Shown here: positions 1-64,000 of the stretch, in pieces
Numbering within the stretch: the stretch's first letter is position 1
Layout: each line of letters starts with the position of its first letter
IMG/VR virus record: IMGVR_UViG_3300012153_000001
Coordinates: 1,190-65,189 of that record
Reading direction: 5' to 3' (one strand)
DNA: 64,000 nt
Source: a virus
Program-made: the position numbers and the translations under genes
Notes under the pieces: model-generated
Seen by the model: the letters and a program-made list of their open reading frames with translations, nothing else
The model's database searches: none
Told to the model about the DNA's origin: nothing

Positions 1-1
1 T

Positions 2-412
2 GATGACGATCATTTCATTCCGATAGCAACCGGACACTGTGGGACGTATCTCGGTAACATGCGTCCGTTAGCTTCGTGGTTGAACGGAAATAAGAACGCG
101 GCAAACCCTTTCGAATGGTTCGAAGCGAACAGGCAACGCTTTGACCTCGATCCAACACGCTTCGATGCGCTAGTTTGGCGACTGGCGTCACAGAACGGAT
201 TGACTCCGGGAGAGTTTCGCAGTTTCACGTATTGGTGCTTCGATAATCCGCGTACTGTCGAACAGATTGCGGAGGATAACGCGCGTTACGGATACAAAAA
301 GTCGTCGCTCGAAATATGGCGCGAACAAACGAGATTACCGTTTCCTATCGCTGTGGACTTCGGAGATACAGCGCTTAACAACGATATTAAGCGAGAGGGG
401 GACGTGGCATAA
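2..412 (+). CDS. hypothetical protein (5' end probably off-window)
   Basis: The frame is open from the window edge to TAA 410-412. The first ATG (59) has no SD. The stop overlaps the next start (TAATG). No motif recognised. Confidence 0.45.
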   Translation, partial: DDDHFIPIATGHCGTYLGNMRPLASWLNGNKNAANPFEWFEANRQRFDLDPTRFDALVWRLASQNGLTPGEFRSFTYWCFDNPRTVEQIAEDNARYGYKKSSLEIWREQTRLPFPIAVDFGDTALNNDIKREGDVA

Positions 413-819
413 TGACGCAATTAACCGACACTCAACGCCTCGTCAGCGTCGAATCCCAAACGGAATATTCCGTCACATCCGGCGCAACTGAAACGCGCAT
501 CTTCGTAAAATTCTACGTTGAGGCCGTTCGCTCCGGAATGATCGCGGATCTTGGACCGGAACGTCTGCAGACGCTCATCGTTCTCGCCTCGTATATGGGC
601 GCTGACGGAACGTGCTACCCTACGCAATGGCAGATCGCTAGCAGTCTCGGAGTAGCGCGGGAGACGGCCGCCAGGCGCGTTAAGGCACTCGCGGATTACC
701 GGTGGAAAGGGCAGCCGCTAATGTTACGGGAGCGGACGCGCCATCCGGATAGTAAGAAGTGGGAGAACACCGTGTATAAAATCCTGCCGATCAGCGGATT
801 GCGGATATTCGATAAGTGA
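412..819 (+). CDS. winged-helix DNA-binding protein (replication-organizer/MarR-like)
   Basis: SD GAGGGGGA lies upstream of the ATG. The segment YPTQWQIASSLGVARETAARRVKALADY looks like a wHTH recognition unit. Confidence 0.6.
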   Translation: MTQLTDTQRLVSVESQTEYSVTSGATETRIFVKFYVEAVRSGMIADLGPERLQTLIVLASYMGADGTCYPTQWQIASSLGVARETAARRVKALADYRWKGQPLMLRERTRHPDSKKWENTVYKILPISGLRIFDK

Positions 820-877
820 GCCACGTGACGGCTACGCCACATAGCTTGAAGCTTACAAGGCTCGGCATCACACTAAG

Positions 878-915
878 TAGAACCAGTAATAACTAGAACC
901 ATCTTTATAACTAGA
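878..915. repeat. short direct repeats in the gap after the wHTH gene
   Basis: TAGAACCA occurs at 878-885 and 894-901. ATAACTAGA occurs at 889-897 and 907-915. Confidence 0.6.
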
Positions 916-932
916 TTAAACATTACCACTCA

Positions 933-972
933 GTTGATTTTGCTTCGCAAACTAAACTTCGCGGGACGATTA
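933..972 (+). repeat. 40-bp conserved non-coding element, copy 1
   Basis: 37/40 identical to 36600-36639 in the same orientation, with unrelated flanks. Confidence 0.85.
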
Positions 973-1089
973 TTACTAACATAATTGATTACGCGTAGAA
1001 AGTTATACGGAGCCAAAGGCGACGGCGAGTATGAACGAAGTGAATCGCGAGCATATACGCACTTATAAAAGAAACGGAGGAATCACGTT

Positions 1090-1623
1090 ATGTCTAACCG
1101 CAAACCTGCCGCATGCTTCACCGGTCACCGCCCGAATAAACTCGGAGGCTACAACGAAAGCAACGCGATAATGTCCGATGTAAGAGCTCGCTTGGACCGC
1201 GCAATTGACTACGCGCTTGACTCATTCGGTATCACAACGTTTATCTCCGGCATGGCGCTCGGCGTCGATATGGCCGCGGCAGAAATCGTATTAAAGAAGC
1301 GCGAACAGTTTCCGCGTTACGGTATCCGCTTGGTAGCCGCGATCCCGTTCGAAGGTCAGGAACGCATGTGGCCGGACACCTCGCAAGATCGTTGGCACGA
1401 TATTCTAGCGCAAGCTGACGAAGTTGAATACGTTTGTGAGCCCGGATATGCCGCGTGGAAGATGCAGAAGCGTAACGCGTGGATGGTCGATAATTCCGCT
1501 CTAGTAATCGCGGTATGGGACGGAACAAAAGGCGGTACCGGTAATTGCGTAGAGTACGCGAGGAAGGCGGAGCACAAGCCGCGCATCATAAGTATTAATC
1601 CGCTAAAGGAGATCCCGCAATGA
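1090..1623 (+). CDS. SLOG-fold DUF1273 family protein (YpsA/YoqJ-like)
   Basis: SD GGAGGA upstream. CFTGHRPNKL, GMALGVD and VWDGTKGGTGN are motifs typical of DUF1273. Confidence 0.7.
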   Translation: MSNRKPAACFTGHRPNKLGGYNESNAIMSDVRARLDRAIDYALDSFGITTFISGMALGVDMAAAEIVLKKREQFPRYGIRLVAAIPFEGQERMWPDTSQDRWHDILAQADEVEYVCEPGYAAWKMQKRNAWMVDNSALVIAVWDGTKGGTGNCVEYARKAEHKPRIISINPLKEIPQ

Positions 1624-1751
1624 AACGTATCGACGCAACCCTCGCCGCCTACGCCCTTGCTATCACCGTAATAATCGCGTGGATTTACGTCGATTACGCG
1701 TCGCTCGTCACAAATATACCGGAGGTGTTTCCGCATGTTAAACAACGTTAA
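1620..1751 (+). CDS. small membrane protein (43 aa)
   Basis: ATGA overlap with the previous stop. Hydrophobic core LAAYALAITVIIAWIYV. Too short to be certain. Confidence 0.35.
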   Translation: MKRIDATLAAYALAITVIIAWIYVDYASLVTNIPEVFPHVKQR

Positions 1752-2085
1752 AATCACGCAAAATTACGCACTCAAAACGGACGACCGCAACTTCATCGTC
1801 CTGCAGCGCAAGATCGTTGACCCTACGAAGGCGCCCGGTTACAAAGCGGTTGAAGGCGCTGAGCCACCCGCGCTAAAAGAGCGGTGGGATGAAATCGCGT
1901 ATTACCCGCTGACGTCCGCCGGTCTGACCTCGTTCATTGAACACGTAAGGATGCGCGAGGCTACGGAACATGATGTCGCAAACTTGGCGGAACTTGGCGC
2001 AGCATTTCGGGAGACGACGGCAGAGATTATCGCGGCTGTTAACGCTGGATTATCGCCTGAGTTTAGCGTGAAGATGGGCGCTTAG
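1735..2085 (+). CDS. hypothetical protein
   Basis: SD GGAGGTG lies 8 nt before the ATG. No motif recognised. Confidence 0.55.
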   Translation: MLNNVKITQNYALKTDDRNFIVLQRKIVDPTKAPGYKAVEGAEPPALKERWDEIAYYPLTSAGLTSFIEHVRMREATEHDVANLAELGAAFRETTAEIIAAVNAGLSPEFSVKMGA

Positions 2086-2160
2086 ATGGTGCGGGAGGGT
2101 ATTCGGTAGGGTGCGGAGGGAAGGCGCTAATAACGCGGTTAAAATACGGGAGGGATACGT

Positions 2161-2418
2161 ATGAGTAACGAAAGGGAAGCACGTTTTATTTACGAGAGTA
2201 TGAAGGAGCATTGCGCGGGGCTACGTGAAGCACGAGAGTTAGGGGTGACGTCAATCTCGATTGATACGGCTGTTAGGCTCGCAGAAGTTGGCGCTATGGT
2301 TGCGTCACTACTCATTACGGAGTGTGCTAAGACAGACGAAAGAGCTCGCGTTACTCGTGGGATTACTGACGCACTTGACGGAGCAATTGCGCGGTTAGAC
2401 CGAACGAGTCGCTACTAA
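2161..2418 (+). CDS. hypothetical protein
   Basis: SD GGGAGGGA lies before the ATG. Confidence 0.5.
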   Translation: MSNEREARFIYESMKEHCAGLREARELGVTSISIDTAVRLAEVGAMVASLLITECAKTDERARVTRGITDALDGAIARLDRTSRY

Positions 2419-2517
2419 ATAACGGAGGATTAACGCAGATGAACAATGTACCAACATTCGAAACAATCGACGATATCATCGAATATTATCGCAAACAAAA
2501 CGGAGGAGCTGACGCGA

Positions 2518-2883
2518 ATGAGTAACAGGCCGACTATTCCCGCAGAAGTTGCTGACCTGATAGAGAATATGCGCAAAGCTGGCGCAACGAACCAGCAAAT
2601 GACGCGAGTTGCGCAAGGTAACACGCAGGTTGCGGTATATCACGAAATCCTATCGTCCATTCCGTTCGACACGTTGCTGGCCGCGATGGTTAACGGGTAT
2701 GAGCGGGAGTTGACGGAGGAGCAGAAACGGGCGGAGTCAGAGCGCGAGCTTGTGCTTTCCTACGAGAACCACCGCGGAGGAATTGGTCGATACACTACTG
2801 GGGAAGCGGACGACGCGTTCGCCGACGGAATTGAGTACGCGCTTGATATGATCGGAGTCCAAATCGAAGGAGTGAACGCGTGA
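2518..2883 (+). CDS. hypothetical protein
   Basis: SD GGAGGAG lies 9 nt before ATG 2518. The upstream track start at 2446 has no SD. Confidence 0.55.
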   Translation: MSNRPTIPAEVADLIENMRKAGATNQQMTRVAQGNTQVAVYHEILSSIPFDTLLAAMVNGYERELTEEQKRAESERELVLSYENHRGGIGRYTTGEADDAFADGIEYALDMIGVQIEGVNA

Positions 2884-3083
2884 AGATGGCGTTTATCCGA
2901 CGCATTATCGAAAATGCATTCGTTCAGTACGTATTATTCGGAATCATATTCGCGGCGGTACTATGCGTGTGTTTCCCGATTACGCCTAACGTATTTTGGA
3001 TGATCGTTGCTTTCTGGCCGTTTATCGTAGCACTATGGTTTTACGCTTTCATCAACGGAACAATTCCCGGAATGAATTTGTAA
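2880..3083 (+). CDS. small membrane protein
   Basis: GTGA overlap with the previous stop. SD GAAGGAG 7 nt upstream. Two hydrophobic segments. Confidence 0.5.
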   Translation: MKMAFIRRIIENAFVQYVLFGIIFAAVLCVCFPITPNVFWMIVAFWPFIVALWFYAFINGTIPGMNL

Positions 3084-3301
3084 GGAAACGGGAGTAATAG
3101 AGCCTAAAACGGAGTTGGAATTAATTACCCAGTTTCAATAAAACGGCACTTAAGTTAACATAACAAATCTTTCGGATATATTATGATAACTAGATCAACC
3201 AGTATTTTCCTTTTAACGATATACTCCTTTTTGCTTATTCGCCGAATATGACGTTTTACCAAATTACGCTAGTCCACTTATACTACGGAGGTGTCAACGA
3301 G

Positions 3302-3679
3302 ATGACAACGGAAACTAAGCGGGATTTACAAGCTGATCTTGCGCTATGTGATGCGGCGACGGCTGGGCCTTGGCGGATGTACGGCGGAAAGTTCGGAGAG
3401 ACAAACGTGTATTATCCTCCTTACGATAATCACGACGAAGTGGTATCGGATATCGACGCGGATCGAACGCATGATGCGAGGTTCATCGCAGAATCCCGCG
3501 AAGCATGGCCCGAAGCTATCCGCAGGGCGATCGCGGCAGAGGAAAAATGGGCTAAACTTCGGAGTGTTGTCATTACTAATGCTACGGGAGGAAACGGCGA
3601 GAATATTAACGATTGGGACATCATGCGGAACCATATGGACGAATTTGACTCGGAGGTGGTCGATGGTGTGGGACTTTAA
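3302..3679 (+). CDS. hypothetical protein
   Basis: SD GGAGGTG lies before ATG 3302, internal to the track ORF 3248-3679. Confidence 0.5.
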   Translation: MTTETKRDLQADLALCDAATAGPWRMYGGKFGETNVYYPPYDNHDEVVSDIDADRTHDARFIAESREAWPEAIRRAIAAEEKWAKLRSVVITNATGGNGENINDWDIMRNHMDEFDSEVVDGVGL

Positions 3680-3905
3680 ACTTAAGAAACGCGCATCAAA
3701 GCCGAAGGAGCCCGTCTGCTACCACGAATGGTTCTTGATAGACATGCGGATGGTCGACAGTTATATTTTTAACGACTCGCCAGAAGTCCGTTATGAAATC
3801 GTATGTAAGTCGTGCGAGAAATGTAAATCGCTTGACAAATACGAGTACCGGAAGTTTTGCGAAGTGTTCGAAGTAAAAGGAGGTCGGGAAGATGCCACGC
3901 GCTAA
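3663..3905 (+). CDS. hypothetical Cys-containing protein
   Basis: SD GGAGGTGG lies before ATG 3663. This is the C-terminal part of track ORF 3339-3905. Contains CKSCEKC. Confidence 0.45.
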   Translation: MVWDFKLKKRASKPKEPVCYHEWFLIDMRMVDSYIFNDSPEVRYEIVCKSCEKCKSLDKYEYRKFCEVFEVKGGREDATR

Positions 3906-4326
3906 GAAGCCGCCTAAACCGAAGATCACCGCAGACCAGCGCAAGGACTGGCGCAACCTTCCGCTCGAAAGCTGGAATGTACTCACGCTACAGGCGATGG
4001 TTGCCGATCTCAACCGCGAGCAATACGGAGTTACCGTATACGTCCCGATGCGCGGACACGGATTTGAGCAGGGCCAACTAAAGCGCGCACTTACGCAATA
4101 TGGGCCGTCAGCCCTACGCGAGACAATTACGCGAGCATTCCGTGAGCATCGGGTGACGCCGCAGTACCCGCAATTGACGGCGGGATTTCTGATTGCGTAT
4201 CTTTTGCCGAGAATAATGCCGCAGGTGCTGGCGGAACAGGCGCGGGCGGAGAAACAGGCGGAGTATTGCGGTGATAATGCGGATAACAACGTGTTGACTG
4301 ACAATGAAATAATTAATTTATTTTAG
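3892..4326 (+). CDS. hypothetical protein
   Basis: SD AAAGGAGG lies before the ATG. Confidence 0.55.
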   Translation: MPRAKKPPKPKITADQRKDWRNLPLESWNVLTLQAMVADLNREQYGVTVYVPMRGHGFEQGQLKRALTQYGPSALRETITRAFREHRVTPQYPQLTAGFLIAYLLPRIMPQVLAEQARAEKQAEYCGDNADNNVLTDNEIINLF

Positions 4327-4443
4327 CGCGGGAAAAAGCGGAGGAATCTGGAAAGTAATATAATACAACGATAATCATTCTAAAATCAGCCGTAAATTAG
4401 CCGCAAGCAATCCAAGATTACGTTACAGTTAGGGGGAACGCAA

Positions 4444-5220
4444 TTGTCGAATGCTAAAAACTGCATACTGGCGCAGCACTGTTCGCTAGCAGGCGGCGCG
4501 CAATGTACAAAGCTATGCGGATCTTATATCGCAACACACGGATTAAACGGCGCAGGCGGACGTGTAGGCGCAGCAAACCTACCGTCAGGCTACCGCGGCT
4601 TAACGCTTGCCAATTCGCCAGCACGGACGGACCAGGCGTCGATATACCGCGCTTTGGACACCTACGTTAAGACATTCGTACGCCAATTCGAAGAGTCACC
4701 GGAGGAACCGATCAAATCGCTGTACTTATATAGCGCAGGTCCGGGTACCGGAAAAACAACGACGGCGGCTGCGATAATCGGCGAATACATCGTACGTCAC
4801 TATATCGGATCAATCCAGCGCAACAGGCAAGCGCTTGATCGACCAGCGTATTTTCTCGATGTAAACGCGTGGCAAACGCTGTATACGGAGTTCAACCGAC
4901 CCAAAGTACCGGATGACATTGCGGAGCCTGCAGCGCGCCAATATTACGCGCAAATGCAGCACGCTAAAGCCGCTCCGTTTGCGGTGCTTGACGATATCGG
5001 TGTGCGTGAAGATACGGAGGGATTCCGCAGCGACTTGCATAGCGTGATTAACTATCGCGTGACAAACGACTTAATTACGGTATATACGAGCAACGTAGCG
5101 TTGAAGGACCTCGGCACGGTGTTACGTGAGACTACGCCGCGATTAATAGACCGGATTCGGGACCGTTGCATCGAGCGTGAGTTTGTCGGAATTAGTCACC
5201 GAGGACTCAAGCGAGCGTGA
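4444..5220 (+). CDS. DnaC/IstB-like AAA+ helicase loader
   Basis: TTG start with SD AGGGGGA. Walker A is GPGTGKTT and Walker B is AVLDDIG. Sits immediately upstream of the helicase. Confidence 0.75.
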   Translation: MSNAKNCILAQHCSLAGGAQCTKLCGSYIATHGLNGAGGRVGAANLPSGYRGLTLANSPARTDQASIYRALDTYVKTFVRQFEESPEEPIKSLYLYSAGPGTGKTTTAAAIIGEYIVRHYIGSIQRNRQALDRPAYFLDVNAWQTLYTEFNRPKVPDDIAEPAARQYYAQMQHAKAAPFAVLDDIGVREDTEGFRSDLHSVINYRVTNDLITVYTSNVALKDLGTVLRETTPRLIDRIRDRCIEREFVGISHRGLKRA

Positions 5221-5274
5221 AAACGAAAAACGGAGTAAACGGGAGCATTCGGGAGATGGGGATAACTTACGTGT

Positions 5275-5388
5275 ATTGATTTCGACAAATTGCGACTTGA
5301 CAAACTGATTGTCAATCATTTTTTGACCACTTTTTCACCTAAATATGTCCAATTAATTACGTAAATTGGTATCACTGTCGAAATCAAT
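5275..5388. repeat. nested inverted repeats in the AT-rich gap upstream of the helicase gene
   Basis: ATTGATTTCGACA (5275-5287) pairs with TGTCGAAATCAAT (5376-5388). TTGACAA-ACTGA-TTGTCAA lies at 5297-5315. CCAATT..TACGTA..AATTGG lies at 5349-5369. Confidence 0.8.
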
Positions 5389-5461
5389 TCGTGGGAAATT
5401 TGTCCTAAACCGGATTTGACGATATCTATCATGGCGGTGTAAAACTGGAGGTGTAGGAATT

Positions 5462-6820
5462 ATGGCGGTTACAGGTCAACAGTTGCTAAGTAAATTGCTT
5501 GATGAGGGAAATGTGCAAGCGCTGGTAAAGTACAACATTAAGCGGGCGGATTTTCCAACAGTAGGCGAGCGCGAGGCATACGATTTTATTGACGGATATG
5601 CGAAAGAAAACGGAGGCGCAGCGCCTTCCTACGCGACTTTCGCTAATAACATACGAACAGTAACTTACCTGGCAGGGGTTACGGATTCATTCGAATACCT
5701 TGCGGGACAGCTTAAAGATGCATCAGGAAAACGGGAATTGGCGGAGTATATCAATAGCGCGGAGTTCACACAGGACTACGAAACGCTTTCGACAGAATCC
5801 TTCATTAATCGCTTGACTGCACGTACTAATGAGATTAAGATTAAAACACGAACGAGTGTTCCTAAAATAACTGATATTTCCACATCAGGAGAACAATTTC
5901 TAACAGAATACCGCGCACGTAAATCAGGCACCTCGTTCAAGATTTGGCGGAGCAAATTCGAAACTGTCAACGAAGCGATCGGCGGATACCTTTCCGGAAA
6001 CATGTACGCGTGGTATGGGCGATCCGGCCGCGGCAAATCCGTCATCGTAATGGAGGAGGCGCTAGAATCTGCGTTCCAGGGCGCGGTCGTCCTACTGTGG
6101 ATACTCGAAATGAGTACGTTCGAATGGATGGCGCGTGCATACTCGTCCATTTCCGCGAGAGTCAGCGGCACGGTTGAACGGATTGACGGCGTAGATTATA
6201 CGGTCGGTTTCGATAACAAACGGATGCTCATGGGGAAGTTGGATGACGCATACGAACGCGGACTCGAACAGTTTGTCGCGGCGCTTAACGAGATCATTCC
6301 AGGTAAAATACTACTCCGCGCTACAGATAGCGAAGGGTTTATCAACCGCGGTATAACGAATCTGGAATCGGACATTATCGAAGTGGATGCGGACGTTGTC
6401 GTAGTCGATCCGATATATTTAATGGATTTCGAAGCGAATACATCACGGGTTGCCGGCGGTGACGTTGCGGAAACATCGAAGAAGCTGCGGAGAATGGCCG
6501 GACGATTGAAGACCGTTGTACATGTGGTAACGCAGGCGGACGAAGTTAAAGACGAAGAGAACGCGGATGGCGAGCGCGAATTGGTTGCGCCTAAGCGTGC
6601 GGAAGTTAAGAAGACGAAAGCCATACTCGAAGATGCGACGAACCTACTCGGCGTAGATACGTTGAACAAGGAAGGTCGAGGCGCGGTATGGATCAAGAAG
6701 GGACGTAACGGAGGCGAGGATACACGCGTTGAAATTGTATACTTGCCAAATTATGGTGTGGTGCGCGAGTTGGATACGCAAGGACAAGCGGAACAGTTTG
6801 CGAGCGTGAGCGGTTTTTAA
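5462..6820 (+). CDS. DnaB-like replicative helicase
   Basis: SD GGAGGTG upstream. Walker A is GRSGRGKSV. RecA-like C-terminal domain with VVVVDPIYLM (Walker B-like). Confidence 0.8.
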   Translation: MAVTGQQLLSKLLDEGNVQALVKYNIKRADFPTVGEREAYDFIDGYAKENGGAAPSYATFANNIRTVTYLAGVTDSFEYLAGQLKDASGKRELAEYINSAEFTQDYETLSTESFINRLTARTNEIKIKTRTSVPKITDISTSGEQFLTEYRARKSGTSFKIWRSKFETVNEAIGGYLSGNMYAWYGRSGRGKSVIVMEEALESAFQGAVVLLWILEMSTFEWMARAYSSISARVSGTVERIDGVDYTVGFDNKRMLMGKLDDAYERGLEQFVAALNEIIPGKILLRATDSEGFINRGITNLESDIIEVDADVVVVDPIYLMDFEANTSRVAGGDVAETSKKLRRMAGRLKTVVHVVTQADEVKDEENADGERELVAPKRAEVKKTKAILEDATNLLGVDTLNKEGRGAVWIKKGRNGGEDTRVEIVYLPNYGVVRELDTQGQAEQFASVSGF

Positions 6821-6839
6821 AAGTACTTTTCGGAAACTA

Positions 6840-6868
6840 TTGACAAAAGGAAATGACTGGATTATATT
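6840..6868 (+). promoter_or_regulatory. sigma-A-type promoter
   Basis: TTGACA (6840-6845), a 17-nt spacer, then TATATT (6863-6868). The leader that follows carries TAGTCACG x2 and a TGGTGG/CCACCA hairpin. Confidence 0.6.
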
Positions 6869-6936
6869 TTGGTGGTGGTAGTCACGGTGTTAGTCACGAC
6901 AAACCACCATAAAATCAATTCGGAGGTAATACCCCT

Positions 6937-7455
6937 ATGACAAAACCAACACCAGAACATATCCGTAAAGAAGCTTTATCAGAAATTCAAAATTATCCTT
7001 ACGGAATAAAACAGTCGGACTTTTGGGTTGTCATGGGGCAGATGTTTATAGACAAAGGATACGAGGTAGGGGATTCCACCATTAAAAACGCGTTGTGGAG
7101 ACTCGACCAGCAACATCCCGAAGCGGTAGTTAAAGTCCGCAAATCCGCTAAAGAGGTAGTTCTTTATCCCGCCAGAGAGTCGGAAAGCATTAAGAAAAGC
7201 AATGAGATCGCAGTCGAAGAAGCGGAAGCAGTAATCGATGAGGTCGCAATAACACTTTCCACATTGTGGGTAGAGTTTGAGAAGTGGCACTTCTCTGCTG
7301 TAATTGAAGAAGTGTATACACAATTTATGAAAGACTTTAAAGAGCCTTCGGATGTAGAAGCTTTAATAAACTTAAAAATAGGGATGGATTTGATTAGTAA
7401 GAGCCATTCTCACTTTAAGAGCAGACACCAGGACAACAAGGAGGTTAAGGAGTAG
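6937..7455 (+). CDS. hypothetical protein (AT-rich gene between helicase and primase)
   Basis: SD GGAGGT upstream and its own promoter. Visibly AT-richer than its neighbours. Confidence 0.5.
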   Translation: MTKPTPEHIRKEALSEIQNYPYGIKQSDFWVVMGQMFIDKGYEVGDSTIKNALWRLDQQHPEAVVKVRKSAKEVVLYPARESESIKKSNEIAVEEAEAVIDEVAITLSTLWVEFEKWHFSAVIEEVYTQFMKDFKEPSDVEALINLKIGMDLISKSHSHFKSRHQDNKEVKE

Positions 7456-8444
7456 TGAAGACTAACATAAACGTTGACACGTTCCTTGCCGCAATCGACG
7501 CGCACGACTGGCGTAACGTACAACCGAATACTCGCGGTCGGTTAAACGCTTCATCTCCGTTTGGTAACCGAGTAGATAAGACGCCGTCATTCAGCGTAAT
7601 TATCGATCCGGATTCGTCGGACTTCGGTTGCTGGCGTGATTCAGGCGCAAACGATCCGGAATGGGCTCGCGGAGGTCCCGTTAAACTCTACGCTTTCTTA
7701 CGCAACATAACGTATGAAGAGGCGCGCGAAGAATTGATAAGCGGAGATGTAACCGAAGACGGTCCGCCTAAGCTACGGATCAAACTCGTACCACCCGGAC
7801 CGCCACCTAAGCCGCAGCCGATCGATGTGAGCGCGTATAAGTCCGTCGCGGTTCCGTATCTTACTGGACGCGGAATAGATCCGGAAGTACAGCGCATGTT
7901 CGATTGCGGCTATGACAGCGGGAAGAGTGCGGTGGTCATGCCGTGGCACGATCCGGACGGTACGATTATCAACGCAAAGTGGCGGGCAACTTGGTCGAAG
8001 GTCTTCTTTTACGCTAAGGGCGGCGCGCCTGTCCGTAACATGATATACGGGATACACCTCGTTTATGCGCGGAAGATTGCGCGAGTTGTCATAGTCGAAT
8101 CCGAAACCGACGCGTTATATCTGTGGAGCTGCGGTATACCTGCGATAGCTGTCGGCGGATCTACGTTTACAGATAACCAGGCGGAGATGCTGCGGATGTC
8201 TCCGGTGACTGCGCTTGTGATCGGGACGGATAATGACGCGGCGGGCGAGAAACTTCGCGAAGAGGTTGCGGATAAGATACGCGGATATTGCGAGTTATAT
8301 GATGCGAGATGGCCGGATGGCGCGAAGGATGCGAACGATGTTGGCGACGAGATGACGGTGAGGAATACGGTTGCTGGCGCTGTTAGGAGAAATATTTTCA
8401 ACATAGCGCAACATAGTATTGCCGCATATCGTCGAATAATGTAA
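7455..8444 (+). CDS. DNA primase (Toprim domain) with degenerate zinc-binding region
   Basis: Toprim motifs VIVESETDALYLW and IGTDNDAAGEKLR. The N-terminal SSPFGNRVDKTPSFSV..FGCW aligns to the DnaG zinc ribbon but lacks most ligands. Confidence 0.75.
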   Translation: MKTNINVDTFLAAIDAHDWRNVQPNTRGRLNASSPFGNRVDKTPSFSVIIDPDSSDFGCWRDSGANDPEWARGGPVKLYAFLRNITYEEAREELISGDVTEDGPPKLRIKLVPPGPPPKPQPIDVSAYKSVAVPYLTGRGIDPEVQRMFDCGYDSGKSAVVMPWHDPDGTIINAKWRATWSKVFFYAKGGAPVRNMIYGIHLVYARKIARVVIVESETDALYLWSCGIPAIAVGGSTFTDNQAEMLRMSPVTALVIGTDNDAAGEKLREEVADKIRGYCELYDARWPDGAKDANDVGDEMTVRNTVAGAVRRNIFNIAQHSIAAYRRIM

Positions 8445-8491
8445 TATTAGGCAGTACACAAACCTGTGTACTATTCGTCGGTACAAGCGAA

Positions 8492-8743
8492 TTAATCGCC
8501 TGCAGCCTCTTCGGGAGATCGCGCAACTCTCTTCATTTCGTACAGCTCATATGGGGAATCAAGGTTAAGTGCTTCCGCTATGGTGCGTAGGGTTCCCAGA
8601 CCCATTACACCAACGATGTGCTGACGATTAATATAGTTGTTGATCTGTTGCTTACTTATACCAGTAAGCTCAGCCAACTTGACTTGCGTCATCCTTTTGG
8701 ATTTAAGTATCTCCCGAAGTCGGCACTTACCGACTTCATACAT
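8492..8743 (-). CDS. XRE-family HTH transcriptional regulator
   Basis: ATG at 8743 follows SD GGAGGG. MTQVKLAELTGISKQQINNYINRQ is a classic Cro/CI-type HTH. Confidence 0.8.
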   Translation of the reverse strand: MYEVGKCRLREILKSKRMTQVKLAELTGISKQQINNYINRQHIVGVMGLGTLRTIAEALNLDSPYELYEMKRVARSPEEAAGD

Positions 8744-8785
8744 AAAACCCTCCAACAACAAGATTAAAAAAAAGATTTCAGAACG

Positions 8786-8827
8786 ATGTCCCAATATCAA
8801 AGATTCGTGTCCTTATATACTATGTAA
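8786..8827 (+). promoter_or_regulatory. 42-bp conserved promoter/operator-like element, copy 1
   Basis: ATGTCCCAAT-N7-ATTCGTGTCCTTATATACTATGTAA. It has the same architecture as 23591-23632 (34/42 identical). Confidence 0.6.
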
Positions 8828-8847
8828 CCAAAACAAGGAGCTGATAA

Positions 8848-9438
8848 ATGGTGAATAAACAACAACTGAATATCTTAGCCATGAGTGCTAAGAATGGTGA
8901 CTCGGATGCAATGTGGGGAGTGAAGTATCACTTTCAGGAAACGATTCACCGGATGTCGGAATACAACCGTAACCGACTGAACCAAGCTGATTTTGAAGAC
9001 GAGTGTTTCAAGATCATTGAAGATACGGTAATGAGGTTTGAAGCCGATAAAGGCGACTTACCACAATTAGTCATCAACTTCATTAAGCGCAGGTTAGGTC
9101 GATCTACAAAACGTTACAGTAAGAAGACAAAAGCGGATGAGTACGTTACGGTACCGATGGTACATAACGAAAACACCGACGGATTCACGGAGTTCGAAAT
9201 ACAAGACGATTTGGCGATCGTCGACAAGGATTTAATGTATAACGAAAGAATCACCGGCTTGGCGGCCGGCGACTCGAAGAAATTGGCGATCTTGAAAGCT
9301 TGGTCTGAACCAGGGCATAGCGTCACTGCAACCGCAAAGGAGTTGGCGCTCCTATTCGGTGGTAAAGCAGAATCGCACCGCAAGTCCATCGCAAGATTCA
9401 GATCAGAATGTGAGAAAGCACTGGCGTGTGCAGTCTAA
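8848..9438 (+). CDS. sigma-70-family-like transcription factor (tentative)
   Basis: SD AAGGAG upstream. Region-2-like N-terminus and a C-terminal HTH-like VTATAKELALLFGGKAESHRKSIARFR. The similarity is weak. Confidence 0.45.
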   Translation: MVNKQQLNILAMSAKNGDSDAMWGVKYHFQETIHRMSEYNRNRLNQADFEDECFKIIEDTVMRFEADKGDLPQLVINFIKRRLGRSTKRYSKKTKADEYVTVPMVHNENTDGFTEFEIQDDLAIVDKDLMYNERITGLAAGDSKKLAILKAWSEPGHSVTATAKELALLFGGKAESHRKSIARFRSECEKALACAV

Positions 9439-9642
9439 CATAAACGCGGTCGGAGTTTCAGGCAAGAAGCCCGACCTTGTTCGTAAAGAGTATATCACAC
9501 TTTCTTAACAATTAAACAATACGAAATAGATATGTATGTTGTAAATCTTTGGTAACAATGTTCAATCCACAATTAGCATGTTACCACGGTTGATAACGCT
9601 TGTCAACGCTATCTAACTATATTATACCCGGAGGTGGCCGCC

Positions 9643-9828
9643 TTGAAACGCGCCCTTGCTAAAAATATACGTTCGTCTAACACGGAAGTTTCACGTTTTC
9701 ATAACGAAATTTTACCTCAGTCCCGCCGCTACCCTGACGTTTGGTACAACGGTGCAGTCGCAGAGTACGAAGACTCCGCGGACTATATCGAAGCACTCAC
9801 TTTGCGGAGAGGCCGGGTGATTGCGTGA
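9643..9828 (+). CDS. hypothetical protein
   Basis: SD GGAGG lies 8 nt before TTG 9643, in frame with the track ORF starting at 9634. Confidence 0.35.
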   Translation: MKRALAKNIRSSNTEVSRFHNEILPQSRRYPDVWYNGAVAEYEDSADYIEALTLRRGRVIA

Positions 9829-10361
9829 AAACTCCGCTCAGATGGTCCGCAACTTCACACGCAATTAAGCGCGCTCGGGAACGGTTTAATGTCCGCGGCA
9901 GTGACGTACAAATCACCGAATGGCTTGCGCAGAAGTTAGATGCCGCGTCGTTTATCGGATGTATTCCGGATGACTCCGGCAAGATGCGCCGCGCATTTAC
10001 GTCAGGTAAAGTCGTCATCTTCGTCGCCATTGCGGATAACGCGGTGATCACCGTAAGAGAGGCGAGCGTCCAAAAAGAGTGGCGCGGAGTCATCGAAAGG
10101 TTGGCGGATAAGGAATTGCGCAAGCACAAGCGGAGGGCCCTCGCAGAAGAACGCAAGCTCCTCGAATTGAGAACGCAGATGGAAACGGAAGTATGCGGAT
10201 TGCGGTCGGCGGCCCTCAGCGCCAGATCAGACGCTAAGCGTAACGCATGCCATGCGAGAGTTAACGCATTAACTATGCGGATAACAGAGGTGGAGCGCGA
10301 TATAAACCGCGTCAGACGCGACGTTTTAAAGGCGGCCGAGAGTTATGCCGCGGTAATTTAA
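9826..10361 (+). CDS. hypothetical coiled-coil protein
   Basis: GTG 9826 overlaps the previous stop. The C-terminal half is Arg/Glu-rich and heptad-like. Confidence 0.45.
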
Positions 10362-10592
10362 ACCGTGTCATTACCTATTAAATAGCGTACCAAGTCGGCC
10401 CTGCGTCGGCTGCGCGGTATTAACTGTGTAAACATCCGGTTAGTGCCGTGCAGCGGGCGTGGGACTTGTGGAACAGGAGCGGACAATGATCCGCTTAGCA
10501 CAAGCGAAGAGTAAGCCGCGAACGATACGGAGTGCACACGTATCCAGTAGCGCAATCCCCGTCCGAAATAAACCGAAAAGGAACGTGATTGA

Positions 10593-11387
10593 ATGTCGAT
10601 GTTTACGAAAAAAGGTGCCGCCGCTGTTGCTAATGCTCAAGCTGATAAGGATACGCCAAACTCCGCCCTTGTTCCGTTCACATCCGGAACAACGTACAAA
10701 GTCCGCGTTAAATCTGTTGAGGACTCCGTTGAGTACTACGGCTTCGGAATGTTCGGTAAGGTCAATACGTTTGTACCGGAGAATCCCGCTACTCGTAACG
10801 ATAAAGGCTACGTAACAGCGAACCCTTCAGTATGGGACCGCGCGGCTGACTTGCTCTACGCTGATGCGAAGAAAGCGAAAGACGGCGGGGATGAGGCAGG
10901 AGCGGAGGAAATCCGTAAGCAAGCGTACTTGTACAAAGGGAAACCGAAGTACCTCGTTGCTTTCGGTAACCTGGAAGATGGCGCGGATATCGTTATCGAC
11001 TTGACGCCGAAGCAAGCGGCCGGAGTATTCGCGGCAATCAAGAAGTACGAGAAGAAACTCGATCGCCTCGCGTTTGAGATTTCGAAGACCGGATCATCTA
11101 CGAACACCGTCGTAAGCTTGTCGCCGATCCTCGATATGGACGAAGACCTGACGGAGAAAGAACGCGCTAACTTCGATAAAGCTGGCGAAAATCCGTTCGA
11201 TTTCGAAACGTTTGAAACGTGCCTTTATGTCGCGAAGGAGGATGAGCAGGTTAAGAACCTCGTAATCGCGGGCTTTGACATCGGACGACTCGGACTCTCG
11301 ATTGGTGCCAACTCGGGAAACAACGCGCCAGCTCCATCCGATAATGACGCGCCTATCGATATCTCTGACGAAGATTTACCGTTCTAA
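10593..11387 (+). CDS. putative single-stranded DNA-binding protein (atypical body, canonical acidic tip)
   Basis: The C-terminus DISDEDLPF matches the SSB tip consensus (D-D-D-I-P-F). The protein sits in the replication module. The N-terminal body was not recognised. Confidence 0.55.
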   Translation: MSMFTKKGAAAVANAQADKDTPNSALVPFTSGTTYKVRVKSVEDSVEYYGFGMFGKVNTFVPENPATRNDKGYVTANPSVWDRAADLLYADAKKAKDGGDEAGAEEIRKQAYLYKGKPKYLVAFGNLEDGADIVIDLTPKQAAGVFAAIKKYEKKLDRLAFEISKTGSSTNTVVSLSPILDMDEDLTEKERANFDKAGENPFDFETFETCLYVAKEDEQVKNLVIAGFDIGRLGLSIGANSGNNAPAPSDNDAPIDISDEDLPF

Positions 11388-11423
11388 TACGCAATTTACA
11401 CGCTCGCAAAATAACGAAGAGGA

Positions 11424-11846
11424 GTGATTTATATCGCACATGTTTCAGAAAGAGTCGGAAAGTATTCGGAGCTGGCGGCGCGTCTTGCGCTGCTCGCTAA
11501 CGGATGGACCGTACACAAGGCGGAGACGGACGAAGCGTACGATATCCTGGCGTGCGATCCATTATCGGGCGACTACGCTAAGATTCAGGTGAAGACGGTC
11601 AGACAGCGGATGGACCGCGGCGGCGACCTCGTAGTTTATGCGCGGAAAGGGAACGGAACAACGTACGACTTATCCGACGCTGATCTAATAATTGGCGTCT
11701 GGGCGCAAGATGGCGAAATGCCGCGCGTATTTATGTTCGAGAACCGATTATGCGGAGAGTACTGGGCGCGGGAAGCAAGCGCGAGTGAGCGTTGGGTTGA
11801 GCTCTCGTTAGCGTTGAACCGCGGATTAGTAACAGCGGCGGCCTAA
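11424..11846 (+). CDS. PD-(D/E)XK-type endonuclease (Hjc/PDDEXK_5-like)
   Basis: EAYDILAC...KIQVKT resembles a D..(D/E)xK core. The start is uncertain: GTG 11424 lies inside the SD, and ATC 11433 lies 8 nt after it. Confidence 0.5.
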   Translation: MIYIAHVSERVGKYSELAARLALLANGWTVHKAETDEAYDILACDPLSGDYAKIQVKTVRQRMDRGGDLVVYARKGNGTTYDLSDADLIIGVWAQDGEMPRVFMFENRLCGEYWAREASASERWVELSLALNRGLVTAAA

Positions 11847-11920
11847 CGTAAGTAAACGGAGCAAGCGTAGTATTGGGCGGAGGTCCCAACGGACAGCCCA
11901 CGAAAAGGGGAAACTCATTA

Positions 11921-13372
11921 ATGGCGAAACTTAACGTGGTAATTCCGGCAGTAGAGGTAACGGTGGATGGCGTGACTTATCGCAAGGTTGACCGCAAGGC
12001 GCAAGCGGGTGATATCGTTAAGGCGCTAAATAATGGTGACGACATCGATATGGGCGCATTCTACGCGGTGTACGTAAGCTCAGACCGTGAACTCGTGTTT
12101 GCGGATGATAACGGTGATGAGAGAGCGTATCAACTCAGAGAGAACTCGGATAAGTACGAAGTCTACGCGCCAATCTCCGAACCAGCCGCGGACACTATCA
12201 CGTTCGAAGGCGCAACATGGCGCAAAGTCGACCGCGATGTCCGCGAAGGCGATGCGATTAAGTTTACGGGTAAGGGACGCCGCAGCTACTTGACTGGTGC
12301 GGAGCTGTACGTTGTTGACCGCGTAGATTCGTGCGACGATCCGCAAATTACGGATGACGACGGAGATGATTACGACGCGGGCAGCGCTGATTACGAAGTC
12401 TACGAGAAGGTTGCGGAAGAGAAGACGCAAGTCACTACACCTCAGTATCGCGAGGTTAAGCGGAAAGCTGACGTAGGTGAGCGGATTAAGATCGTCGATA
12501 GGCTCGTATGGGAGACACGTTATGCGAACGGAGATACCTTCGTTGTAGCAGAGGACGCGGCTGGTGGTGACGTCGTTATTAGAACGGAGAATTTCCCGAG
12601 AGTATGCGTAGTTTATTCCGAATACGTCGTACTCGAACCGGTAACCGCGGAGCCTGCGAAGAAAGCGGAGCCAGAACGCCTGGCCGTCGGAGATTATGCG
12701 CGGGTTGTTGACGGAGAGAAAATAAACTCGGGAGCTCGCGTTGGAGACATCGTTGAGATACTCGTAGATGATAAGAGCACGGTGCCGTATAAAGTACGTA
12801 CAATTAGCGGCTATAGGGTCGGAGACGAAAACTGGGCGCTTCCTTCCGCATTTGTCCGCGCAACAGACGAAGAGGTGGCGGCCGCTAAAGATCCGCGCAG
12901 TAAATTCGAGATCGGAGACTACGTAAAGGTTGCGGTCGAATACTGCGAGCATAAGGTAGGCGACGTATTGAAGATTACGAACACAGCCAGCAGACACGAT
13001 TTCTACGTAACTAACGTGGCTACTAATCGTCTTGGGTGCATCGACGCAGACAAACTCGTTAAACTCACCGCAGCCGAAATCGCGGAGATCGAACGCAAGC
13101 AAGCGGAAGAAGCCGCTAAACGCGCTGAGGAAGCCCGCTGGAACGCGATCGGCCGTAAGGTGAACGAGTATAAACGCGGAGATTTGGTAAAGGTACTCGG
13201 AACTCTCGGCGGAGAAACCGAAGTAGGCGACATCGTGGAGGTATACGAAGGAGACGGAACTGACTCACCGATGATTTACGGTAATGATGGTTCAACATAC
13301 TACGCCACGGTTGAGCTAATCGTTCCGGTAGAGCAACGTTTCGACCGCGTAGAGGAGGTGGACGCCGCATAA
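11921..13372 (+). CDS. repeat protein, paralog family member P1
   Basis: SD AAAGGGGA lies before ATG 11921. Three units of type (Y/W)R(K/E)V(D/K)RKAxxG(D/E)xIK...YEVY/YVVLEP, followed by three xGDxVKV-type units. Confidence 0.6.
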   Translation: MAKLNVVIPAVEVTVDGVTYRKVDRKAQAGDIVKALNNGDDIDMGAFYAVYVSSDRELVFADDNGDERAYQLRENSDKYEVYAPISEPAADTITFEGATWRKVDRDVREGDAIKFTGKGRRSYLTGAELYVVDRVDSCDDPQITDDDGDDYDAGSADYEVYEKVAEEKTQVTTPQYREVKRKADVGERIKIVDRLVWETRYANGDTFVVAEDAAGGDVVIRTENFPRVCVVYSEYVVLEPVTAEPAKKAEPERLAVGDYARVVDGEKINSGARVGDIVEILVDDKSTVPYKVRTISGYRVGDENWALPSAFVRATDEEVAAAKDPRSKFEIGDYVKVAVEYCEHKVGDVLKITNTASRHDFYVTNVATNRLGCIDADKLVKLTAAEIAEIERKQAEEAAKRAEEARWNAIGRKVNEYKRGDLVKVLGTLGGETEVGDIVEVYEGDGTDSPMIYGNDGSTYYATVELIVPVEQRFDRVEEVDAA

Positions 13373-13381
13373 GCGCTAACC

Positions 13382-15244
13382 GTGCGGACTACAACGAAAG
13401 GAGTGAGCGCTATATCACCGAAACTAACGCTAAACTTACGGCCGCCAGCGGATGACGAAGCGGCGGAACGGGTGGCAGACGCAGCTAAACGGAAGAAGGC
13501 GGCGCAGGAGACGGACGAAGAGGCGATCGACCGCGTACTGCGGATGTCATTAACGGATAAGCAACGCGAGGCAATCGAAGGCTTACGGCAGGTATACGGA
13601 TCGGGCGAAACAGGCAATCGTCCGACTCTCCGTACCTCTGGCGGCCAAGTAACGAAAGAAGACGTAATCCGCGCGGCTGAACAACTGCAACGACAAAGGC
13701 AGACGGATCAGCGCGCGGAGAAAGTTGCGGAGACATTGCGGTCAAAGCCGGATAATTTCCACATCGTAACGGATGACGCGGAGTTACCTGCGTTCGTCGA
13801 GCGTATTCGCGAAGAGTGTCGGCGCCAAATGGCGGAGTGGCCGGATAGGTGGGCGATACTTGGCGTAAAATCGCTGACCGCGAATGACTTCGAGGGAACC
13901 GGAGTAGACACGTACATTGACGTATCAATCGGATATTCCGTATGGCTTCCGTTACTGGACGAAGGGTACTACCTTCCGTATGGGCACGTTGACATGCGCG
14001 GAGAATCGGGCTTCGACTTCCTGGACGATATGAGCGCACATAAATCAACCGACCGCCAGCTCACGCGTTCAAAAGTTCTCGCGGCAATCACGCCTTATCT
14101 ATCGCAACCAGCGCATGGCAAATCGTTTCATATGGGATCTGCGCGCTATGACTTACACGTTGCGATTAAAGACGGCTACGAGATTCACGGCTGCGTATGG
14201 GATTCGCTGGACGCGATGAACTCGTTAAATGAGCACGAGGAGTACTTCGGTCTCAAACCGTTAACCGCTAAATACGGACGTTACTTCGGAATTGACGGTC
14301 CGGTCTATACGTTTGAAGACATGTTTGGAAACCGTTCGCCAGCTCCGTTCAGCATCGAACTCGTCGGAATCTACGCGATCAAGGACGTACTGTACGGTTG
14401 GCGCCTTACGGAATGGCAATTCGAACAGATGCGCGTTACGCCGTCCGCAGAGAAGCCGGGCAAGCTTCTCGAATGTTATGCGCAAATTGACTCGAAGCTT
14501 CCGGAGACAGACGTATTCTTGGCGCGGTCCGGCTTCTGCGTTGATATTGACGGACTCGCCGCGTTAGAAACCGAGTTCGAACCGCTACTTGAGAAGGCTC
14601 GTGCTGACGTATTCGAAGCGTACGAAATTGACGACGCGTTTGTACGTAAGATGGACCGCACGATCAACGCGGCTAAGGTTACGGACTGGATCGATAAGCA
14701 ACGTAAGAGGATCGCACGGAATGCGGAAGCTCAGGAGAAACAACTCGCGATAATCTCGGAATGTAAAGCCGCAGGGAAAACGCAGCTCAAGAAATATACG
14801 AACGCGGTCGAAAGGCTTGCGCAATTGAAGGCGGAGAATTTAGCGCCAGCCGACGAAGAGCACGCGCCACTTAACGTAACGGAGTTTTCGATAACGAACG
14901 GGAATCACCTTGCGTATCTGATTTACGATCACCTCGGAATACGCGACCGCACCGGACAGTTCAAGCGCGGCAAGAACCGCAGTACGGCTGCTGACGTCAT
15001 GGAGGCGTATTACGAAGAGGAAGAAGCGCTCAAGCCGTTGGCGACCGTGGCTGCGTACGAGAAGCTGCTAACAACGTATATCCAACCGATGTTAGGGAGC
15101 GCGGGCAAATCGTCCATTATCGAAGTGGATGGGCGCGTACACTCGGAGTTCAAAGCGGGAGGGACCGCAACAGGGCGGTACAGTTCGTCAGGATACAGCG
15201 GAAGACCGATCGATATATTACGCGAATTTGAAACGGAGGAATGA
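13382..15244 (+). CDS. polA: family A DNA polymerase, N-terminal part (3'-5' exonuclease + N-terminal pol domain)
   Basis: Exo I-like NDFEGTGVD. The ORF ends ...GGTATGRYSSSGYSGRPIDILREFETEE*, right after the PolA TGRxSS motif. The start is uncertain (GTG 13382, or ATA 13412 after an SD). Confidence 0.85.
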   Translation: MRTTTKGVSAISPKLTLNLRPPADDEAAERVADAAKRKKAAQETDEEAIDRVLRMSLTDKQREAIEGLRQVYGSGETGNRPTLRTSGGQVTKEDVIRAAEQLQRQRQTDQRAEKVAETLRSKPDNFHIVTDDAELPAFVERIREECRRQMAEWPDRWAILGVKSLTANDFEGTGVDTYIDVSIGYSVWLPLLDEGYYLPYGHVDMRGESGFDFLDDMSAHKSTDRQLTRSKVLAAITPYLSQPAHGKSFHMGSARYDLHVAIKDGYEIHGCVWDSLDAMNSLNEHEEYFGLKPLTAKYGRYFGIDGPVYTFEDMFGNRSPAPFSIELVGIYAIKDVLYGWRLTEWQFEQMRVTPSAEKPGKLLECYAQIDSKLPETDVFLARSGFCVDIDGLAALETEFEPLLEKARADVFEAYEIDDAFVRKMDRTINAAKVTDWIDKQRKRIARNAEAQEKQLAIISECKAAGKTQLKKYTNAVERLAQLKAENLAPADEEHAPLNVTEFSITNGNHLAYLIYDHLGIRDRTGQFKRGKNRSTAADVMEAYYEEEEALKPLATVAAYEKLLTTYIQPMLGSAGKSSIIEVDGRVHSEFKAGGTATGRYSSSGYSGRPIDILREFETEE

Positions 15245-15248
15245 GTAG

Positions 15249-15578
15249 ATGACTAAATATCTTTTGCCTCTCATTGACGGTGGTATCGTGAAAATTGAGA
15301 CTGATTCGGAGTACTCGCCAGGCTGCGAGACGTGTGACTACGGAAGTTTATATATAAACGATTTCAACGTTCTATTGAGTACTGGAAATATATACGTCAG
15401 AGCAGAAAATATGTACGAGTACGCATTGTCCGAGGGCTACTTAATGGAGCTCATTCTTCCGAATACAGACCTTATTAAAGGGATGACAGAGCGTGGGTTC
15501 TTTGAGTGGGTTGAGGAGAGCCTGCGAGGTAAGTTTGGAAGTCTAATCGATATTTGCGAGTTCAACGCTAATGCCTAA
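15249..15578 (+). CDS. hypothetical 109-aa protein inserted inside polA
   Basis: SD GGAGG lies 10 nt upstream. AT-richer than the flanks. CETCDYG is the only motif seen. No homing-endonuclease motif recognised. Confidence 0.6.
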   Translation: MTKYLLPLIDGGIVKIETDSEYSPGCETCDYGSLYINDFNVLLSTGNIYVRAENMYEYALSEGYLMELILPNTDLIKGMTERGFFEWVEESLRGKFGSLIDICEFNANA

Positions 15579-16659
15579 CATAACTGACGCTAATTACCAC
15601 GCTATTGTCCGTAAGCTTATCGCAGACAACCGCAAGGTAAGACGCGGCCTCAACGCCCAGAATTTACCATCTAAAGGCGCAGGCAGCCGCGTCCGTAATC
15701 AATTCGTTCCTCGCGAAGGCTTCACGTTTGTCGGCGCCGACCTCGGGCAGATAGAGCCTCGAATAATGGCGCACATCATGTATACGAAATATAACGACAA
15801 CTCTATGCGTCAAATCTTCGTAGACGGCGTCGACCTCTATACGACTATGGCGATGATGACGTTCGACTTGCCAGAAGAATACTGCGTCGACAAAGCGTAC
15901 GATCCGACCGGCAAGTTCAAGCCGCGCGTAATGATGAAGACAGGCCAGCTCGCGGTGTCATACGATCAATCCGTTAAGTCTTTCGCGAAGAAGATGCAAG
16001 TTACCGACGACGTTGCGCAGATGTTCTTCGAAAACTTCGACCAAACGTTTCCGTCGTTTAAAACGATGGTGGCCGATATTCGCGACTTCATGCGTCAGCA
16101 CGGTTATGTAGAAACACTTTTCGGCCGCAAACGTCGCTTCCCGGATTATAAACGCGTAGCTGCGTCAGCATCGAAGAATGAGCAACGGTTGATCCGCTTG
16201 TACACTGAACGGAAATCACTCCGCCGCCTGACGCCGACCGATGCAGAACAACGAAGGATCACCGCACTGCAAGAGGAGATAGGCAAGCTCGCAGAGGATC
16301 GCGGTAATGTCGGCTACTGGGAACGTGCTGCCTTCAACGCGGTTATCCAAGGAACTGGCGCGGACATCCTCAAGCGCATTGGTATCCGTATGGCACAGAT
16401 ATGTCGAGAACGCGGATGGGAGTTTAACGCGTCAATACATGATGAAGTTATCGTAAGCATTCCGGACGATCAAATGACGCCGGAAACAATCGCGCTTATT
16501 AACGAAGTGATGACGAAGACTTCCGAGTTAAGCGTGCCGCTTACGACGGACATTGCGATACAAAAGCGCTGGATGATGGAGTATTCAGCGGACGAATGGG
16601 ACTACGCGAATAACCGGCCGTTGCCGGAGTTTGCGAATAAATACGGGGAGGCTGCGTAA
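15571..16659 (+). CDS. polA: family A DNA polymerase, C-terminal part (motifs A, B, C)
   Basis: LNAQNLPSKG (the PNLQNIP equivalent), motif A VGADLGQIEPRIMAH, motif B KTGQLAVSY, motif C SIHDEVIV. The ATG overlaps the stop of the inserted ORF and has no SD. Confidence 0.85.
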   Translation: MPNITDANYHAIVRKLIADNRKVRRGLNAQNLPSKGAGSRVRNQFVPREGFTFVGADLGQIEPRIMAHIMYTKYNDNSMRQIFVDGVDLYTTMAMMTFDLPEEYCVDKAYDPTGKFKPRVMMKTGQLAVSYDQSVKSFAKKMQVTDDVAQMFFENFDQTFPSFKTMVADIRDFMRQHGYVETLFGRKRRFPDYKRVAASASKNEQRLIRLYTERKSLRRLTPTDAEQRRITALQEEIGKLAEDRGNVGYWERAAFNAVIQGTGADILKRIGIRMAQICRERGWEFNASIHDEVIVSIPDDQMTPETIALINEVMTKTSELSVPLTTDIAIQKRWMMEYSADEWDYANNRPLPEFANKYGEAA

Positions 16660-17559
16660 ATGGAACAGCGTAAATATACGAGTATTGTACGAATGGGACA
16701 TCGCGATACTGTAGGAGTCGTTAAGGAAGGCGACTATATCACGGTATACGAAAAGTTGGACGGAGCTAACGCGTCGTTTTCGCTAAGAGATGACGGAGAA
16801 GTCCTCGCGTTCTCACGTAACACGCAGCTCTCTCCGGAAAATAACCTACGTGGATTCTACGAGTTTACTCGCGGTATTAATCCTTCCGCACTAATGCCAG
16901 ACACTATTTACTACGGAGAATGGCTCGTTAAGCACAAAGTCGATTACGGAGACAAAGCGGCAACGTTCTATCTGTTCGATATCTACAGCACTATCGACGA
17001 AGATTACGCGCCAACTGACGTTGTTATCTCCGAGGCCGCATGGTTGGGACTCGCAATTGCACCGATCCTATACGCAGGCCCTTACGTATCATTCGAACAC
17101 CTGCAATCGCTGGTTGGGCGGTCTTCATACGCGGTAAACGCAGCAGGCGGCGAAGGCATCGTCGTCAAGAACGTTAATTTCCGGGATCAGTACGGTAAGC
17201 AAACGTTTATGAAGCTCGTTAGCGAAGAATTCCGCGAGATGCAGCCGCAGAAGGCTCCGCGTGATCCTAACGCTGTGGAAACGGTCGAGACGGCGTTCGT
17301 CAAAACGTACCTGACCGAGGCGCGCGTCGATAAGCTATTACGCAAACTCGTTGATGAGGCGATTATTCCGGAAGCGTTCGGACTAGAGGATATGGGCGTC
17401 ATCCTGCGTGAGCTTGGCGGCCGCGTATACGATGACCTATTGAAAGAGGAGAGCGCGGACTTACCAGCGGACTTTGACGAGAAGGGATTGCGCAAGGCGA
17501 TCGGAAGGGTATTACCGGTACTTGTACGCGAAATTATTAACGGAGAGGTGGCTGCGTAA
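16660..17559 (+). CDS. ATP-dependent RNA ligase (Rnl2-like)
   Basis: Nucleotidyltransferase motifs I EKLDGAN, III YYGEW, IV EGIVVK and V FMKLVSEEF, arranged as in T4 Rnl2. Confidence 0.7.
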   Translation: MEQRKYTSIVRMGHRDTVGVVKEGDYITVYEKLDGANASFSLRDDGEVLAFSRNTQLSPENNLRGFYEFTRGINPSALMPDTIYYGEWLVKHKVDYGDKAATFYLFDIYSTIDEDYAPTDVVISEAAWLGLAIAPILYAGPYVSFEHLQSLVGRSSYAVNAAGGEGIVVKNVNFRDQYGKQTFMKLVSEEFREMQPQKAPRDPNAVETVETAFVKTYLTEARVDKLLRKLVDEAIIPEAFGLEDMGVILRELGGRVYDDLLKEESADLPADFDEKGLRKAIGRVLPVLVREIINGEVAA

Positions 17560-18183
17560 ATGAACGAAATAGTAACGGTAATTGACATCGAAACAACCGG
17601 ACTTGACCCGCTCACCGATCATATTACGGAAATCGCCGCCATCCGTGCGGAAGTTGGGTCGGGCAGTTACATCCGCGAGATCGGACGGTTCCAGACGTAC
17701 GTTGCACTTCCGCTGGGTGTTAGGATTCCGGAGAAGATTACGGAGTTGACCGGAATTAAGGCGGAGGATTTGCGCGATGCTCCTTCGGAAATAAACGCTT
17801 GGACAATGTTACAGCGACTGTCTCGGGGATCTCGATTAGTGGCGCATAATGCTCCGTTCGATCTCGCGTTTATTAGGCCGGTAATGCACCAAGGATTCGC
17901 CTGCACTCGCGCCATGTCCCGCCTAATTGATCCGGACGAGAACGCAAGCCTTGCGCCGACATGTGAGCGTTACGGAATCGCGCTTAACGGACATCACCGC
18001 GCTATGAATGACGTGGAGGCTACGCTGCAGCTTTACGCAATCCTGCGGGAGAAAGCGGAAGTTAACGGAATCACATACCGCAATGTCGTCGTTGATAGCG
18101 CGGAACGGCCGCTGACGTATACGCCGCCTGGCGCGATTGTGCGTACGATTACGCGGAAACAACAAACTAAGGAGGCGGTTTAA
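17560..18183 (+). CDS. DnaQ-like 3'-5' exonuclease
   Basis: Exo I VIDIETTGLDP, Exo II AHNAPFDLAF, Exo III HRAMNDVEA. Confidence 0.8.
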   Translation: MNEIVTVIDIETTGLDPLTDHITEIAAIRAEVGSGSYIREIGRFQTYVALPLGVRIPEKITELTGIKAEDLRDAPSEINAWTMLQRLSRGSRLVAHNAPFDLAFIRPVMHQGFACTRAMSRLIDPDENASLAPTCERYGIALNGHHRAMNDVEATLQLYAILREKAEVNGITYRNVVVDSAERPLTYTPPGAIVRTITRKQQTKEAV

Positions 18184-19233
18184 ATTACGGATAACCAACT
18201 AATCGCAAATAGAATCGCGGAGCAATTTACGGTATTCCTGAACGAGTGGCATTCCGCGCCAGAAGTGTACGACGACGCTCTCGACGCGCAGATTCACGGC
18301 TGGTATCAAAACGTACTTACGGACAAATCACGCAAAGTATGGCCGCCGCGGAACATTCCGTACTTCTCGCCAAGCTCCTCCAACTCCGATGCACGCGGCC
18401 TCTACGAAAAGATGCGCGGCGCTAAGCGTGAGTCATCCGACCGACCTGCGCATCAAGGACGTTGGGTCCGGATAGGGACGGCAATTGGCGATGTCATTCA
18501 GCGCGATATTCTGTTCGCGGAGAAACATTACGCACGCCATTACGGAGAGAATCCGCGCTTCACATTCGACCGTAACGAACGCGGCGAGCCGGTATTCGAG
18601 GACTTCGCTAAACGCGGCCATATCGTTAATCACGGCGGCCAGACATTCGCGTTATATGGAACATGCGACGGAATCATGCAAGTTTACGTACCGGAGCTCG
18701 GCCGGACGGTGCGCGTCGGCCTCGAAATTAAATCGAAGCAAGGAACGTACTCCGCGACATCCGGATATTCCACGAGGAATGGCGCGAAGGAAGACCACGT
18801 TAAGCAATGCGTCTGCTACTCGATTATGTATGACGTTGACTTCTACGTAATCCTCTACGTTAACGCGAGTAAGAAGGCGTGGGCGATGCCTGACGTGGAT
18901 ATCGAAAAGTATCCGGACATTGCGGCGTTCGGCCTGCATATTACGGATGCGATGCGCGGTGAAATGCTTGACCACTTCGCCGAAATCGTTGACGCTGCGA
19001 ATAAAGGCGAGCCGCCTGCGCTGGATCTCGATAAGTGGTTATTCCTAGACTTCAAGCGGACGGTATCCTTGTCACTTTCGGAAGACGAGGTGGAAGCGTT
19101 AAGGCGCAAAGTAGCCGCGATTATGAGATCGAACCTGCCGGACTGGAAGAAGCGCGGGCCGGCGGAGGCGTTAGCGGATATTGAGCGGATTAGGGAGGAA
19201 GAGGCGGAGAGCCAAACGAAGGAGGCTGCGTAA
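18184..19233 (+). CDS. PD-(D/E)XK (RecB/YqaJ-type) nuclease, probable ATT start
   Basis: GTCDGIM...GLEIKSK core. AAGGAGG (18169-18175), 8 nt, then ATT 18184. The first canonical start, GTG 18265, has no SD. Confidence 0.6.
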   Translation: MTDNQLIANRIAEQFTVFLNEWHSAPEVYDDALDAQIHGWYQNVLTDKSRKVWPPRNIPYFSPSSSNSDARGLYEKMRGAKRESSDRPAHQGRWVRIGTAIGDVIQRDILFAEKHYARHYGENPRFTFDRNERGEPVFEDFAKRGHIVNHGGQTFALYGTCDGIMQVYVPELGRTVRVGLEIKSKQGTYSATSGYSTRNGAKEDHVKQCVCYSIMYDVDFYVILYVNASKKAWAMPDVDIEKYPDIAAFGLHITDAMRGEMLDHFAEIVDAANKGEPPALDLDKWLFLDFKRTVSLSLSEDEVEALRRKVAAIMRSNLPDWKKRGPAEALADIERIREEEAESQTKEAA

Positions 19234-19235
19234 TT

Positions 19236-19448
19236 ATGAACGTACTCAAACGCATACTTAACGGAATTGCATATGTAGGTGTGACCGCCGCTACTCTATA
19301 CGGCTTGATGCTGTGGATTATCCTGCTCGCGAATAGTGGGAATACGTGGCTAACTCGGATTGGATTTGCGTTAATCATTCTCGCGCTATTTATCCAGGGA
19401 TACACGTCAGGAGGCGATAACAATAGCGAAGCCAAAAGCGCAGACTAA
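19236..19448 (+). CDS. small membrane protein
   Basis: SD AAGGAGG upstream. Two hydrophobic helices. Confidence 0.5.
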   Translation: MNVLKRILNGIAYVGVTAATLYGLMLWIILLANSGNTWLTRIGFALIILALFIQGYTSGGDNNSEAKSAD

Positions 19449-19959
19449 ACGTTACGCCGGACTCGACCTTTCGTTAACTTCGCCAGGCTTTGCGGTTGTG
19501 GACGTGAAGAATCGCGTCCCTAAGTTAGTCGCCACATCCATCGTTAAAACTGACGCAGGCGAGGCGCGCCCGTTACGCTACGAAGTCATCGAAGCTCACG
19601 CGTTATTATTCTTCCGCGAACATAAGCCTGATTCCGAAATCATTCGTGAGATATGGCCGCCAGCGCGTAACTACGAACAGAACGATAAGGTTCATGGAGC
19701 ATGGTCGGCGGTTGATCGCGCACTATCGCGGCTTGGCTACGAGGTTGCGGAGAATCTGACACCACCTAACGTTAAGAAACTCGTAACAGGAAACGGTCGC
19801 GCTGAGAAACCGCAAGTTGCGGAAAGCGTGCGGAAGATACTACGGCTCGGCCCTGATTACAAGTTCGCGTCCGGCTACGATGACTCGGATGCTGCAGCGG
19901 TAATTCTGGCGTACCTTATCCGCGAGAACTTAATTGATACGGAAGTGGCCGCGGCATGA
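19423..19959 (+). CDS. RuvC-like Holliday junction resolvase, probable ATA start
   Basis: AGGAGG (19409-19414), 8 nt, then ATA 19423. The catalytic-type N-terminus YAGLDLSLTSPGFAV lies upstream of the first canonical start (GTG 19498). A DDSDAAAVILAY motif is also present. Confidence 0.65.
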   Translation: MAKPKAQTKRYAGLDLSLTSPGFAVVDVKNRVPKLVATSIVKTDAGEARPLRYEVIEAHALLFFREHKPDSEIIREIWPPARNYEQNDKVHGAWSAVDRALSRLGYEVAENLTPPNVKKLVTGNGRAEKPQVAESVRKILRLGPDYKFASGYDDSDAAAVILAYLIRENLIDTEVAAA

Positions 19960-20114
19960 GCGAACTAGCCGCACGCCTCGCCGAACACCAGCGCCAGGAA
20001 ATCGCAGCCCTCGAACGGTCCGTCGCAGTATACCGAGGGCTTGCGGAGAAGTATGAACGTAGGCTCGCCGAAGCCCGCGCAATATACGAAAGGAGCGAGC
20101 GCGAAGAATGCTAG
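19956..20114 (+). CDS. small coiled-coil protein (52 aa)
   Basis: ATGA overlap with the previous stop, and the ORF overlaps the nrdI start. Short. Confidence 0.35.
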   Translation: MSELAARLAEHQRQEIAALERSVAVYRGLAEKYERRLAEARAIYERSEREEC

Positions 20115-20470
20115 TCGTCTACGCATCACGTACGGGAAATGTCGGCCTATTCGCGCGGCGTCTCCCTTATCCTACAGCTAAACTTACGGAGGATCTACGC
20201 GTAACTGAGCCGTTTATCCTCGTGACATATACGGATAAGATCGGAGAGGTTCCGTCCAAGACACGTGCTTTCCTCGCATATAACAACGAATACTTACGCG
20301 GCGTGGCAGCGTCCGGCAACCGTAATTTCGGACCAGCTTACGCACTCGCCGCGGATCAAATAGCGAAACAATACGGAGTGCCGATCGTTTGCAAGTTCGA
20401 ACTGGCGGGCACGCCTACCGACATACAAAAATTCACCGAAGGAGTGGACGCGCTTGTCAAGTACCTATAA
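20108..20470 (+). CDS. nrdI: flavodoxin-like NrdI
   Basis: N-terminal MLVVYASRTGNV. Size and position directly upstream of nrdE fit NrdI. Confidence 0.85.
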   Translation: MLVVYASRTGNVGLFARRLPYPTAKLTEDLRVTEPFILVTYTDKIGEVPSKTRAFLAYNNEYLRGVAASGNRNFGPAYALAADQIAKQYGVPIVCKFELAGTPTDIQKFTEGVDALVKYL

Positions 20471-22550
20471 ATATATCGAACTCAATAACGAGGTTACCGT
20501 AATGAAGGACGGTTTTTACCAACTCGAAAAGGATACGGAGGCCGTCGACGAGTTCATGCGCTTCATCCGCGATAATAAGATGCGGTTTGACTCCGTAATG
20601 GCGCGCGTTCATTATATGGTCGACAACGGGTATTACTATCCGGAAGTCCTGGCGCAATATACTCCGGAGCAAATTACGGATGTTCACCGCATGGCTGACG
20701 ACGCTGGCTTGCGATTCGCTTCGTACATGGCCGCGTTCAAATATTATACGGATTACGCGCTTAAGACTCGCGACAAGAAAACGTACCTGGAATCGCCAGA
20801 GGAACGTTACGCAATCATCGCGTTATACCTGGCTCAAGGTAATTACGAACAAGCGCGGGAACTTATGTGGGGCTACCTAAACGGAGTTCAACCGGCCACG
20901 CCTACGTTCCTTAACGCAGGCAAAGCGAGACGCGGCGAGATGGTATCGTGTTTCCTTACGGAGCTTGACGACAGCCTTAACGCAATTGGCCACGCACATA
21001 ATACCGCGATGCAACTTTCGAAGATTGGCGGAGGTGTGGCGCTGAATCTATCGAAACTGCGCGGACGTGGCGAGGCGATTAAAGAGGAGGAAGGCGTAGC
21101 AAAAGGCATCCTTCCGGTCGCCAAACAACTAGAAATGGCGTTCTCATACGCGGACCAAATGGGACAGCGTAAAGGTAGCGGGGCGGTCTATTACAACATC
21201 TTCGGATGGGACGTGATGGAGCTGCTTGACGCGAAGAAGATTAACGCGGATGAACGGTCGCGCCTTAAAACGTTGTCTATCGGACTTATCGTTCCGTCCA
21301 AGTTTATCGAGCTTGCGGAGACTAACGAGCCGTATTACGTATTCGCGCCATACACCGTCTTCAAAGCGTATGGAACGCACTTGGACGATATGGATATTAG
21401 CGCGATGTATGACGAGTTGGTTGCGAATCCGGTCATTAAGAAGCGCGAGTTAAATGCGCGTGATATGTTGACGAAGATTGCGACAACGCAACTTGAATCC
21501 GGATATCCGTATCTCATGTTCAAGGACAACGCGAATGACGGACATGCGCTGAAAGGCGTCGGTCAGGTGAAGATGTCAAACCTCTGCACGGAAATTTTCC
21601 AGTTGATGGAAACTAATATCATCAACGATTACGGTGAGCCTGACGAAATCGGCCTCGATATCTCGTGTAACCTCGCGTCACTCAATATCGTTACTGCTAT
21701 GGATTCCGGAGATTTACGCCGCGCTGTTCATTCCGCAATGGACTCGCTGACCGCAGTATCCGATATGACTGCGATCGCCAATGCACCAGGCGTCCGCAAA
21801 GCTAACGATTTAATGCATAGCGTCGGCCTCGGCGCAATGAACCTACACGGTTTCCTTATGAAGAACCGCATATCGTATCAATCCGAGTTGGGACGTGAGT
21901 TTGCGGACGCCTTCTTCGCCGCGATCAACTATTACTCGCTGGAACGTTCGATGCAAATCGCTAAGGAGCGCGGAGAGTCATTCTACGGATTCGACCGTTC
22001 TGATTACGCAAGCGGCGCGTACTTTACGCAATATATCGAAAATGATTTCCGTCCGAAGTTCGAAAAAGTAGCGGATTTGTTCGCAGCTTCGGGAATCGTT
22101 CTTCCGGGACCTGACGAATGGGAACGTTTGGCCGCGGAAGTTAAAGAATACGGATTGTGGCACGCGTATAGACTTGCGATTGCACCTACGCAAAGTATTT
22201 CGTACGTTCAGAACGCGACGAGCTCCGTATTGCCGATTTCTGACGTAATGGAGACGCGGACCTACGGAAACTCTACGACGTACTATCCGGCTCCGTTCCT
22301 GGCGCGTGACAATATGATTTCGTATACCAGCGCGTTCAATATGGACCAGCGGAAAATACTCGAAATGGTTGCGACAATTCAGCGCCACGTTGACCAAGGG
22401 ATATCAACGATACTCTACGTAGACTCGAAAACGCCAACTAATGAACTCGTCCGCTATTATCTATACGCGCACAAACTCGGCCTTAAGTCGCTGTACTATA
22501 CGCGGAATAAACTACTGTCCGTAGCTGAATGCACATCTTGCGCTGTCTAA
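20454..22550 (+). CDS. nrdE: class Ib ribonucleotide reductase alpha subunit
   Basis: N-terminal YIELNNEV, NLCTEI active-site region, and a C-terminal CxxC tail (ECTSCAV). 698 aa. Confidence 0.92.
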   Translation: MSSTYKYIELNNEVTVMKDGFYQLEKDTEAVDEFMRFIRDNKMRFDSVMARVHYMVDNGYYYPEVLAQYTPEQITDVHRMADDAGLRFASYMAAFKYYTDYALKTRDKKTYLESPEERYAIIALYLAQGNYEQARELMWGYLNGVQPATPTFLNAGKARRGEMVSCFLTELDDSLNAIGHAHNTAMQLSKIGGGVALNLSKLRGRGEAIKEEEGVAKGILPVAKQLEMAFSYADQMGQRKGSGAVYYNIFGWDVMELLDAKKINADERSRLKTLSIGLIVPSKFIELAETNEPYYVFAPYTVFKAYGTHLDDMDISAMYDELVANPVIKKRELNARDMLTKIATTQLESGYPYLMFKDNANDGHALKGVGQVKMSNLCTEIFQLMETNIINDYGEPDEIGLDISCNLASLNIVTAMDSGDLRRAVHSAMDSLTAVSDMTAIANAPGVRKANDLMHSVGLGAMNLHGFLMKNRISYQSELGREFADAFFAAINYYSLERSMQIAKERGESFYGFDRSDYASGAYFTQYIENDFRPKFEKVADLFAASGIVLPGPDEWERLAAEVKEYGLWHAYRLAIAPTQSISYVQNATSSVLPISDVMETRTYGNSTTYYPAPFLARDNMISYTSAFNMDQRKILEMVATIQRHVDQGISTILYVDSKTPTNELVRYYLYAHKLGLKSLYYTRNKLLSVAECTSCAV

Positions 22551-22575
22551 ATACGAGAGGAGACTGATATCTTAA

Positions 22576-23538
22576 ATGACGAACATTATCCGCGCTGTGA
22601 ATTGGAACCGACCTGACGACGACTACTCCGAGGATTTCCTCGACCAGAACTTTATGCAAATATGGCGCGAGCACGAAATCCCGCTTGATGACGATAAGAT
22701 GGCGTGGCTTGCGCTGAGTGATACGGAGCGTGACGTGTATAAGAAGGTGCTTGGCGGCCTTACATTTCTAGATACGGAGCAAGGTTCCGAAGGGATGCCG
22801 CTTATTATGCAGCACGTCGAGAGCGCGCAGAAGAAGGCGGTCCTATCGTTCATGGGCATGATGGAGCATATCCACGCGAAGTCTTATAGCGCAATCTTCG
22901 CAACGCTCACCTCTACGGAAGAGTCCGACCGCGTATTCGAATGGACCGTAGCCAATCCGTTCCTACGGCGCAAGGGCGAAATCATTAGCGGATATTACCG
23001 TTCCATTACGTCGCCTGAGCGCTTATACATGGCGATGGTTGCGTCGGTATTCCTGGAATCCGCGCTGTTCTATTCCGGATTCTACTATCCGCTATTACTC
23101 GCAGGACGCGGCAAGATGACGGCCAGCGGCGAGATTATCGATTTGATCATGCGCGATGAGGCGGTGCACGGTCAGTACATTGGAACACTAGCACGTGAGG
23201 TGTACGCTGATCTTCCGCAAGAGTCGCAGGAGGCGCTTGACCGCGAAGTCGCCGTATTGCTGCGCCGGCTTTACGATAATGAGGCGGGGTATACCGTTGA
23301 TTTGTACGCGCCAATCGGACTTGAGGAGGACGTGCTGCGGTTCCTGCGTTACAACTTTAATCGTGCGCTTATGAATCTCGGACGGCCTACGCATTTTCCC
23401 GACGAAGATATCAATCCGATCGTACTCAACGGGATTAATACCGCGACGAAGATACACGATTTCTTCTCGAAGAAAGGTAACGGATATCAGAAGGCGGTCA
23501 ATATCGTACCGCTTACGGATGCTGATTTCGCGGTATAG
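22576..23538 (+). CDS. nrdF: class Ib ribonucleotide reductase beta subunit
   Basis: Di-metal/tyrosyl radical motifs EHIHAKSYS and RDEAVHG. 320 aa. Confidence 0.92.
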   Translation: MTNIIRAVNWNRPDDDYSEDFLDQNFMQIWREHEIPLDDDKMAWLALSDTERDVYKKVLGGLTFLDTEQGSEGMPLIMQHVESAQKKAVLSFMGMMEHIHAKSYSAIFATLTSTEESDRVFEWTVANPFLRRKGEIISGYYRSITSPERLYMAMVASVFLESALFYSGFYYPLLLAGRGKMTASGEIIDLIMRDEAVHGQYIGTLAREVYADLPQESQEALDREVAVLLRRLYDNEAGYTVDLYAPIGLEEDVLRFLRYNFNRALMNLGRPTHFPDEDINPIVLNGINTATKIHDFFSKKGNGYQKAVNIVPLTDADFAV

Positions 23539-23548
23539 AACGGACACT

Positions 23549-23583
23549 AACGGAGGGCCTACGGGCTGCTCCGTTATTTTTTT
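23549..23583 (+). terminator. rho-independent terminator after nrdF
   Basis: AACGGAG...CTCCGTT stem followed by a T-run at 23577-23583. Confidence 0.75.
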
Positions 23584-23590
23584 ATCTGCA

Positions 23591-23632
23591 ATGTCCCAAT
23601 CTGCTCAATTCGTGTCCTTATATAGTATGTAA
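23591..23632 (+). promoter_or_regulatory. 42-bp conserved promoter/operator-like element, copy 2
   Basis: ATGTCCCAAT-N7-ATTCGTGTCCTTATATAGTATGTAA. Block spacing is identical to 8786-8827. Confidence 0.6.
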
Positions 23633-23668
23633 GACGGAAACACACTCAAACGAAACGGAGATGATACG

Positions 23669-24547
23669 ATGTCAAACGTTAATCAAACGTATCGAGAAGT
23701 CCAACGCAAAGCCAACGCAGGTGAGCGCATCAAGATCGTAGCCGCCGCGGTCACTGGCGGTAGTTACCACAACGGTGACGAGCTCGTAGTTAGTGCCGTC
23801 CAGCCGTCTGGAGTACTCGCGACACTTGCGGACGGATATCGCGCAGGTATCTGGCACCGCGAATACGTAGTCCTCGAACCTATCGTAGCTCCCGCGCCAT
23901 CAAACGTTAACCTCCCGGACCTCTTCGCACAATTCATCCGGGACAATGCGCCGGCCGTACGCAGCTACTTGGCGGAGGTTGATCCGGTTGATAGCGCGGA
24001 GATCAACGAACCGGCCCCGCTGATACGCGCCAAGGTTATCGAAATGGCTCGCGAAAGGGTTACGGAGTTGGAGCGGCTCGGTTCTGATCCTAACGCGGAA
24101 TTAGCGCAAGGTCCGTTCAAAACGAAGTTCTATAACGTAGAATTTCACGTTAACCGCGATAAACGGACAGTTACCGCATTAGTGCGTATGGGGCGGAGAC
24201 GGAGCGGAGATAAACCAGCCGCAGTAGGCATCGCTAAGGCCGCGCCCGACGACGTATTTAACGCAGACATCGGCAAGGCAATCGCGGCTGAACGAGCGCT
24301 CGGTCTGACGCTGACGGATGCGTTTGTGAATGCGCCGAAGCCGGAGAAGGCGGTACCTGGCGTCGTTATCCGTAAGATAAACGGAGCCCATATCGGTACA
24401 ACTCGCGTCATTGAACGGACAATATTGGACGGTACTAGATACGAATTTACCAACGGGTATAACTCGGAGATTCGTAACTGCGCGATTATCGACGACACCG
24501 ACGCAGATTACACGGAGTCGGCCGCAAAGGACGGTGAAGCCGCGTGA
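23669..24547 (+). CDS. repeat protein, paralog family member P2
   Basis: N-terminal unit YREVQRKANAGERIKIV...REYVVLEP. The C-terminal domain VEFHVNRDKRTVTALVR...APDDVFNADIGKAIAAERAL is shared with P3. Confidence 0.6.
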   Translation: MSNVNQTYREVQRKANAGERIKIVAAAVTGGSYHNGDELVVSAVQPSGVLATLADGYRAGIWHREYVVLEPIVAPAPSNVNLPDLFAQFIRDNAPAVRSYLAEVDPVDSAEINEPAPLIRAKVIEMARERVTELERLGSDPNAELAQGPFKTKFYNVEFHVNRDKRTVTALVRMGRRRSGDKPAAVGIAKAAPDDVFNADIGKAIAAERALGLTLTDAFVNAPKPEKAVPGVVIRKINGAHIGTTRVIERTILDGTRYEFTNGYNSEIRNCAIIDDTDADYTESAAKDGEAA

Positions 24548-24705
24548 CCAAAGACGAACTCATTATCGCACTCACAAAGCTAGATGCGCCAGGCAACGCG
24601 CAAATCCTCGTATGGAGTGAAGACGGCGAGAGACTTACGCTTAACAACGAAGCTCGCGCAGTCTATGACGGAAAGTATGTTGTAATCGAGGAGGTGGGCG
24701 CGTGA
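24544..24705 (+). CDS. small protein (53 aa), TK(D/A)ELI family
   Basis: GTGA overlap with the previous stop. The N-terminus VTKDELIIAL is paralogous to the next ORF. Confidence 0.35.
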   Translation: MTKDELIIALTKLDAPGNAQILVWSEDGERLTLNNEARAVYDGKYVVIEEVGA

Positions 24706-24851
24706 CTAAGGCGGAATTAATCGAACTTATCGAACGCTTTCCGGATGACGCGGAAGTTTGCGTAAGAGATGTTGACGGAGACTCTCACCGAAATGTGTAC
24801 GCGGTAATGTCCGGAGATAGAGTAGCGATTTGCTACGAATATGACCGCTAA
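24702..24851 (+). CDS. small protein (49 aa), TK(D/A)ELI family
   Basis: GTGA overlap with the previous stop. N-terminus VTKAELIELI. Confidence 0.35.
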   Translation: MTKAELIELIERFPDDAEVCVRDVDGDSHRNVYAVMSGDRVAICYEYDR

Positions 24852-24865
24852 AGGAGGGCGCAACT

Positions 24866-25012
24866 ATGGCGTATAAACTTGAACGCACCCCGACCGGATT
24901 CACCATAAGAACCGCGCCAGCCGATCGTATCGAACGCGAACAGGCTGCGCGTGATTGGGCGGCGATTGCGCTAGTGGTTGCGGGATTGGTCGCGGTGTGG
25001 GCGCTCGTGTGA
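24866..25012 (+). CDS. small C-terminally anchored membrane protein (48 aa)
   Basis: SD AAAGGAGGG upstream. C-terminal AAIALVVAGLVAVWALV. Confidence 0.4.
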   Translation: MAYKLERTPTGFTIRTAPADRIEREQAARDWAAIALVVAGLVAVWALV

Positions 25013-25039
25013 AACCTAATTTAACGAAGGAGTGATCGT

Positions 25040-25192
25040 ATGGAAGAAACGGTAACTATCGCAAAGTCGGAGTATGAACGCTTGGTACGAGATAGCGAAT
25101 TTCTCGGCGCGCTAGAAGCATGCGGCGTAGACAATTGGGGCGGGTATAGTGACGCGTGGGATTTGATGGACGAAGAGGAGGACGCCGAGTGA
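25040..25192 (+). CDS. small acidic protein (50 aa)
   Basis: SD GAAGGAG upstream. The stop overlaps the dUTPase GTG. Confidence 0.4.
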   Translation: MEETVTIAKSEYERLVRDSEFLGALEACGVDNWGGYSDAWDLMDEEEDAE

Positions 25193-25758
25193 ACGCAATC
25201 AACGTAAAATTCAAGCGCCTGCATCCGGACGCTAAGATTCCGCAGTATGCAACGGAAATGGCCGCCGGCTTCGATTTGGTGGCGGTAGAAGACGTAATCA
25301 TCGCGCCGGGCGAAACTGCGAAGGTTCCGTTAGGATTCGCGGTGCAGATTCCGGCGGGCTACGAAATACAAATCCGGCCGCGTTCGGGAGTTTCCGCTAA
25401 GACGAAGCTTCGCGTAGCTAACTCGCCGGGTACGATCGATGCGGATTATCGCGGAGAGGTTGCGGTGCTTATCGATAACATTGCGCCAGTATGGGATGCG
25501 GCCGCTGGTTATGCGTTAGATATCGAAGGTAAACCGACACATTCGCCTGTTCGCGGATTTCTTCCGGAAGGTACGTACATCATCCGCAAAGGTGATCGCA
25601 TCGCTCAAGGCGTACTCGCCGCAGTATCCCGTGCATCCTTCGAAGATGTCGCGGAGGTTGACGATACGGAGCGCGGAAATGGCGGCTTCGGCTCGACCGG
25701 AACTCACGTACACAACGTAACTATTACGCCGCTGAATCGGAGTGTGAACGCAATTTGA
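25189..25758 (+). CDS. dut: trimeric dUTPase with internal insertion and C-terminal extension
   Basis: Motifs AAGFDL, RSG, GTIDADYRGEV, GDRIAQ and RGNGGFGSTG. The GTG 25189 start gives the typical N-terminus VNAINVKFKRL. Confidence 0.85.
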   Translation: MNAINVKFKRLHPDAKIPQYATEMAAGFDLVAVEDVIIAPGETAKVPLGFAVQIPAGYEIQIRPRSGVSAKTKLRVANSPGTIDADYRGEVAVLIDNIAPVWDAAAGYALDIEGKPTHSPVRGFLPEGTYIIRKGDRIAQGVLAAVSRASFEDVAEVDDTERGNGGFGSTGTHVHNVTITPLNRSVNAI

Positions 25759-25851
25759 TCAAACGCTATACCTACGCAATCATCACCGCTTACTGTATGA
25801 CGGTTTGGGTCGGACTCGTAGTCCGGACGATATTACGATAGGAGGTCGCAC

Positions 25852-26073
25852 ATGATCGTAATCAGCGTTTACCTCTCGCTAGGTATGTTAATCGCAATGG
25901 CATTCGCTAAGTGGGGCGTGATTGACCCGGATGACGAAGGAATGCGCGAACTAGAAAGATCGCCACAAATGCAGCGCATGTTCTTGATTATACTCGCGCT
26001 ATTATGGTTGCCACTTATATTGATCGGCGGAATCCAAGCGAAAATTACACGTAAGGGAGATGACGCGGATTGA
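25852..26073 (+). CDS. small membrane protein
   Basis: SD AGGAGG upstream. Two hydrophobic helices. Confidence 0.5.
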   Translation: MIVISVYLSLGMLIAMAFAKWGVIDPDDEGMRELERSPQMQRMFLIILALLWLPLILIGGIQAKITRKGDDAD

Positions 26074-26864
26074 ACGTTAAGCTAATCGCACATACGCAAC
26101 TATCCGAAGAGTTTAGGAATGCGCTATGGGACAGAGAGGACGCGGATGTAGACGTAAATGACCGCGCAGCCATCGCATTAACCGCAATCCGCACGTGTTA
26201 CTCACCGCTCAAGCCTACGGAGATCGTCGCGCAAGAAGGCGAAAAGTACTTCGGAAACGCGGCGTCAGATGGCGCAGGAGGTACGGAAGCCGATCGATTG
26301 TTCCGCCATATTACCGGATCAGGTCATACGTCAACTCTCGAACATATCACGTACACATTCGCGGTCGAAGACGTGAGCCGCGCACTCCTGGCGCAACTCA
26401 CGCGTCACCGTCATCTATCGTTCAGCGTGCAGTCACAGCGCTATGTCCGTATGGGAAGCGCGGATAAGATTGGCGGATTCGATTACGTGACGCCTCCGAA
26501 AGTGGGGACGCAGGATGTTCCCGGAACAGATCGCTACGATGGTACTCGAACTCCATATCGCGGAGATCCGCTCAAGGCATACGAAGTGTTTGGGGAGTTT
26601 ATGGCGGAAGCACAACGAACATATGACCAACTTCGCGAAGCCGGAGTCCCGGCGGAAGACGCGCGCATGGTCCTACCGAATGCCGCCGCGTGTAATCTCG
26701 TAATGACCGGAAACTTGCGTACGTTCCTCGACTTTTACGCGAAGAGACGGCCGGGACGTGGTGCTCAGTGGGAGATTGCGGATTTGGCGGTAAGGCTGCG
26801 CGACGAGATCATAAAGGTTGATCCGTGGTTGGCTCCATATTTTGATACGAAGGAGAGTGCGTAA
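26070..26864 (+). CDS. thyX: flavin-dependent thymidylate synthase ThyX
   Basis: ThyX signature RHRHLSFSVQSQRY (RHRxxSxxxxSxR). Confidence 0.9.
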   Translation: MNVKLIAHTQLSEEFRNALWDREDADVDVNDRAAIALTAIRTCYSPLKPTEIVAQEGEKYFGNAASDGAGGTEADRLFRHITGSGHTSTLEHITYTFAVEDVSRALLAQLTRHRHLSFSVQSQRYVRMGSADKIGGFDYVTPPKVGTQDVPGTDRYDGTRTPYRGDPLKAYEVFGEFMAEAQRTYDQLREAGVPAEDARMVLPNAAACNLVMTGNLRTFLDFYAKRRPGRGAQWEIADLAVRLRDEIIKVDPWLAPYFDTKESA

Positions 26865-27074
26865 ATGAGCGAAGTTAACGTCTCATGGAATTATCACGAT
26901 ATTAATACGACCTGTGACCGTCTTGAGAAAGACGCGGATGCTTGCGTACTTTATATCAAAGGCGATCCGGAGTATAAGGAGCATATCGGACTAAGCGCGG
27001 CGCAGGCGGAGACTCTTATAGTAGACATCCGCAACATGCTCGATAAACTCTACGCAAAGGAGGACGCAGAATGA
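26865..27074 (+). CDS. hypothetical protein
   Basis: SD GAAGGAG upstream, with the ATG directly after the thyX stop. Confidence 0.5.
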   Translation: MSEVNVSWNYHDINTTCDRLEKDADACVLYIKGDPEYKEHIGLSAAQAETLIVDIRNMLDKLYAKEDAE

Positions 27075-27238
27075 GACTTATCGGACAGTTAATCGCCGGC
27101 CTAATCACGCAGCAACTCGCATTACACATGTTTGACGCAAGCCCGGCCGAAGGTTATATCGCGTATATTCTCGGATGGATTCTCGCGAAACAAATCATAG
27201 CGGAGGTGACCGCAGATGAGCGAAGCCAAAACGGATGA
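27071..27238 (+). CDS. small hydrophobic protein (55 aa)
   Basis: ATGA overlap with the previous stop. Overlaps the next gene by 23 nt. Uncertain. Confidence 0.3.
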   Translation: MRLIGQLIAGLITQQLALHMFDASPAEGYIAYILGWILAKQIIAEVTADERSQNG

Positions 27239-27503
27239 TCCGCGCCAACTAGCCGAAGTCCTCCCGTTCGTACCGCGTCCCACTCCGGAATCAATCGCGC
27301 AGATGGAACTCGTTTCCCTACTCGAACGCTACGTAGACTTAGCGCGGTCAGGCGAAGTCACCGGTGTAATCATCGCGGCCAAGACGGAGAATGACGTGTT
27401 AACCGGCGAAATCATGGCGGAAAGCGCCGGCGTCAATCCACGCGAAGCAACGTTATTGATCGAGGAATTACGCATAGTTAACTTTTACGAATACGACGTT
27501 TAA
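27216..27503 (+). CDS. hypothetical protein
   Basis: SD GGAGGTG upstream. Confidence 0.5.
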   Translation: MSEAKTDDPRQLAEVLPFVPRPTPESIAQMELVSLLERYVDLARSGEVTGVIIAAKTENDVLTGEIMAESAGVNPREATLLIEELRIVNFYEYDV

Positions 27504-27522
27504 CAACGAAGGAGGCGGATTA

Positions 27523-27996
27523 ATCTCGCTAAGTATAATCGCGCAAATCATCGTAGCTTTATCCGTAGGACTAAGCGCAGTTAACGGAGTCCCACCGAAC
27601 GAACCGATGCAACCACCCGCAGTCTCTTCGCAGGTAACAGGCAAACTTGCGAAAGAACAGGCGGAGATTAAGGCGCATGACGACGCGTGGCAAACGTACG
27701 AAGCGACTGCTTATACGGCGTTTTGCTCCGAAGGATGTACGGGAATCACCGCGACCGGCCTCGACGTCAGCGAAACGACTACGTATAAAGGGCGCACGGT
27801 TATCGCAACTGATCCGAAGGAGATCCCGCTTGGCACGCGGATAACAATACGGACTGCTGACGGTGGGGAAATCGCAGGCATATCGCAAGACCGCGGATCG
27901 GCGATTAAAGGCCGCAAGCTTGACGTATTAGTTGCGTCGGAAAAGGAAGCGCGCCAGTTCGGACGCCAGAAAGTACGCGTTAAAATCGAAAACTAA
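27523..27996 (+). CDS. secreted/anchored 3D-domain (MltA/RlpA-like) cell-wall protein, probable ATC start
   Basis: 3D-domain pattern YEATAYT..GITATG..IATDP..IPLGT..DRGSAIKG..LDV. GAAGGAGG (27508-27515), 7 nt, then ATC 27523. This start adds the hydrophobic N-terminus SLSIIAQIIVALSVGLSAV. Confidence 0.6.
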   Translation: MSLSIIAQIIVALSVGLSAVNGVPPNEPMQPPAVSSQVTGKLAKEQAEIKAHDDAWQTYEATAYTAFCSEGCTGITATGLDVSETTTYKGRTVIATDPKEIPLGTRITIRTADGGEIAGISQDRGSAIKGRKLDVLVASEKEARQFGRQKVRVKIEN

Positions 27997-28016
27997 ACGA
28001 TAAGGGAGCGGATTAT

Positions 28017-29255
28017 ATGAACGCAAACATTACCGTATTGAAAGACGAAAGCCTCGGCGGAGTTGAGCGCGAGTACCACGAGGTTAAGCGGAAGGCGAGC
28101 GTTGGTGAACGTATTAAGATCGTTGACGCCTCTTCATTCAGCGATTATGGAAACGGAGATACGTTTATCGTGGAACGCGATGACTGTGACGGGGATATTT
28201 TCATTACGGATAATGTCGGAGATGAGGAGGGTGTGTTTGATTACGAATACGTAACGCTCGAACCGTCCGATATCGTCCGCATCAACTCCGCCCGCTTCCG
28301 CATGGTCGATCGGAAAGCCGCGGTGGGCGAGCGCGTGATTATCGTAAATACTGTCGATTTAAACGGGGATGGCTACGAGAATGGTAATGTATTTGACGTA
28401 ACGGAACTTTGGGAAGCGGGAGTTGACGTTGATCACAGCGTAACGCTCTATCATCGAGAATACCACGTACTCGAACCAGTAAAAAGCACGCCAATCTCCG
28501 AACCTCTCTCCGCCAAGCCCGCGCCTGACCAAGCCGCCGAAATCATCGCGAAGTTATCGACGCGAGTAACTGCGCTTGAGGAACGTGTGGCGGCGTTGGA
28601 AACTGCGCCTATTAACCCGCGCTTATCTGACGTAGGAGTTAGAGCGCAGGAAGCTACGGACGCATTCGCTAGAGCTACGAAAAGGACATCCGCCACAGTA
28701 GCGGAAGTTACCGCTAACCTGGCGCAACGGGCGAAGGAAGCGCGCCAGAGAAAGCGCGATGACATCGTTAAGCGTGCGAAGGAGGACTTACACGCGCTGT
28801 CTATCGAAACTGGAAATTACGTTGTTAAGGATTCGCCCACATGTCGAGGTAATATATGTGAGGTGGAGTTCATTGTCAACCGAGATAAGCGTAAAGTTAC
28901 CGCTATCCTGCGCGGAGTAAACTCTCGAAAAGTACGCGCCGTTGGTCGGGCGGTCTGCAATCCGGATGACGTGTTTAACGTACATCTAGGGCGCGCAATT
29001 TCGCTAAGAAAAGCGCTAAAACAACCGATTCCGGAGGAGTACGTTAACGCGCCGCAGCCTACGGAGGTTCGCGTTGGGGATGTCGTTAAGTGGACGTATA
29101 AATATGGCGGGGAGATTACGGAGGTTGTAACGATTACACGTATTGACGGTGATCAATACCGATTCTCAGACGGGTGCTGGGACGATAGAGATACGCTAAC
29201 TGTGCTCGACGACTCCCGTACAGACAGCGCAGAGCCGCGGAAGGAGGTGGCGTAA
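28017..29255 (+). CDS. repeat protein, paralog family member P3
   Basis: Two units (YHEVKRKASVGERIKIV...YEYVTLEP and FRMVDRKAAVGERVIIV...REYHVLEP), a coiled coil, then the C-terminal domain VEFIVNRDKRKVTAILRG...NPDDVFNVHLGRAISLRKAL. Confidence 0.6.
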   Translation: MNANITVLKDESLGGVEREYHEVKRKASVGERIKIVDASSFSDYGNGDTFIVERDDCDGDIFITDNVGDEEGVFDYEYVTLEPSDIVRINSARFRMVDRKAAVGERVIIVNTVDLNGDGYENGNVFDVTELWEAGVDVDHSVTLYHREYHVLEPVKSTPISEPLSAKPAPDQAAEIIAKLSTRVTALEERVAALETAPINPRLSDVGVRAQEATDAFARATKRTSATVAEVTANLAQRAKEARQRKRDDIVKRAKEDLHALSIETGNYVVKDSPTCRGNICEVEFIVNRDKRKVTAILRGVNSRKVRAVGRAVCNPDDVFNVHLGRAISLRKALKQPIPEEYVNAPQPTEVRVGDVVKWTYKYGGEITEVVTITRIDGDQYRFSDGCWDDRDTLTVLDDSRTDSAEPRKEVA

Positions 29256-29256
29256 T

Positions 29257-29817
29257 ATGGGCGCGCTTCCTAACATCGCTCTCACGGGGAGATTACGCGC
29301 AGGCAAGGACGAGGCCGCCCGTTATCTCACGTCAAAGTACGGTTACACCGCGTTCGCATTCGGCGACGAGCTCAAACGCGATTTCCACCGCCGCTATCCC
29401 GAAATTCCCCGCGAGCCTAAACCACGCGTAGGTTATCAAGCGCACGGACAGCTCATGCGTGAATTAGTCGACGAGGATATATGGGTCCGCAAGTGTTTAG
29501 CAGAAGTACAGCGCGCCTATTACGGTAACCTAGATTTCCGCGCAGTCATTTGCGATTTACGCCAGCCAAACGAATACGGCGCACTCAAACGTAACAATTA
29601 CGTCCTTATCCGTGTAGAATCACCTGAGTCGCTCCGCATCCAACGCGCAGTCACGTCAGGCGACCGCTTTAACCTGCGGGACCTTACGCACGGCACGGAG
29701 ACGGCGCTTGACGGGTTCATAGCGGATTTCACCGTAACGAATGACGCAGGCTTGCCGGAGCTGTACGCGCAGATTGACGAAATCGTACGTCAGTTGTCCG
29801 GAAGTGATGCGGCGTGA
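29257..29817 (+). CDS. deoxynucleoside monophosphate kinase-like P-loop protein
   Basis: N-terminal IALTGRLRAGKDEAARYL resembles the phage dNMP kinase P-loop (GxxxxGKD). Confidence 0.5.
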   Translation: MGALPNIALTGRLRAGKDEAARYLTSKYGYTAFAFGDELKRDFHRRYPEIPREPKPRVGYQAHGQLMRELVDEDIWVRKCLAEVQRAYYGNLDFRAVICDLRQPNEYGALKRNNYVLIRVESPESLRIQRAVTSGDRFNLRDLTHGTETALDGFIADFTVTNDAGLPELYAQIDEIVRQLSGSDAA

Positions 29818-29993
29818 CGGCAGCGGAAACTACGCTTAACATCGCAGAAGAGTGGCGCAAAGGATACAAGGCCGGCTACGTAAATGGACGGATCGACGCG
29901 TTAGATGGACGTGAATATGACGATCGGACTCCGCTGCAGAAGCGGAAGGATACGGAAGAGATGAGAGGAGATGATGACCATCCGCAATTATAA
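29814..29993 (+). CDS. small hypothetical protein (59 aa)
   Basis: GTGA overlap with the previous stop. Overlaps the methyltransferase start. Confidence 0.3.
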   Translation: MTAAETTLNIAEEWRKGYKAGYVNGRIDALDGREYDDRTPLQKRKDTEEMRGDDDHPQL

Positions 29994-30951
29994 CGTTACT
30001 CCGCAGCTACCACCGAACGGCCTTACGGTCGCCGAGTTCTTTTGTGGCGGCGGTCTGATGGCCGTCGGACTCAAAGCGGCAGGCTACGATATCACATTCG
30101 CTAATGACTTCGATAAGCGCGCGGCAGAAGCTTACGCATACAATCTCGGCGATTACGTTATCTGCGGCGATATTACGGACGATGAAATTCAGGCGCAAAT
30201 CCCTAACGCAGACATTTATGCAGGAGGCCCACCGTGCCAAGACTATAGTATCGCAGGTGACGGTGAAGGCGAAGAAGGGGAGCGCGGTAAGCTCGTATGG
30301 ACGTATCTCGGAATTATCGAACGGAAACAGCCGAAAGCCTTCGTATTCGAAAACGTGAAGGGCTTGCTTACGAAGAAGCACCGCCCGACATTCGACGCGC
30401 TTATCAAGAAGTTCGAGGAGATCGGATATAACGTCTCTTGGCGCTTAATCAACGCTTGGGATTACGGAGTCGCCCAGAAAAGGGAGCGCGTGTTTATCGT
30501 AGGCGTACGTAAGGATATAGGCTTTACGTTCGAGTTTCCGGAGCCCCGAACGGAAGATTACCGGACGCAAATGCTGCGTGATGTGATCGGAGATTTACCG
30601 GAACCGGACGCGCAATCAAACGGACTATACTGGTCGCCAAAGCGCGATTACTCATATGACCAAGCTAACCGAGTCCAGTCGATGGATGGCGCAAGTAACA
30701 CGATACCGGCGCACCACAACAGCGGTCAGCCAATTCATCCAACGCAAGCACCTCGCCGTTTCACAGTCCGCGAATGTCTCCGTATCCAGTCCGTACCCGA
30801 CACGTATGTGCTCCCGGACTCAATCTCGCTATCCGCGCAATACCGTATCGTAGGCAACGGAGTCGCATCGCGCGTCTCTTACCTGATCGGAGTCGCGCTA
30901 GCGGAGCAGTTTATCGGAGCCTTGACGCAGTCCTTACCGGAGGCCGCGTAA
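29971..30951 (+). CDS. DNA (cytosine-5)-methyltransferase
   Basis: Motif I FCGGGL, motif IV GGPPCQDYS, motif VI ENVKGL, motif VIII QKRERVFIVG, motif X GNGV. Confidence 0.9.
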   Translation: MMTIRNYNVTPQLPPNGLTVAEFFCGGGLMAVGLKAAGYDITFANDFDKRAAEAYAYNLGDYVICGDITDDEIQAQIPNADIYAGGPPCQDYSIAGDGEGEEGERGKLVWTYLGIIERKQPKAFVFENVKGLLTKKHRPTFDALIKKFEEIGYNVSWRLINAWDYGVAQKRERVFIVGVRKDIGFTFEFPEPRTEDYRTQMLRDVIGDLPEPDAQSNGLYWSPKRDYSYDQANRVQSMDGASNTIPAHHNSGQPIHPTQAPRRFTVRECLRIQSVPDTYVLPDSISLSAQYRIVGNGVASRVSYLIGVALAEQFIGALTQSLPEAA

Positions 30952-30952
30952 G

Positions 30953-31144
30953 ATGGGCGCCTTTGACCGTTTCCAGCCGCCAGATGAGCGCGTGGAGATC
31001 GTCGGCTACTGCGCTTATTGCGGCGAAACGATTGAGCGCGGACAATCCGTTACATCTTACGCAAGCGGTGCGCAGACACACGACGGATTTTGCGAGGTTC
31101 AGTACGTAGAGAACGAGTTAGGGATAACGCGCAGTACCGTATGA
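30953..31144 (+). CDS. small zinc-ribbon-like protein
   Basis: SD GGAGG upstream. Contains CAYCGETIE...HDGFC. Confidence 0.45.
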   Translation: MGAFDRFQPPDERVEIVGYCAYCGETIERGQSVTSYASGAQTHDGFCEVQYVENELGITRSTV

Positions 31145-31257
31145 AAACGTAAGTATTCGAAAAATTCACGATAGAGGAGCGGAGGGCTCGGGCGGTGTCT
31201 TGTTAACGCAAGATTACCGCTTGGCCTGCGCCTTCTCATCGTTAAAAGGGAGCGGAT

Positions 31258-31662
31258 TTGCGTATGGGTTCAGTTAAAATTGACATCGAAAAGGGTTCGC
31301 GCAGCTATTCCGTTAAATACTCGCTTTCATCCGCGGCCGGAGTTAAGGCGCTTCTCCGCGACCGCCACCGGATCAGCTCCGCACGCTTTCGCGGTGATTA
31401 TGCCGCCTGTGACATACTCGTCGACTTGCATAGCGCAATTAACAGCGCCGGCTTGACCGCGAGACAAGTCGAAGCCATTGCGTTCGTATACGGAATTGAC
31501 GTAACACAGGCGGAGGCGGCGCGCCAGATGGGTATCACGCAGCAAGGCGTCGCCAAACTAATCGATGATGCAGCAGAGAAAATGGCGGAGGTTTACCGTC
31601 GATGGGAATACGAAGAGGTTAGCGTTGAATATACGGAAGATATCGAATTGGAGGCGGCTTAA
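31258..31662 (+). CDS. sigma-70 region-4-type HTH protein (possible late regulator)
   Basis: LTARQVEAIAFVYGIDVTQAEAARQMGITQQGVAKLI resembles sigma region 4. The start is TTG 31258 or ATG 31264. Confidence 0.55.
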   Translation: MRMGSVKIDIEKGSRSYSVKYSLSSAAGVKALLRDRHRISSARFRGDYAACDILVDLHSAINSAGLTARQVEAIAFVYGIDVTQAEAARQMGITQQGVAKLIDDAAEKMAEVYRRWEYEEVSVEYTEDIELEAA

Positions 31663-32387
31663 TGACGACAACTTACCGCGAGATTACGGAGCAATTGGTT
31701 ACTACGTTGGAAGGCGTGGTGGAGACGTTGTTTAAGGCGGAAGGATCGCCGCCTATCACGTTTGAGCACGGAGGAAAAACGTATGATCTCCGCGATAGAG
31801 AAACGCGCATGTACGTTATTGCGGCCGTTCAACGCGACTATTACTCGGAGCACGGCGAGTTTAACCAGCGTAAGATCAGCGAGTGGGAAGCGAAAGGTTG
31901 CCCCGGAGAACGTCCGGCCATGACGCCTGCAGACTCAGCGCTAATGGACCGCCTAACGGATCTCGCGCTGTACGAAGAGATTACGGACCCAAATCCGTAT
32001 AAAGTGTCCCACACGGAATATCCGTTTATGTCCGAACGACAGCTTGGCTTGCGCCGTGACCGTGAGACATCGGATACAGCCACGCAATCTACCGGAGTTG
32101 ACGGCAAAGACTACCGTAGGCCAACGAAGCGTAAGCGTAGTAGCTACGAACACTGGCGCGTAGATCAAGGCGCTAAGATCCGCAACGAGGCGCGTAAAGC
32201 TCAATACGAGTTGGATACGGAGCCGAGCGCAATCAAAACATATAACCTCTACGAAAATGGCGGCGAACTTACGGAGCCTTTCGTTAATTGCGTCGGCATT
32301 GGCAAGCGTTGGTCGAACGAAATGGGCGCGGTCAATGAAATCGAAGTAGTTACGGAAGTTATATACGAAGAAAAGGCCGCAGCTTAA
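31662..32387 (+). CDS. hypothetical protein
   Basis: SD GGAGG upstream and TAATG coupling with the previous gene. Confidence 0.55.
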   Translation: MTTTYREITEQLVTTLEGVVETLFKAEGSPPITFEHGGKTYDLRDRETRMYVIAAVQRDYYSEHGEFNQRKISEWEAKGCPGERPAMTPADSALMDRLTDLALYEEITDPNPYKVSHTEYPFMSERQLGLRRDRETSDTATQSTGVDGKDYRRPTKRKRSSYEHWRVDQGAKIRNEARKAQYELDTEPSAIKTYNLYENGGELTEPFVNCVGIGKRWSNEMGAVNEIEVVTEVIYEEKAAA

Positions 32388-32608
32388 TCGCGCGGCTCTT
32401 TTTCTAGCTCAAGTACATCCGCTATCTCTACGCCGAGGACTTCGCATATTTTAGCGAGATTGTCAAGCGGCAGCCGCTGCGTCTTGTTAGCGCGCATTTC
32501 TCCGACAGATGTGCGGCGTATTCCGGTTAAGCGTCCGAACTCGCGATCGCCTATGCCGCGTTCTTTCAATAGTTCGTCCAGTTTGAGGCGGACTTTATAC
32601 GTGGACAT
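32384..32608 (-). CDS. XRE-family HTH transcriptional regulator
   Basis: SD AGGAGGTGG upstream. HTH is FGRLTGIRRTSVGEMRANK. Its stop overlaps the stop of the convergent gene ending at 32387. Confidence 0.8.
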   Translation of the reverse strand: MSTYKVRLKLDELLKERGIGDREFGRLTGIRRTSVGEMRANKTQRLPLDNLAKICEVLGVEIADVLELEKEPRD

Positions 32609-32650
32609 TCAATTGCCACCTCCTGCGTTTAGTATATCGCAAAATTCGTC

Positions 32651-32731
32651 ACGTTAAAAGTGCCAAAAATGTATTGACACGTTAAACGGGACATAATATA
32701 CTGATAACAGTTGGAACGCTAAACGTGCCAA
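32651..32731 (+). promoter_or_regulatory. three direct operator-like repeats flanking/overlapping a promoter
   Basis: ACGTTAAAAGTGCCAA (32651-32666), ACGTTAAACGGGACAT (32679-32694) and ACGCTAAACGTGCCAA (32716-32731). Confidence 0.6.
32674..32702 (+). promoter_or_regulatory. consensus sigma-A promoter
   Basis: TTGACA (32674-32679), a 17-nt spacer, then TATACT (32697-32702). Confidence 0.7.
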
Positions 32732-32901
32732 TTAAGACTGAGGCAGAGGAACTCAACGGCGATAGTCTCCGGAACGAAGGGCTTAAGTAACCCGAGGTAC
32801 TCTTTTGAGGAAAGAACCGGCGTCGCTAGTTATCTAAGACCCTAAGGGACAAAAGGTTGAACGATCCGATGCCTAGTCTAATAAACTGCGAGGTGTGTCT
32901 T

Positions 32902-33252
32902 ATGTCACTGATTGAATACAAAGGTAATAAATATAAACCCTGCCCATATTGCAAAGGGAAGGGTTACAAAAACGGGTATGAGCATGTTCGTAACGGTATT
33001 TGCTTCCAATGCGAAGGGTACAAGTCAGTAGAAATATTCAATCTCATAGAAAAAACTCGAAAGGAAATAAAAAAAGAAAAAGAGGTGGAGTATCGCTATT
33101 CTGAAATTAAGAGGTTAAGACGCCTACTAGGAGGAAAGACAGAGGGCGACATGAAAGCAATCGATAAGTCGCGTCTCAGTCTCCTTAAAAGGAATGAGGA
33201 AGCGCTTATAAGACAGGGCATCCCTCTGCCGGAGAAATGTCAAGATGAATAA
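32902..33252 (+). CDS. DnaJ-type zinc-finger small protein (AT-rich)
   Basis: SD GAGGTG lies before ATG 32902. Contains CPYCKGKGY and CFQCEGYK. The C-terminal half is Lys/Glu-rich. Confidence 0.5.
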   Translation: MSLIEYKGNKYKPCPYCKGKGYKNGYEHVRNGICFQCEGYKSVEIFNLIEKTRKEIKKEKEVEYRYSEIKRLRRLLGGKTEGDMKAIDKSRLSLLKRNEEALIRQGIPLPEKCQDE

Positions 33253-33526
33253 TAACGTAACCTGCGAACGCTGCGACGGTTCCGGCCGCTATAACAAATC
33301 CTACGTATGTTACGGATGCGCCGGCACGGGCAACGCTAATACGCCGACTAAGCGCGTGATCTGCGTCAAGCCTTTCGCAAAGTTCGGATTCCTGCGCAGC
33401 ACCTTCGCAATCGCCCGCATGACTACGCCGGCCGTCTACACCGGAGAAACGCGCTGGATTATCCGCGGCCATACGTTACTTGAGCGCCATGTTAACGAAT
33501 ACTTTCGAGAGGTGGGCGGAAAATGA
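33245..33526 (+). CDS. DnaJ-type zinc-finger small protein
   Basis: Contains CERCDGSGRY and CYGCAGTGN (CxxCxGxG x2). Confidence 0.5.
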   Translation: MNNNVTCERCDGSGRYNKSYVCYGCAGTGNANTPTKRVICVKPFAKFGFLRSTFAIARMTTPAVYTGETRWIIRGHTLLERHVNEYFREVGGK

Positions 33527-33726
33527 GTACGAAGACATACGCACAGATCCTGCGGGATAGTTATACGAAGGATGACGCGCCAGATCAACGCCGGGCGCTG
33601 ATTCACGCAGCATTCGTCGGCATGCTCGAATCAATCGTTAACCAGGCGGACTACACAGCCGCGCAGAAAATATCGAAGATACGTAATCTTAACGACGCGC
33701 GTAAGGAGGTATTAGCGGATGAATAA
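33523..33726 (+). CDS. hypothetical protein
   Basis: ATGA overlap with the previous stop. SD GAGGTGGG upstream. Confidence 0.45.
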   Translation: MSTKTYAQILRDSYTKDDAPDQRRALIHAAFVGMLESIVNQADYTAAQKISKIRNLNDARKEVLADE

Positions 33727-33902
33727 GCGGTTATTTGCGGCAGGTAAACGGGTAGGTGGGCGGAGTTATGTACGGACGGCGGGCGGCGAGTGGGTCGAGG
33801 TAAAAGCGGCGGTGTCGGATGAAAAAGCGCGTTGATGTGCGGAAGATATGCGAACAAATGGGGCTGACGTTATATATTAAGATGAATAGGAAGGTGAGAT
33901 CG

Positions 33903-34085
33903 ATGATCAATTGGCAGGATGCTAAAGTAGGGCAACGACCGGGCGGCGTGGTTCTAATGACGGACGGGGAAGATGTGTTTCTCGGGTACTTTGACGACGA
34001 TATTAATGAGTGGGTTAGCTGCTACGGAGAGGATGAGTTTGACGAAATAACACACTTCGCGAAAATAATTCTTCCAGCTAAGTAA
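33903..34085 (+). CDS. DUF551-like small protein
   Basis: SD GGAAGGTGAG lies before ATG 33903. The pattern W..........VLM.DGEDVFLGYFD....W resembles DUF551. Confidence 0.4.
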   Translation: MINWQDAKVGQRPGGVVLMTDGEDVFLGYFDDDINEWVSCYGEDEFDEITHFAKIILPAK

Positions 34086-34161
34086 GAAATACAAGATAGT
34101 CCCAACACTTACCGCCTCACCTCGCCTTAGCCACGCGCTATAATCGGAGTGAGGTGTTTTT

Positions 34162-35022
34162 ATGTTCATTAGTCCGATGTTACTCGAAAAGGCGGACGCC
34201 CCGTTCTCGGATTCGCGCTTCATATTCGAGCCGAAGATCGACGGCCACCGCCTTATATTTTCGCAAATTGACGGAGAAGTCCGTTTATATACGCGTCACA
34301 ACAACGATTGCACTCGCCAGTATCCCGAAATAGCTGTCGCCCGATTCGGCCACGACGTTATCCTTGACGGTGAAATCGCGTGCGTTAACCCGGCAAATGG
34401 AGTCTCGGACTTTGAGGCGGTAATGTCCCGGTTCTCCGCGCGTAAAGCCGATAAGATACGCAATTTGACCGTAACTAACCCGGCCACATTCGCCGTATTC
34501 GACGTGCTGCGGTATAAAGACGCCGATGTCCGGAGCATACCGCTAATTGAGCGCAAGGCCATTCTCGCGGGGCTGACGATGCCTAACGCAAGCGTGGGCG
34601 TTGTCCCTTACGTAGAGGGCGCCGGCGAAGCGCTTTTTACGCAAATAGAAGGGCGCGAAATGGAAGGCGTAGTCGCCAAGCGGAAGGACAGTGCGTACGT
34701 AAGCCGCAGGTCCGCTGACTGGCGCAAGATTATTAACTGGACGTATGCCGACGTGTTCATAACGGGATACCGTAAAGGTGAGTTCGGTTGGCTTGCGAGT
34801 GTTGCGAATGAGCGCGGTAACGTCCGTCCCGCCGGCATTATCGAGTTTGGCGCGTCACCAACGCATAAGAAGGCGTTCTATGGCGTGAGTAAAGCGATCG
34901 TATCCGGTGAGGACAGCGAGTTTGTATACGTTGAGCCGTGGATTAGGGCTCGCGTTAAGATACGGAACTGGACCAAAGCGGGAATGTTGCGGACTCCGGT
35001 ATTCTGCGAGTTTATAGTTTAG
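34162..35022 (+). CDS. ATP-dependent DNA ligase (compact LigD-ligase-domain type)
   Basis: Motif I EPKIDGHR, motif III FDVL, motif IV EGVVAK, motif V DWRKI. A TATAAT at 34139-34144 lies upstream. Confidence 0.8.
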   Translation: MFISPMLLEKADAPFSDSRFIFEPKIDGHRLIFSQIDGEVRLYTRHNNDCTRQYPEIAVARFGHDVILDGEIACVNPANGVSDFEAVMSRFSARKADKIRNLTVTNPATFAVFDVLRYKDADVRSIPLIERKAILAGLTMPNASVGVVPYVEGAGEALFTQIEGREMEGVVAKRKDSAYVSRRSADWRKIINWTYADVFITGYRKGEFGWLASVANERGNVRPAGIIEFGASPTHKKAFYGVSKAIVSGEDSEFVYVEPWIRARVKIRNWTKAGMLRTPVFCEFIV

Positions 35023-35029
35023 CGAGAGG

Positions 35030-35053
35030 GACCGGAGTTATTCCGGTCTTTTT
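35030..35053. terminator. bidirectional hairpin terminator
   Basis: GACCGGA-GTTAT-TCCGGTC followed by TTTTT, between convergent genes. Confidence 0.7.
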
Positions 35054-35247
35054 CGTGTCCCCTGCACCTTGAATACGAAGAGGTCGCGCCTGAAATATGT
35101 ATCGGCAATCTTAACGTAATCTGGCGTGTACTTTTCGATGATTCCGCCGTAATCTGCGATCGTGTGAGCGCCGGGTTCGAAGACAGTAACGCGGACTTGA
35201 GCGAGGGCGGCCGCCAGCAATTCGGTGTCTGTAATTAACGTTTTCAT
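35038..35247 (-). CDS. hypothetical protein
   Basis: 69-codon ORF with a protein-like composition but no clear SD. Confidence 0.4.
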   Translation of the reverse strand: MKTLITDTELLAAALAQVRVTVFEPGAHTIADYGGIIEKYTPDYVKIADTYFRRDLFVFKVQGTRKRPE

Positions 35248-35393
35248 ACGAAAATAAATTCGGCAAATTGGCGAAAAATCCTTCTTGGAAGGTTGTTTTT
35301 TGCGTCATCTCAAGGCTATAGGAGTATAGGGCCGCCGATGTGCGGTCTTAATCCCGTTTGGGGAACGAAATTAATCGAAGGAGTGACGTGATT

Positions 35394-35546
35394 ATGGCGG
35401 CTATAAACGAAATCAGCGCGCGCATCAACGTAGATGTATCCGAGGCATTAACCGGACTTAAAGCGATTCAACGCGAGGCTAAGAAGGCTACGCAGGCATT
35501 ACGCGAGCTTGAAGAGGCGCAAAAGGCGGTGGCTGCGAGTGAGTAA
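35394..35546 (+). CDS. small coiled-coil protein (50 aa)
   Basis: SD AAGGAG 9 nt before ATG 35394. Confidence 0.4.
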   Translation: MAAINEISARINVDVSEALTGLKAIQREAKKATQALRELEEAQKAVAASE

Positions 35547-36393
35547 CGTAATTCCAATCGGAATCAATCCGGAAACGGGCGAAATCGGACGTTTTGTGCC
35601 ATACGGTCAAGGATACGAGGTTACAACGCCTAAACAGCGTGAAGCCCGCCGTAAGCACGTTAAACGGGCACAAGCGGTTGAGTCTCGTAACGGAATGCGT
35701 TGGGTTGCGTGCTATCACGATGCTATCCGCGACATTACGCAAAGCATGTCTCTTACGGAAGCAGGCGCGCTTATCCGATTGTTGCCGTTTCTACGTTTCA
35801 AGGGCGACGGCAAGCTTATCGAGAACGGCAAACCGCTTAAACAGGCGGACATTCAGCGCATCATTGGACGTAGTAAGCCCGTTACGATCGCGTTGCTCAA
35901 GCGCCTGGAAGAGCTCTCCGTCATCACGAAGGAGACGTCCGGACGGTCTAACGTATACGCGTTTAATGGCGACTTCCATACGTACGGCATCGTTAATGAA
36001 GGCGTTAAGTTTACGAAGCTGTACCAGTACCATACGAACGAGATTACGCGCGATCTTGACTTAAACGAGATCGGCCTACTATACAAGATACTTCCGTATT
36101 TCCACTATCAAACGTTCTACCTTTGCGCTAACCCGGATGAGGATAGCGAGGACAACATCGATCACTTAACGCGCGAGAGACTGGCTGAGCTTATCGGACA
36201 CGAACCGGAAACAGTATCGCGCCTAATATCGAAGCTGCAGTCTAAAGGCGTTATCCTATCGACTAAAGCGATGAACAGCGTCAACTATATCGTCCATCCT
36301 GACGTCATGTATCGGCAGGAAACGGAAGACGCAGAGTACGCGGGAATGGTGCGGAGACTGTTCAAACAACACAGACTGCGCCAAGCTATGTGA
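35539..36393 (+). CDS. double winged-helix DNA-binding protein (replication-initiator-like)
   Basis: Two wHTH-like units: QADIQRIIGRSKPVTIALLKRLEELSVI and RERLAELIGHEPETVSRLISKLQSKGVI. The start is GTG 35539 (or TTG 35509). Confidence 0.55.
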   Translation: MSNVIPIGINPETGEIGRFVPYGQGYEVTTPKQREARRKHVKRAQAVESRNGMRWVACYHDAIRDITQSMSLTEAGALIRLLPFLRFKGDGKLIENGKPLKQADIQRIIGRSKPVTIALLKRLEELSVITKETSGRSNVYAFNGDFHTYGIVNEGVKFTKLYQYHTNEITRDLDLNEIGLLYKILPYFHYQTFYLCANPDEDSEDNIDHLTRERLAELIGHEPETVSRLISKLQSKGVILSTKAMNSVNYIVHPDVMYRQETEDAEYAGMVRRLFKQHRLRQAM

Positions 36394-36445
36394 TCAAATC
36401 ATTACCTATTGAGGGGGTCTATGTGACCAAATCAATACCAATCGA
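36388..36445 (+). repeat. iteron-like direct repeat pair
   Basis: ATGTGATCAAATCATTACCTATTGA (36388-36412) and ATGTGACCAAATCAATACCAATCGA (36421-36445) are 21/25 identical with a 33-bp period. Confidence 0.75.
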
Positions 36446-36599
36446 AAGTCGCCTGAGCCTTAGAGCCACGCGGCTTTTCGGCGTTTTTGGGCAAAATGTT
36501 CTCTTATCTTATAGAGACTTTTATCCGCGCAAAAACAGTGGTTCGTTCCATATAATGCGGAGTTCGCGAAGAGAGTTGAAAGAGGTACCTACCGCTTCG

Positions 36600-36639
36600 G
36601 TTGATTTTGCTTCGCAAACTAAACCTCGCGGGATGACTA
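36600..36639 (+). repeat. 40-bp conserved non-coding element, copy 2
   Basis: 37/40 identical to 933-972. Confidence 0.85.
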
Positions 36640-36844
36640 AGGTAAAGGAGTAGCGCGTCATCAATTCTATGTTCCAGAGCCGCCAGGCGATGGAGCTAGG
36701 AACGCAGTGACGAAGCATTCTTTAAGCTCAAACCTCTGTCTGTAAGAAACATGAAGCTTACTCTTCGAAGTACCTCATGTAGTCAAGATCAAATAACGCG
36801 GATGTTTACGTTAAGCGAACGCTAAGTGAGCGGAGGGAGAACGT

Positions 36845-37015
36845 ATGTTAAACGTAGTAATGTTCGTATGGTTTACGTTAGGTGCGTACTTAGCCGTGAG
36901 ACATACGCGTGAATACGCTAATGATCCGTTAGGTGTCGTAATTGCTTACGCTTGTCCTCCGCTTTATCTAGCGGTTAGGTTCGTAGTTAGACGTATACCT
37001 TGGATCGGAGAGTGA
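36845..37015 (+). CDS. small membrane protein (56 aa)
   Basis: SD GGAGGGAG lies before the ATG. Two hydrophobic segments. Confidence 0.4.
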   Translation: MLNVVMFVWFTLGAYLAVRHTREYANDPLGVVIAYACPPLYLAVRFVVRRIPWIGE

Positions 37016-37019
37016 GCGT

Positions 37020-37181
37020 ATGACTACGGATGAGATACGCAAGAAGATCGCTAAAGAACGCAACCTTAAAGTAGATAATATCGAGTACCACGAAGGTATC
37101 TATTGGTATTGCGTTAGAGGCGGCAACAGCGGCGTGACCCTTGTGCGTCACCCACTCGCTGAATACGTAGAATCACCGTAA
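37020..37181 (+). CDS. small hypothetical protein (53 aa)
   Basis: The ATG lies 4 nt after the previous stop, with GGAGAG upstream. Confidence 0.4.
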   Translation: MTTDEIRKKIAKERNLKVDNIEYHEGIYWYCVRGGNSGVTLVRHPLAEYVESP

Positions 37182-37790
37182 TATTAGCGCGTCTATCTTA
37201 CGCCTTGCCTGAGCGTAGGAAGGCGCGTTATTAGCGTGTTTAAGCTATCGAGTACAAACGGAAGTATTGACGTGAGGGTACGGAGGAAAGGCGCTATTAG
37301 CACGTAGATATTACGGTAATGGAGCGCAGCTATTCGGCATTGACGTAAACACTTCGGATTAGGTACGTGAGAAGCAGCGGAACCATGTACGGATAGGTGG
37401 TGCGCAGGTAGGCGATGGGTAACGGGGGATTACAGTAGGTATGGCGGAATCACCTACGAGAGCCGCCTGGCGCAAGCCCTCCGCCAAACTCACGGGGCAC
37501 TGGCGGTAGTACTCACGTTAATCACCGCTTATTCTGCGTTATAGTACAAATGGCGCGGCGATTACGGGCGATGCGGAAGGGGCTAACGGGCGGAAACATA
37601 GGCGGGGCGCGGGTTTGCGCAACCTGTAACTTTCGTAGATATATGTACAAAAGTCAGCATTTATGTAAATGCCATCGCGTTAATGCGTTAACGTACAAAC
37701 GCAAAGCGGTGACCCCCAAGGCCCCCGTCGCGGGCGGCCGGGTCAGGCGGTAACTACTAGCTCACGAAAATTTATCCTCAGGGGGTTATT

Positions 37791-38405
37791 ATGACGAAGA
37801 ATCCGGAGCTAAACGAAAAGCGACGCGAACGACGGAAGAATGATCCAGAATATCGAGCGCGGTTGAACGAGTATTCCCGCAGGTACCAAGCCGCTAGGAG
37901 GACGGATGAGTCACGTGCTAAACACCGTGAGCGAACACGTGAGTACCGCGCCAAGAACCCGCACATAACGTTTTACACAACGTCACGGTATCTCGCAGGT
38001 AAAGCGGGAGTATTTTCGGACATTACCGAAGCAGACGCGCTTGATATTTACGAACTGCCTAACGTTTGTGCATATTGCGGAACGGATCACGGCCCGACTC
38101 CGGAAAAGCGCGCCATCCACATCGATCACATTATTCCAATGGTGCAGGGCGGTCACAACACTCGATGGAACCTCGCAAAAGTATGTATAAGCTGTAACAC
38201 GTCAAAAGATTCCGCATCTCTTATTGATTTCCGCGAGAGAACAGAAGCATTCACACAGGAACGTTATGACGCAGTTGTCGCTCAAATGGCGCGGCTGTCC
38301 GGAAAGTCTATCGAAGAGATAACGCATCTACTCGAACAGTCCCACGAATTTGAAGTCGCATATCAGCGCGAGAGGGAGCGGATGGTTTTGCTTCTCAGTG
38401 CTTAA
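37791..38405 (+). CDS. HNH endonuclease (packaging-associated)
   Basis: CAYCG...HIDHIIP...GGHNTRWNLAKVCISCN forms the HNH core. The gene sits directly upstream of the terminase genes. Confidence 0.85.
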   Translation: MTKNPELNEKRRERRKNDPEYRARLNEYSRRYQAARRTDESRAKHRERTREYRAKNPHITFYTTSRYLAGKAGVFSDITEADALDIYELPNVCAYCGTDHGPTPEKRAIHIDHIIPMVQGGHNTRWNLAKVCISCNTSKDSASLIDFRERTEAFTQERYDAVVAQMARLSGKSIEEITHLLEQSHEFEVAYQRERERMVLLLSA

Positions 38406-38423
38406 TATTCACGTAAAATCACC

Positions 38424-38493
38424 GTCAAATTAGCGCATTACATACGGTTTGGGTACATCCGTTACCCCTACGTGTGAAATGCGCTAATTTGAC
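38424..38493. repeat. 16-bp perfect inverted repeat between HNH and terS (candidate cos/terminase site)
   Basis: GTCAAATTAGCGCATT (38424-38439) pairs with AATGCGCTAATTTGAC (38478-38493). The pair is flanked by direct repeats ACGTAAAATCAC and ACGTAAAAATCAC. Confidence 0.8.
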
Positions 38494-38526
38494 GTAAAAA
38501 TCACGGGGAAACGGAGGGGTACGAAT

Positions 38527-38958
38527 ATGTCAAAACGGAAATCAGCGTTAGAGGCGAAATTGGAAGTGCGCCAGATCCGCGCGGCTCTCTTGTGCGTTGA
38601 ACGCGAGTTTGCTGCGGAAGATGAGCGCAAAGGATTCGATGAGATTGCGGAGGAAGTCGGAGTATCACGCCAATCACTGTATAAATGGCGGACGCAAAAT
38701 CGTACGTTTATCGACTACGTGAATCTGATCGCGGACGAAATGCTCGAAGCTGAGCGCGCGTTTGTATATCGGCAGCTTATGAAGACGATTAGCGGATCGC
38801 AACCGTCCATTAAGGGCATCGACTTGTACTTTAAGCGCCACGGACTCATTACGAATCAAATCGCGGTTGAAACGAAAGGCGCAGACGGCGCTAAGACAAA
38901 CGAAGATATCAGCGCGGAGATTGCGGAACTGGACGCTCTACTTGGCGACGAAGAATAA
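38527..38958 (+). CDS. terminase small subunit
   Basis: HTH is FDEIAEEVGVSRQSLYKWR. The gene sits directly upstream of TerL. Confidence 0.65.
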   Translation: MSKRKSALEAKLEVRQIRAALLCVEREFAAEDERKGFDEIAEEVGVSRQSLYKWRTQNRTFIDYVNLIADEMLEAERAFVYRQLMKTISGSQPSIKGIDLYFKRHGLITNQIAVETKGADGAKTNEDISAEIAELDALLGDEE

Positions 38959-38977
38959 ACGATAAGGAGGCGGTATT

Positions 38978-40747
38978 TTGGCGTGGATCAATGACGAATG
39001 GCTTGATAAGCCTGCGAGACAAGAGCGGATCAAGCTCGTTAGTGAACGCGCTAAGAAGCTGCGGGCCTTGATCGAGAGCGGTCGCGCTACGGAGTACCAC
39101 AACGAGACATTCCGGATTACGCTCAGCGAGTTGAAGCGGCTTAAACGGATCGATCGCGCGGAAGACGACATGCTGTTCTTCTTCTACGAGTACTTTTCGG
39201 AAGCGCGGAATCCCGGCAATCCGGACAACCTCGTTCCGACTCCGGACGTGGATATAGATGGCGCGCCGGACTTTCACCTTAAGCTATCGCGTATCCTAGA
39301 CTCGGTATCATCACGTAATAAGACAGCGCGTATCGCATGGGCGGCGAGTCGGGGTCACGCCAAGTCTGCATACCTATCAAACGCCTTTCCGGTCCATGAG
39401 ATCGCGTACAGGAAGCGGAAGATGATCCTTATTATCTCCGAGACGAATAACGGTTCGAAGAAGTTCATCAAGTGGGTTGCAAATCAGCTTAAGCACAATC
39501 AGAAGCTACGCGAGGACTTCGGTCCCTTGCTCCATGAGAAGAAGATGCTGAACGAAAAGGATTCGGAAGACGCGTTCCTTACGCTAAGCGGCGCGAAGAT
39601 GGAAGCGACATCGCTCGGTATGCAAATCCGGGGTTTCCGTAACGGGGCTTATCGGCCGGACCTTATCCTGCTCGACGACTTGGAATCGCGCGACTCGAAC
39701 AATACGCCGGACTTGCGTCAGAAGGCGAAGGATTGGCTTAACGCGGACTTGATGCCGGCATACGATCCGACTCGTACCGCGATTATCTTCATGGGTACAA
39801 TCGTCCACCACGACTCGCTCTTAAACTACGTGCTCAACGAGCGGCGCGACTTTATCAAGAACCGTTTCCCCGCGATTATCTCGCCGCCTGAGCGCGCGGA
39901 TTTGTGGGCGGAGTTCGAACGTATCTACAAGGACTACGAACCTACTGACGAGGAGTTAGCGGAGTTTGAGGACTCGGAGGAAGAGCGTTCGGCACCTAAC
40001 GTTGAGGCCGCGCTTAAGTATTTCGAAGCTAACCGCGAGGAAATGGAACGTGGGTCCGAGGTATTGTGGCCGCAGCGCTTTCCGATACAGTTTCTCGCTC
40101 TTGAAAAGCTAAACTACGGCACCAAAGCGTTTAATACGGAATTTATGAACAATCCGGTCGACGAGGACTCGCAGATATTCAAACCGGACACCTTCACGTA
40201 CTACGACGCCGGCATGACGTTCCCTCACCGCGATTATAACATTACCATGGGAATCGACTTCGCCATGGGTAAACAGCGCGGAGACTACTCGGCAATAGTC
40301 GTACTGGCCCGCCATAAAATAACGGCCAAATATTACGTAATTCATGCGTGGGGAGCGCGAGTGCATCCCGACGCTTTTTTAACGGAGATCGTTACGCAGG
40401 TACTCCGGTTTCAGCCGGATGCAATCGCTGCTGAGGCGCAGATGGCGCAAGAGTTCTTCGTACACAAGCTTAAGCAAGAGCTGCAGGCGAAAGGGTTCCC
40501 GTCAAGTACGCGCGTTAAGGAGATACACCAACGAACGCGGAAAGAGCTCCGGATCGAGGCGTTAATACCGGATATCGAAAAGGGAACGATTCAATTTAGC
40601 AAAGCGCACGCGCTGTTAATTGAGCACTTCGAACGATACGGAAGTAACTGGCACGATGACCTTCCGGATGCCCTCGAAATGGCGTATTCGATTAATAAAC
40701 GCGGCCGCAAGAAGATACGGACGACTAAGCCTAAGTGGGCGTACTAA
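38978..40747 (+). CDS. terminase large subunit
   Basis: TTG start after AAGGAGG. ATPase motifs AASRGHAKS and LILLDDLE. C-terminal RNaseH-like nuclease domain (GIDFAMG...). Confidence 0.9.
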   Translation: MAWINDEWLDKPARQERIKLVSERAKKLRALIESGRATEYHNETFRITLSELKRLKRIDRAEDDMLFFFYEYFSEARNPGNPDNLVPTPDVDIDGAPDFHLKLSRILDSVSSRNKTARIAWAASRGHAKSAYLSNAFPVHEIAYRKRKMILIISETNNGSKKFIKWVANQLKHNQKLREDFGPLLHEKKMLNEKDSEDAFLTLSGAKMEATSLGMQIRGFRNGAYRPDLILLDDLESRDSNNTPDLRQKAKDWLNADLMPAYDPTRTAIIFMGTIVHHDSLLNYVLNERRDFIKNRFPAIISPPERADLWAEFERIYKDYEPTDEELAEFEDSEEERSAPNVEAALKYFEANREEMERGSEVLWPQRFPIQFLALEKLNYGTKAFNTEFMNNPVDEDSQIFKPDTFTYYDAGMTFPHRDYNITMGIDFAMGKQRGDYSAIVVLARHKITAKYYVIHAWGARVHPDAFLTEIVTQVLRFQPDAIAAEAQMAQEFFVHKLKQELQAKGFPSSTRVKEIHQRTRKELRIEALIPDIEKGTIQFSKAHALLIEHFERYGSNWHDDLPDALEMAYSINKRGRKKIRTTKPKWAY

Positions 40748-40768
40748 AAAGCGGAAGGAGGATGCAAT

Positions 40769-42355
40769 TTGACCGAATTTTACACGGTTAAGGAGACAAA
40801 GCTGTTCTACCCTGGCGCTCAATATCCGCCTCAAACAGAAATTGCGCGGTTAGCTAAGTACGAACGAGGCCGCAAGATATTCGAAGGCAAACACGCCGAG
40901 ATTTATGACCGCGCCACTAAATTGCTCGGAGATACTCCGCACGCGCCTCAGCTTAAAACGCTCTTCATTGCGGTGAATATCGTTGACGTTCTCGTAACGA
41001 AACCGGCCGACTTGCTTGTTGGCGAGAAACCTACGTACAACAGCGGTAAGGGTCCGAAGTCGACCGAGCAGAGACAGCTAGACTCTATCGTTGAGGAAAA
41101 CGACCTTAATCAGATGATCCATGAAACCACGATCGGCGGCGGTTACCGCGGTGACTCGTTTATCAAAACACGTTACGGTATCCGCGATGATTTTACGGAA
41201 ACTGAGCGGCTCGGACTCAAGTTACCTGTTACAAAGAAAGAAGCGATTATCGAAACGGTAGACCCGTCAATAGTGTTTCCGGAGCTGTCACGCGGATCGA
41301 AGAAACGATTCAAGGCAATTAATATCGCGTGGGTTGAGTGGGAGGTCGAACAGACTCGCTCGATCATGTCTTTCATACGCAGTGTACCGACATCCGCTGA
41401 ATCCCCTTACTTGAATGTTGAGCGGCACATACCTGGATATATCATTTACGAGCGGTTCAAGCTCATTGAAAATGGTATCGACAACTCAGAGGACATTCCG
41501 ATTCCGATTTATATTGTCGGAGAGCAGGTTGGGGAGACGTGGAAAGAAGAAACGGGAACTCCACACCTGAATGTTGACCATATCCCTCATAAGACAACGG
41601 ACGATAATTGGCAGGGGATCAGTACCGTTGAAAAGATGGAAAGCGTGCTTTCAGCAATCAATGATCGCTTAGTCCAGATCGACTATATCTTGTGGAAACA
41701 CAGTGACCCAATTATGTACGGTCCAGAAGACGTCGGCGATGACGAGGCTAACACGGTAAGAGCAAGTACGGGGTATATTCCAGTTTCCAAGGATGACGTG
41801 GTTCCCGCGTATCTAGTCTGGAATTCCCAACTTGACGGCGCGTTTAAGGAGCTCGACTACCTACTCGGCCTCGTGTATCAAATGGCGGAAACCCCGCAGT
41901 GGTTATTCGGTACAACGATCACGGCGGACAGCGGCGGCACGGGAACGTCACACACGGACGGAGCGGCAATTAAAGCCCGGTTTATGCCGATCCTCAAGAA
42001 AGTGGAGCGTATTCGGACGCACGTTGACCGCGCGATCAGGAATGCGTTATGGAAAGCGATGGTGCTTGAAAACATCGCGAACACTGGCGTTGAGTCCTTC
42101 GAGAGTTACGAGGCAGTATATCCGACGATTGGCTGGCGCGATGGAATTCCGCGTAACGAGAAGGAAGCCGCTGAAACAGCGCAAATACGTACCGGTAATA
42201 AGGCTACATGGTCCGTTACTGACGCGATCAAGGACCTCGACGGCGTAACTGACGCTGAGGCCGAAGAAACCATCCGCCGCATCGACGAAGATGAAACGCG
42301 CGTCGGCGGCATAGCGGATTCAACGTCGGCGGACGCGGTGTTTAACAATGGATGA
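40769..42355 (+). CDS. portal protein (SPP1 gp6-like)
   Basis: Size (528 aa) and position after TerL fit a portal. SD GGAAGGAGGA upstream. Confidence 0.8.
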   Translation: MTEFYTVKETKLFYPGAQYPPQTEIARLAKYERGRKIFEGKHAEIYDRATKLLGDTPHAPQLKTLFIAVNIVDVLVTKPADLLVGEKPTYNSGKGPKSTEQRQLDSIVEENDLNQMIHETTIGGGYRGDSFIKTRYGIRDDFTETERLGLKLPVTKKEAIIETVDPSIVFPELSRGSKKRFKAINIAWVEWEVEQTRSIMSFIRSVPTSAESPYLNVERHIPGYIIYERFKLIENGIDNSEDIPIPIYIVGEQVGETWKEETGTPHLNVDHIPHKTTDDNWQGISTVEKMESVLSAINDRLVQIDYILWKHSDPIMYGPEDVGDDEANTVRASTGYIPVSKDDVVPAYLVWNSQLDGAFKELDYLLGLVYQMAETPQWLFGTTITADSGGTGTSHTDGAAIKARFMPILKKVERIRTHVDRAIRNALWKAMVLENIANTGVESFESYEAVYPTIGWRDGIPRNEKEAAETAQIRTGNKATWSVTDAIKDLDGVTDAEAEETIRRIDEDETRVGGIADSTSADAVFNNG

Positions 42356-43157
42356 GCGGCCGGTATCGAAAATAGTCAACGCGTTTAAGCGTGCGAAATC
42401 CGCCATTGGTGCGGCAGTCGGACGCTTATTTACGTTAGGCTTTTCCCGCAAGAATGGCGATGCGGCCGCGAAGGAATCTGCGAAGATACTCAGCGAGCTT
42501 AACGAAGAATCTCGGAAGCACATTGACGAGGCGCTGACTACGGCGGCCAAAGACGGCACTCGACAAACGTTAATTGCGCTTGGCGTAGGAAACGCGCTGG
42601 CTGACGTCAAACTCACTCGTATGAATCTCGCCATGCTAAACGCGGCCAAGGCGGACGCGTACGCGGACCTGCTCGCAGTTACTCAGAACATGGACCGTAG
42701 GACGCGCATGAGTATCCGCCAAGCAATTGCGGAGGCCATGCGCGCCAATCTCGGGCAAGGCGTCAACAGTTCGCGGACAATAAGTGCCGACGCGCTTAGT
42801 CGTCTACGAAACACGCTAGGACAGGCGGCTGACACCGGCATTATCGACGCTGCAGGAAGGCGCTGGAAACCGGAAGTATACGTCGAAACCGTTGTCCTTA
42901 CGAAGATGGCGGAAACGCAGCGCGAAGCAACGATTAATGAAGCGCTAGGCCGCGACGTCTATTACGCGCAGATATCGAGCCATGGCGCAAAGGATGCGTG
43001 TCGTAACTGGGAAGGCCGCATTGTCAAGTTAACACCGGATGCTCCCGGAGATTATCCGTATGTAGGCGATCTACCTCGCAGAGAAATATTCCACCCCCGC
43101 TGTCGTCACGTGCTTTCTCCGGTAAGGAATCCGGAAATTATCGGAGGAGGAAATTAG
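42348..43157 (+). CDS. minor head protein (Mu F / SPP1 gp7-like)
   Basis: C-terminal FHPRCRHVLSP resembles the conserved HPNCRC motif. The gene follows the portal gene. Confidence 0.7.
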   Translation: MDERPVSKIVNAFKRAKSAIGAAVGRLFTLGFSRKNGDAAAKESAKILSELNEESRKHIDEALTTAAKDGTRQTLIALGVGNALADVKLTRMNLAMLNAAKADAYADLLAVTQNMDRRTRMSIRQAIAEAMRANLGQGVNSSRTISADALSRLRNTLGQAADTGIIDAAGRRWKPEVYVETVVLTKMAETQREATINEALGRDVYYAQISSHGAKDACRNWEGRIVKLTPDAPGDYPYVGDLPRREIFHPRCRHVLSPVRNPEIIGGGN

Positions 43158-43424
43158 ATGGCGGAGAGATGTGTTTTAAAAGCGGTATCTAGTAGTACTG
43201 ACAGTGATGTCAAGACCGAGGTGCTAGCAACCGAGCTCGTAGTGTACAACAAAAGTGGGGCAGATTTAAGTCTTACGGTAGTAAATGATAACGGGCTTAA
43301 AATTGTAGACACCTTCGTACTTAAGGACGGTCAGGGAGTTGATTGGAAACTCAATCCTTTCCGAAAAGTAAGTATTAGGGCCGTGGGTTTTTACCAGGTT
43401 GTTGTCGGCAAGGAGGCGCGGTAA
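43158..43424 (+). CDS. hypothetical beta-rich protein
   Basis: SD GGAGGAGGA upstream. No motif recognised. Confidence 0.5.
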   Translation: MAERCVLKAVSSSTDSDVKTEVLATELVVYNKSGADLSLTVVNDNGLKIVDTFVLKDGQGVDWKLNPFRKVSIRAVGFYQVVVGKEAR

Positions 43425-43427
43425 TCG

Positions 43428-44021
43428 ATGCGTATTACAGACAGCGGCGTTACCCTAGCTGGCAGTTCTATCGTAATCCCAGTAGACATTCAAGGCGCTG
43501 AGTTAATCAACTCGGGAGAGATGCTTCCAGTTAAACAAGCTGGAGGAACAACAGGTACAGGCACCACAGAGTCCGATCCAATCGAAATCATTACGCTGCT
43601 AACCAGCGAGCAAGTTAGGGACGTGAATGCCAAGACAGTTGCATTGCCTAGTTTGCTAAAGTACAAACGCTATGTAATCCAAGTTTTCAACGGACTAGAT
43701 CAGGACCTGCGAGTCGTGCCATGGAACACAGCTCCGGCAATATTCGAAGACGACACAGTTGGGATTTTCTCAACTACGGCAACCACAGACGATGCGTACA
43801 GTTGGCTCATTCCTAAGAAGATCGCTGCAAATAGTGGCGTATTTTTCCTGAACGAGATGGCACCAAAATCAAACGCGTCAGGCACAAAAAAAGTGAAGTC
43901 ACCTGATCATCTTTTTGAAACTCGCTTCAATATTGACGGCGCTTTTTCACTTGCATACAAAGCTTCCACCGCACCGACGACAGGAAGCATTACCATACGA
44001 TTTATCGGAGTTAGACGCTAA
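43428..44021 (+). CDS. hypothetical protein
   Basis: SD AAGGAGG upstream. No motif recognised. Confidence 0.5.
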   Translation: MRITDSGVTLAGSSIVIPVDIQGAELINSGEMLPVKQAGGTTGTGTTESDPIEIITLLTSEQVRDVNAKTVALPSLLKYKRYVIQVFNGLDQDLRVVPWNTAPAIFEDDTVGIFSTTATTDDAYSWLIPKKIAANSGVFFLNEMAPKSNASGTKKVKSPDHLFETRFNIDGAFSLAYKASTAPTTGSITIRFIGVRR

Positions 44022-44035
44022 GGAGGGCGTGAGGT

Positions 44036-46315
44036 ATGCGCAGAATCAAACCATCACGACACTTAGTCCCGGTAAGAAGTATGCCGCGCGGCAGACAACT
44101 GAATTGGGATTACAAAATTTTCAGAAGTGACTCAAATTATCGCGAAACAGGAAATTGGCTATCAAGCAGCTTGACCGGATTTGATTCGGGAAGCACTTCA
44201 TACTCATCTACGCGTGGAGATACTGCGGAGTGGAGCCGATACGCGGACAAAACCGGTGTTTACAATGTCTACGCCTGGTACCCGTCTGATAACTTAAATA
44301 CGGAACAAGCGGAGTACACAATTACGTCACTAGGCGGAACTTGGGTCAAGTTTGTAAACCAGAGAATTAACGGTGGGGCGTGGTTCAAACTCACTACAAT
44401 AACAGCCGAAGCGGGTACAGTAATGTCGGTCGTTGTAAAAGCGGACATAGGTAACACAAGGGCCGGACAAATCCGGTTCGAGTTCAGTCCTAGCGACAGA
44501 CCGGAACCGATGGGCGCCGGCATAACGGATACCGAGACGCAAGCTATCTACCTGAACCAGTCCGGTTTCGATGCGCGCAAGACTAAGCGGGCCACCATTA
44601 CGAATGTTCCGGATGGCACGCCGTTCTTGATTAAGACAAAATCCGACGGTTCTTCCGTATTTAGCGGTGTTGTACAAGGTCAAGTTGCAGATTTCACATC
44701 GTTCGACAACTCCGGAGATTTCTATATGGAATGCGTTGGCATCAAATCTTACACGTTCAGCATCGGCAAGTATTGGACGCAGCGAATTTCCGTTGGACCA
44801 ACGCTACGGTTTATGGATCAGTCACGAAGCGATGTGTTTTTGGCCGGACAAAATGGCGTTGCTTGGCGCGATAGTCATCAATTCTCATTTGAGTTGGAGA
44901 GTTTGACGCAGCAGTATCAAGCTAACCCGAGCGCATATGAGCGCATGGAAAAGGGAATCAGCAACCTAGCGACCAGCCAGTATCCAGAGCTACGAACGCA
45001 AACCGAGCCGGACATTATCTGGTTAATGAAATTTGGTGTTCAGAGATATTGGGACCTTTGGAAAAACCAAGGGAAGAAGCACCATGCCTTAATCAAGGCA
45101 CAACTTCCGTACTTTTTGGCCCTGTATCCGGACATTAAACAACACGTTTCCGAAGCATTTTACACAAAGATACGTGACTTTGCGGTGGAAGTTTGGGCAG
45201 ATCCGCAGTCTAATTACCATTGGTATGAAACCGCGTCATTCCACACATTGACCACCAACAACAATCTGCTTGAGGTGCAACCGAGCATCGGCGGAATCAA
45301 AGGCGAAAAGCCGCCCGGTTACGCAATTCGTCCAAACCTGCTTATGTACGAGATGGCTCTGCGTGATGGCCTGTCTAACCCGCAACAGTACAAGGACGCG
45401 GCAATAAACAACGCAAAGTGGTTGGTTGAATCCGTAGACTTAGACGATCCGGCCATGACGAAGGGTCAGCGTATGAGCGAGTACGTCACAATGCAAGGAT
45501 TGGCGTACCTGCTCGAAAAGTACCCGGAACTTGCTCCGAATGGGACGCGCGAGAAAATCAACCGATGGGTTGACGTTATGATTGCGCGCTCAAACAACCT
45601 TTGGGACCTGCGCAAATACGCCGATCCGAACGATGGTACGAAGTATAAAGCGGACCAATGGACCGGAGGTATGATTCGCTATAATGAGCCGGGCAACCTT
45701 ACGGGATTCCTTTCGGCAGCGTATGCGGCGGCTCGCGTACTGGGTAATCCAGCCAAAGAAGCTCGCATCAAGGAAATCGGCATTGCGCAACTAGATAACG
45801 CGTTCGGTCGCAATCCGATGGGAATGCACTTTAGCTACGATGGACCAAAAGAAATCGAAGGCGTAGATAAGGGTTGGCCTACGTTTTATGTCGGTGGTTC
45901 AGGCGTTCTGCAGGACGTTGTGGGTGTAATCGACGGGTCTCCGAAAGAGTTCGCTTATCCGTATAATCCGAAAGCTCCGGCAGGTTACACGGAAGGTTGG
46001 GTAGCGTTTAATACCGCGTGGAACTCGTCTCTTGCTTACCATGCCGGCGACGAGATAGAGATCAGTGCGACGCGCTCAGGATCGACCATAACGGTAACTC
46101 TGCGGGCGGCTTTAAACTTCGACCCTACCAAAGCGGAAACGGGTGAGGTCGATGTTACGACAAGCGCGGGCACATCCGCAAAGCTAACGGTTACGGAAAA
46201 TAGCAACGATGATTACTACTTATCGGCGCAGTACGCCATTCCAAACGGCGTCACTTGGGTCGATTTTTCGTATGGCTACGGAATTTTCCGCAAATCTGTC
46301 CGCGTTACTTTGTAA
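44036..46315 (+). CDS. multidomain glycoside-hydrolase-like protein (CBM-like + Ig-like + GH9-like alpha/alpha barrel)
   Basis: N-terminal golvesin/CBM-like pattern (GVYNVYAWYP...VNQRINGGAWFKL). CelD_N-like segment IYLNQSGFD..KRATI...GDFYMEC..SYTFSIG. C-terminal FGRNPMGMHFSY as in (alpha/alpha)6 hydrolases. Confidence 0.5.
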   Translation: MRRIKPSRHLVPVRSMPRGRQLNWDYKIFRSDSNYRETGNWLSSSLTGFDSGSTSYSSTRGDTAEWSRYADKTGVYNVYAWYPSDNLNTEQAEYTITSLGGTWVKFVNQRINGGAWFKLTTITAEAGTVMSVVVKADIGNTRAGQIRFEFSPSDRPEPMGAGITDTETQAIYLNQSGFDARKTKRATITNVPDGTPFLIKTKSDGSSVFSGVVQGQVADFTSFDNSGDFYMECVGIKSYTFSIGKYWTQRISVGPTLRFMDQSRSDVFLAGQNGVAWRDSHQFSFELESLTQQYQANPSAYERMEKGISNLATSQYPELRTQTEPDIIWLMKFGVQRYWDLWKNQGKKHHALIKAQLPYFLALYPDIKQHVSEAFYTKIRDFAVEVWADPQSNYHWYETASFHTLTTNNNLLEVQPSIGGIKGEKPPGYAIRPNLLMYEMALRDGLSNPQQYKDAAINNAKWLVESVDLDDPAMTKGQRMSEYVTMQGLAYLLEKYPELAPNGTREKINRWVDVMIARSNNLWDLRKYADPNDGTKYKADQWTGGMIRYNEPGNLTGFLSAAYAAARVLGNPAKEARIKEIGIAQLDNAFGRNPMGMHFSYDGPKEIEGVDKGWPTFYVGGSGVLQDVVGVIDGSPKEFAYPYNPKAPAGYTEGWVAFNTAWNSSLAYHAGDEIEISATRSGSTITVTLRAALNFDPTKAETGEVDVTTSAGTSAKLTVTENSNDDYYLSAQYAIPNGVTWVDFSYGYGIFRKSVRVTL

Positions 46316-46395
46316 TGCTAGACACGACCTACGATACGTCGCTAAACTGACGGATACTATGCGCTACGCGGCGCTAAAACGCGGGAGGAAACGAT

Positions 46396-47088
46396 ATGAC
46401 AAACGTTAAGTATCCGATGAACTTGCAACTTTTCGCAGAAGACGATGATCCGAATCCGGCACCAACTCCGCAAGATCCACCGGCTGATCCGCAGCCAACG
46501 AAGACATTTACGCAGGAGGACGTTGACCGTTTGATCGCGGACCGACTCGGAAGAGTACACAAGAAATACGGAGACTACGACGATTTGAAAACGAAGCTCA
46601 CCGCGCTAGAAGAGGCGGAAGAGGAGCGCAAGAAGGCAGACATGTCCGTAGCCGAGCGATTAGAAGCGGAGAAAGCAGCCGCAATCCAAGCCGCAGAGGA
46701 CGCGAAAGCCGAGCTCAGTAAGACAATTTCAGCCGCAAACCAGCGTCTTATTAATGCGGAGTTCCGGGATGTTGCCCGCGAGCTTAAACTGCGACCAGAC
46801 GCCTTGAAATCCGCGCTTAAACTCGTTGATCTATCCGCGGTAGAAGTTGACGAGGAAGGCAGCGTAAAAGGGCTTGAGGACGCGGTTAAGGCGCTGATTG
46901 AAGATAATCCGTACATGGTCGAGCAGGCACCGGTCGAACCGAGAACAATCGGAGCACCGTCCGGAGGCGAGGCGAAGCCGGCGAAGACGAAGGAACAGAT
47001 TCTCGCGGAAGCAGCCGAAAAGGTGCGCGAGAATCCAACGCCAACCGCTATCGCGCAATTCACGAAATTGAAAAGAGAACTGAGCTAA
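46396..47088 (+). CDS. scaffolding protein
   Basis: N-terminal MNLQLFAEDD motif, a coiled-coil Ala/Glu/Lys-rich body, and a position directly before the capsid gene. Confidence 0.7.
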   Translation: MTNVKYPMNLQLFAEDDDPNPAPTPQDPPADPQPTKTFTQEDVDRLIADRLGRVHKKYGDYDDLKTKLTALEEAEEERKKADMSVAERLEAEKAAAIQAAEDAKAELSKTISAANQRLINAEFRDVARELKLRPDALKSALKLVDLSAVEVDEEGSVKGLEDAVKALIEDNPYMVEQAPVEPRTIGAPSGGEAKPAKTKEQILAEAAEKVRENPTPTAIAQFTKLKRELS

Positions 47089-47119
47089 GGGCTGTCCGTA
47101 ATCGGGCGGCCTTTTTGTT
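47088..47119 (+). terminator. rho-independent terminator/attenuator after the scaffold gene
   Basis: GGGCTGTCCG-TAAT-CGGGCGGCC (with G-U pairs) followed by TTTTTGTTT. Confidence 0.6.
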
Positions 47120-47154
47120 TACCCAAAAACCCTTATAAACGGAGGAAACAAACA

Positions 47155-48246
47155 ATGACTAAGATTTTTAACGTAGACCTGATCGGCAAACCGGAATCCG
47201 TAACAGAAGAGATTTTGCTCCTTAACCCGCACCAAACGCCAATGCTCGCAATGCTCGGTTTTGCCGGTGCCGTGAGCCAGGTCGAACATAACTGGTATGA
47301 GGACGCGATGTTCGCAACGGAGTCCACGATCACAGCGGACGTTACAAACAGCGCGACTGCGGTCGTAGTTGCATCCGTTGAGCCTTTCCGCGTTAACGAC
47401 GTAATCAAACTCGGCGATGAATTGCTGAAAGTTACCGCAATCAACACCGGAACTAAAACGTTGACTGTTACGCGTGGGTACGCAGGCACTTCCGCAGCAG
47501 CCGGAGTAACTGGCGCTGTAATCGAGTTCCAGTTCACGGAATCCGTAGAAGGTCGCGATGCAATCGATGCGCGCTTCAAAAAGCGTGAGCGTAAGTCCAA
47601 CCTGACGCAAATCTTTACGGACACTGTAGAGATCACCGGTACAGCCGCCGCAGTTGCGAACTACGGTATCTCCGATATGTATACGTACGAGCAGTCGAAG
47701 AAACAGCTTGAGCTCGCGTTGCAACTGGAAAAAGCGCTGATCAACGGTATCAAATATGAGAATGGTAGTGTCCGCCAAATGGCCGGTCTGCGCAGCTTGA
47801 TCAGCACCAACGTTAAGGACGCAGCAGGCGCAGCGCTGGCCCTCGACATGGTTAACGATAGTCTGCAATCCATCTACGAAAAAGGCGGATTTGCTACGGG
47901 CGGTAACTACGAAATCATTGTACCAGCGAAACAAAAACGCGCCGTGTCAAAATTCGGCGAAAACCTCGTACGTATCGACCAAAACGATAGACGTCGCGGT
48001 ACGGTTGTATCCCAACTGACTACTGACTTCGGTGAGTTCCCGGTATCCATCAACGATAACCTGGCGACAAACGAAGTGTTCATCGTCGATAAAAACCGCG
48101 CAAGCATCCGTAACCTGAACGGCCGTGATTTCCAGCACGAGTACCTCGGCAAAAAAGGCGACTACTACCAAGGTATGATTGTCGGCGAGTACACGTTCGA
48201 GCTGCACCAAGAGCAAGCGCACGCACGCATCAAAGGTTTGGCGTAA
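47155..48246 (+). CDS. major capsid protein
   Basis: 363 aa. SD GGAGGA upstream. Follows the scaffold gene. Confidence 0.8.
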   Translation: MTKIFNVDLIGKPESVTEEILLLNPHQTPMLAMLGFAGAVSQVEHNWYEDAMFATESTITADVTNSATAVVVASVEPFRVNDVIKLGDELLKVTAINTGTKTLTVTRGYAGTSAAAGVTGAVIEFQFTESVEGRDAIDARFKKRERKSNLTQIFTDTVEITGTAAAVANYGISDMYTYEQSKKQLELALQLEKALINGIKYENGSVRQMAGLRSLISTNVKDAAGAALALDMVNDSLQSIYEKGGFATGGNYEIIVPAKQKRAVSKFGENLVRIDQNDRRRGTVVSQLTTDFGEFPVSINDNLATNEVFIVDKNRASIRNLNGRDFQHEYLGKKGDYYQGMIVGEYTFELHQEQAHARIKGLA

Positions 48247-48306
48247 GCCGACCGCAAATAACCGGGAGTTCTTTCGAGAGCTCCCGTTAAATACGGAGGT
48301 TTTACG

Positions 48307-48549
48307 ATGGCAAAGTATAAATCGCGCTATCCGGAACTCTCGTTTTACGTTGACGGCGTAGAGCGTAAGTTTTCAGGCGGTGTTTATGACGCAAAGACTG
48401 CGGAAGAGGTAGCGGTTCTTAACCGTTTATCTGATGCGGAACCAGATACGGAGGAACCTGCGCAAGTGGACGAAGTGGACGCGGAAGAAAAGCCCGCTAA
48501 AGCTCCGGCTACTAAGCGCAAAGCTAGCGCTACGTCCTCCGCAAAATAA
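48307..48549 (+). CDS. hypothetical head-module protein
   Basis: SD GGAGG upstream. The C-terminal tail is acidic and then Lys/Ala-rich. Confidence 0.5.
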   Translation: MAKYKSRYPELSFYVDGVERKFSGGVYDAKTAEEVAVLNRLSDAEPDTEEPAQVDEVDAEEKPAKAPATKRKASATSSAK

Positions 48550-48564
48550 ACGGAGGTGTGGCGG

Positions 48565-48963
48565 ATGAACTACGTAATACCTGACGCAGATGCGTACATC
48601 AACGCGAACTGTATTGATATCGAGGATTGGACGGCCAGCGATACCGCGAAAAAAACACGAATGTTAAATGTCGCAGGATCAACGCTGACACGCGCCTATT
48701 CGAAGTACACGATACCGAACGCGGCTGTCTACGAATTTGCGAATGTGCTTGCGATTATGTACAACGATATGCTTCGGATGCAGCAGCAGGGCGTATCCAC
48801 GTTCGGCCTGACCGGAGTGTTCAACGTTAACTTTAAGGACGGCACAACGTCGATGCCTTACGATGACATGCGTAAGAAGATTCCGCAGGTGTCACTCGAT
48901 TTAATCGGCGAAGAGAACGGCGTTAAGATTTCACGCCGCGCATGGAAGTCGGTGATCTTGTAA
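48565..48963 (+). CDS. head-tail connector (gp6-like)
   Basis: SD GGAGGTG lies 6 nt before ATG 48565. N-terminal DADAYINANCIDIEDW is typical of connector proteins. Confidence 0.55.
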   Translation: MNYVIPDADAYINANCIDIEDWTASDTAKKTRMLNVAGSTLTRAYSKYTIPNAAVYEFANVLAIMYNDMLRMQQQGVSTFGLTGVFNVNFKDGTTSMPYDDMRKKIPQVSLDLIGEENGVKISRRAWKSVIL

Positions 48964-49280
48964 TGCCGCTAGTAGCGATGAATCAAACGATTACAGTTAC
49001 GAAGGCGGGCGCAAGTGACGGATGGGGAAGCAACGTCGATGCCGCGATTGTCGAATATAAGGCTCGCGTTACCGAAGAGACGAAGACCGTCGTTAACAAT
49101 TACGGAGAGGAGGCCGTATCAAGCATGTCGATATTGCTCGATAAGCTGCCGGATATATCGTACGACGACACAATAACGTACACGAACGAATTGGGTGTTA
49201 CGATCAAGCGAAAACCCGCCGCAATCAAGCCCCGTCGCATGCTAAGCGGCCGCCCCGTATTAACGGAGGTGAACGTCTAA
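48963..49280 (+). CDS. head closure/adaptor protein (tentative)
   Basis: TAATG coupling with the previous gene. Called from its position in the head-tail joining block. Confidence 0.45.
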   Translation: MPLVAMNQTITVTKAGASDGWGSNVDAAIVEYKARVTEETKTVVNNYGEEAVSSMSILLDKLPDISYDDTITYTNELGVTIKRKPAAIKPRRMLSGRPVLTEVNV

Positions 49281-49756
49281 TGGCGCGTAACCGTATAGAT
49301 TTCGATGCTGCGCGTGGAGGCGGCTTTATTCGACGCTTGGTGAGTCGTTTTTCCCGGCGTTATGAGGAGCGTCTAACCAACGCAATCGAGGACGGAGCAA
49401 TGACCGGAACACACGACGTTATGGACGATTGGAAACGCCAGGCTACGGACTTAGCGCCGCTCGGTAAAACGGGTGATCTGAGACGCGGTATCGAAACGGA
49501 CGTCACACATAACGGTAAGGCGTGGACCGGTGAGATCACGTCAACAGCGGTAACAATGCGCGGAGGGCGGCGATTTGATTACGCGACATATCTACACGAT
49601 ACGTATCCGGAAAAGTACGGCGATTCGTTTAAGAATCCGACAACGTCCGGAACGATTCCGCGCTACCTCGCTGTACCGGCGGAAGAGAACGAGGCGGAGT
49701 GGGCGCGTATCTTCGAAGGCGAAATAAAGGCCGCGATTAAACGGGGGCGGTTATAA
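49280..49756 (+). CDS. HK97 gp10-like neck protein
   Basis: The pattern APLGKTGDLRRGI is typical of the gp10 family. TAATG coupling with the previous gene. Confidence 0.55.
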   Translation: MARNRIDFDAARGGGFIRRLVSRFSRRYEERLTNAIEDGAMTGTHDVMDDWKRQATDLAPLGKTGDLRRGIETDVTHNGKAWTGEITSTAVTMRGGRRFDYATYLHDTYPEKYGDSFKNPTTSGTIPRYLAVPAEENEAEWARIFEGEIKAAIKRGRL

Positions 49757-50211
49757 TGGCCGCAATCATCGACGAAATCCTCGGCATCGAGGCGTTTATC
49801 AAGTCCGTTGTTTCTGGCGCGGTAGTCGAAAAGCAAACGGTCCCGCTGCAACCTACGCCGGGTCTCTTTGTCGTGCGCTTTTTAGCGGAACCAGTACGTA
49901 CAAACGAAACAGCGTACCACTACCGGATTGAGCGCGATTACCAAGTGATCTATTATAGCGCGACTCCTCAAGCGGCATTTCCCGTTATGGACGCGCTCAG
50001 TAACGCGATATTCGACGTGCAGCGGATTGTTGCGACAGGTTCACGTCTGAACGCGCTGAACTATTCGCAACCCATGCGGACGGATACCGATAAGGCGTCG
50101 ACCACTAACGCGGGCTACGCAACACTCGGCATACTCCGGATTACTTCGCGGCAGTCACGCACCCAACAGTCGTATCCGCTTATTCAGAACGTTAATTCAC
50201 GATTTAACTAG
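49756..50211 (+). CDS. tail completion/terminator protein (tentative)
   Basis: Called from its position before the sheath gene. TAATG coupling with the previous gene. Confidence 0.45.
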   Translation: MAAIIDEILGIEAFIKSVVSGAVVEKQTVPLQPTPGLFVVRFLAEPVRTNETAYHYRIERDYQVIYYSATPQAAFPVMDALSNAIFDVQRIVATGSRLNALNYSQPMRTDTDKASTTNAGYATLGILRITSRQSRTQQSYPLIQNVNSRFN

Positions 50212-50255
50212 GGCGTCCATCCGGGCGCTCTTTTCAATTTAAAGGAGGTCATTGC

Positions 50256-51293
50256 ATGGCAACTTGGGACCCATCAAATTTACCGACACGTCCCGGAATC
50301 TACATGCGCTTTATCCGCGCAGCAGCCGCACAAATTAGCGGAGGCACGCTCGGCACGGTCGCAATCCCGCTGCTGTCGTACGCCGGTACTGCGGTTGAGA
50401 AATCGTTCTACACGGTCGATTCGGAGGCATCTGCGGTCGGTCTGTTCGGTAGCGCGAACGTACAGTCCGTTTTGCTCGCGTTAGCAGGCGGCGCAAAGGA
50501 CGTTCTCGTCTACACAATGCCCGTCGATGCGGTTGCGGACGACTACGTTGATATGCGCGAGGCTTTCGATGCGCGTCCGTTTAACGTGTTCGTGTTCGAC
50601 GGAGAGTTTGACGCTACGCAACAAGCCGCGACTAAAACGTGGGTAACGCGCAATCGTGACGAAGGCAAACACTTCATCGTCGTAATCGGCGGAGACGCGG
50701 CTTCTGACGCAGATCCTGCGCTTGGCAACGCTCGCTCAACGCTTAACGAAGACGACTACATCGTCAACGTAATCAGCGGCGGTATTGTAGGCGGAGTTAC
50801 TTATACTTCCGCGGAATACGCACCATTCATCGCGGGCGATATCGCAGGGACTCCGATTAGCGAGTCGATTACCTACGATCAATTGCCGCTGGAAGACGTG
50901 ACGAAGCGCCTGACCAATTCGCAGACTATCGCAGCTTTGGCGGCCGGATCGCTGTTATTTACGAATGATGGCGCGAAGGTGAAGATCGAGCAAGGACTCG
51001 TAACAAGCGGCCTCAAGATCAAATCGATCCGTACGCAACAAGCGATTACGAACGATATCTCGCGCACAGCTACCGACAGTTACATCGGCAAGCTTCCGAA
51101 TAACGCGGACGGTCAAGCTACGTTGATGGTCGCGGTAAAAGCGTACCTGGAATCGTTAGGCGCGGCCGTACTTACGAATCCCGTCGTAATGCTCGATCCG
51201 CAACGGCCGAGCGTGGGAGACTCCGTTTTCCTGGCGGTTAGCTATACGGAAACCGACACAATGGAACGCATCTTTATCACGGTAAACATCTAA
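50256..51293 (+). CDS. tail sheath protein (XkdK-like)
   Basis: N-terminal TWDPSNLPTRPGIYMRFI resembles the sheath N-terminus. The gene is followed by an XkdM-like tube gene. Confidence 0.7.
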   Translation: MATWDPSNLPTRPGIYMRFIRAAAAQISGGTLGTVAIPLLSYAGTAVEKSFYTVDSEASAVGLFGSANVQSVLLALAGGAKDVLVYTMPVDAVADDYVDMREAFDARPFNVFVFDGEFDATQQAATKTWVTRNRDEGKHFIVVIGGDAASDADPALGNARSTLNEDDYIVNVISGGIVGGVTYTSAEYAPFIAGDIAGTPISESITYDQLPLEDVTKRLTNSQTIAALAAGSLLFTNDGAKVKIEQGLVTSGLKIKSIRTQQAITNDISRTATDSYIGKLPNNADGQATLMVAVKAYLESLGAAVLTNPVVMLDPQRPSVGDSVFLAVSYTETDTMERIFITVNI

Positions 51294-51309
51294 TCGAGGC
51301 GGTGAGAGA

Positions 51310-51750
51310 ATGACTTTGGATGCAAAACGCGTTATCAGTGGTAACTACGGTCAGTTGTTCGACCAAGACGGCGAATGGCTGTCTAACGTTACCAGCGTTG
51401 AAGCGAATATCGAGATCGGCATGGAAGAGATCAAGCTGGCCGGAACGCGCTGGCTCGGCAACAAGACCACTACGCTGAAAGGTAGCGGATCGATTAACGG
51501 TTACCTCGTTACGTCCGAGTGGATCGAAAAGATGGCGCAAGTCACCGACGATGTCAGCTCGCCGTACGTTACGGAGCTTATCGTTAAGATCGACGATCCT
51601 GAAGCGTTCGGTGCGTATCGCGTACGTCTGAAAAACGTAACGTTCGACCGGATTCCGGTTGTGAATTACGAAGTTGGCTCGATTGTTGAGCAGGAGTATA
51701 CGTTTGTGTTCTCCGGTTACGAAATTCTTGACGCAATCCGTCCGTCATAA
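51310..51750 (+). CDS. tail tube protein (XkdM-like)
   Basis: Collinear similarity to B. subtilis XkdM as remembered: ISG..G.LF..GE...V.S.EAN......I...G.....K.T...G.G. Confidence 0.8.
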   Translation: MTLDAKRVISGNYGQLFDQDGEWLSNVTSVEANIEIGMEEIKLAGTRWLGNKTTTLKGSGSINGYLVTSEWIEKMAQVTDDVSSPYVTELIVKIDDPEAFGAYRVRLKNVTFDRIPVVNYEVGSIVEQEYTFVFSGYEILDAIRPS

Positions 51751-51824
51751 TAGCGCAACAAAACTAGCGGACTGTCTTCGGGTGGTCCGCTTTTAATTAC
51801 GAAAATAATCGGAGGTTGACATAT

Positions 51825-52196
51825 ATGGCAAAAGGATTAGAGGCGTTGTTAGGTGCGAATTTGGACGTTACCAAAGAGGTGTATATTCCTCGTCTCAAGA
51901 CGTCATTCACCGTTAAGGCGCTGACCAACGCGGAAACAACAAAGGCGAGATTGCGCGCAACAACAGGCAAAGACAACGTAGACTCGACGGTACTTAGTTA
52001 CGTGATGATTTCGATGGCTTGCGTTGATCCGGACTTTAACGACAAGGCGCTCAAGGCGCATTATGGCGCGAGCGATGACGTTGACTGCGTAGGCAAGGCG
52101 TTGCTGCCGGGTGAGATCGCAAAACTGACTACGGAGATTTCGAATCTATCCGGATTCGGAAACGAAGAGGAGCTGCTGGAAGAGGCAAAAAACTAA
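51825..52196 (+). CDS. tail assembly chaperone (XkdN-like)
   Basis: SD GGAGG lies 9 nt before ATG 51825. The gene precedes the tape measure gene and has a slippery site at its 3' end. Confidence 0.65.
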   Translation: MAKGLEALLGANLDVTKEVYIPRLKTSFTVKALTNAETTKARLRATTGKDNVDSTVLSYVMISMACVDPDFNDKALKAHYGASDDVDCVGKALLPGEIAKLTTEISNLSGFGNEEELLEEAKN

Positions 52197-52369
52197 TTCG
52201 GGCGGGCGGTGAGGCTTGGTTCTTACACGAGATATTCCAGCGTCACCACATCCCGCCCGACGAAGTATACGCCAAACCTACGCGCTTTCGTGTCATGATG
52301 TACGCCTCTATGGAGGTACGCCGCGAAGAAGAAGAACACGCACGGAAAATAGCAGAGCGAGGGAGGTAA
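52187..52369 (+). CDS. -1 frameshift extension of the tail assembly chaperone
   Basis: A_AAA_AAC heptamer at 52187-52193. The -1 frame stays open to TAA 52367-52369 and has no start codon or SD of its own. Confidence 0.6.
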   Translation, partial: KKLIRAGGEAWFLHEIFQRHHIPPDEVYAKPTRFRVMMYASMEVRREEEEHARKIAERGR

Positions 52370-52375
52370 CGGGAC

Positions 52376-54193
52376 ATGTCGTTTGATATTGTAGGGCACT
52401 TAAAAATCGTAGATAACGCCACCCGCCCTCTTCGCGCTATGACTGCCGGGATACTCAAGTTCGGAGCGGCAGCAGCCGGCATCGGAGCGGCAGTCGGCAC
52501 AGTTGCGGTTGTTGGCGATAGTCTCAAGAAAGCGATCGATTTCGAATCGCAGCTCCAATCGATCAAGGCGCTTACTGGCGCAACTGACGCTTCTATGGCG
52601 AAAATTAACGCTTTGGCTCTCGAGCAAGGCGCACTCACGAAGTATTCCGCGTTAGAATCAGCGCAAGCCATCGAAGAACTTTTAAAGGCCGGTATGAGCG
52701 AAGCAACGATAATGTCAGGCGGACTTAATGCAGCGCTAAACCTCGCAACCGCCGGAGGACTCGAACTTGCAGAAGCGGCCGAAACGATGGCTACGTCGAT
52801 GAACGCGTTTAAGAAAGACGGACTGAGCGCGGCACAGACTGCGGATATCCTCGCGGGTACTGCGAACGCGGCGGCGACAGACGTACGGAACATTGCGTAC
52901 GGTATCGCGTCTGCGGGTGGTGTTGCGGACATGGCCGGCATTTCCTTCCGCGATTTGAATACAGCAATCGGGCTTATGTCCAACGACGGATTGAAAAGCG
53001 GATCTGACGCGGGTACGTCGTTCAAATCGATGCTGATGTATTTACAGCCGCAAACGAAGAAAGCTACCGCGATGTTTAACCAACTCGGAATCGGCGTTGG
53101 GAAAGCGAACAAGTTCTTTGAGGGCGGAAAGATCAAGGATCTCGCAGGAATTGCGGAGGTCTTGAATAAAACGCTCGGCAAGATGAACAACCAGGACCGC
53201 GTTGCCACGTTGCTAGACATGTTCGGAACCGACGGCGTTAAAGCGGCGACTACGTTATACAAGGCCGGCGCTAAAGGCGTAGAAGAGTTCCATAACGAGA
53301 TGGCGAAGGTCACGGCGCTGCAGGTTGCGGAAGAGAAGATGAATAGCGCGGCGGGTGCGATCGAGCAATTCCAAGGCGCGATGGAGACGTTGCAGATATC
53401 CGCGATGTCACCGTTACTTCCGTACATTAAAAAGTTCGCGTTGGGTGCGCAGGAGATGATTGCGGATTGGACTCCGCAGATTACGGCGGCGGTTCAGAAT
53501 GCGGTGGATACTGCGGCGAAGTACATTAATACGAACTTTATTAATAACCCGGCTTTTAACAACCTACCTGATTTCGAGAGCAAGGTTAAATTTGTTTTCG
53601 ATTCAATCGGCAATTCATTCAATAAATGGTGGGAAGCTGGGGGCAAAGCCGAAACGACCCGCGTTACAACCAACATGATTGGATTTTTAATTGACGGGAT
53701 TGAGGCATCGTCTCCACAAATCGTGGCCGTAGCCGTGAAGATAGGGCAAGGCATCGCTGATGGGATAATGCAGGGTATTAAGGATCATCTGAACGTGGTA
53801 TCTCTTCTGAACCCGGTTAAGCAACAGATGGAGGAGTTTAACAAGCAATACGACTCTGCTAAAGACCTTAAAAATAATCTGGAGAGTTGGAGCAAAGAGA
53901 ATCCAGGAAAACCTATGGTCGAAGGTGGCACAATCGAACCTTCCTCGAAGCCTAAAGGTTTTTGGGGTTCTTTAGGATTCTCTGGAGGACTTGACCGCGT
54001 TCCTTATAATAACTACCCAGCTCGCCTGCATCAAGACGAAATGGTATTGAACTCGCAACAGGCGCGTGACTACCGCAACGGAGAAAGTGGCGGAGGAGCT
54101 TCTGTAGTGGTAACGGGTAACACGTTCGTTGTCCGTAACGACGAGGACATCGACGCAATTGCGAACAAAATCGCGCTTCGATTGGCGCAATAA
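52376..54193 (+). CDS. tape measure protein
   Basis: 605 aa, Ala/Gly-rich and helical. Sits after the chaperone pair. Confidence 0.85.
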   Translation: MSFDIVGHLKIVDNATRPLRAMTAGILKFGAAAAGIGAAVGTVAVVGDSLKKAIDFESQLQSIKALTGATDASMAKINALALEQGALTKYSALESAQAIEELLKAGMSEATIMSGGLNAALNLATAGGLELAEAAETMATSMNAFKKDGLSAAQTADILAGTANAAATDVRNIAYGIASAGGVADMAGISFRDLNTAIGLMSNDGLKSGSDAGTSFKSMLMYLQPQTKKATAMFNQLGIGVGKANKFFEGGKIKDLAGIAEVLNKTLGKMNNQDRVATLLDMFGTDGVKAATTLYKAGAKGVEEFHNEMAKVTALQVAEEKMNSAAGAIEQFQGAMETLQISAMSPLLPYIKKFALGAQEMIADWTPQITAAVQNAVDTAAKYINTNFINNPAFNNLPDFESKVKFVFDSIGNSFNKWWEAGGKAETTRVTTNMIGFLIDGIEASSPQIVAVAVKIGQGIADGIMQGIKDHLNVVSLLNPVKQQMEEFNKQYDSAKDLKNNLESWSKENPGKPMVEGGTIEPSSKPKGFWGSLGFSGGLDRVPYNNYPARLHQDEMVLNSQQARDYRNGESGGGASVVVTGNTFVVRNDEDIDAIANKIALRLAQ

Positions 54194-54214
54194 AACGGAA
54201 AGGAGGCGGCATTA

Positions 54215-54895
54215 TTGGCGAGAGGCAAGCCGCAGTTTTGGCTCAAGTATAACAACAACGCGGAGGTCTTATGGCTTCCCGTTAATCCCGAAACAATCAA
54301 CGCATCATCTACGTATGGCTACGAAGACGTTAACGTATCGAATCTCGGTGAGTATACGATTCTCGGAAACAATCGCCAGAAGGACTTCACGGTATCGTCG
54401 TTCTTTCCGCGCGATTATAACGGATCGTACTGCCAGTACTCGAAGCTAAAGGACCCGTGGGAACTCGTTAAGACGATTGAACGGTGGCAGAAGTCCGGCC
54501 GTCCTGTCCGTTTTATTGTGACGAATACGCCGATTAATATCGCGGTTACGATTCGGTCGTTTGAGTATGAAGAACGCGGCGGAGAGCCTGGCGACATTTA
54601 CTACACGCTGCAGCTTAAGGAGTATACGTTTATTTCCAACGCTAAGAAATCGGACCCTAACGCAAAGAAGACGAATATCTCGGCGGCAAAGGTTACGACC
54701 GACCCAGCGCGCCCATCAACGCGCACTACTCCGACATCCTATACAGTCAAGTCGGGCGACTCGCTGTTTAAGATCGCGGCCAAAGTCTACGGGAACGGCG
54801 ATCGATGGCGCGATATCTACGCGAAGAACAAGTCGGCAATCGGCGCGAATCCTAACGCAATCAAGCCGGGGCAGAAGCTGGTGATCCCGAAATGA
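54215..54895 (+). CDS. LysM-domain tail protein (XkdP-like)
   Basis: C-terminal LysM domain YTVKSGDSLFKIAAKVYGNGDRWRDIYAKN...IKPGQKLVIP. Confidence 0.8.
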   Translation: MARGKPQFWLKYNNNAEVLWLPVNPETINASSTYGYEDVNVSNLGEYTILGNNRQKDFTVSSFFPRDYNGSYCQYSKLKDPWELVKTIERWQKSGRPVRFIVTNTPINIAVTIRSFEYEERGGEPGDIYYTLQLKEYTFISNAKKSDPNAKKTNISAAKVTTDPARPSTRTTPTSYTVKSGDSLFKIAAKVYGNGDRWRDIYAKNKSAIGANPNAIKPGQKLVIPK

Positions 54896-55953
54896 GTACG
54901 CAAATTCGCGTTTTATATGACGGTAAATATTACGTTGAACCACTCGTAAAGACTGCAACGTGGTCCGGAGACGTGGCGCAACCTCACCGTACCCTAACGC
55001 TGTCTCTGTCTAATACGCTTAACGGCGAGGATCAAGAGATCGCGTTCGAACTCGGCAAGGAGATACGCTTTTACGTAGACGGTAAAGGCGTATTTCGTGG
55101 CGTCATCTTTACGTATGACATAACGGAGGCTGGCGAGGCGGTCGTCATAGCTTACGATGAAAACGTGTATCTCACGAAGAATACAGATACGCGGAAGTTT
55201 GTCAAGATGACGGCCGGTGCGATGATTGCGGAGTTGTGTAAATCGTTCGGAATACCGACGGGCGATATCGCAAACACCGGCTACGTAATACCGCGCATGA
55301 TCCTCCGGAGTAAAACGTTGTGGGACATGATGGTTACGGCGCTGACGGAAACACGCAAGCAGAATGGACGGAAGTTCGTCGTCTACGCGTCAAACGGCAA
55401 GCTTGGACTACGCGAGAAAAAGGACGCCACGGTACGTTGGATGATCGAGGATGGCGTTAACATTATCGGCGCAACACGGACGCGCTCTATCGAGGAGCTA
55501 CGGACAGCCGTTAAAGTTGTCGGCGGTGAGTCAGAAGAGAAGCAAATCGTCGCATCCGAAAAGAACGCGGCCCTTGTTACGCGATATGGACTAATGCAGC
55601 ACTACGAAAGCGCGGACTCAAAACTTAACGCATCCCAATTACGCCAGCTCGCAAAACAGCGCCTTAAGGAGTTATCGACCGTTAAGGAGGACGTAACAGT
55701 CAACGCGTTAGGAATCACGGACGTTGTCGCCGGCACAGCAGTCTATGCCTTCGAGAGTATGACTGACTTGGTCGGCGGCTTTTACGTTAACGCGGATACT
55801 CATACGTTTAGTAACGGCACGCACATGATGGACTTAACGTTGTCCAAAACGGATGACTTGCCGAAGCTGGAATACGAAGATGAGCCGGAGAAAAAGAAAG
55901 CCGCGAAGAAATCGAAGAAAAAGGCGAAAGAAAAAGCGAAGAAAGGGAAGTGA
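54892..55953 (+). CDS. tail hub/late-control-D-like protein (XkdQ-like)
   Basis: Gene order matches the PBSX xkdP-Q-R-S-T-U block. Lys-rich C-terminal tail. Confidence 0.6.
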   Translation: MSTQIRVLYDGKYYVEPLVKTATWSGDVAQPHRTLTLSLSNTLNGEDQEIAFELGKEIRFYVDGKGVFRGVIFTYDITEAGEAVVIAYDENVYLTKNTDTRKFVKMTAGAMIAELCKSFGIPTGDIANTGYVIPRMILRSKTLWDMMVTALTETRKQNGRKFVVYASNGKLGLREKKDATVRWMIEDGVNIIGATRTRSIEELRTAVKVVGGESEEKQIVASEKNAALVTRYGLMQHYESADSKLNASQLRQLAKQRLKELSTVKEDVTVNALGITDVVAGTAVYAFESMTDLVGGFYVNADTHTFSNGTHMMDLTLSKTDDLPKLEYEDEPEKKKAAKKSKKKAKEKAKKGK

Positions 55954-55957
55954 TGCG

Positions 55958-56305
55958 GTGGCACTCGAAACTATCGACGGAGGCGGCGTAAGTAAATTGC
56001 GTGACGTCATCCGGCAACTCGGTTATAACAAAGATGTTGACGTAGAGATCGGAACGGTCACCGCGCCGCTTCCGGATATTCGCGTGAAACTTGACAACGC
56101 CAACTTCGAACTGGAGCGTGAGGACATCGTTATTGTTGAGAGGCTCGCGGGGTATAAGCGGGCTGTTAAGATCAACGGAGTAGACGCAGAAATTGAATAC
56201 GAGCCTTCACTGGAAGCGGGCGACCGCGTTATCGTCCAAATGTTCAACGCGGGACAGGATTACGTAATACTTGACCGGTTAGGGGGCGTTGGAGATGGCG
56301 CTTAG
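55958..56305 (+). CDS. XkdR-like (DUF2577) baseplate protein
   Basis: In-frame GTG 55958 lies just after the previous stop. Called from synteny. Confidence 0.5.
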   Translation: MALETIDGGGVSKLRDVIRQLGYNKDVDVEIGTVTAPLPDIRVKLDNANFELEREDIVIVERLAGYKRAVKINGVDAEIEYEPSLEAGDRVIVQMFNAGQDYVILDRLGGVGDGA

Positions 56306-56711
56306 TCCACTTGCGGTGATTACCGAGGAGGAAACGGAAGAGGCAGTTATTAATGAGATACTGCCGCTCAAGACATACGCGCTTAACGTTGAAACTGGCG
56401 AAATGGGCGGGATGGTTGACGGGACGGCCGCGATCGAACAGTTCATTTACAAAGCGATCCGGACTGCGCGATACCGTTTCGCGATATTCGATGACGATTA
56501 CGGTTGCGAGCTCGACGATTTAATCGGCCAAGAGGTATCGGTCGAACTATTGGAGACGGAAATACCGCGGACAATCGAGGACGCGCTAATATATGACGAC
56601 CGGATACTTGCGGTGCGTGACTTTACATTAACGAGGGAGGCGGACAAATTGTACGTCTCTTTTTTCGTGGAAGTAGATAACGAAACGATTCCGGTGGAGG
56701 TGACGATTTAA
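56289..56711 (+). CDS. XkdS-like (DUF2634) baseplate protein
   Basis: IYKAIRTARYRFAIFDDDYGCEL is typical of DUF2634. Confidence 0.55.
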   Translation: MEMALSPLAVITEEETEEAVINEILPLKTYALNVETGEMGGMVDGTAAIEQFIYKAIRTARYRFAIFDDDYGCELDDLIGQEVSVELLETEIPRTIEDALIYDDRILAVRDFTLTREADKLYVSFFVEVDNETIPVEVTI

Positions 56712-57790
56712 TGGCATACGAAGGTCAAACGAAGGCCGCCGTACTCGAACGGATGCTCGGAAACTCTCCGGCGGACATCGACCAACGGCCGGGCTCCGTA
56801 ACATACGATCTGGAGTCGCCCACCGCGATAGAAATATCGATGGCTTACGCAGAGCTCGATAACGTACTGGACTGGGGATTCACGGATACGACGTTCGGCG
56901 AGTACTTAGACAGCCGCGCATCTGACTACGGACTCGTACGTAAGGCCGCGATCAAGTCATCTGGATCAGTAACGTTTACAGGCCCGGATACAACGGTGAT
57001 TCCGGTGGGCTCAATCATATCAACAGGCGGAGATAATCCGGTCTATTTCGTAACAACCACGGCCGCCACTATAGCAGGCTCTACGATTACGGTCGCAGCA
57101 GAAGCGCAGGACGCAGGTGCAGCGGGCAACGTCGGAATGGGCGCGATTAATACAATGGTCGGCGATCTCGTCGGTATTGTAGTGGTAAATAACGCGGTCA
57201 ACTTCGAAGGGGGCGTCGATACCGAGTCGGATGCGGCTTTGTACGCGCGCTATCAGGAACGAGCACAGCGGCCAGCCACGTCAGGCAACGCGAATCAATA
57301 CCGTCAATGGGCGCTCGAAGTACCTGGCGTAGCTGACGCGATCGTCTATCCGATATGGGCTGGCCCAGGCACGGTTAAAGTCGTACTGCTCGGCGCGGAT
57401 AAGACTTCGCCAGATCCTTCCGTAGTTACCGCGGCCCAAACGTATATCGACCCGACGATGGACGGCCACGGCGAAGGAGTTGCGCCCATCGGTCCGGTAG
57501 TCACCGTGCAAGGTGCGGTTGAGGTTCCGATCAATGTCGCGGTAGACGTCGATGTCGAACCGGGCTATACGCTCGAAGAAGTACGCGCGCAACTCGAAGC
57601 CGGAGTCACTGCGTATCTGGCAACGTTGGCCTTCGCGGACCCACTTGTACGGATTACACGGATCGCTAACGTTATCCTCGACGTGCCGCGTGTTATTGAT
57701 TATCGCGACCTTACGATCAACGGAGGGACCGCGAATATCGTTGTAAATAACGGAGAGGTTGCGGTTCTTGGGACGGTGACAGTTACGTGA
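56711..57790 (+). CDS. baseplate J-like protein (XkdT-like)
   Basis: Size and synteny fit. TAATG coupling with the previous gene. Confidence 0.75.
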   Translation: MAYEGQTKAAVLERMLGNSPADIDQRPGSVTYDLESPTAIEISMAYAELDNVLDWGFTDTTFGEYLDSRASDYGLVRKAAIKSSGSVTFTGPDTTVIPVGSIISTGGDNPVYFVTTTAATIAGSTITVAAEAQDAGAAGNVGMGAINTMVGDLVGIVVVNNAVNFEGGVDTESDAALYARYQERAQRPATSGNANQYRQWALEVPGVADAIVYPIWAGPGTVKVVLLGADKTSPDPSVVTAAQTYIDPTMDGHGEGVAPIGPVVTVQGAVEVPINVAVDVDVEPGYTLEEVRAQLEAGVTAYLATLAFADPLVRITRIANVILDVPRVIDYRDLTINGGTANIVVNNGEVAVLGTVTVT

Positions 57791-58350
57791 GAACATTAAC
57801 GGAGATTAAGCGCGATATGCTCGATTATGTTCCGCAGTATTACCGTGACTCTCTCGTCGCAAGCGGAATACTCAACGCTGAGGCAATCGAGATCGCGAAA
57901 CTGAATGCGGACATTTACGACGTGCTCGACCAGTTTTACATTGACCGGGCAACGTGGGGATTGGCGCGGTGGGAGCGGATATTCGGAGTAACACCGGAAG
58001 CTGGCGCAAGTTACGAACAGCGACGCGAAGTCCTGCGGGGTAAATTGCGCGGCGTCGGTAAGATTAGCGTAAGTCTCATCGAGAACGTTGCGGAAGCCTA
58101 CGCAAATGGTGACGTAGATGTGACGGTGGATAGCGCGGCTTATACGCTGACAATTACGTTTGTCGGCGTTTTTGGCGTGCCTACGCAACTGGACGCGCTC
58201 AAGGCGAACCTACGCGATATCATTCCGGCCCACATGTCGATTGATTACGTATTCCGCTTCTACACTTACGAGGAGCTCACAGGAAGTGGCGTGGCATATG
58301 CGGGCTTAATGGGATACACGTACGACGATATTTACAATCGGAGGTTATAA
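57787..58350 (+). CDS. XkdU-like (DUF2313) tail protein
   Basis: GTGA overlap with the previous stop. Called from synteny. Confidence 0.55.
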   Translation: MRTLTEIKRDMLDYVPQYYRDSLVASGILNAEAIEIAKLNADIYDVLDQFYIDRATWGLARWERIFGVTPEAGASYEQRREVLRGKLRGVGKISVSLIENVAEAYANGDVDVTVDSAAYTLTITFVGVFGVPTQLDALKANLRDIIPAHMSIDYVFRFYTYEELTGSGVAYAGLMGYTYDDIYNRRL

Positions 58351-58352
58351 CG

Positions 58353-58628
58353 ATGGCAACGACGCCAAATTTAGGGCTACCGCTGATTGATGGCGCGATG
58401 ACCGCGGATGTGCCGCGGGATATGAATGCGCTGGCTAATGCGGTGGATACTGCGGTAGGGAACGTAAGTATTCCAGATGCGAGCCTGACCGTGAAGGGTA
58501 AAACGCAATTGTCGAGCGCGACGGGCAGTGCGTTGGAGGATCGGGCGGCTACGCCAAAAGCGGTGAGTGATGCGCTGGCTCAGGCTAAAGCTTACGTAGA
58601 TCAAGAAAACCTATGGGGGGCGTTATAA
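58353..58628 (+). CDS. short tail-fibre protein
   Basis: The fibre-type motif KGKTQLSSATGSALEDRAATPKAVSDAL is present. Confidence 0.5.
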   Translation: MATTPNLGLPLIDGAMTADVPRDMNALANAVDTAVGNVSIPDASLTVKGKTQLSSATGSALEDRAATPKAVSDALAQAKAYVDQENLWGAL

Positions 58629-58934
58629 GTGGCGGCGACACCAAAAAGATTGGGGAAAGGTCAATTGTCGACAGCGAGCTCAACATTGTATACCGTTCCC
58701 ACAGGAACAACCACGCTAGTCAAAGCTGTTACACTGTGCAATACAACTTCTGCACCACTCGGTGTAACTCTATCATTCGCTGGTACGGCAGTCATATTCA
58801 GTCACAGCATCAAAGGGTACGATACAATTACAATCCCTTTTATTGACCAAATCATAACGGCGGGCGAGACTATTACCGGCTCTGCTGGAGCAGTTGGAGT
58901 AAATTTCTATATTAGCGGAAAAGAGGTGACATAA
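58629..58934 (+). CDS. hypothetical tail-fibre-associated protein
   Basis: GTG start after GGGGGG. Beta-rich. Confidence 0.45.
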   Translation: MAATPKRLGKGQLSTASSTLYTVPTGTTTLVKAVTLCNTTSAPLGVTLSFAGTAVIFSHSIKGYDTITIPFIDQIITAGETITGSAGAVGVNFYISGKEVT

Positions 58935-59542
58935 TGCCTGGGATAGATAGTTACTCATTGGATAATTGCGGATTGGATGGCCCATCTAGCGATTCGAACA
59001 CAAGAAATAGGATTGTTGCAAGCTCGAGTAACAATACTGTTGCAAGCGCAAATACAAATTTGCTGGCTTATCCTCAGTTTTCCATAGCACCAATTAAAAA
59101 TTTTTTAGATGTCTACTCCCTAGAACCCGCTTTAAATATCAGTGTCGTTGGTTCACATTTGATATATTTCAACTTTTCAGCATCGTCATCATTTCTTTTT
59201 CAAAGTTCTATGTATGTTGAAACTTCTTTCATTCTCACGGACGATAAAGGCATAAATTTTCCGTTTTTCTCTTCAATAAATTACGGCAGTGACATTACCA
59301 TGACTCCAGCTTTTAACCTCAGGCTCTATTCGTTATCAATAGATAAACAAGCTGGGAAATTATATTACACAGGTACTGGTACTACCGGTTCGTATAACTC
59401 ATTGGTTACTGTAAACATTCCAACAAACTTAAATTTAGACGGTGAATTAACCTTTAAAGTTGGGGTACGCAAAAATCATACTGCGGGCGGAAACCATAAC
59501 GTGTTGATTGAGAAACGTAGTTTGACCGTCTTGACATCTTAA
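58934..59542 (+). CDS. hypothetical protein, candidate receptor-binding module (AT-rich)
   Basis: SD AGAGGTG upstream and TAATG coupling. Ser/Asn-rich and strongly AT-rich compared with the baseplate genes. Confidence 0.5.
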   Translation: MPGIDSYSLDNCGLDGPSSDSNTRNRIVASSSNNTVASANTNLLAYPQFSIAPIKNFLDVYSLEPALNISVVGSHLIYFNFSASSSFLFQSSMYVETSFILTDDKGINFPFFSSINYGSDITMTPAFNLRLYSLSIDKQAGKLYYTGTGTTGSYNSLVTVNIPTNLNLDGELTFKVGVRKNHTAGGNHNVLIEKRSLTVLTS

Positions 59543-59623
59543 ATTTTGAGTGGTAGTAAATAAGGGGTGGCCCCTGACATTAATCTTCACATTGTATAGA
59601 GACAGCGGAGGAGATGATCCGAT

Positions 59624-59914
59624 ATGCAAATTGGAGCTAGAATTGTGTATGACCAAGACGGAGAGATTGTTGCCTTTTTGGGAGAAATGATGGGGAACAT
59701 GCTTCCGAGAAAAGAGATTACCAGGTTAGATTATATCGATATTGAGTATGAGGAAATCAACTACAACATACATCAAATTGTGAAGGTTGACCCCAAAACA
59801 AAACTGCCGGTGCTGGAAAGGATACATGCTGAATTGACTCCGGAAGAACGTATAAAAGAGTTGGAAGACCAAATACTGTTACTTGCCAATGAAAATACAG
59901 GAGGGATTTTGTAA
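59624..59914 (+). CDS. hypothetical protein (XkdW-position)
   Basis: SD GGAGGAG upstream. AT-rich. Confidence 0.5.
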   Translation: MQIGARIVYDQDGEIVAFLGEMMGNMLPRKEITRLDYIDIEYEEINYNIHQIVKVDPKTKLPVLERIHAELTPEERIKELEDQILLLANENTGGIL

Positions 59915-60072
59915 TGGTGAACGAAGTAGTGGTTCGTATTGCGGCGGAAAGAATTTTGAATAAAGGACTTAACCCAAAGACTGGCCAAATATACCTGCTT
60001 GATGACATCACCAATACTGGTTATCGGCAAGCAGTCGAGGATTACATCCTGGAGAAAACCGAAGGAATTTAA
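59914..60072 (+). CDS. small protein (52 aa, XkdX-position)
   Basis: TAATG coupling with the previous gene. Short. Confidence 0.4.
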   Translation: MVNEVVVRIAAERILNKGLNPKTGQIYLLDDITNTGYRQAVEDYILEKTEGI

Positions 60073-60074
60073 CA

Positions 60075-60105
60075 AGCGCTTCCGCTAATCGGAGCGCTAT
60101 TTTTA
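60075..60105 (+). terminator. rho-independent terminator after the tail genes
   Basis: AGCGCTTCCG-CTAAT-CGGAGCGCT followed by ATTTTTAT. A second hairpin, CTCCGC/GCGGAG + T-run, follows at about 60110-60143. Confidence 0.7.
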
Positions 60106-60161
60106 TGCTCTCCGCCACCGCGCGGAGGGCTCTTTTATTTTTACGGATAGGACGTGAACCC

Positions 60162-60434
60162 GTGAACAAGACGCAGCTTTATCGCATCCTAGTTCTGCTC
60201 GCGCTGGCCTTAACATTCATAGCGAGCGTCTTTGCGGCAACGTCCGTAACTAAATCGCGCATCAACATTAACGTAAGCAGCCGCGCCGCAATCGAAACAC
60301 TGCCGGGAATCGGGCCGGTACTTGCAGATCGCATCGTGAGCGGCCGCCCCTACGCGGATGTGTACGAATTGGATCGCGTTGAGGGCGTAGGCCCCGCGAC
60401 AATAGACGGAATTATCGGGAGGGTTGACTGGTGA
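60162..60434 (+). CDS. ComEA-like helix-hairpin-helix DNA-binding protein with N-terminal TM anchor
   Basis: IETLPGIGPVLADRIVSGRPYADVYELDRVEGVGPATIDGI matches the ComEA HhH repeat. TM segment ILVLLALALTFIASVFA. The start is GTG 60162, or ATG 60105 inside the terminator. Confidence 0.6.
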   Translation: MNKTQLYRILVLLALALTFIASVFAATSVTKSRININVSSRAAIETLPGIGPVLADRIVSGRPYADVYELDRVEGVGPATIDGIIGRVDW

Positions 60435-60781
60435 TGGACATTGCGGGAATATCAGCGCTGGCCTTTACGCTATTGAAAGAGGGCGCGTGGATGCCGCTGG
60501 CCGTACTCGTTATCGGCGTGCTCGTGTGGCTTATGTTACGCGCGCAGAAAGAGCAGACGGAGGCTAACCGGGCAGACGCTAAGAAGCGCGAGGATAAGTT
60601 GATGGCGTTCGTTGACGAGAACAAGGCGGAGGCATTAGCGCGTGAGGATCGTTTGATGGAACATCTTACTAAAACGGAAGAGGTACAGACGCGCATTGTA
60701 TCGACCTTGGAACGGATGGAAATGCGGATGCAGTACATCGAACGCGCTGTGAATATCGAAATAAAGGAGGACGCGGCATGA
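60431..60781 (+). CDS. membrane-anchored coiled-coil protein (lysis-cassette accessory)
   Basis: N-terminal TM segment MPLAVLVIGVLVWLML followed by a coiled coil. SD GGGAGGG upstream. Confidence 0.45.
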   Translation: MMDIAGISALAFTLLKEGAWMPLAVLVIGVLVWLMLRAQKEQTEANRADAKKREDKLMAFVDENKAEALAREDRLMEHLTKTEEVQTRIVSTLERMEMRMQYIERAVNIEIKEDAA

Positions 60782-61464
60782 ACTACCGCAAAGATTACAT
60801 CCCGAAAGGTACCGCGAAAAATAGGCGGCCTGGCCTCGCCATGAACGCGACGACTATTACGATACACAATACGGGTAATCCGTCAAGTTCCGCGGCTAAT
60901 GAGCGCGCGTGGCTAACGAATCCGACCAATACGCGTACAGCATCGTTCCATATCGTAGTTGATGAGCGCGAGGCTGTCGAATGTATTCCGCTGAACGAAA
61001 ACGCTTGGCATTCCGGAGACGGCAGCGGAGCGAGTTCCGGCAATCGTACGTCAATCGGCATCGAAATCTGCGAGAGCGGCAATTACGCGAAGACGCTAGA
61101 TAACGCGGCTACTCTCGTTGCGTCGATGTTGAAAGAGCGCGGATGGGGCGTAGATAGATTGCGCCGCCACTACGATTGGTCCGGTAAGATCTGTCCACGC
61201 TTAATGTACGATGGCGGAACGTGGACCGGCTGGGGTCTGTTTAAAGCGGCGGTGCAAGCGAAATTAAACGAAAAGGTGGCGGATGCTGACGTGAAGAAGG
61301 ACGTAATTGTTAGCGTAGTAGTCAACGGTAAGAGGGTAACAGACGGTGTGCTTGACGGCGGAACTACGTATACGCCGGCGCGTGCGGTAGCGGAAGCACT
61401 AGGCGCGAAGGTAACGTGGGACGCGAAGACTAAAACGGTGACGATTACGAAGGAGGGCGTATAA
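60778..61464 (+). CDS. endolysin: N-acetylmuramoyl-L-alanine amidase (Amidase_2/PGRP) + Cu-amine-oxidase-N-like wall-binding domain
   Basis: Amidase motifs ITIHNTGNP, SFHIVVDE, AWHSGDG and IGIEICE. C-terminal VNGKRV...TYTPARAVAEALGAKVTWD. Confidence 0.88.
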   Translation: MNYRKDYIPKGTAKNRRPGLAMNATTITIHNTGNPSSSAANERAWLTNPTNTRTASFHIVVDEREAVECIPLNENAWHSGDGSGASSGNRTSIGIEICESGNYAKTLDNAATLVASMLKERGWGVDRLRRHYDWSGKICPRLMYDGGTWTGWGLFKAAVQAKLNEKVADADVKKDVIVSVVVNGKRVTDGVLDGGTTYTPARAVAEALGAKVTWDAKTKTVTITKEGV

Positions 61465-61465
61465 T

Positions 61466-61651
61466 ATGAAGAAACGCTTAACAAATCCGCTGTTTATCGC
61501 GGCGGCCGTAGGGCTTGCGTATCAGGTACTAGAAAAGTACGGAGTTGCACCGGATTTCGGTACGTGGCAGGTTGGCGTTGACCTCGTGACGTACGCGTTG
61601 ATCGGAAGCGGTGTGTATTCTACGTTTAAAAAGACGGAGCCAGCGGAATAA
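61466..61651 (+). CDS. holin (two-TM, phi LC3/SPP1-type)
   Basis: 61 aa with two hydrophobic helices and a charged C-terminus. Lies directly after the endolysin gene. Confidence 0.65.
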   Translation: MKKRLTNPLFIAAAVGLAYQVLEKYGVAPDFGTWQVGVDLVTYALIGSGVYSTFKKTEPAE

Positions 61652-61657
61652 AACTGC

Positions 61658-61712
61658 GACCTACTTGCGGAGGACTACGTATTGTATCGTAGGTAGGTCT
61701 TTCCTTTTTATA
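61658..61712 (+). terminator. compound hairpin terminator after the lysis cassette
   Basis: GACCTAC...CTACG-TATTGTAT-CGTAG GTAGGTC followed by TTTCCTTTTTA. Confidence 0.65.
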
Positions 61713-61778
61713 TAATTCGATGGTACTATTTGAATATACATAATTATCGGAGCAATTAAGTACATGGAGGTGTCGCGC

Positions 61779-62075
61779 ATGACTACGATTGACATTACTA
61801 TCGTTCAAAAAATCGAAAGCACATCCGGCTTATCTACGCAACTTGTCCGTACATATGAGACGGGCATGATGCCGCAAGTAGGCCATAAAGTTCGGGATCA
61901 CTCGTTTGGAGACGCCGGCCACCGCGTTATTGAGGATGTTGTAATCGATTACGAGTCGGGAGATTGTTACGTGTACCTGCCGGTCGTAACTTTAGATGGC
62001 GCAGGGAAAGAAGATATACGCGATCAAGCGAACGAGTATATGCGGCACGGATGGGAATGGCCGCGCCCTTTATAA
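61779..62075 (+). CDS. hypothetical protein (moron-like, between two terminators)
   Basis: SD GGAGGTG lies 6 nt before ATG 61779. Confidence 0.45.
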   Translation: MTTIDITIVQKIESTSGLSTQLVRTYETGMMPQVGHKVRDHSFGDAGHRVIEDVVIDYESGDCYVYLPVVTLDGAGKEDIRDQANEYMRHGWEWPRPL

Positions 62076-62086
62076 TACGAACATCT

Positions 62087-62119
62087 AGCGCTCATCTCTT
62101 CGGAGGTGGGCGCTTTTTC
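62087..62119. terminator. bidirectional hairpin terminator
   Basis: AGCGCTCATCTC-TTCG-GAGGTGGGCGCT followed by TTTTT, between convergent genes. Confidence 0.65.
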
Positions 62120-62124
62120 TGCGT

Positions 62125-62523
62125 TTATAGACCGCGCATCCGCTCCGGCAACGTCGGGTCCACGTACTTATCCGTATTCAATCCGAGATACTTCCGCATA
62201 ACCACGCTCGCCTGCGGAGCCATTGATGACCAACGCAGCCTCATCTCCGATTCATATCCGCGACATTTATAGCGCGCCACTACACCGTCATTATCCGCTA
62301 CCTCTTCGTAGACTTTAATCCCGCGCGTCCGAAACTGTTTACGGATCTCGTATATGTCTGCGGTAATCTTCCGCTGGGCCTCCGCAATGACGTCGACGTA
62401 TGGGCCCGGCGTCTTTAGCGTCGTATTGATAAGCGCGATGTCCCGTTCGAATGCGGTGAGGACGCGGGGCAGTATAATATGCGATTTGATGAGTGCGCGG
62501 TCTTCCTGCGTAATGTCGATCAT
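62125..62523 (-). CDS. hypothetical protein
   Basis: Internal ATG 62523 was chosen because the N-terminal 38 codons of the track ORF look non-protein-like. The SD is weak. Confidence 0.4.
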   Translation of the reverse strand: MIDITQEDRALIKSHIILPRVLTAFERDIALINTTLKTPGPYVDVIAEAQRKITADIYEIRKQFRTRGIKVYEEVADNDGVVARYKCRGYESEMRLRWSSMAPQASVVMRKYLGLNTDKYVDPTLPERMRGL

Positions 62524-62682
62524 TTTCCGTTTCAACTCCGTGTTTGGCGTTTGAGTCCGCGAGAGCGGAACGTTTGTTCTTAGTATAGCGCGGGAGGGGC
62601 GGATTATACAATGGCTTTTGACTCGACGTCGAGTCAATGGAGAACAAAAAACGAAGGGGTCTATCTCCCTTCGTTGTGATCT

Positions 62683-63714
62683 TTACTTAAACATTTTTCT
62701 GCCGCGTTTCTTCTCGTTACCTTTATCGATCAAACTCGAGATAGGACTCGCCTTGTCGTGCTGCTCGCTCAGATCCGTTCCTGTAAATTTAGCATATACC
62801 TGTGTCATATTAAGCGAGGTGTGACCTAAAATGCGCGCCAGACTCAACGCATCGCCGTTTTGGCGTAGAAACTTAACCGCAAAGTAATGCCGGAAAGTAT
62901 GCGGGGATACTCTCGGCCCTGTTACGCCAACGCGCTTTGCGTAAAGTTTTAGCATCTTCGCGAAGGTATCTCCGAAATAACGTTCGCCGAACTGAGTGAG
63001 CCATAGCGGGTCGTCTTCGCTTACGTCCATATACGAAATTAAGTTCTCCAGCTCACGGGAAGTAAGCGGGGAAATAGGGACCACGCGAGTCATATTCGTT
63101 TTTGAGGTCTCTGCGCGGACTATGATTTGTCGTGTCTTAAAGTTAACGTCTGACACGCGCAGACTCGTCAGTTCTTTAATACGCAGGCCAGTGTCACAGA
63201 GGAGAAGCATCATACAATAATCGCGTCGGCCCGTATAGACCCTTCGGTTAGGCGCGCCGAGGAGCTTGACCACTTCTTCATCCGTGAAAATGTCGAAGGT
63301 ATCTTTTGCCTCCGCTTGGTATTTTACAGCCTCCATCGGATTGTACGATATGACTCTTTCTTCTATTAAGTAATTAAAGAAGATGCGCATATTACGTATG
63401 ACGTTGTTTATCGTCCGAGGCGAGAGTCCTTTTGCACCGTTTGGACTCGTCGGATGATCGTCCCATCGTACCTTCCCGAACGAAAGATATTCGATGTACT
63501 CACGTAGGATCTCCGTATTAATTTCGTCATACTCGCGCTCATTATACCACTTCTCGAATTGATTCAAGACCTGCGCATATGCGCTAATTGTTTTTACTGC
63601 GCGGCGTTCTCTGCGCTTAGAATCGAGAAACTGCGCGATGCGATCTCCTAACGCAAGCTTAAGCGGCTTACCCTCTTTTGATACAAACGTAAACTTCGGT
63701 GTTTTCTGCGCCAT
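62683..63714 (-). CDS. int: tyrosine recombinase / phage integrase
   Basis: SD AAAGGAGG upstream. N-terminal SAM-like domain. Catalytic region: TGLRIKEL, HTFRHYFA, LGHTSLNMTQVY. Confidence 0.9.
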   Translation of the reverse strand: MAQKTPKFTFVSKEGKPLKLALGDRIAQFLDSKRRERRAVKTISAYAQVLNQFEKWYNEREYDEINTEILREYIEYLSFGKVRWDDHPTSPNGAKGLSPRTINNVIRNMRIFFNYLIEERVISYNPMEAVKYQAEAKDTFDIFTDEEVVKLLGAPNRRVYTGRRDYCMMLLLCDTGLRIKELTSLRVSDVNFKTRQIIVRAETSKTNMTRVVPISPLTSRELENLISYMDVSEDDPLWLTQFGERYFGDTFAKMLKLYAKRVGVTGPRVSPHTFRHYFAVKFLRQNGDALSLARILGHTSLNMTQVYAKFTGTDLSEQHDKASPISSLIDKGNEKKRGRKMFK

Positions 63715-63730
63715 TTATCAGCGCCTCCTT

Positions 63731-63784
63731 TAGCGATAAATTTACGCTAAATGTTCCGATAAAGCTGCGAAATCTTTATCGCTA
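63731..63784. repeat. 10-bp perfect inverted repeat upstream of int
   Basis: TAGCGATAAA (63731-63740) pairs with TTTATCGCTA (63775-63784). ACGCTAAA direct repeats also occur at 63744-63751 and 63812-63819. Confidence 0.75.
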
Positions 63785-63843
63785 TAGCGACAGACTATTT
63801 CGCGTATGTTCACGCTAAACTTTGCGTCACGTTGACCGTTTAA

Positions 63844-64000
63844 ACTAGTGGATTTTTGTATCCAGCGATTGCCGAAAAGTTCAAAACAACGCCATCTCGC
63901 GTCGAACGTGCCATCCGTCATGCCATTGAAGTGGCTTGGACACGTGGCAACATCGACAGCATCAGCCACCTGTTTGGCTATACGATTAACATCAGCAAAT
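63844..64000 (+). pseudogene. spo0A: 5'-truncated spo0A (C-terminal DNA-binding domain fragment, continues off-window)
   Basis: Translation reads [52 protein letters not shown], which contains the Spo0A signature [15 protein letters not shown]. The frame is closed by TAA 63841-63843, with no start codon or SD. Confidence 0.8.

Follow-up and report, generated by a model that had tools for sequence, protein, structure and literature searches.

Several proteins of the Bacillus phage SPO1 are among the closest described counterparts of the genes that we analyze here. SPO1 gp38, gp39, and gp40 are implicated in the shutoff of the host and act synergistically (PMC6873191), but gp39 and gp40 have no known mechanism (PMC13401047).

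SPO1 also encodes Acb4 (anti-CBASS 4), a cyclic-dinucleotide sponge. Acb4 is a homotetramer whose pockets lie between protomers, and it has a high affinity for 3'3'-cGAMP or other cyclic dinucleotides. Known sponges are single-domain oligomers of ~100 amino acids. Acb4 domains are often fused to further anti-defense domains (bioRxiv 10.1101/2025.07.12.664507). In a recent survey, the phage proteins with a dsRBD fold were single-domain, with the exception of one RNase III fusion. Acb4 and the Rv2632c/Rv1738 proteins are similar in structure to dsRBDs and to ribosome hibernation factors (bioRxiv 10.1101/2024.12.30.630793; PMC7856553). Acb4 lacks the KR motif for binding dsRNA (bioRxiv 10.64898/2026.07.21.739742), and Rv2632c lacks the basic ring that is thought to bind rRNA (PMC7856553). 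Rv2632c has no established function in the literature.

Here we describe P1, P2, and P3, three genes from a temperate Paenibacillus phage. The stretch of its DNA that was analyzed ("the window") is 64,000 nucleotides long.

Layout and paralogy of P1, P2, and P3

The three open reading frames are all on the + strand and lie exactly where the original prediction placed them. For P1, we use the ATG at 11921 as the start, not the TTG at 11873, because its homologs begin with MAKLNVV... The features are as follows (barrels and helices are as predicted):

11921..13372, + strand: P1, 483 aa; three unit-A barrels, three B-type barrels, and one long helix
11954..12178, + strand: P1 unit A copy 1 (aa 12-86), diverged, YRKVDRKAQAGDIVKAL ... 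YEVYAPI; domain E = 5e-13
12194..12418, + strand: P1 unit A copy 2 (aa 92-166), diverged, WRKVDRDVREGDAIKF ... YEVYEKV; domain E = 6e-13
12437..12649, + strand: P1 unit A copy 3 (aa 173-243), canonical, YREVKRKADVGERIKIV ... EYVVLEP; domain E = 6e-22
12668..13336, + strand: P1 B-type small barrels B1 (aa 250-316), B2 (aa 326-384), and B3 (aa 414-472)
23669..24547, + strand: P2, 292 aa; one unit A, helical linker, Acb4/Rv2632c-like domain, and tail barrel
23681..23890, + strand: P2 unit A (aa 5-74); domain E = 1e-21
24116..24346, + strand: P2 C-terminal Acb4/Rv2632c-like domain (aa 150-226), pI 10; PF08962 at E = 5e-4, 20.5 bits
24347..24526, + strand: P2 tail barrel (aa 227-286), from BLASTP; weak in the six-frame HMM scan
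28017..29255, + strand: P3, 412 aa; two copies of unit A, coiled coil, Acb4/Rv2632c-like domain, and tail barrel
28062..28487, + strand: P3 unit A copies 1 (aa 16-86) and 2 (aa 90-157); domain E = 1e-23 and 9e-21
28488..28802, + strand: P3 helical/coiled-coil segment, helices 169-196, 210-222, and 228-261
28803..29051, + strand: P3 Acb4/Rv2632c-like domain (aa 263-345), beta-beta-beta-alpha-alpha, pI 9.7
29052..29222, + strand: P3 conserved linker NAPQPTEVRVGD and tail barrel (aa 346-402)

In an all-versus-all BLASTP of the proteins in the window, P1 is similar to P3 (E = 5e-11, 51% identity over 66 aa) and to P2 (E = 7e-11), and P2 and P3 align over their whole length (E = 9e-26). These similarities are significant, which bears out the prediction of a three-member paralogous family. 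The same comparison found no fourth paralog, and six-frame HMM scans found no additional diverged member in the window. An HMM for unit A (~70 aa; the domain E values above are from this model) finds precisely the predicted number of copies in the six-frame translation: three in P1, one in P2, two in P3, and none elsewhere. Likewise, an HMM for the C-terminal domain that P2 and P3 were said to share matches P2 (5e-32) and P3 (1e-35) only. But the results lend no support to the suggestion that the three genes act together as one system. P1 is one orthologous group, and P2 and P3 are another, with the Acb4-like module; the domain type alone is in common.

AlphaFold models of P1 (pLDDT 85.7) and P3 (pLDDT 86.0) resemble beads on a string, with small SH3/KOW/Tudor-like barrels. 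In P1, which lacks the Acb4-like domain, the three shorter units had been noticed for their GDYVKV-type motifs. B1 and B2 are related at 1e-5 to 1e-6, with a weaker similarity for B3, and a helix (384-409) separates B2 from B3. The B-type region matches phrog_15694 and phrog_10201, and residues 256-293 match DUF1918 from Pfam (E = 0.017). P1 is acidic (pI 4.6) and ends in a conserved C-terminal tail, PVEQRFDR. In P3, long predicted helices at 169-261 agree with the coiled coil that was expected there. The last of these helices (RDxIVxRAKxD) is nearly invariant and is part of the C-terminal domain. The linker that follows this domain, NAPQPTEVRVGD, has 81% identity across homologs, and a small barrel resembling the B-type units of P1 closes both P2 and P3.

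The predicted resemblance to SH3 or KOW domains also holds up. The top Foldseek matches of the P1 model are the multi-KOW region of Spt5 (E = 6e-8), the Mind bomb repeats, and tandem Tudor domains (SETDB1), along with the SH3-like tandem domains of KIN17. All of these (KOW1-7 in Spt5, the Mib repeats in Mind bomb) are strings of 5-6-stranded small barrels, but they have no detectable sequence relationship to our proteins, and unit A lacks a KOW or Tudor signature. Against Pfam, P1, P2, and P3 gave no KOW match; some homologs are automatically annotated as NusG or L21e. A phmmer search of the PDB sequences found nothing meaningful for P1, P3, or the homolog P0265. A megablast search of a phage collection with a 19 kb query found no match, so there is no close sequenced relative in that collection.

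Unit A has a constant frame and a hypervariable core

In the models, unit A folds into a small SH3-like beta barrel with a frame that consists of a beta hairpin, a basic loop (R-K-A-x-x-G-E-R), and a closing strand (E-Y-V-V-L-E-P). The frame sequence, Y-R-E-V-K-R-K-A-x-x-G-E-R-I-K-I-V ... E-Y-V-V-L-E-P, is constant, with 60-83% identity across homologs. The core is hypervariable (17-25% identity), and this half of the barrel differs in length as well as in sequence. This combination is specific to the unit-A family. Synonymous sites vary freely among the six copies in the window, so selection acts on the protein, and strongly so in the frame. The free variation also speaks against a DNA-level origin of the frame motifs, and we rejected recent recombination, sites for shuffling cassettes, and a mechanism that generates diversity.

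The original prediction did not recognize the family, and for unit A this stands: in a scan of 45 members, no Pfam family matched at a meaningful E value. Similarly, 76 family proteins have no informative or fused enzymatic domain in Pfam (SH3_15 or SH3_2 appears sporadically, in 3 of the 76), so guilt by fusion yields nothing for the barrels. The family comprises 2159 representative clusters at 50% identity, and its proteins have 2 to 12 copies of unit A. Nucleic-acid binding had been proposed as one function. For the repeats, plain nucleic-acid binding is disfavored because the barrels are strongly acidic (the net charge of P1 is -34).

Similarity to gp39 and gp40

The unit-A barrels appear to be distantly related to the host-takeover proteins gp39 and gp40. 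In a Foldseek search of BFVD, the P3 model matched an ortholog of gp40 (A0A217EQE9) at E = 6.5e-8 over 358 columns. The unit-A HMM gives 15.4 bits for gp39 (E = 2.8e-4) and 14.5 bits for gp40 (E = 5.3e-4; Z = 200 for both). As controls, the best of 1000 shuffles scored 8.3 bits and the best of ~120 unrelated real proteins scored 4.5. With hhalign, where gp39 and gp40 were single sequences only, the values were 12-20%. Both proteins have two N-terminal barrels with the frame motifs A..GD.I/V.. and then Y.VL.P, in the same order as in unit A. Like P3, gp40 also has a coiled coil in the middle and a small barrel at the C terminus, and this arrangement is visible in the sequence. Unit A is probably homologous to the barrels of gp39 and gp40. 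A caveat is that the sequence similarity is marginal. Also, no Acb4-like domain is present in gp39 or gp40, which are early, non-structural proteins encoded in a dedicated host-takeover module (operon 38-39-40), whereas P1, P2, and P3 lie among replication genes. We considered gp38 as a family member as well and found no similarity. Host takeover was among the roles first suggested for these genes, and the structural and HMM link to gp39 and gp40 strengthens this suggestion.

The C-terminal domain of P2 and P3 is related to Acb4

Unlike unit A, the C-terminal domain can be placed. It is a member of the dsRBD-fold superfamily, together with PF13876 (Phage_gp49_66) and PF08962 (Rv2632c-like), and it has homology both to the Acb4 sponge family in PF13876 and to the Rv2632c-like proteins. 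With hhalign, a profile of the domain matches the alignment of the Acb4 family at 84.8% (P = 6.6e-6), and an enriched profile from 52 sequences matches at 94.0% (P = 1.4e-7), versus 1.4% for a negative-control profile. When the domain profile was compared to the PDB, the sole match was Acb4, at E = 0.95. The P3 model matches Acb4 (9e4w_B) with a Foldseek probability of 0.99 (84 columns, TM(target) 0.48, rmsd 4.6); the superposition is moderate because the query is a full-length multidomain protein. Residues 283-345 of the P3 model have a pLDDT of 90-96. Foldseek also matches P3 to Rv2632c (2fgg; probability 0.92).

In Pfam, the best-scoring model for the domain is PF08962 (20 of 24 members, best E = 3.8e-5). 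P2 (with the 20.5 bits listed above) and P3 (14.5 bits, or 18.6 for the isolated domain) miss its gathering cut-off of 25 bits, and the homolog P0265 (54% identical) clears it with 28.2 bits. For PF13876, where the cut-off is 27 bits, full-length P2 and P3 have no match at E <= 1, and 5 of the 24 homologs of the domain match (best E = 0.003; P0280 scores 17.9 bits).

Acb4 is phage-encoded too and has the dsRBD-like, alpha-beta-beta-beta-alpha fold (PDB 9E4W) that is also predicted for the C-terminal domain. It shares the motif K...G....FN..IGR..AL..AL with the C-terminal domain. G310, F320, N321, and G325 are invariant in this domain of P3. The invariant or near-invariant K291, F320, N321, I/L324, and G325 align with K36, F62, N63, I66, and G67 of Acb4, and these positions are the most conserved in the family. 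(The roles of these Acb4 residues are described in bioRxiv 10.1101/2024.12.30.630793.) We compared the ligand-contact residues of Acb4 (K36, F48, E49, V56, Y57, F62, N63, I66, T70, and K81), and about half are not conserved in P2 and P3: F48 and E49 (both from the guanine pocket), Y57, and T70 are not kept, and K81 cannot be aligned. V56 is aligned with C314, based on the hhalign register and conservation in the family. Helix 4 is shorter in P2 and P3 than in Acb4 and is followed by the conserved, proline-rich linker and the tail barrel, which stands where Acb4 has helix 5 (with K81).

Acb4 has ~96 amino acids, versus 292-412 for P2 and P3 with their N-terminal SH3-like barrels and helices. 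Rv2632c (PF08962; a relative of Rv1738) is also a small stand-alone protein, from actinobacteria, whereas P2 and P3 are multidomain. Rv2632c is not known to have the FN motif. Stand-alone proteins with the C-terminal domain and tail do exist (118-142 aa). In contrast to the acidic barrels, the conserved C-terminal domain is basic, with a pI of 9.7-10. At the start of its helix 2 (GRAIALRRAL), the KR motif for binding dsRNA is missing, as it is in Acb4, which disfavors dsRNA binding by this domain.

Gene neighborhoods and distribution

As originally predicted, all three genes lie at module boundaries: PolA follows P1, NrdF precedes P2, and the dNMP kinase follows P3. P1 immediately precedes PolA in the window, as do its orthologs in two distant phages, gene 59 of the B. 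subtilis phage 268TH002 and HEATH_58 of the P. larvae phage Heath, even though these proteins share only ~30-38% identity. P3 comes directly before the dNMP kinase in the window, and its orthologs do so in the relative L014 and in the P. larvae phage Ash; in 268TH002, the ortholog is one gene away from a kinase. P2 follows NrdF in both the window and L014. Throughout the lineage, homologs of P1 and P3 are found together on the same contig.

Elsewhere, family members are found in the host-takeover module of SPO1, ~2.5 kb from Gad1 in SPbetaL3, adjoining RuvC in Lietuvens, and beside a gene with a GatB domain in FADO. The parts of P3 also occur separately. Gene 159 of SPbetaL3, 268TH002_79, and phi18-2_81 have two A units and the coiled coil alone, and P0251 and P0256 have the C-terminal domain and tail alone. 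The fused form is found in the window, Ash, FADO, Lietuvens, and the Microcystis phage MaeS.

We also considered whether P2 and P3 evolve exceptionally fast. This is partly supported: relative to L014, P3 is the most diverged protein in the region (52%), but other genes are diverged too (60% for the dNMP kinase, 54% for RuvC, and 69% for dUTPase). A scan for promoters and terminators around P1, P2, and P3 found fewer sites than in shuffled sequence.

Possible functions

P1, P2, and P3 are paralogous, and we tentatively view them as non-enzymatic, modular binding proteins. The role that we favor, also tentatively, is that they are modular adaptors for host takeover or counter-defense, of which P2 and P3 would bind a nucleotide ligand. 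The arrays of barrels would bind protein targets multivalently, as is presumed for gp39 and gp40 when host synthesis is shut off. The helices of P2 and P3 could oligomerize their Acb4-like domains, which would then bind and sequester the ligand, probably an adenine-containing immune second messenger. The C-terminal module is predicted to be rigidly linked to the small tail barrel. Several points speak against this role: P2 and P3 miss both Pfam cut-offs, about half of the ligand contacts of Acb4 are not conserved, the sequence link to gp39 and gp40 is weak, and known sponges have ~100 amino acids whereas P2 and P3 are multidomain proteins of 292-412.

A more specific and unlikely version is that P2 and P3 are undescribed multidomain sponges for nucleotide signals, in which a coiled-coil-oligomerized Acb4-like domain is tethered to target-docking barrels, and that these barrels are the working module of gp39, gp40, and P1. 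The hypervariable SH3-like barrels would then dock onto immune or biosynthetic proteins of the host, and P1 would be a conserved partner gene of the phage PolA.

The gene neighborhoods raise another explanation, which we consider somewhat unlikely: the proteins could be scaffolds for the replisome or for dNTP synthesis. Arrays of barrels would tether PolA, NrdEF, ThyX, and the dNMP kinase into a complex, P1 would serve the polymerase as an accessory through its C-terminal tail, and the nucleotide-binding domain of P2 and P3 would sense (d)NTPs or channel them. The fixed placement of P1 and P3 by PolA and the dNMP kinase favors a role in replication or nucleotide metabolism, as do the position of P2 after NrdF in two phages, the co-occurrence of P1 and P3 homologs, and the conserved acidic peptide at the C terminus of P1 (PVExRFDR). 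Also, the orthologs of P1 and P3 are fixed and core-like in distant phages, which is untypical of anti-defense genes, as these come and go. But the synteny may be plain inheritance of the whole module, and the family is located elsewhere in SPO1, SPbetaL3, Lietuvens, and FADO. Hypervariable cores and a copy number of 2-12 would be odd for partners of conserved enzymes, and the closest characterized relative of the C-terminal domain is a sponge for an immune signal.

It is quite unlikely that the genes have no common function, with unit A as a generic mobile spacer that is shuffled among unrelated phage proteins and each gene acting independently. The domains are found in every combination, P1 lacks the C-terminal domain, and the three genes are dispersed with no sign of co-regulation, all of which would fit. 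However, paralogs and orthologs keep the frame motif at 60-83% identity while synonymous sites are free, which points to an interaction that is specific and conserved, not to a passive spacer. Very unlikely, in our view, is that these proteins take over translation or transcription by binding RNA or ribosomes, with the dsRBD/HPF-like C-terminal domain and the KOW-like barrels contacting rRNA, mRNA, or RNA polymerase. The resemblance of Acb4 and Rv2632c/Rv1738 to dsRBDs and hibernation factors points in this direction, as do the Spt5 KOW arrays as the best match to the barrels, the NusG and L21e annotations, and the basic C-terminal domain. Against this, the C-terminal domain lacks the KR motif, the barrels are strongly acidic and have no KOW match in Pfam, and Rv2632c itself lacks the basic ring.

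Implications

Unit A is a large family that has no Pfam entry, with an unusual design of a constant frame and a hypervariable core. Its probable link to gp39 and gp40 offers a structural entry point to host-takeover proteins, the mechanism of which has been in question since 2009. That P1 strictly precedes PolA in distant Bacillales phages marks it as a possible new polymerase accessory. If the Acb4-like module of P2 and P3 does bind an immune nucleotide, then these proteins would be the first large, multidomain sponges, with sponge domains that are wired to targeting modules. And if P2 and P3 are sponges of this kind and the same type of barrel is the working module of gp39, gp40, and P1, the barrels would mark out a large family of multivalent adaptors in phages, with >2000 clusters.

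A paralogous family of modular proteins

The three genes originally predicted to form a family of repeat proteins lie exactly where predicted:

11921-13372, + strand: P1 (483 aa)
23669-24547, + strand: P2 (292 aa)
28017-29255, + strand: P3 (412 aa)

(We take ATG 11921 as the start of P1, rather than an upstream TTG, because homologues of P1 open with MAKLNVV.) In an all-versus-all BLASTP comparison of the window's 86 proteins, only P1, P2 and P3 were joined, with significant similarity for each pair: E = 5e-11 for P1 and P3 (51% identity over 66 aa), E = 7e-11 for P1 and P2, and E = 9e-26 for P2 and P3, which are similar over their full lengths. Profile searches of the window's six-frame translation recovered the predicted number of copies of the long repeat, which we call unit A (three in P1, one in P2 and two in P3), and found no further copies outside these genes. 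Similarly, the C-terminal domain that P2 and P3 were thought to share was found in both proteins and nowhere else in the translation. The three shorter (B-type) barrels of P1 and the coiled coil of P3 were also present as described. The synonymous codons of the conserved motifs differ among the six copies of unit A, so the similarity is kept up at the level of the protein, rather than being a product of recent DNA exchange. Overall, P1, P2 and P3 are a true paralogous family of modular, non-enzymatic proteins.

We modeled P3 and P1 with AlphaFold (mean pLDDT 86.0 and 85.7; alignments of 53 and 41 sequences). P1 is predicted to consist of six small beta barrels strung together (three of unit A and three B-type) and one long helix. 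In the P3 model, two barrels are followed by long helices (about 90 residues), then by a beta-beta-beta-alpha-alpha domain and, last, another small barrel. Foldseek groups the barrels with SH3-like folds: they match the multi-KOW region of Spt5 (E = 6e-8), as well as Mind bomb repeats, tandem domains of SETDB1 and KIN17, and the TSA domain of TraI. A comparison of 40-52 homologues indicates that unit A has a constant frame (60-83% identity) around a hypervariable core (17-25% identity, with indels). The frame comprises an N-terminal hairpin with R-K-A-x-x-G-E-R-I-K-I-V and a closing E-Y-V-V-L-E-P strand. The barrels are SH3-like, and the frame of unit A is conserved. They are acidic (P1 has a net charge of -34), whereas the pI of the C-terminal domain is basic, at 9.7-10.

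Unit A is widespread

Pfam scans gave no match to unit A, and every PHROG family that matches it is of unknown function. Sequences of this type are on record solely as hypothetical proteins and as such PHROGs. Searched exhaustively with HMMER, the unit A profile gave 2159 representative clusters at E ≤ 1e-3, with 881 of them reaching E ≤ 1e-10. A protein can contain up to 12 copies, and none of the 76 proteins that we scanned had another recognizable domain.

In Bacillus phages, the parts also occur as separate modules: two A units with a coiled coil (SPbetaL3 gene 159, 268TH002_79, and phi18-2_81), or the C-terminal domain and tail barrel alone (118-142 aa). The fused form is found in phages of Paenibacillus larvae, Bacillus, Sporosarcina, and even Microcystis. 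The cyanophage MaeS has the complete architecture (unit A, helices, C-terminal domain and tail barrel; positions 361-1554 of locus L021), so the fused form crosses bacterial phyla. Gene 159 of the SPbeta-like phage SPbetaL3 (7352-8239 of locus L001) is about 2.5 kb upstream of the anti-Gabija gene Gad1, and the run of hypothetical genes around it may be an anti-defence region.

The C-terminal domain is related to Acb4

We then examined the C-terminal domain. PF08962 (Rv2632c-like) scores 20.5 bits against P2 and 14.5 bits against P3, both below Pfam's cut-off of 25, so strictly neither protein belongs to the Pfam family. When 24 sequences of the domain were scanned singly, PF08962 matched 20 and PF13876 matched 5. 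One homologue (54% identical) was above the cut-off for PF08962. Structure searches matched Rv2632c (probability 0.92) and Acb4 from phage SPO1 bound to cGAMP (9e4w; probability 0.99). Acb4, the founder of PF13876, has a dsRBD-like fold and acts as a tetramer that sponges up the cyclic dinucleotides of CBASS (bioRxiv 10.1101/2024.12.30.630793). It is also the sole PDB sequence matched by our domain profile, but at E = 0.95. Profile-profile comparison with nine Acb4-family proteins from phage genomes gave 84.8% (P = 6.6e-6), or 94.0% (P = 1.4e-7) with a 52-sequence profile of the domain, versus 1.4% for an unrelated control profile. In this register, the most conserved residues of the domain (P3 numbering) align with ligand or core residues of Acb4:

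K291: K36
F320: F62
N321: N63
I/L324: I66
G325: G67

The guanine-pocket residues F48 and E49 of Acb4, as well as Y57 and T70, are not retained. Homology to the Acb4 and Rv2632c superfamily is well supported, and P2 and P3 contain a domain of this type; that it shares Acb4's function we only infer. In the literature surveyed, we found no description of an Acb4-like domain fused to arrays of SH3-like barrels. The surveys among it report Acb4 fusions to Tad2 or Sequestin, and describe phage proteins with the dsRBD fold as single-domain save for one RNase III fusion (bioRxiv 10.1101/2025.07.12.664507; bioRxiv 10.64898/2026.07.21.739742).

Similarity to SPO1 takeover proteins

Among predicted viral structures, the P3 model matched a "host shutoff protein" from phage Goe2 (E = 6.5e-8, 358 columns), which is the orthologue of SPO1 gp40. 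Like P3, gp40 and its neighbor gp39 have two barrels each, with A..GD.(I/V) and Y.VL.P motifs in the same order as in unit A; in gp40 these are followed by a coiled coil and a C-terminal barrel. Alignments to the single sequences with hhalign were weak (12-20%). A unit A HMM enriched with units from Bacillus phages scored 15.4 bits against gp39 and 14.5 bits against gp40 (E = 3-5e-4 for a 200-protein proteome), versus at best 8.3 bits among 1000 shuffles and 4.5 bits among about 120 unrelated real proteins. It did not match gp38. SPO1 genes 38-40 are early, non-essential and synergistically toxic, and have been implicated in shutting off DNA, RNA and protein synthesis in the host (PMC6873191); how they act is still listed as unknown (PMC13401047).

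Genome context

The window covers the greater part of a contig that is about 65.1 kb long. Besides P1, P2 and P3, it encodes:

62683-63714, - strand: tyrosine integrase
DnaB-type helicase and primase
split family-A polymerase, RNA ligase, RNase T-like exonuclease and RuvC
NrdI, NrdE, NrdF, dUTPase, ThyX, 3D-domain protein, dNMP kinase and C5 methyltransferase

Because it encodes an integrase, this phage is temperate. Homologues of P1 and P3 are nearly all from Paenibacillus, often together, on contigs of about 63-68 kb or on Mb-scale chromosomal contigs; the lineage is one of temperate Paenibacillus phages. (One of the smaller contigs is annotated as a plasmid, JNUCC32, so some members may persist extrachromosomally.) A megablast search with 19 kb gave no nucleotide-level match in a collection of sequenced phages. 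The nearest relative that we compared, a 65.5-kb contig (L014), has the same gene order. NrdIEF is 97-98% identical (20108-23538 versus 827-4257 of L014), P2 is 68% identical, and P3 only 52%. The genes flanking NrdIEF are just 52-75% identical, a mosaic pattern suggesting that the RNR cassette was exchanged recently.

As predicted, P1 precedes PolA, P2 follows NrdF, and P3 precedes the dNMP kinase. In B. subtilis phage 268TH002 and P. larvae phage Heath, too, the gene directly upstream of PolA is a P1 orthologue; both orthologues retain the N-terminal MAKL barrel, the B-type barrels, the helix and, at the C-terminus, the PVExRFDR peptide. P3 orthologues adjoin the dNMP kinase in Ash and are near a kinase in 268TH002. 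Elsewhere, members of the family lie in the SPO1 takeover module, next to RuvC (Lietuvens), or beside a GatB-domain gene (FADO).

The split family-A DNA polymerase (13382-16659) consists of two ORFs, at 13382-15244 and 15571-16659, and an acidic 109-aa ORF of unknown function (15249-15578) lies between them. Heath has the same split around a 105-aa ORF (HEATH_59/60/61), with no obvious similarity, by eye, between the intervening ORFs. Just upstream of P1, 11424-11846 weakly matches a PD-(D/E)XK endonuclease (PF11645, E = 3e-4); in 268TH002, the order is SSB, annotated endonuclease, small ORF, P1, PolA. Between nrdF and P2, a terminator-like hairpin precedes a T-run (23561-23583; a weak consensus match only), so P2 may begin a separate transcription unit. 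A 3D-domain (lytic-transglycosylase-like) protein is directly upstream of P3 (27607-27996), and 268TH002 likewise has a lytic transglycosylase just upstream of its P3-like gene, which is odd in a nucleotide-metabolism region. The window also has two ligase-type genes, an RNA-ligase-family protein (16660-17559, PF09414) and an ATP-dependent DNA ligase (34162-35022, PF01068), and a YpsA/SLOG-family protein (1090-1623; PF06908, E = 2e-23). SLOG domains are nucleotide binders, so the latter may have a part in nucleotide signalling or in manipulating the host.

Potential functions

We tentatively favor the idea that these proteins are adaptors for host takeover or counter-defence, although we put its odds somewhat below even. 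In this scheme, the barrels would make multivalent contacts with protein targets, while the C-terminal domains, oligomerized through the helices, would bind a nucleotide ligand and keep it sequestered. The chief alternative, which we consider rather unlikely, is that the proteins are a scaffold for the replisome or for enzymes of dNTP synthesis, as the fixed positions beside PolA and the dNMP kinase would suggest. Binding to RNA or the ribosome is improbable, given the charge of the barrels and the absence of the KR motif, which dsRBDs require to bind dsRNA and which the C-terminal domain and Acb4 both lack. A further, unlikely reading is that a type of domain is all that the three genes have in common, and that they do not act in one function. 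P1, P2 and P3 represent a real and widespread family that yields two concrete, testable leads.

Follow-up and report, generated by a model that had tools for sequence, protein, structure and literature searches.

How is a family A DNA polymerase organised when its gene lies in two pieces with a further gene between them, and did that gene cause the break? In the 64,000-nucleotide stretch of viral DNA analysed here (the window), such a polymerase is carried by two plus-strand ORFs in different frames, and a third gene lies in between.

Two halves of a family A polymerase

The features of the polymerase are as follows.

13382..15244, + strand: N-terminal half (N-half), 620 aa; N-terminal/exonuclease-like region, thumb and first palm strand up to TGRYSS
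15170..15187, + strand: TGRYSS motif; R599 corresponds to Taq R573 by alignment
15188..15241, + strand: N-tail SGYSGRPIDILREFETEE; clade-specific, conserved at the protein level
15571..16659, + strand: C-terminal half (C-half), 362 aa; remaining palm and fingers
15571..15648, + strand: C-head MPNITDANYHAIVRKLIADNRKVRRG; clade-specific, codons 1-2 within the swapped cassette and the remainder conserved
15652..15669, + strand: NAQNLP motif, equivalent to Taq N580-P585
15739..15762, + strand: motif A, DLGQIEPR (D57, E62), aligned with Taq DYSQIELR and invariant in 16 relatives
15925..15963, + strand: motif B, RVMMKTGQLAVSY, with R119, K123, L127 (the Phe667/762 position) and Y131
16438..16446, + strand: motif C, HDE (H290-E292), from the Taq alignment and relatives

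The N-half, which ends TATGRYSSSGYSGRPIDILREFETEE with its stop codon at 15242-15244, matched phrog_12241 (E=5e-172) and positions 5-124 of the Pfam profile DNA_pol_A (38.5 bits; gathering cut-off 34.3). The C-half, which starts MPNITDANYHAIVRKLIADNRKVRRGLNAQNLP, matched phrog_10285 and positions 127-380 of the same profile (157 bits, E=8e-46). Thus, the two ORFs are complementary pieces of one domain. The N-half aligned with Taq 439-579, ending at P579, and the C-half with Taq 577-832, starting at S577, so that on Taq polymerase the break falls in the loop between TGRLSSS and DPNLQNIP. The first-pass annotation had placed the split between TGRxSS and NxQNLP and proposed alignment with uninterrupted homologues. 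The ORFs, the Pfam matches and the Taq alignment bear this position out, and comparison with Taq and with the uninterrupted junctions of Bacillus phage PK2 (TGRFASAEPNLQNLP) and Clostridium phage FA70 (TGRYSSSNPNMQNIP) set the boundary in the TGRxSS/NLQN loop. All the family A hallmarks, namely motifs A, B and C, TGRxSS and NxQNxP, were found by Pfam match and Taq alignment, and D57, E62, R119, K123, Y131 and H290-D-E were invariant in the 16 relatives. In the window the polymerase domain is spread over two polypeptides; the sole relative with a fused gene is L084.

About 40 clade-specific residues surround the break, 18 aa on the N side and 26 aa on the C side, with the conserved patterns GRPIDILxEFETE and ITDxNYHAIVRKLIADxRKVxxG. 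The N-tail has no counterpart in the unsplit PolA of PK2, FA70 or Taq. Over 32 loci, pN/pS was 0.18 for the N-tail and 0.23 for the C-head, as compared to 0.37 and 0.26 for the adjacent cores on the N and C sides, respectively. The tails are thus under purifying selection at least as strong as that on the cores.

We compared the locus with 40 related phage and prophage genomes, including those of the cultured Paenibacillus larvae phages Halcyone and Tripp; the hosts of the clade are Bacillales (Paenibacillus, Brevibacillus, Neobacillus, Thermoactinomyces and others). When the polymerase region was compared with GenBank phages by Megablast, nothing matched, the relatives being detectable at the protein level only. 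A junction-spanning query against the protein database returned half-covering matches only and no fused homologue; fused L084 came from the genome scan. Of these 40 relatives, 39 carried the split in the same loop. If seen in a single genome, a split within a catalytic domain would resemble a sequencing frameshift. The same break in 39 other independent genomes, some of them of plaque-forming phages, indicates that it is neither chance nor an assembly artefact, and the ORF between the halves is complete and conserved. Nor was the earlier suggestion of an inactive gene upheld, as purifying selection acts on the two halves and on their tails and the catalytic residues do not vary. We regard a pseudogene or an artefact as a negligible prospect. 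The window is likely to encode a family A DNA polymerase of two subunits, an old and stable arrangement with a cassette slot at the gene boundary.

The gene between the halves

The elements of the intervening gene, hereafter the cargo, are the following.

15235..15239, + strand: GGAGG Shine-Dalgarno (SD) sequence inside the last N-half codons, 9 nt before the cargo ATG
15249..15578, + strand: cargo gene, 109 aa; family phrog_20043, E=2e-15

The cargo ORF begins 4 nt past the N-half stop in a frame different from that of the N-half, and its stop is overlapped by 8 nt by the ATG of the C-half, upstream of which there is only a weak GAG. Its GC content is 0.43 as compared to 0.52 in the flanks, and the GC of the gap was below that of the flanks in every occupied locus. 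An insert with its own SD, another frame and lower GC, devoid of HNH, GIY-YIG or LAGLIDADG motifs, had been described at first pass, and our results agree, as the cargo protein showed no Pfam match and no nuclease motif. Translational coupling of a C-half that lacks an SD and overlaps the stop of the insert had also been suggested, and is a fair and plausible reading of the 8-nt overlap and the weak GAG. The GGAGG would serve whichever gene comes next: it precedes the N-half stop in nearly all of the 25 aligned loci (one has GGGGG), and in empty-slot loci it sits ahead of the C-half start. No promoter-like or terminator-like site was found on the + strand between 13000 and 18500. The cargo thus has neither of its own, and would depend on the transcript of the operon and on the N-tail SD.

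Some related PolA genes are indeed broken up by group I introns that carry HNH genes. Where the HNH is of the I-HmuI type (the SPO1 family and probably FA70), a small ORF splits a conserved segment of PolA, as in the window. The probable FA70 intron lies inside motif A between non-coding flanks of 112 nt and 167 nt, and ligation restores DLSQIEPR. The window differs in having no flanks and no nuclease and in the conservation of the break residues as protein. The 4-nt non-coding spacer before the cargo and the 8-nt overlap after it leave no space for a ribozyme core, ligation does not restore the conserved uninterrupted motif, and over 32 loci the residues lost by splicing show conservation at the protein level. 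Empty-slot relatives retain two overlapping ORFs, the second with an SD and a GTG or ATG start. No Rfam intron family was detected at the junction or in six related loci, a result that is weak alone since Rfam missed the probable FA70 intron too. The unusual intron proposed earlier was therefore not borne out. Programmed frameshift or bypass was rejected, because the frame relation of the N-half to the C-half differs from locus to locus and the C-half in empty slots has its own SD and start codon. It is highly improbable that splicing, bypass or frameshifting restores a single polymerase chain.

Membership of the cargo protein in phrog_20043 was supported by the profile match and by a conserved loop, G25-C-E-T-C-D-Y-G-S33 (GCxTCDYGS; 15321-15347), in which G25, C26, T28, C29 and G32 are at least 90% conserved over 70 family sequences. 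A word-indexed protein search gave just three close homologues; the family, of at least 257 clusters, emerged from an exhaustive profile search. The cargo is under purifying selection (pN/pS 0.17 against relative L004) and is shared by two related genomes, the window and L004. The AlphaFold2 model improved from a pLDDT of 63 with 3 sequences to 90 with 70 sequences, and Foldseek found no match for it in PDB or BFVD (best E-values 0.68 and 0.06). Searches of the cargo profile against PDB sequences and of Pfam on 71 family members gave nothing significant. From the CxxC loop, our guess for the cargo protein, a member of this uncharacterised family, is a role in host takeover or anti-defence as a small dimer or metal binder. 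In 46 other viral contigs with a cargo homologue, PolA was never found within 3 kb (0/46), and GC was 24-45% in most. There was no recurrent neighbour gene among 43 loci; a metallophosphoesterase-like ORF occurred in nine and an RtcB-like ORF in five of these. The search for the 109-aa protein in other contexts, recommended at first pass, thus placed it largely among low-GC phages.

Slot contents and order of events

Among the 40 genomes, the slot was empty in 13, re-fused in one (L084) and occupied by one same-strand gene in 26. BLASTP sorted the occupants of the 26 loci into 16 clusters unrelated in sequence, among them DUF7296, a DNA methylase, an HNH endonuclease, membrane proteins and a lipoprotein-like protein. 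Besides the cargo of the window, 15 other unrelated genes thus sit at exactly this site in close relatives. In the 25 aligned loci the occupant starts at most about 10 nt from the N-half stop and overlaps or nearly abuts the C-half start at its end, except for L024 with its doubtful 31-aa ORF. HNH_3 plus AP2-like endonuclease genes occupy the slot in two of the 40 genomes (L017 and L080) and are 53% identical to each other.

The nearest relative, L005, has polymerase halves 94-95% identical to those of the window and holds DUF7296 in the slot. Nucleotide homology between the two ends at 15242, the N-half stop, and resumes at 15577, codon 3 of the C-half. L004 is 95% identical to the window in the N-half and just 81% in the C-half, which indicates a recombination breakpoint at the slot. 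The cargo is a lower-GC accessory ('moron'-like) gene of a family otherwise scattered through low-GC phages: its base composition is unlike that of the surrounding genome, and it is swapped or absent between close relatives at a precise gene boundary. A 17-nt repeat (15200 and 15537) was considered as a target-site duplication and rejected, as about 0.24 such repeats are expected by chance (an estimate), the repeat is missing with other cargo types and the C-terminal strand is native to the cargo family.

These exchanges bear on the first-pass proposal that the inserted protein might be a polymerase accessory factor. One may picture a thioredoxin-like processivity partner or, as an assembly factor, a chaperone of the halves; the position of the 109-aa protein would then reflect its function. 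Its place between the halves, its tight translational coupling and its conserved CxxC loop would fit a polymerase-linked role in the phage of the window, as would purifying selection and its retention in both the window and L004. However, sister L005 carries DUF7296 in its place, 13 relatives have nothing there, and other occupants are lipoprotein-like and membrane proteins, a methylase and HNH proteins. Elsewhere, no family member lies near PolA and no neighbour recurs. Such a role is probably not that of the cargo, and we consider it very unlikely.

A distance-based neighbour-joining tree (653 columns, 200 bootstraps) was rooted with distant unsplit polymerases. Split-and-empty lineages were basal (92%), a placement that hinges on rooting with these outgroups of 25-33% identity, and the cargo-rich crown was monophyletic (92%). 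The window and L005, with different cargo, were sisters (100%), as were empty L019 and occupied L092 (100%), and fused L084 and split L021 (99%). All deep-branching lineages share the break and have an empty slot, and the 109-codon gene is one of at least 16 unrelated passengers at the junction. Therefore, as judged from the sequences, the split is older than the 109-codon gene, which did not cause it. The first-pass idea of a two-subunit polymerase created by mobile-gene invasion holds for the two-polypeptide enzyme; it fails for the insert as creator of the split, given the empty deep branches and the 15 other occupants.

Proposed origin and comparison with known systems

In the ancestor of the Bacillales phage/prophage clade, the TGRxSS-NLQNxP loop would have held about 40 extra residues, and the gene would have broken there. 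The resulting two cistrons would overlap, with the final N-half codons giving GGAGG to the next start codon. The gene boundary could then have become a cassette slot, in which phages of the crown gained, lost and swapped one small same-strand gene; the 109-codon gene is the present occupant. The N-half, cargo and C-half may be co-transcribed. The sequence geometry suggests that the cargo is translated from the SD within the N-half tail and the C-half by termination-reinitiation at the ATGCCTAA overlap. The two polypeptides would join non-covalently, neither half being active alone, with the N-half supplying the R599 minor-groove contact and the thumb and the C-half supplying motifs A, B and C. 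To judge from the analogous NrdA-a/NrdA-b tails of phage Aeh1, the conserved tails probably hold the subunits together as an interface. The cargo protein would stand outside the polymerase mechanism.

Sites of homing endonucleases (HEGs) are typically highly conserved active-site segments, and the broken loop is such a segment. A free-standing HNH-type endonuclease could have invaded the TGRxSS/NLQN DNA and brought the tails, later to be lost or replaced, among others by the 109-codon gene. Homologous HNH_3 plus AP2-like genes in the slot of two polymerase sub-lineages (L017, L080), tails without counterpart in unsplit PolA and recombination breakpoints at the slot agree with this, and HEGs vanish quickly. 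Precedents are in print (PMC3045599, PMC10448857). Yet HNH genes occur in just two of the 40 genomes, both in the crown, every basal lineage is empty, and the sister pair of fused L084 and split L021 argues that small mutations can make and undo the break. We consider an endonuclease origin rather unlikely; it concerns the origin only and is compatible with a stable two-subunit polymerase at present.

The stable two-subunit polymerase with its slot is closest to that of Halcyonevirus (Halcyone gp59/gp60/gp61 and Tripp gp65/gp66/gp67; phrog_12241 and phrog_10285), which has an identical break position and tails, halves that share 63-71% identity with those of the window, an intervening gene of about 105-110 codons and the same downstream neighbours, a DEDDh exonuclease and a Cas4-like nuclease. 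The intervening gene there is DUF7296 (PF23969), unrelated to the phrog_20043 protein. The genome papers of Paenibacillus larvae phages list the two polymerase genes apart, without comment (PMC6070908).

A similar arrangement, the mobE-split NrdA of Aeromonas phage Aeh1, was reportedly described by Friedrich et al. in 2007. In both cases an essential enzyme is cut in a conserved catalytic region into two ORFs, translated as the sequences suggest, with a gene between them and unique tails at the break. Aeh1 NrdA needs its tails for activity (Crona et al. 2011, PMC3045599). The gene inserted in Aeh1 encodes the endonuclease responsible for the split and is known from one phage, whereas our split extends over the whole clade, one occupant can take the place of another and is usually no nuclease, and empty and re-fused forms exist. 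The analogy with NrdA drawn at first pass thus serves well for the working of the enzyme as pieces with tails and less well for its origin, HNH_3 being found in L017 and L080 and not in the window.

In a split intein, the N-intein measures about 100 aa and the C-intein about 35 aa, and splicing residues mark the junctions. The tails of the window are far too short and lack splicing residues, and no intein Pfam match was found in them; protein splicing would not be expected here. The fractured genes of Dassa et al. (2009, PMC2677866), which combine split inteins with a free-standing HEG, resemble the window in having a gene between two halves of an essential replication gene. Other phages have PolA as two genes, once with an unexplained small ORF between them (PMC10580990; bioRxiv 10.1101/325100). 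These phages are unrelated to our group and are compared here in their two-gene layout; cargo diversity and phylogenetic history were not reported there.

The sequences suggest that two subunits without a covalent link can make up a working replicative family A polymerase, with the cut between the Arg that contacts the primer (TGR) and the NLQN/motif A palm, and that this split is stable over a whole phage clade, yet reversible, as one member is re-fused. Fragmentation and cassette turnover are separable in time, the split coming first and the cargo later. Protein engineers could take from the locus a natural place to split Pol I-type enzymes, complete with 'zipper' tails of natural origin, and annotators and pangenome tools should count the two 'DNA polymerase' genes as one enzyme. 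The slot also flags small genes (phrog_20043, DUF7296, phrog_5848 and others), apparently co-expressed with replication genes, as host-takeover or anti-defence candidates. Only tentatively do we suggest that the break is a privileged, 'entrenched' cassette site, its 16 cargo families being early host-takeover or anti-defence genes and the split being kept as a useful docking site. The slot gene would then be transcribed and translated with the replication genes, imprecise deletion would be blocked since sloppy loss kills C-half expression, and recombination, perhaps triggered by a slot-resident HNH endonuclease, would shuffle cargo among co-infecting phages.

A second precise cassette, at the next gene boundary, served as a control for how cassettes sit in the polymerase module.

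16660..17559, + strand: RNA ligase gene (PF09414)

It is absent from L005, where homology leaps from 16664 to 17547, and among the relatives it was found only in L004 and L006.

Layout of the split polymerase

The family A DNA polymerase (PolA) of the window is encoded in two halves. The N-half, the gene lying between the halves (the cargo) and the C-half form three closely packed ORFs on the + strand:

13382-15244, +, PolA N-half, 620 aa, C-terminus ...TATGRYSSSGYSGRPIDILREFETEE (stop)
15249-15578, +, cargo ORF, 109 aa, between the polymerase halves
15571-16659, +, PolA C-half, 362 aa, N-terminus MPNITDANYHAIVRKLIADNRKVRRGLNAQNLPSKG...VGADLGQIEPRIMAH

The two halves share the Pfam DNA_pol_A profile in a complementary manner, with positions 5-124 on the N-half and 127-380 on the C-half, and separate PHROGs families exist for such polymerase halves (phrog_12241 and phrog_10285). 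When aligned with solved structures of Taq polymerase, the N-half extended up to P579 and the C-half began from S577, thereby placing the break within the TGRLSSS/DPNLQNIP loop. Alignment with homologues uninterrupted in this loop, as the first-pass annotation had proposed, was carried out with Taq, the unsplit polymerase of Bacillus phage PK2 (TGRFASAEPNLQNLP) and the polymerase of Clostridium phage FA70 (TGRYSSSNPNMQNIP). It placed the break in the same TGR/NLQN loop and revealed about 40 extra residues around it, 18 at the end of the N-half (N-tail) and about 26 at the start of the C-half (C-head). The cargo starts 4 nt past the N-half stop and 9 nt downstream of a GGAGG located within the final N-half codons. 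At its 3' end, there is an 8-nt overlap between the cargo stop and the ATG of the C-half. GC content of the cargo is 0.43 as compared to 0.52 in the flanks. The first-pass annotation had described a PolA broken between TGRxSS and NxQNLP by a separate 109-codon ORF with its own SD and visibly lower GC, overlapped by the C-half start; re-examination of ORFs, Pfam and GC bore out all its factual statements. A 12-nt inverted repeat (15234-15245 / 15450-15461, 92% complementary), in which the region of the N-half stop and the cargo SD pairs with sequence 204 nt into the cargo, is probably a chance match.

Distribution of the split and function of the halves

The nearest GenBank phages, with 67-71% identity in the C-half, were Halcyone, Heath, Scottie, Unity, Tripp, C7Cdelta, Ley and Ash, which are phages of Paenibacillus larvae. 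In both Halcyone (gp59/60/61) and Tripp (gp65/66/67), the polymerase is encoded by two genes, the break falls at the residue at which it falls in the window, and a gene of some 105-110 codons separates the two. Further relatives were obtained by a scan of IMG/VR (21 loci), from Logan (1 contig) and by a scan of bacterial genomes, one for each species. This last scan yielded 17 loci (2 duplicating IMG/VR contigs) in Paenibacillus, Brevibacillus, Neobacillus, Sporosarcina, Alkalihalobacillus, Thermoactinomyces and Terribacillus. PolA was split at the TGR/NLQN loop in 39 of the 40 distinct genomes; the split is clade-wide and old.

Over 32 loci, pN/pS was 0.18 for the N-tail (14 codons after TGRYSS) and 0.23 for the C-head (23 codons), against 0.37 (N) and 0.26 (C) for the adjoining 66-codon cores, these values being proportions and not corrected rates since synonymous sites were near saturation. 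Residues D57, E62, R119, K123, Y131 and H290-D-E were unchanged in 16 diverse C-halves. As judged from such conservation, both halves function as protein, and so do their tails. Motif B (15925-15963) includes KTGQLAVSY, with Leu at the position of Phe762 of Klenow and Phe667 of Taq, and this L127 was the same in 16 relatives. An inactive gene, which the first-pass annotation had listed as an option, or an assembly or frameshift artefact, is ruled out by the occurrence of the split in 39 further independent genomes, by its presence in cultured phages and by purifying selection.

Both the TGR Arg and motifs A-C of Pol I are needed for polymerase activity. The Taq alignment puts the TGR Arg on one chain and motifs A-C on the other, so neither chain would be active alone, from which we infer that association of the N-half and C-half polypeptides would be required. 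The nearest mechanistic precedent is the genes-in-pieces NrdA of phage Aeh1, split by mobE, the tails of which are essential for activity (Crona et al., PMC3045599). By analogy, we propose with moderate confidence that the polymerase tails would play a comparable, essential role.

The first-pass annotation had also considered an intron. This was rejected because the space is too small for a ribozyme core, the break residues are conserved as protein and relatives with nothing between the halves still keep two ORFs. Rfam found nothing at the junction or in the related loci examined, which is supporting evidence at most, since at E <= 0.01 it also gave no match at the interruption in Clostridium phage vB_CtyS-FA70 (L074 775-4038). 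There, an I-HmuI-like HNH gene with non-coding flanks of 112 nt and 167 nt breaks PolA within motif A (GKDLS/QIEPR), and the interruption is probably a group I intron. Frameshifting or bypass was excluded as the frame relation between the halves varies from locus to locus, and a split intein as the N-tail and C-head are too short.

The junction as a cassette slot

Among the 40 genomes, the junction was occupied by one same-strand gene in 26, empty in 13 and fused in 1. In an empty slot, a GTG or ATG start with the N-tail GGAGG ahead of it either overlaps the N-half stop or directly adjoins it, as in locus L014 (aaaacGGAGGtggtcgcGTGA). The only fused polymerase of the clade, a single 946-aa ORF (...TGRYSSSSYNGRSKDAYVGAVNDANYIDAVKSLIKDDSRVGKGVNLQNIP), is that of Sporosarcina sp. 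ACRSL (L084; NZ_JAKRNT010000009.1, 2222-5062). BLASTP clustering resolved the occupants into 16 clusters.

Genes occupying the slot (L numbers are related phage or prophage loci)
phrog_20043: window and L004 (the Logan contig)
DUF7296: Halcyone, Tripp, L005 (nearest relative of the window), L012
58-aa membrane protein: 3 loci
phrog_5848: 3 loci
HNH_3 + AP2-like endonuclease, ~180 aa: L017 3465-4007 and L080 3447-3995, homologous, 53% identical
53-aa ORF: 2 loci
DUF6440 lipoprotein-like protein
N6/N4 DNA methyltransferase (PF01555), 228 aa: L015 ~3321-4007, largest cargo found
phrog_9357
Cys-rich 62-mer
Several orphans

In the 25 loci aligned, leaving aside a doubtful 31-aa ORF (L024), the cargo started no more than about 10 nt from the N-half stop, and its end overlapped, or lay a few nt from, the C-half start. 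GC of the gap was lower than that of the flanks at every occupied locus. The junction behaves as a hot cassette slot for at least 16 gene families. The HNH_3 endonucleases, carried by two distinct sub-lineages of the polymerase, are suggestive of homing into the slot, and a slot-resident HNH may drive cassette exchange.

A neighbour-joining tree was built from 653 aligned columns, which covered the C-half and the final 330 aa of the N-half, and was tested with 200 bootstraps. The polymerase of PK2 and three PolAs from MAGs, all unsplit, served as the root. Two Thermoactinomyces loci, split and empty, were basal (92%), followed by an all-empty clade (92%) in which fused L084 was sister to split L021 (99%), a clade with mostly empty slots (100%) in which L019 (empty) and L092 (occupied) were sisters (100%), and a cargo-rich crown (92%) containing the window. 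Being nested among split relatives, L084 has probably been re-fused secondarily across the loop. The parsimonious reading is an ancestral loop insertion and split, then one re-fusion, then many cargo gains, losses and replacements.

The window and L005 were sisters (100%), with halves 95% and 94% identical and unrelated cargo; their nucleotide homology (88%) ends at 15242, in the N-half stop codon, and restarts at 15577, in C-half codon 3. The Logan contig (SRR28200982, positions 1-4620), a mosaic relative of the window, was 95% identical to it in the N-half, 76% in the cargo, 81% in the C-half and 76% in the RNA ligase. The fall from 95% to 81% across the halves points to a recombination breakpoint at the N-half stop or close to it. 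From both comparisons, recombination breakpoints fall at the slot. The RNA ligase gene (PF09414, 16660-17559), between the PolA C-half and a DEDDh exonuclease, was found only in L004 and L006 among the relatives and is precisely missing from L005, whose homology with the window breaks off at 16664 and picks up again at 17547; its boundary shows the same cassette behaviour as the slot. In contrast, the gene 5' of the N-half is always found immediately upstream of it in relatives, at 26-61% identity. Its 499-aa product (11873-13372) consists of roughly nine repeats that bear the signature (V/I)GD.V+V, and gave no Pfam match.

Halcyonevirus genomes already carry the split architecture, deposited and annotated, and the genome papers do not discuss the two-gene polymerase (PMC6070908). 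New here is the clade-level picture of a stable, reversible split in the TGR/NLQN loop, with conservation of the tails, an N-tail that incorporates an SD, and a hot slot with at least 16 gene families, including an HNH possibly driving exchange.

The 109-aa cargo protein

The 109-aa cargo is a real gene, with a pN/pS of 0.17 against L004. Its family, phrog_20043, comprises at least 257 clusters at 50% identity, has no assigned function in PHROGs and carries the motif GCxTCDYGS, with G25, C26, T28, C29 and G32 conserved at 90% or more. AlphaFold2 with 70 sequences (pLDDT 90) modelled a sheet of four strands together with a pair of long helices and a terminal strand, CxxC lying in the strand 2-3 loop. 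Structure searches of PDB and BFVD with the model returned nothing similar, nor did PDB sequences and Pfam with the family. The single CxxC per chain suggests, speculatively, metal-bridged dimerisation or redox chemistry.

Homologues occur in C. difficile phages LIBA2945 and LIBA6276, there amid small hypothetical genes, and in 46 IMG/VR contigs, mostly of 24-45% GC and often above 100 kb. None of these 46 had PolA within 3 kb of the homologue, and no neighbouring gene recurred. We conclude that the cargo is accessory and interchangeable, and was acquired from the gene pool of low-GC phages. The first-pass suggestion of a new kind of mobile gene or polymerase factor is very improbable.

An imperfect 17-nt direct repeat (15200-15216 / 15537-15553, 14/17 matching), for which we estimate about 0.24 occurrences by chance, was not seen with other cargo types. 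The N-tail copy encodes GRPIDI, the copy at the C-terminal end of the cargo encodes GSLIDI, and either copy is followed after about 25-28 nt by the stop codon of the ORF in which it lies.

Follow-up and report, generated by a model that had tools for sequence, protein, structure and literature searches.

In E. coli, the poor start codons of infC and pcnB keep down the amount of a product that does harm or needs tight dosing, with discrimination by IF3 as the likely filter, and infC is moreover part of an autoregulatory loop that runs through IF3 itself. Both genes start with AUU, and their expression is limited by this inefficient start, according to the work cited in PMC13009471. AUA, AUC, AUU and CUG give 1–2% of the output of AUG in E. 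coli (bioRxiv 10.1101/063800). Higher values come from S. aureus, where AUA (infC, ccpN, citZ) and AUU (cvfC1) starts with an extended Shine-Dalgarno (SD) sequence were found by retapamulin ribosome profiling and yield about 10–30% of AUG; the ccpN AUA start is conserved in B. subtilis too (PMC13009471). Near-cognate initiation with an extended SD is a mechanism already known. The family-wide turnover of weak start codons that we report here appears to be undescribed: the searchable literature contained no description of non-canonical starts in phage resolvases, in P. larvae phages or in Paenibacillus, which is not in itself proof of novelty.

The window, i.e. the whole stretch of DNA that was analysed, comprises 64,000 nucleotides (positions 1,190 to 65,189 of IMG/VR record IMGVR_UViG_3300012153_000001) and belongs to the genome of a ~65-kb tailed phage of Paenibacillaceae type. 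Judging from the sequence comparisons described below, it very probably carries an intact RuvC-like resolvase gene that starts at AUA 19423, behind an AGGAGG element, and initiation may be held low in the gene family. The features of the region are as follows.

19236-19448, + strand: gene for a 70-aa two-helix membrane protein, the 5' neighbour, whose last 26 nt overlap the RuvC start
19372-19374, + strand: TAA stop codon in the RuvC frame, closing the frame 5' of the gene
19409-19414, + strand: Shine-Dalgarno AGGAGG of the RuvC-like gene, read directly from the sequence
19423-19425, + strand: proposed AUA initiation codon, in frame, 8 nt past AGGAGG
19423-19959, + strand: predicted RuvC-like Holliday-junction resolvase CDS, 178 codons plus TGA (PF02075, phrog_159, PDB, AlphaFold2)
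19465-19467, + strand: GAC, encoding D15, the first catalytic Asp (within G-L-D-L-S), aligning to the Asp of the RuvC GID motif
19498-19500, + strand: GTG, first canonical start in the RuvC frame and the gene callers' choice, probably not used

After the TAA, the RuvC frame reads SFSRYLSRDTRQEAITIAKPKAQTKRYAGLDLSLTSPGFAVV and then GTG 19498, with no ATG, GTG or TTG in between. This stretch encodes the first β-strand and the first catalytic Asp, and a start at GTG 19498 would thus remove the active-site residue, as a sequence-only reading of this DNA had pointed out; its coordinates for the TAA, the AGGAGG, the ATA and the GTG all agree with the sequence. The duplex of AGGAGG with the 3' end of 16S rRNA has a predicted energy of -13.9 kcal/mol, against only -2.5 kcal/mol for the SD duplex of GTG 19498. 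Two in-frame ATA codons follow the SD, at 19417 (2 nt past it) and at 19423 (8 nt past it). The latter falls in the range of 5–10 nt between an extended SD and a candidate codon, has a single mismatch to AUG, and no canonical start would preserve the N-terminal residues. ATA 19417 was rejected as the start, being just 2 nt from the SD and not at the homologous position. The RNA at the RuvC start is unstructured, less structured in fact than shuffled sequences (z = +1.27), and we found no start-masking regulatory RNA structure around it.

Translation of 19423-19959 gives an intact predicted RuvC-type Holliday-junction resolvase of 178 residues. In the stop-to-stop translation, Pfam RuvC (PF02075) scores 47.5 bits (E-value 2.2e-12, curated cut-off 22.2) and profile positions 3–146 of 148 align to residues 29–178; by these limits G-L-D-L-S opens the domain, 13 codons ahead of GTG 19498. 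The protein also matches the RuvC-like resolvase family phrog_159 (E = 3e-22). In an AlphaFold2 model (pLDDT 90.2, pTM 0.86), residues 9–15, including D15, form strand β1, and a start at GTG 19498 would lose β1 and half of β2 of the modelled RNase-H-like core. The top 12 Foldseek matches in the PDB are all bacterial RuvC (E-values from 1e-13 to 3e-11, TM 0.81–0.87). All four residues of the catalytic tetrad are present (D15, E76, D153 and D156, corresponding to D7, E66, D138 and D141 of E. coli): in the alignment with PDB RuvC, D15 is the Asp of GID, E76 the Glu of IEQ, and D153-x-x-D156 the D-x-S-D-A motif, and among 23 family members each of these columns is either invariant or conserved to 90% or more. 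D15 is included only if translation begins 5' of GTG 19498. Pfam, the PDB alignment and the AlphaFold2 model agree that the codons before the GTG specify the N-terminal strand of the RuvC fold with its first catalytic Asp, as the sequence-only reading had proposed.

The same stretch is, judging from its codon changes, under purifying selection. A related locus from a JGI metagenome (L034; 92% amino-acid identity) retains ATA at the start site and differs from the window at 6 of the first 25 codons, all six differences being synonymous, against 59 synonymous and 14 non-synonymous codon differences over the whole gene. Across 54 weak-start loci G-L-D-L-S-L is invariant, with two to six synonymous codons per position; the D15 Asp is thus present in 54/54, while the flanking codons vary synonymously.

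For the comparison of start sites we assembled 91 non-redundant related loci from phages, Paenibacillaceae prophages and metagenomes. When the region was compared by megablast with 50,697 phage records there was no match, and the relatives were found by protein-level searches only; the metagenome scan contributed 8 loci and the genome scan 18, and the statistics rest mostly on IMG/VR. Two ambiguous loci (L035, L097) were left out of the statistics; the curated codon count covers 89. The relatives conserve a GGAGG core 8–9 nt before the start-site codon, and the codon at this SD-anchored homologous position is ATG in 32 loci, CTG in 26, ATA in 12, ATC in 7, ACG in 6, TTG in 4, and ATT and GTG in one each. 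The encoded amino acid (Leu, Ile, Thr, Val or Met) is not conserved, but the codons are all near-cognates of AUG, which points to a site restricted to what the initiator tRNA can read. Our automated start caller considered near-cognate codons alone and would have been circular as a test, and we therefore made the SD-anchored count in all three frames without pre-selection of codons. Among the 63 non-redundant relatives with an exact GGAGG no more than 100 nt 5' of the Asp codon, an in-frame near-cognate at a spacing of 5–10 is present in 57, compared with counts of 5 and 7 for the remaining frames, a pattern far beyond chance. Starts were corrected by hand where the caller had taken ACG, ATA or ATT beside a real ATG or CTG (L002, L029, L031, L032, L037, L051, L057, L069, L083, L114, L118 and L121).

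Base by base, ATA 19423 lines up with the CTG start codons of L013 and L014 (CTG GCG AAG CCA AAA GCG CAG ACT AAA CGT TAT; L013 reads CGG), and also with the ATA of L034, L075, L076 and L079. In some prophages the NCBI annotation already begins the gene at the homologous CTG (P0014, with MAPKPETKRY…, P0092 and P0024). On a neighbour-joining tree of the 91 proteins the start codon changes at least 20 times, and ATA arises in at least four separate clades. The relatives do not conserve the site of GTG 19498, and C7Cdelta has its first canonical start 61 codons past the Asp. Neither of the two findings that the sequence-only reading had named as refuting it was obtained: the homologues possess the GLDLS strand without starting at the counterpart of GTG 19498, and ATA rather than ATG is found in the independent contig L034 and in about ten more loci. 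These homologous near-cognate sites strongly support AUA initiation at 19423 directed by AGGAGG, the option that had been put first on the sequence alone. It counts against this reading that a change from CTG to ATA requires two substitutions, via ATG or the non-start codon CTA; recombination of the junction module would be a likelier route than stepwise substitution.

The strength of the SD is inversely related to that of the start codon across the family. SD duplexes average -15.7 kcal/mol where the start is weak (n = 52) and -9.5 kcal/mol where it is ATG (n = 32), with the duplexes of the relatives ranging from -11.5 to -20.3 kcal/mol; the Mann-Whitney p of 7e-12 is uncorrected for phylogeny and overstated, as the loci are non-independent. 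Most of the relatives from Paenibacillaceae phages combine a predicted weak start with an unusually strong SD, an arrangement that characterises the gene family and is no accident of this one genome. The pairing of strong SD with weak start, and of weak SD with ATG, suggests that the total rate of initiation is held low, but drift among near-cognates tolerated by a very strong SD would give a similar pattern.

The most likely course of events would be that the strong AGGAGG, 8 nt 5' of the codon, positions the 30S subunit, that translation begins at AUA 19423 with the initiator tRNA pairing with two of its three bases, and that the protein accordingly starts with fMet. Since AUA is a poor start codon, output would be a small fraction of the AUG level, and this may suit a structure-specific nuclease of which little is required and an excess does harm. 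Initiation at the AUA itself, the fMet N-terminus and this low-dose rationale are what we infer from the sequence comparisons.

The callers' choice of GTG 19498 would fit a truncated or inactivated gene, in which an ancestral start has mutated to ATA and either a 153-aa fragment or nothing is made. Indeed, exactly this 153-aa product is reported by gene callers on the source contig, and about 20 of 44 inspected homologous database proteins are similarly truncated, lacking the strand with the catalytic Asp. The truncated entries, however, arise because gene finders permit ATG, GTG and TTG only; GTG 19498 is neither preceded by an SD nor conserved, its product would lack β1 and half of β2, and ATA recurs in at least four clades. 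Together with the exclusively synonymous changes relative to L034 in the 25 codons before the GTG, and with the invariance of GLDLSL, this speaks against mutational inactivation, a fallback of the sequence-only reading that we consider highly improbable. We attach a negligible probability to a sequencing or assembly error at a codon that is truly ATG: the window is one automated assembly of one sequencing run, but ATA stands amid other substitutions in independent assemblies (L034; L075, L076, L079, L047 and L074 in IMG/VR; and others), and a second contig encodes the same 153-aa product.

Two further readings draw on the 5' neighbour. The RuvC frame is +1 relative to the 70-aa ORF 19236-19448, whose coding sequence contains the RuvC SD and whose stop (TAA 19446-19448) lies 23 nt past the RuvC start codon. 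A 70-aa upstream ORF with a like C-terminal tail (…GGD…) is also present in L005, L030 and L034, and wherever an upstream gene could be identified at a weak-start locus, it runs into the start of RuvC, with RuvC at +1. Overlap lengths range from 8 to 50 nt, and the upstream stop in the weak-start relatives lies 5–47 nt past the RuvC start in constant relative frame; in 18 loci, among them the window and C7Cdelta, it lies at +23 nt although the upstream genes differ. ATG-start relatives instead have mostly classic overlaps of 1 or 4–8 nt with the upstream gene. The constant +1 frame would be explained by common descent of the junction module, and is also a prerequisite for a +1 frameshift. Such a programmed shift between 19375 and 19448 would yield a fusion of the membrane protein with RuvC and dispense with a start codon, and at a CC-AAA-AGC run (19432-19439) tRNA-Lys could in principle re-pair at +1. 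Yet the upstream genes are non-homologous (Cas4-like proteins of 292–339 aa, the 70-aa membrane protein, proteins of 105–128 aa), so that the supposed fusions would have unrelated N-terminal parts, and L026 has no credible overlapping upstream gene at all. The overlaps share no motif and no conserved shift-prone site; in some loci the window available for shifting is only 11–17 nt and free of slippery or hungry-codon motifs (e.g. L004, ACG TCT TCT GGC GCC TAA, and L047), and stimulatory RNA structure is absent. An SD 8–9 nt from a near-cognate codon is the geometry of initiation, close relatives carry ATG, TTG or GTG at the same position, and a frameshift leaves the restriction of the codon to near-cognates unexplained. 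Recoding from the membrane-protein gene, the other fallback of the earlier reading, is very unlikely on these grounds. We judge it unlikely, too, that ribosomes ending at TAA 19446-19448 are recaptured by the SD and re-initiate, by translational coupling or as 70S, at the AUA or, in a minor variant, at ATA 19417. That the upstream stop follows closely on the start codon at nearly all weak-start loci, and recurs at +23 nt where ATG relatives mostly show classic overlaps, would suit such coupling, but the overlap is variable, the lack of a credible upstream gene in L026 again counts against it, and the sequence offers nothing to tell coupling from de novo initiation. As regards the variant, the CTG of the relatives marks 19423, not 19417 with its 2-nt spacing, as the homologous site. 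Coupling would alter the ribosome's route to the site and leave the AUA as the start.

The resolvase may not be the only gene of this kind. Four more genes in the window have candidate near-cognate starts, namely those for a Cas4-like exonuclease, a PD-(D/E)XK endonuclease, an N-terminal DNA-polymerase/exonuclease protein and a 3D-domain wall-hydrolase-like protein, although the heuristic whole-genome start scan gave clear false positives and serves as a pointer only. In the four families for which at least seven related loci were compared, the codon swaps freely among CUG, AUA, AUC, AUU and ACG. It is possible, if doubtful, that near-cognate starts with extended SDs form a deliberate expression class in this lineage of phages (a start-codon 'regulon'), or that Paenibacillaceae ribosomes are unusually permissive for such starts. 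If a regulon of this kind exists, initiation fidelity (IF3 availability, growth state, infection stage) would gate its output and not merely cap it.

For annotation, gene finders restricted to ATG, GTG and TTG behead or over-extend the resolvase and routinely lose its active site; in published Paenibacillus larvae Halcyonevirus genomes, the annotated 102-aa 'RuvC' begins 61 codons past the active-site Asp. Such misplaced starts pass into function predictions, pham clustering and structure predictions, and in phage engineering, cloning from the 'annotated' start would yield dead enzymes, while replacing AUA by AUG may lead to toxic over-expression. The family also constitutes a natural allelic series, with the same gene, SD and spacing and eight start codons, which lets selection for low expression be tested directly against mere tolerance under a strong SD.

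As a protein, the phage resolvase shares the RNase-H-like fold with bacterial RuvC (E. coli 1HJR, T. thermophilus 4EP4/4LD0, P. aeruginosa 6LW3, D. radiodurans 7XHJ), with a target-normalised Foldseek TM of 0.83–0.87, an rmsd of 2.1–2.5 Å and an aligned acidic tetrad, at an identity of just 22–30%. Unlike these enzymes it has a Lys/Arg-rich 8-residue N-terminal extension ahead of β1, and it is phage-encoded, adjoining genes for Cas4-like and DnaQ-like exonucleases; we found no ruvAB partners within the window. The RuvC of Lactococcus phage bIL67 (PDB 4KTW) is likewise a phage-encoded member of the RuvC superfamily but is structurally far more distant (TM 0.55–0.62, 11% identity), and we are not aware that a non-canonical start has been reported for its gene.

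With +1 frameshifting of the prfB type, the locus has in common an overlapping upstream ORF, a downstream frame at +1 and an SD-like element nearby. At the prfB site, however, the SD spacing is ~3 nt, whereas the RuvC loci place the SD 8–9 nt from a near-cognate codon, have no conserved shift site and follow unrelated upstream genes. In comparison with E. coli infC, there is no sign of feedback at the phage gene, and the host phylum differs. The S. aureus cases and the phage gene both combine a weak near-cognate codon at normal spacing with a long, strong SD in a Bacillota context, conserved among relatives. The S. aureus starts were shown experimentally, with attenuated translation measured, while the phage start is predicted from sequence comparison; the former belong to genes on the chromosome, for regulators or housekeeping functions, in which a single codon is conserved, the latter to a nuclease gene, where it lies within the 3' end of the preceding gene. 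In the phage case only does the codon turn over, among CUG, AUA, AUC, ACG and AUU, while the site and its SD stay fixed.

The coordinates proposed for the RuvC start region by the sequence-only reading proved exact when we re-read the window. The elements concerned are as follows.

19236-19448, ORF upstream of RuvC, encoding a 70-aa product with two hydrophobic helices
19409-19414, AGGAGG, the Shine-Dalgarno (SD) sequence of the RuvC gene
19417, in-frame ATA, 2 nt from the SD
19423, in-frame ATA, 8 nt from the SD

The closest in-frame stop on the 5' side of GTG 19498 is TAA 19372-19374, and the 41 codons between the two, translated as SFSRYLSRDTRQEAITIAKPKAQTKRYAGLDLSLTSPGFAVV, include no ATG, GTG or TTG. 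The 70-aa ORF stops 23 nt past ATA 19423, and the RuvC frame is +1 relative to it. A stretch identical to the window is contained in a 65,095-bp Logan contig (run SRR6448731), on which gene callers give a 153-aa RuvC product from GTG. We rejected GTG 19498 as the RuvC start: it is without SD (-2.5 kcal/mol), is not conserved, and would destroy the fold.

The resolvase requires the N-terminus encoded 5' of GTG 19498. The translated frame matches PF02075 (Pfam RuvC) with 47.5 bits (cut-off 22.2) over profile positions 3-146 of 148, the first aligned residues being G-L-D-L-S. Alignment to RuvC sequences from the PDB places D15 (GAC 19465-19467, numbered from ATA 19423) at the catalytic Asp of GID, E76 at the Glu of IEQ, and D153 and D156 in the D-x-S-D-A motif; all four columns are invariant or nearly so among 23 aligned members. 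An AlphaFold2 model of the protein (pLDDT 90.2, pTM 0.86) forms beta-1 from residues 9-15 and beta-2 from residues 22-29, and its top 12 PDB matches are all bacterial RuvC (TM 0.81-0.87). In agreement with the earlier claim that a start at GTG 19498 (residue 26) would delete the active-site residue, such a start would, on this model, remove D15, beta-1 and half of beta-2.

A nucleotide-level search of 50,697 phage records gave no match, and tblastn detected the RuvC gene in 53 phages, the closest being Halcyonevirus phages of Paenibacillus larvae (57% identity, N-terminus covered). Related loci were fetched from IMG/VR (12 + 80), genomes (18, prophages of Paenibacillus, Neobacillus, Brevibacillus, Cohnella and Fontibacillus) and metagenomes (8); 91 distinct loci were left once duplicates were dropped, and the start site was curated in 89. 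In every curated locus, the start-site codon is in frame, with an SD 8-9 nt before it and the Asp 6-23 codons after it.

Start-site codons among the 89 curated loci
ATG, 32
CTG, 26
ATA, 12
ATC, 7
ACG, 6
TTG, 4
ATT, 1
GTG, 1

Since these codons specify Leu, Ile, Thr, Val or Met across loci, the position is not an amino-acid position; judging from the sequences compared, its constraint is to pair two of its three bases with the initiator tRNA. Near-cognate-only start calling was replaced by an SD-anchored test, which took an exact GGAGG at most 100 nt from the Asp codon (63 loci) and did not preselect codon identity. An AUG near-cognate was found in frame at a spacing of 5-10 in 57 of these 63 loci, as against 5 and 7 in the other two frames. 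The window (ATA GCG AAG CCA AAA GCG CAG ACT AAA CGT TAC) and related locus L014 (CTG GCG AAG CCA AAA GCG CAG ACT AAA CGT TAT) differ over 11 codons at the first codon and the final base only. L034, a JGI metagenome locus whose protein is 92% identical to the window's, reads GGGAGGCGATAACA ATA GCG AAA CCA…, and many independent contigs likewise carry ATA at this site. The 'missing start' shared by the relatives would resolve the start question in the window.

The GLDLS strand is indeed present in the homologues: G-L-D-L-S-L does not vary in 54 loci with weak starts (CTG, ATA, ATC, ATT, ACG), with 2-6 synonymous codons at each position, and the equivalent of GTG 19498 is not conserved. The first 25 codons of the window and L034 differ six times, always synonymously, and the codon differences gene-wide are 59 synonymous and 14 non-synonymous. 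The region 5' of GTG 19498 is, on this pattern of substitution, evidently translated and under selection. A mutation-inactivated gene, one of the options raised earlier, is thus discarded: the synonymous-only changes and invariant G-L-D-L-S-L exclude a pseudogene, and the selection pattern together with the many ATA-carrying contigs excludes a sequencing error.

Another option, recoding from the membrane-protein gene, would have a +1 frameshift in the overlap yield RuvC without a start codon of its own. Wherever the upstream gene is identifiable in weak-start loci, it does overlap the RuvC start in a constant relative frame, ending 5-47 nt past the start codon, and 18 loci share a stop at +23 nt despite unrelated upstream genes; in ATG-start relatives, overlaps are mostly 1-8 nt. 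However, the upstream genes are of unrelated kinds, among them Cas4-like and small membrane-protein genes, certain overlaps span just 11-17 nt without any site able to re-pair, and L026 is without a credible upstream gene. The SD is spaced as for initiation, the RNA at the start is unstructured (z = +1.27), and a frameshift leaves the restriction to near-cognates unexplained. We consider this option very improbable. The constant frame may instead reflect a junction module (SD, start, N-terminal codons) inherited in mosaic recombination, and the overlap may still have an effect, by translational coupling or occlusion. On the comparative evidence, the RuvC-like gene most probably initiates at AUA 19423.

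Fitch parsimony, applied to a 91-protein neighbour-joining tree, gives at least 20 start codon changes, with ATA in at least 4 separate clades, ATC in 2 and ACG in 3; one tight clade alternates CTG (L013, L014) and ATA (L075, L076, L079). Weak starts have a much stronger SD than ATG starts (mean -15.7 versus -9.5 kcal/mol; Mann-Whitney p = 7e-12, ignoring kinship among loci). Such a trade-off would be expected if the total initiation rate were kept at a low set-point. It also fits a neutral view, under which near-cognates are tolerated where the SD is very strong.

Four more window genes share the RuvC signature, each with comparative support: a near-cognate stands in frame behind a strong SD, and the first canonical start is further 3' or within the SD.

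11419-11435, 137-aa PD-(D/E)XK_5-like protein: ATC 11433 after GAGGAGTGAT; canonical GTG 11424 within the SD
13397-13414, 610-aa N-terminal DNA-polymerase-A protein: ATA 13412 after AAAGGAGTGA; canonical call GTG 13382
18169-18264, Cas4-like PD-(D/E)XK exonuclease (phrog_1706): ATT 18184; canonical call GTG 18265
27509-27996, 3D-domain (PF06725) protein: ATC 27523, GAAGGAGG 7 nt before; canonical call ATG 27607

The Cas4-like gene probably starts at ATT 18184, immediately past the TAA of a DnaQ-like exonuclease and 8 nt past AAGGAGG; its relatives have ATT (L003, L028), ATC (C7Cdelta-type phages, L022, L026, L027, L029) or TTG (L013, L034, L024, L036, L092). GTG 18265 is without SD, and a start there would cost 27 residues. 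Relatives of the PD-(D/E)XK_5-like gene start with ATC, ACG, GTG or ATG, followed by conserved AHV.E..GKYSE. The 3D-domain protein has a hydrophobic anchor at its N-terminus, and ATC is kept in all three IMG/VR relatives (L122-L124), where the first canonical start sits within the membrane helix; the phrog_22529 alignment begins at residue 12 of the protein so extended, and the extension occupies the otherwise non-coding gap 27504-27606. The 610-aa polymerase protein, with ATA, ATC or TTG in relatives L125-L132, has a C-terminus that aligns with the initial third of the DNA_pol_A profile. Going by these five genes, the phage appears to initiate about 5% of its genes, chiefly those for nucleases and replication enzymes, at near-cognate codons.

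The family-A DNA polymerase (13412-16659) appears split: the 13412-15241 product matches DNA_pol_A positions 5-124 at its C-terminus, a 362-aa ORF (15571-16659) holds the remainder of PF00476, and a 109-aa ORF (15249-15578) lies between. Gp57, gp58 and gp59 of phage C7Cdelta are arranged likewise.

In C7Cdelta (L001/L133, NC_055028.1), RuvC is annotated as the 102-aa gp63 from ATG 42926, picked as 'longest ORF'. The homology starts 225 nt before this ATG, in a frame that opens past the TGA contained in GGAGGTGA; a CTG lies 9 nt past GGAGG, and there is no canonical start ahead of the Asp codon. By comparison, RuvC would start at CTG 42701 and the Cas4-like gene, annotated from GTG 41848, at ATC 41707. 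Other published P. larvae Halcyonevirus genomes (Ley, Ash, Unity, Heath, Halcyone, Scottie and Tripp) share these annotations (NC_055028.1 region 41707-43234). NCBI already uses the homologous CTG for proteins P0014, P0024, P0078, P0092 and P0098, and none of its RuvC-family annotations starts at ATA, ATC or ACG. Unrecognised near-cognate starts leave this phage gene family systematically mis-annotated. Entries P0008, P0010, P0020, P0021 and P0063 are over-extended, not truncated: gene callers took a distant upstream ATG or CTG and translated across the SD, as in P0063 (MAHAWDGRCRIISR…), where GGGAGGTG is translated as G-R-C.

A heuristic scan suggests further candidate starts in C7Cdelta (portal CTG 3129, DNA polymerase ACG 37639, RNR large subunit ATA 43370) and one in Bacillus phage 268TH002, so near-cognate starts may extend to Bacillus phages. 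In the latter (L134, ON210835.1, ~52565, locus 37031), a gene annotated 'lytic transglycosylase', possibly equivalent to the window's 3D-domain gene, carries GAGGAGGTG and then an in-frame ATC 5 nt on, 11 codons past the annotated start.

Our literature search found no description of a near-cognate start for phage resolvases, P. larvae phages or Paenibacillus, and a comparative paper on P. larvae phages lists 'resolvase RuvC' with no further remark; the near-cognate start appears to be a previously unrecognised feature of a widespread phage RuvC-like family. The mechanism itself is already known, and the RuvC gene adds to it. Among Bacillota, infC, ccpN, citZ and cvfC1 of S. aureus have AUA/AUU starts behind extended SDs, as found by retapamulin ribosome profiling and reporters, with an output of ~10-30% of AUG (PMC13009471), and in E. 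coli, CUG, AUA, AUC and AUU give 1-2% of AUG output (bioRxiv 10.1101/063800).
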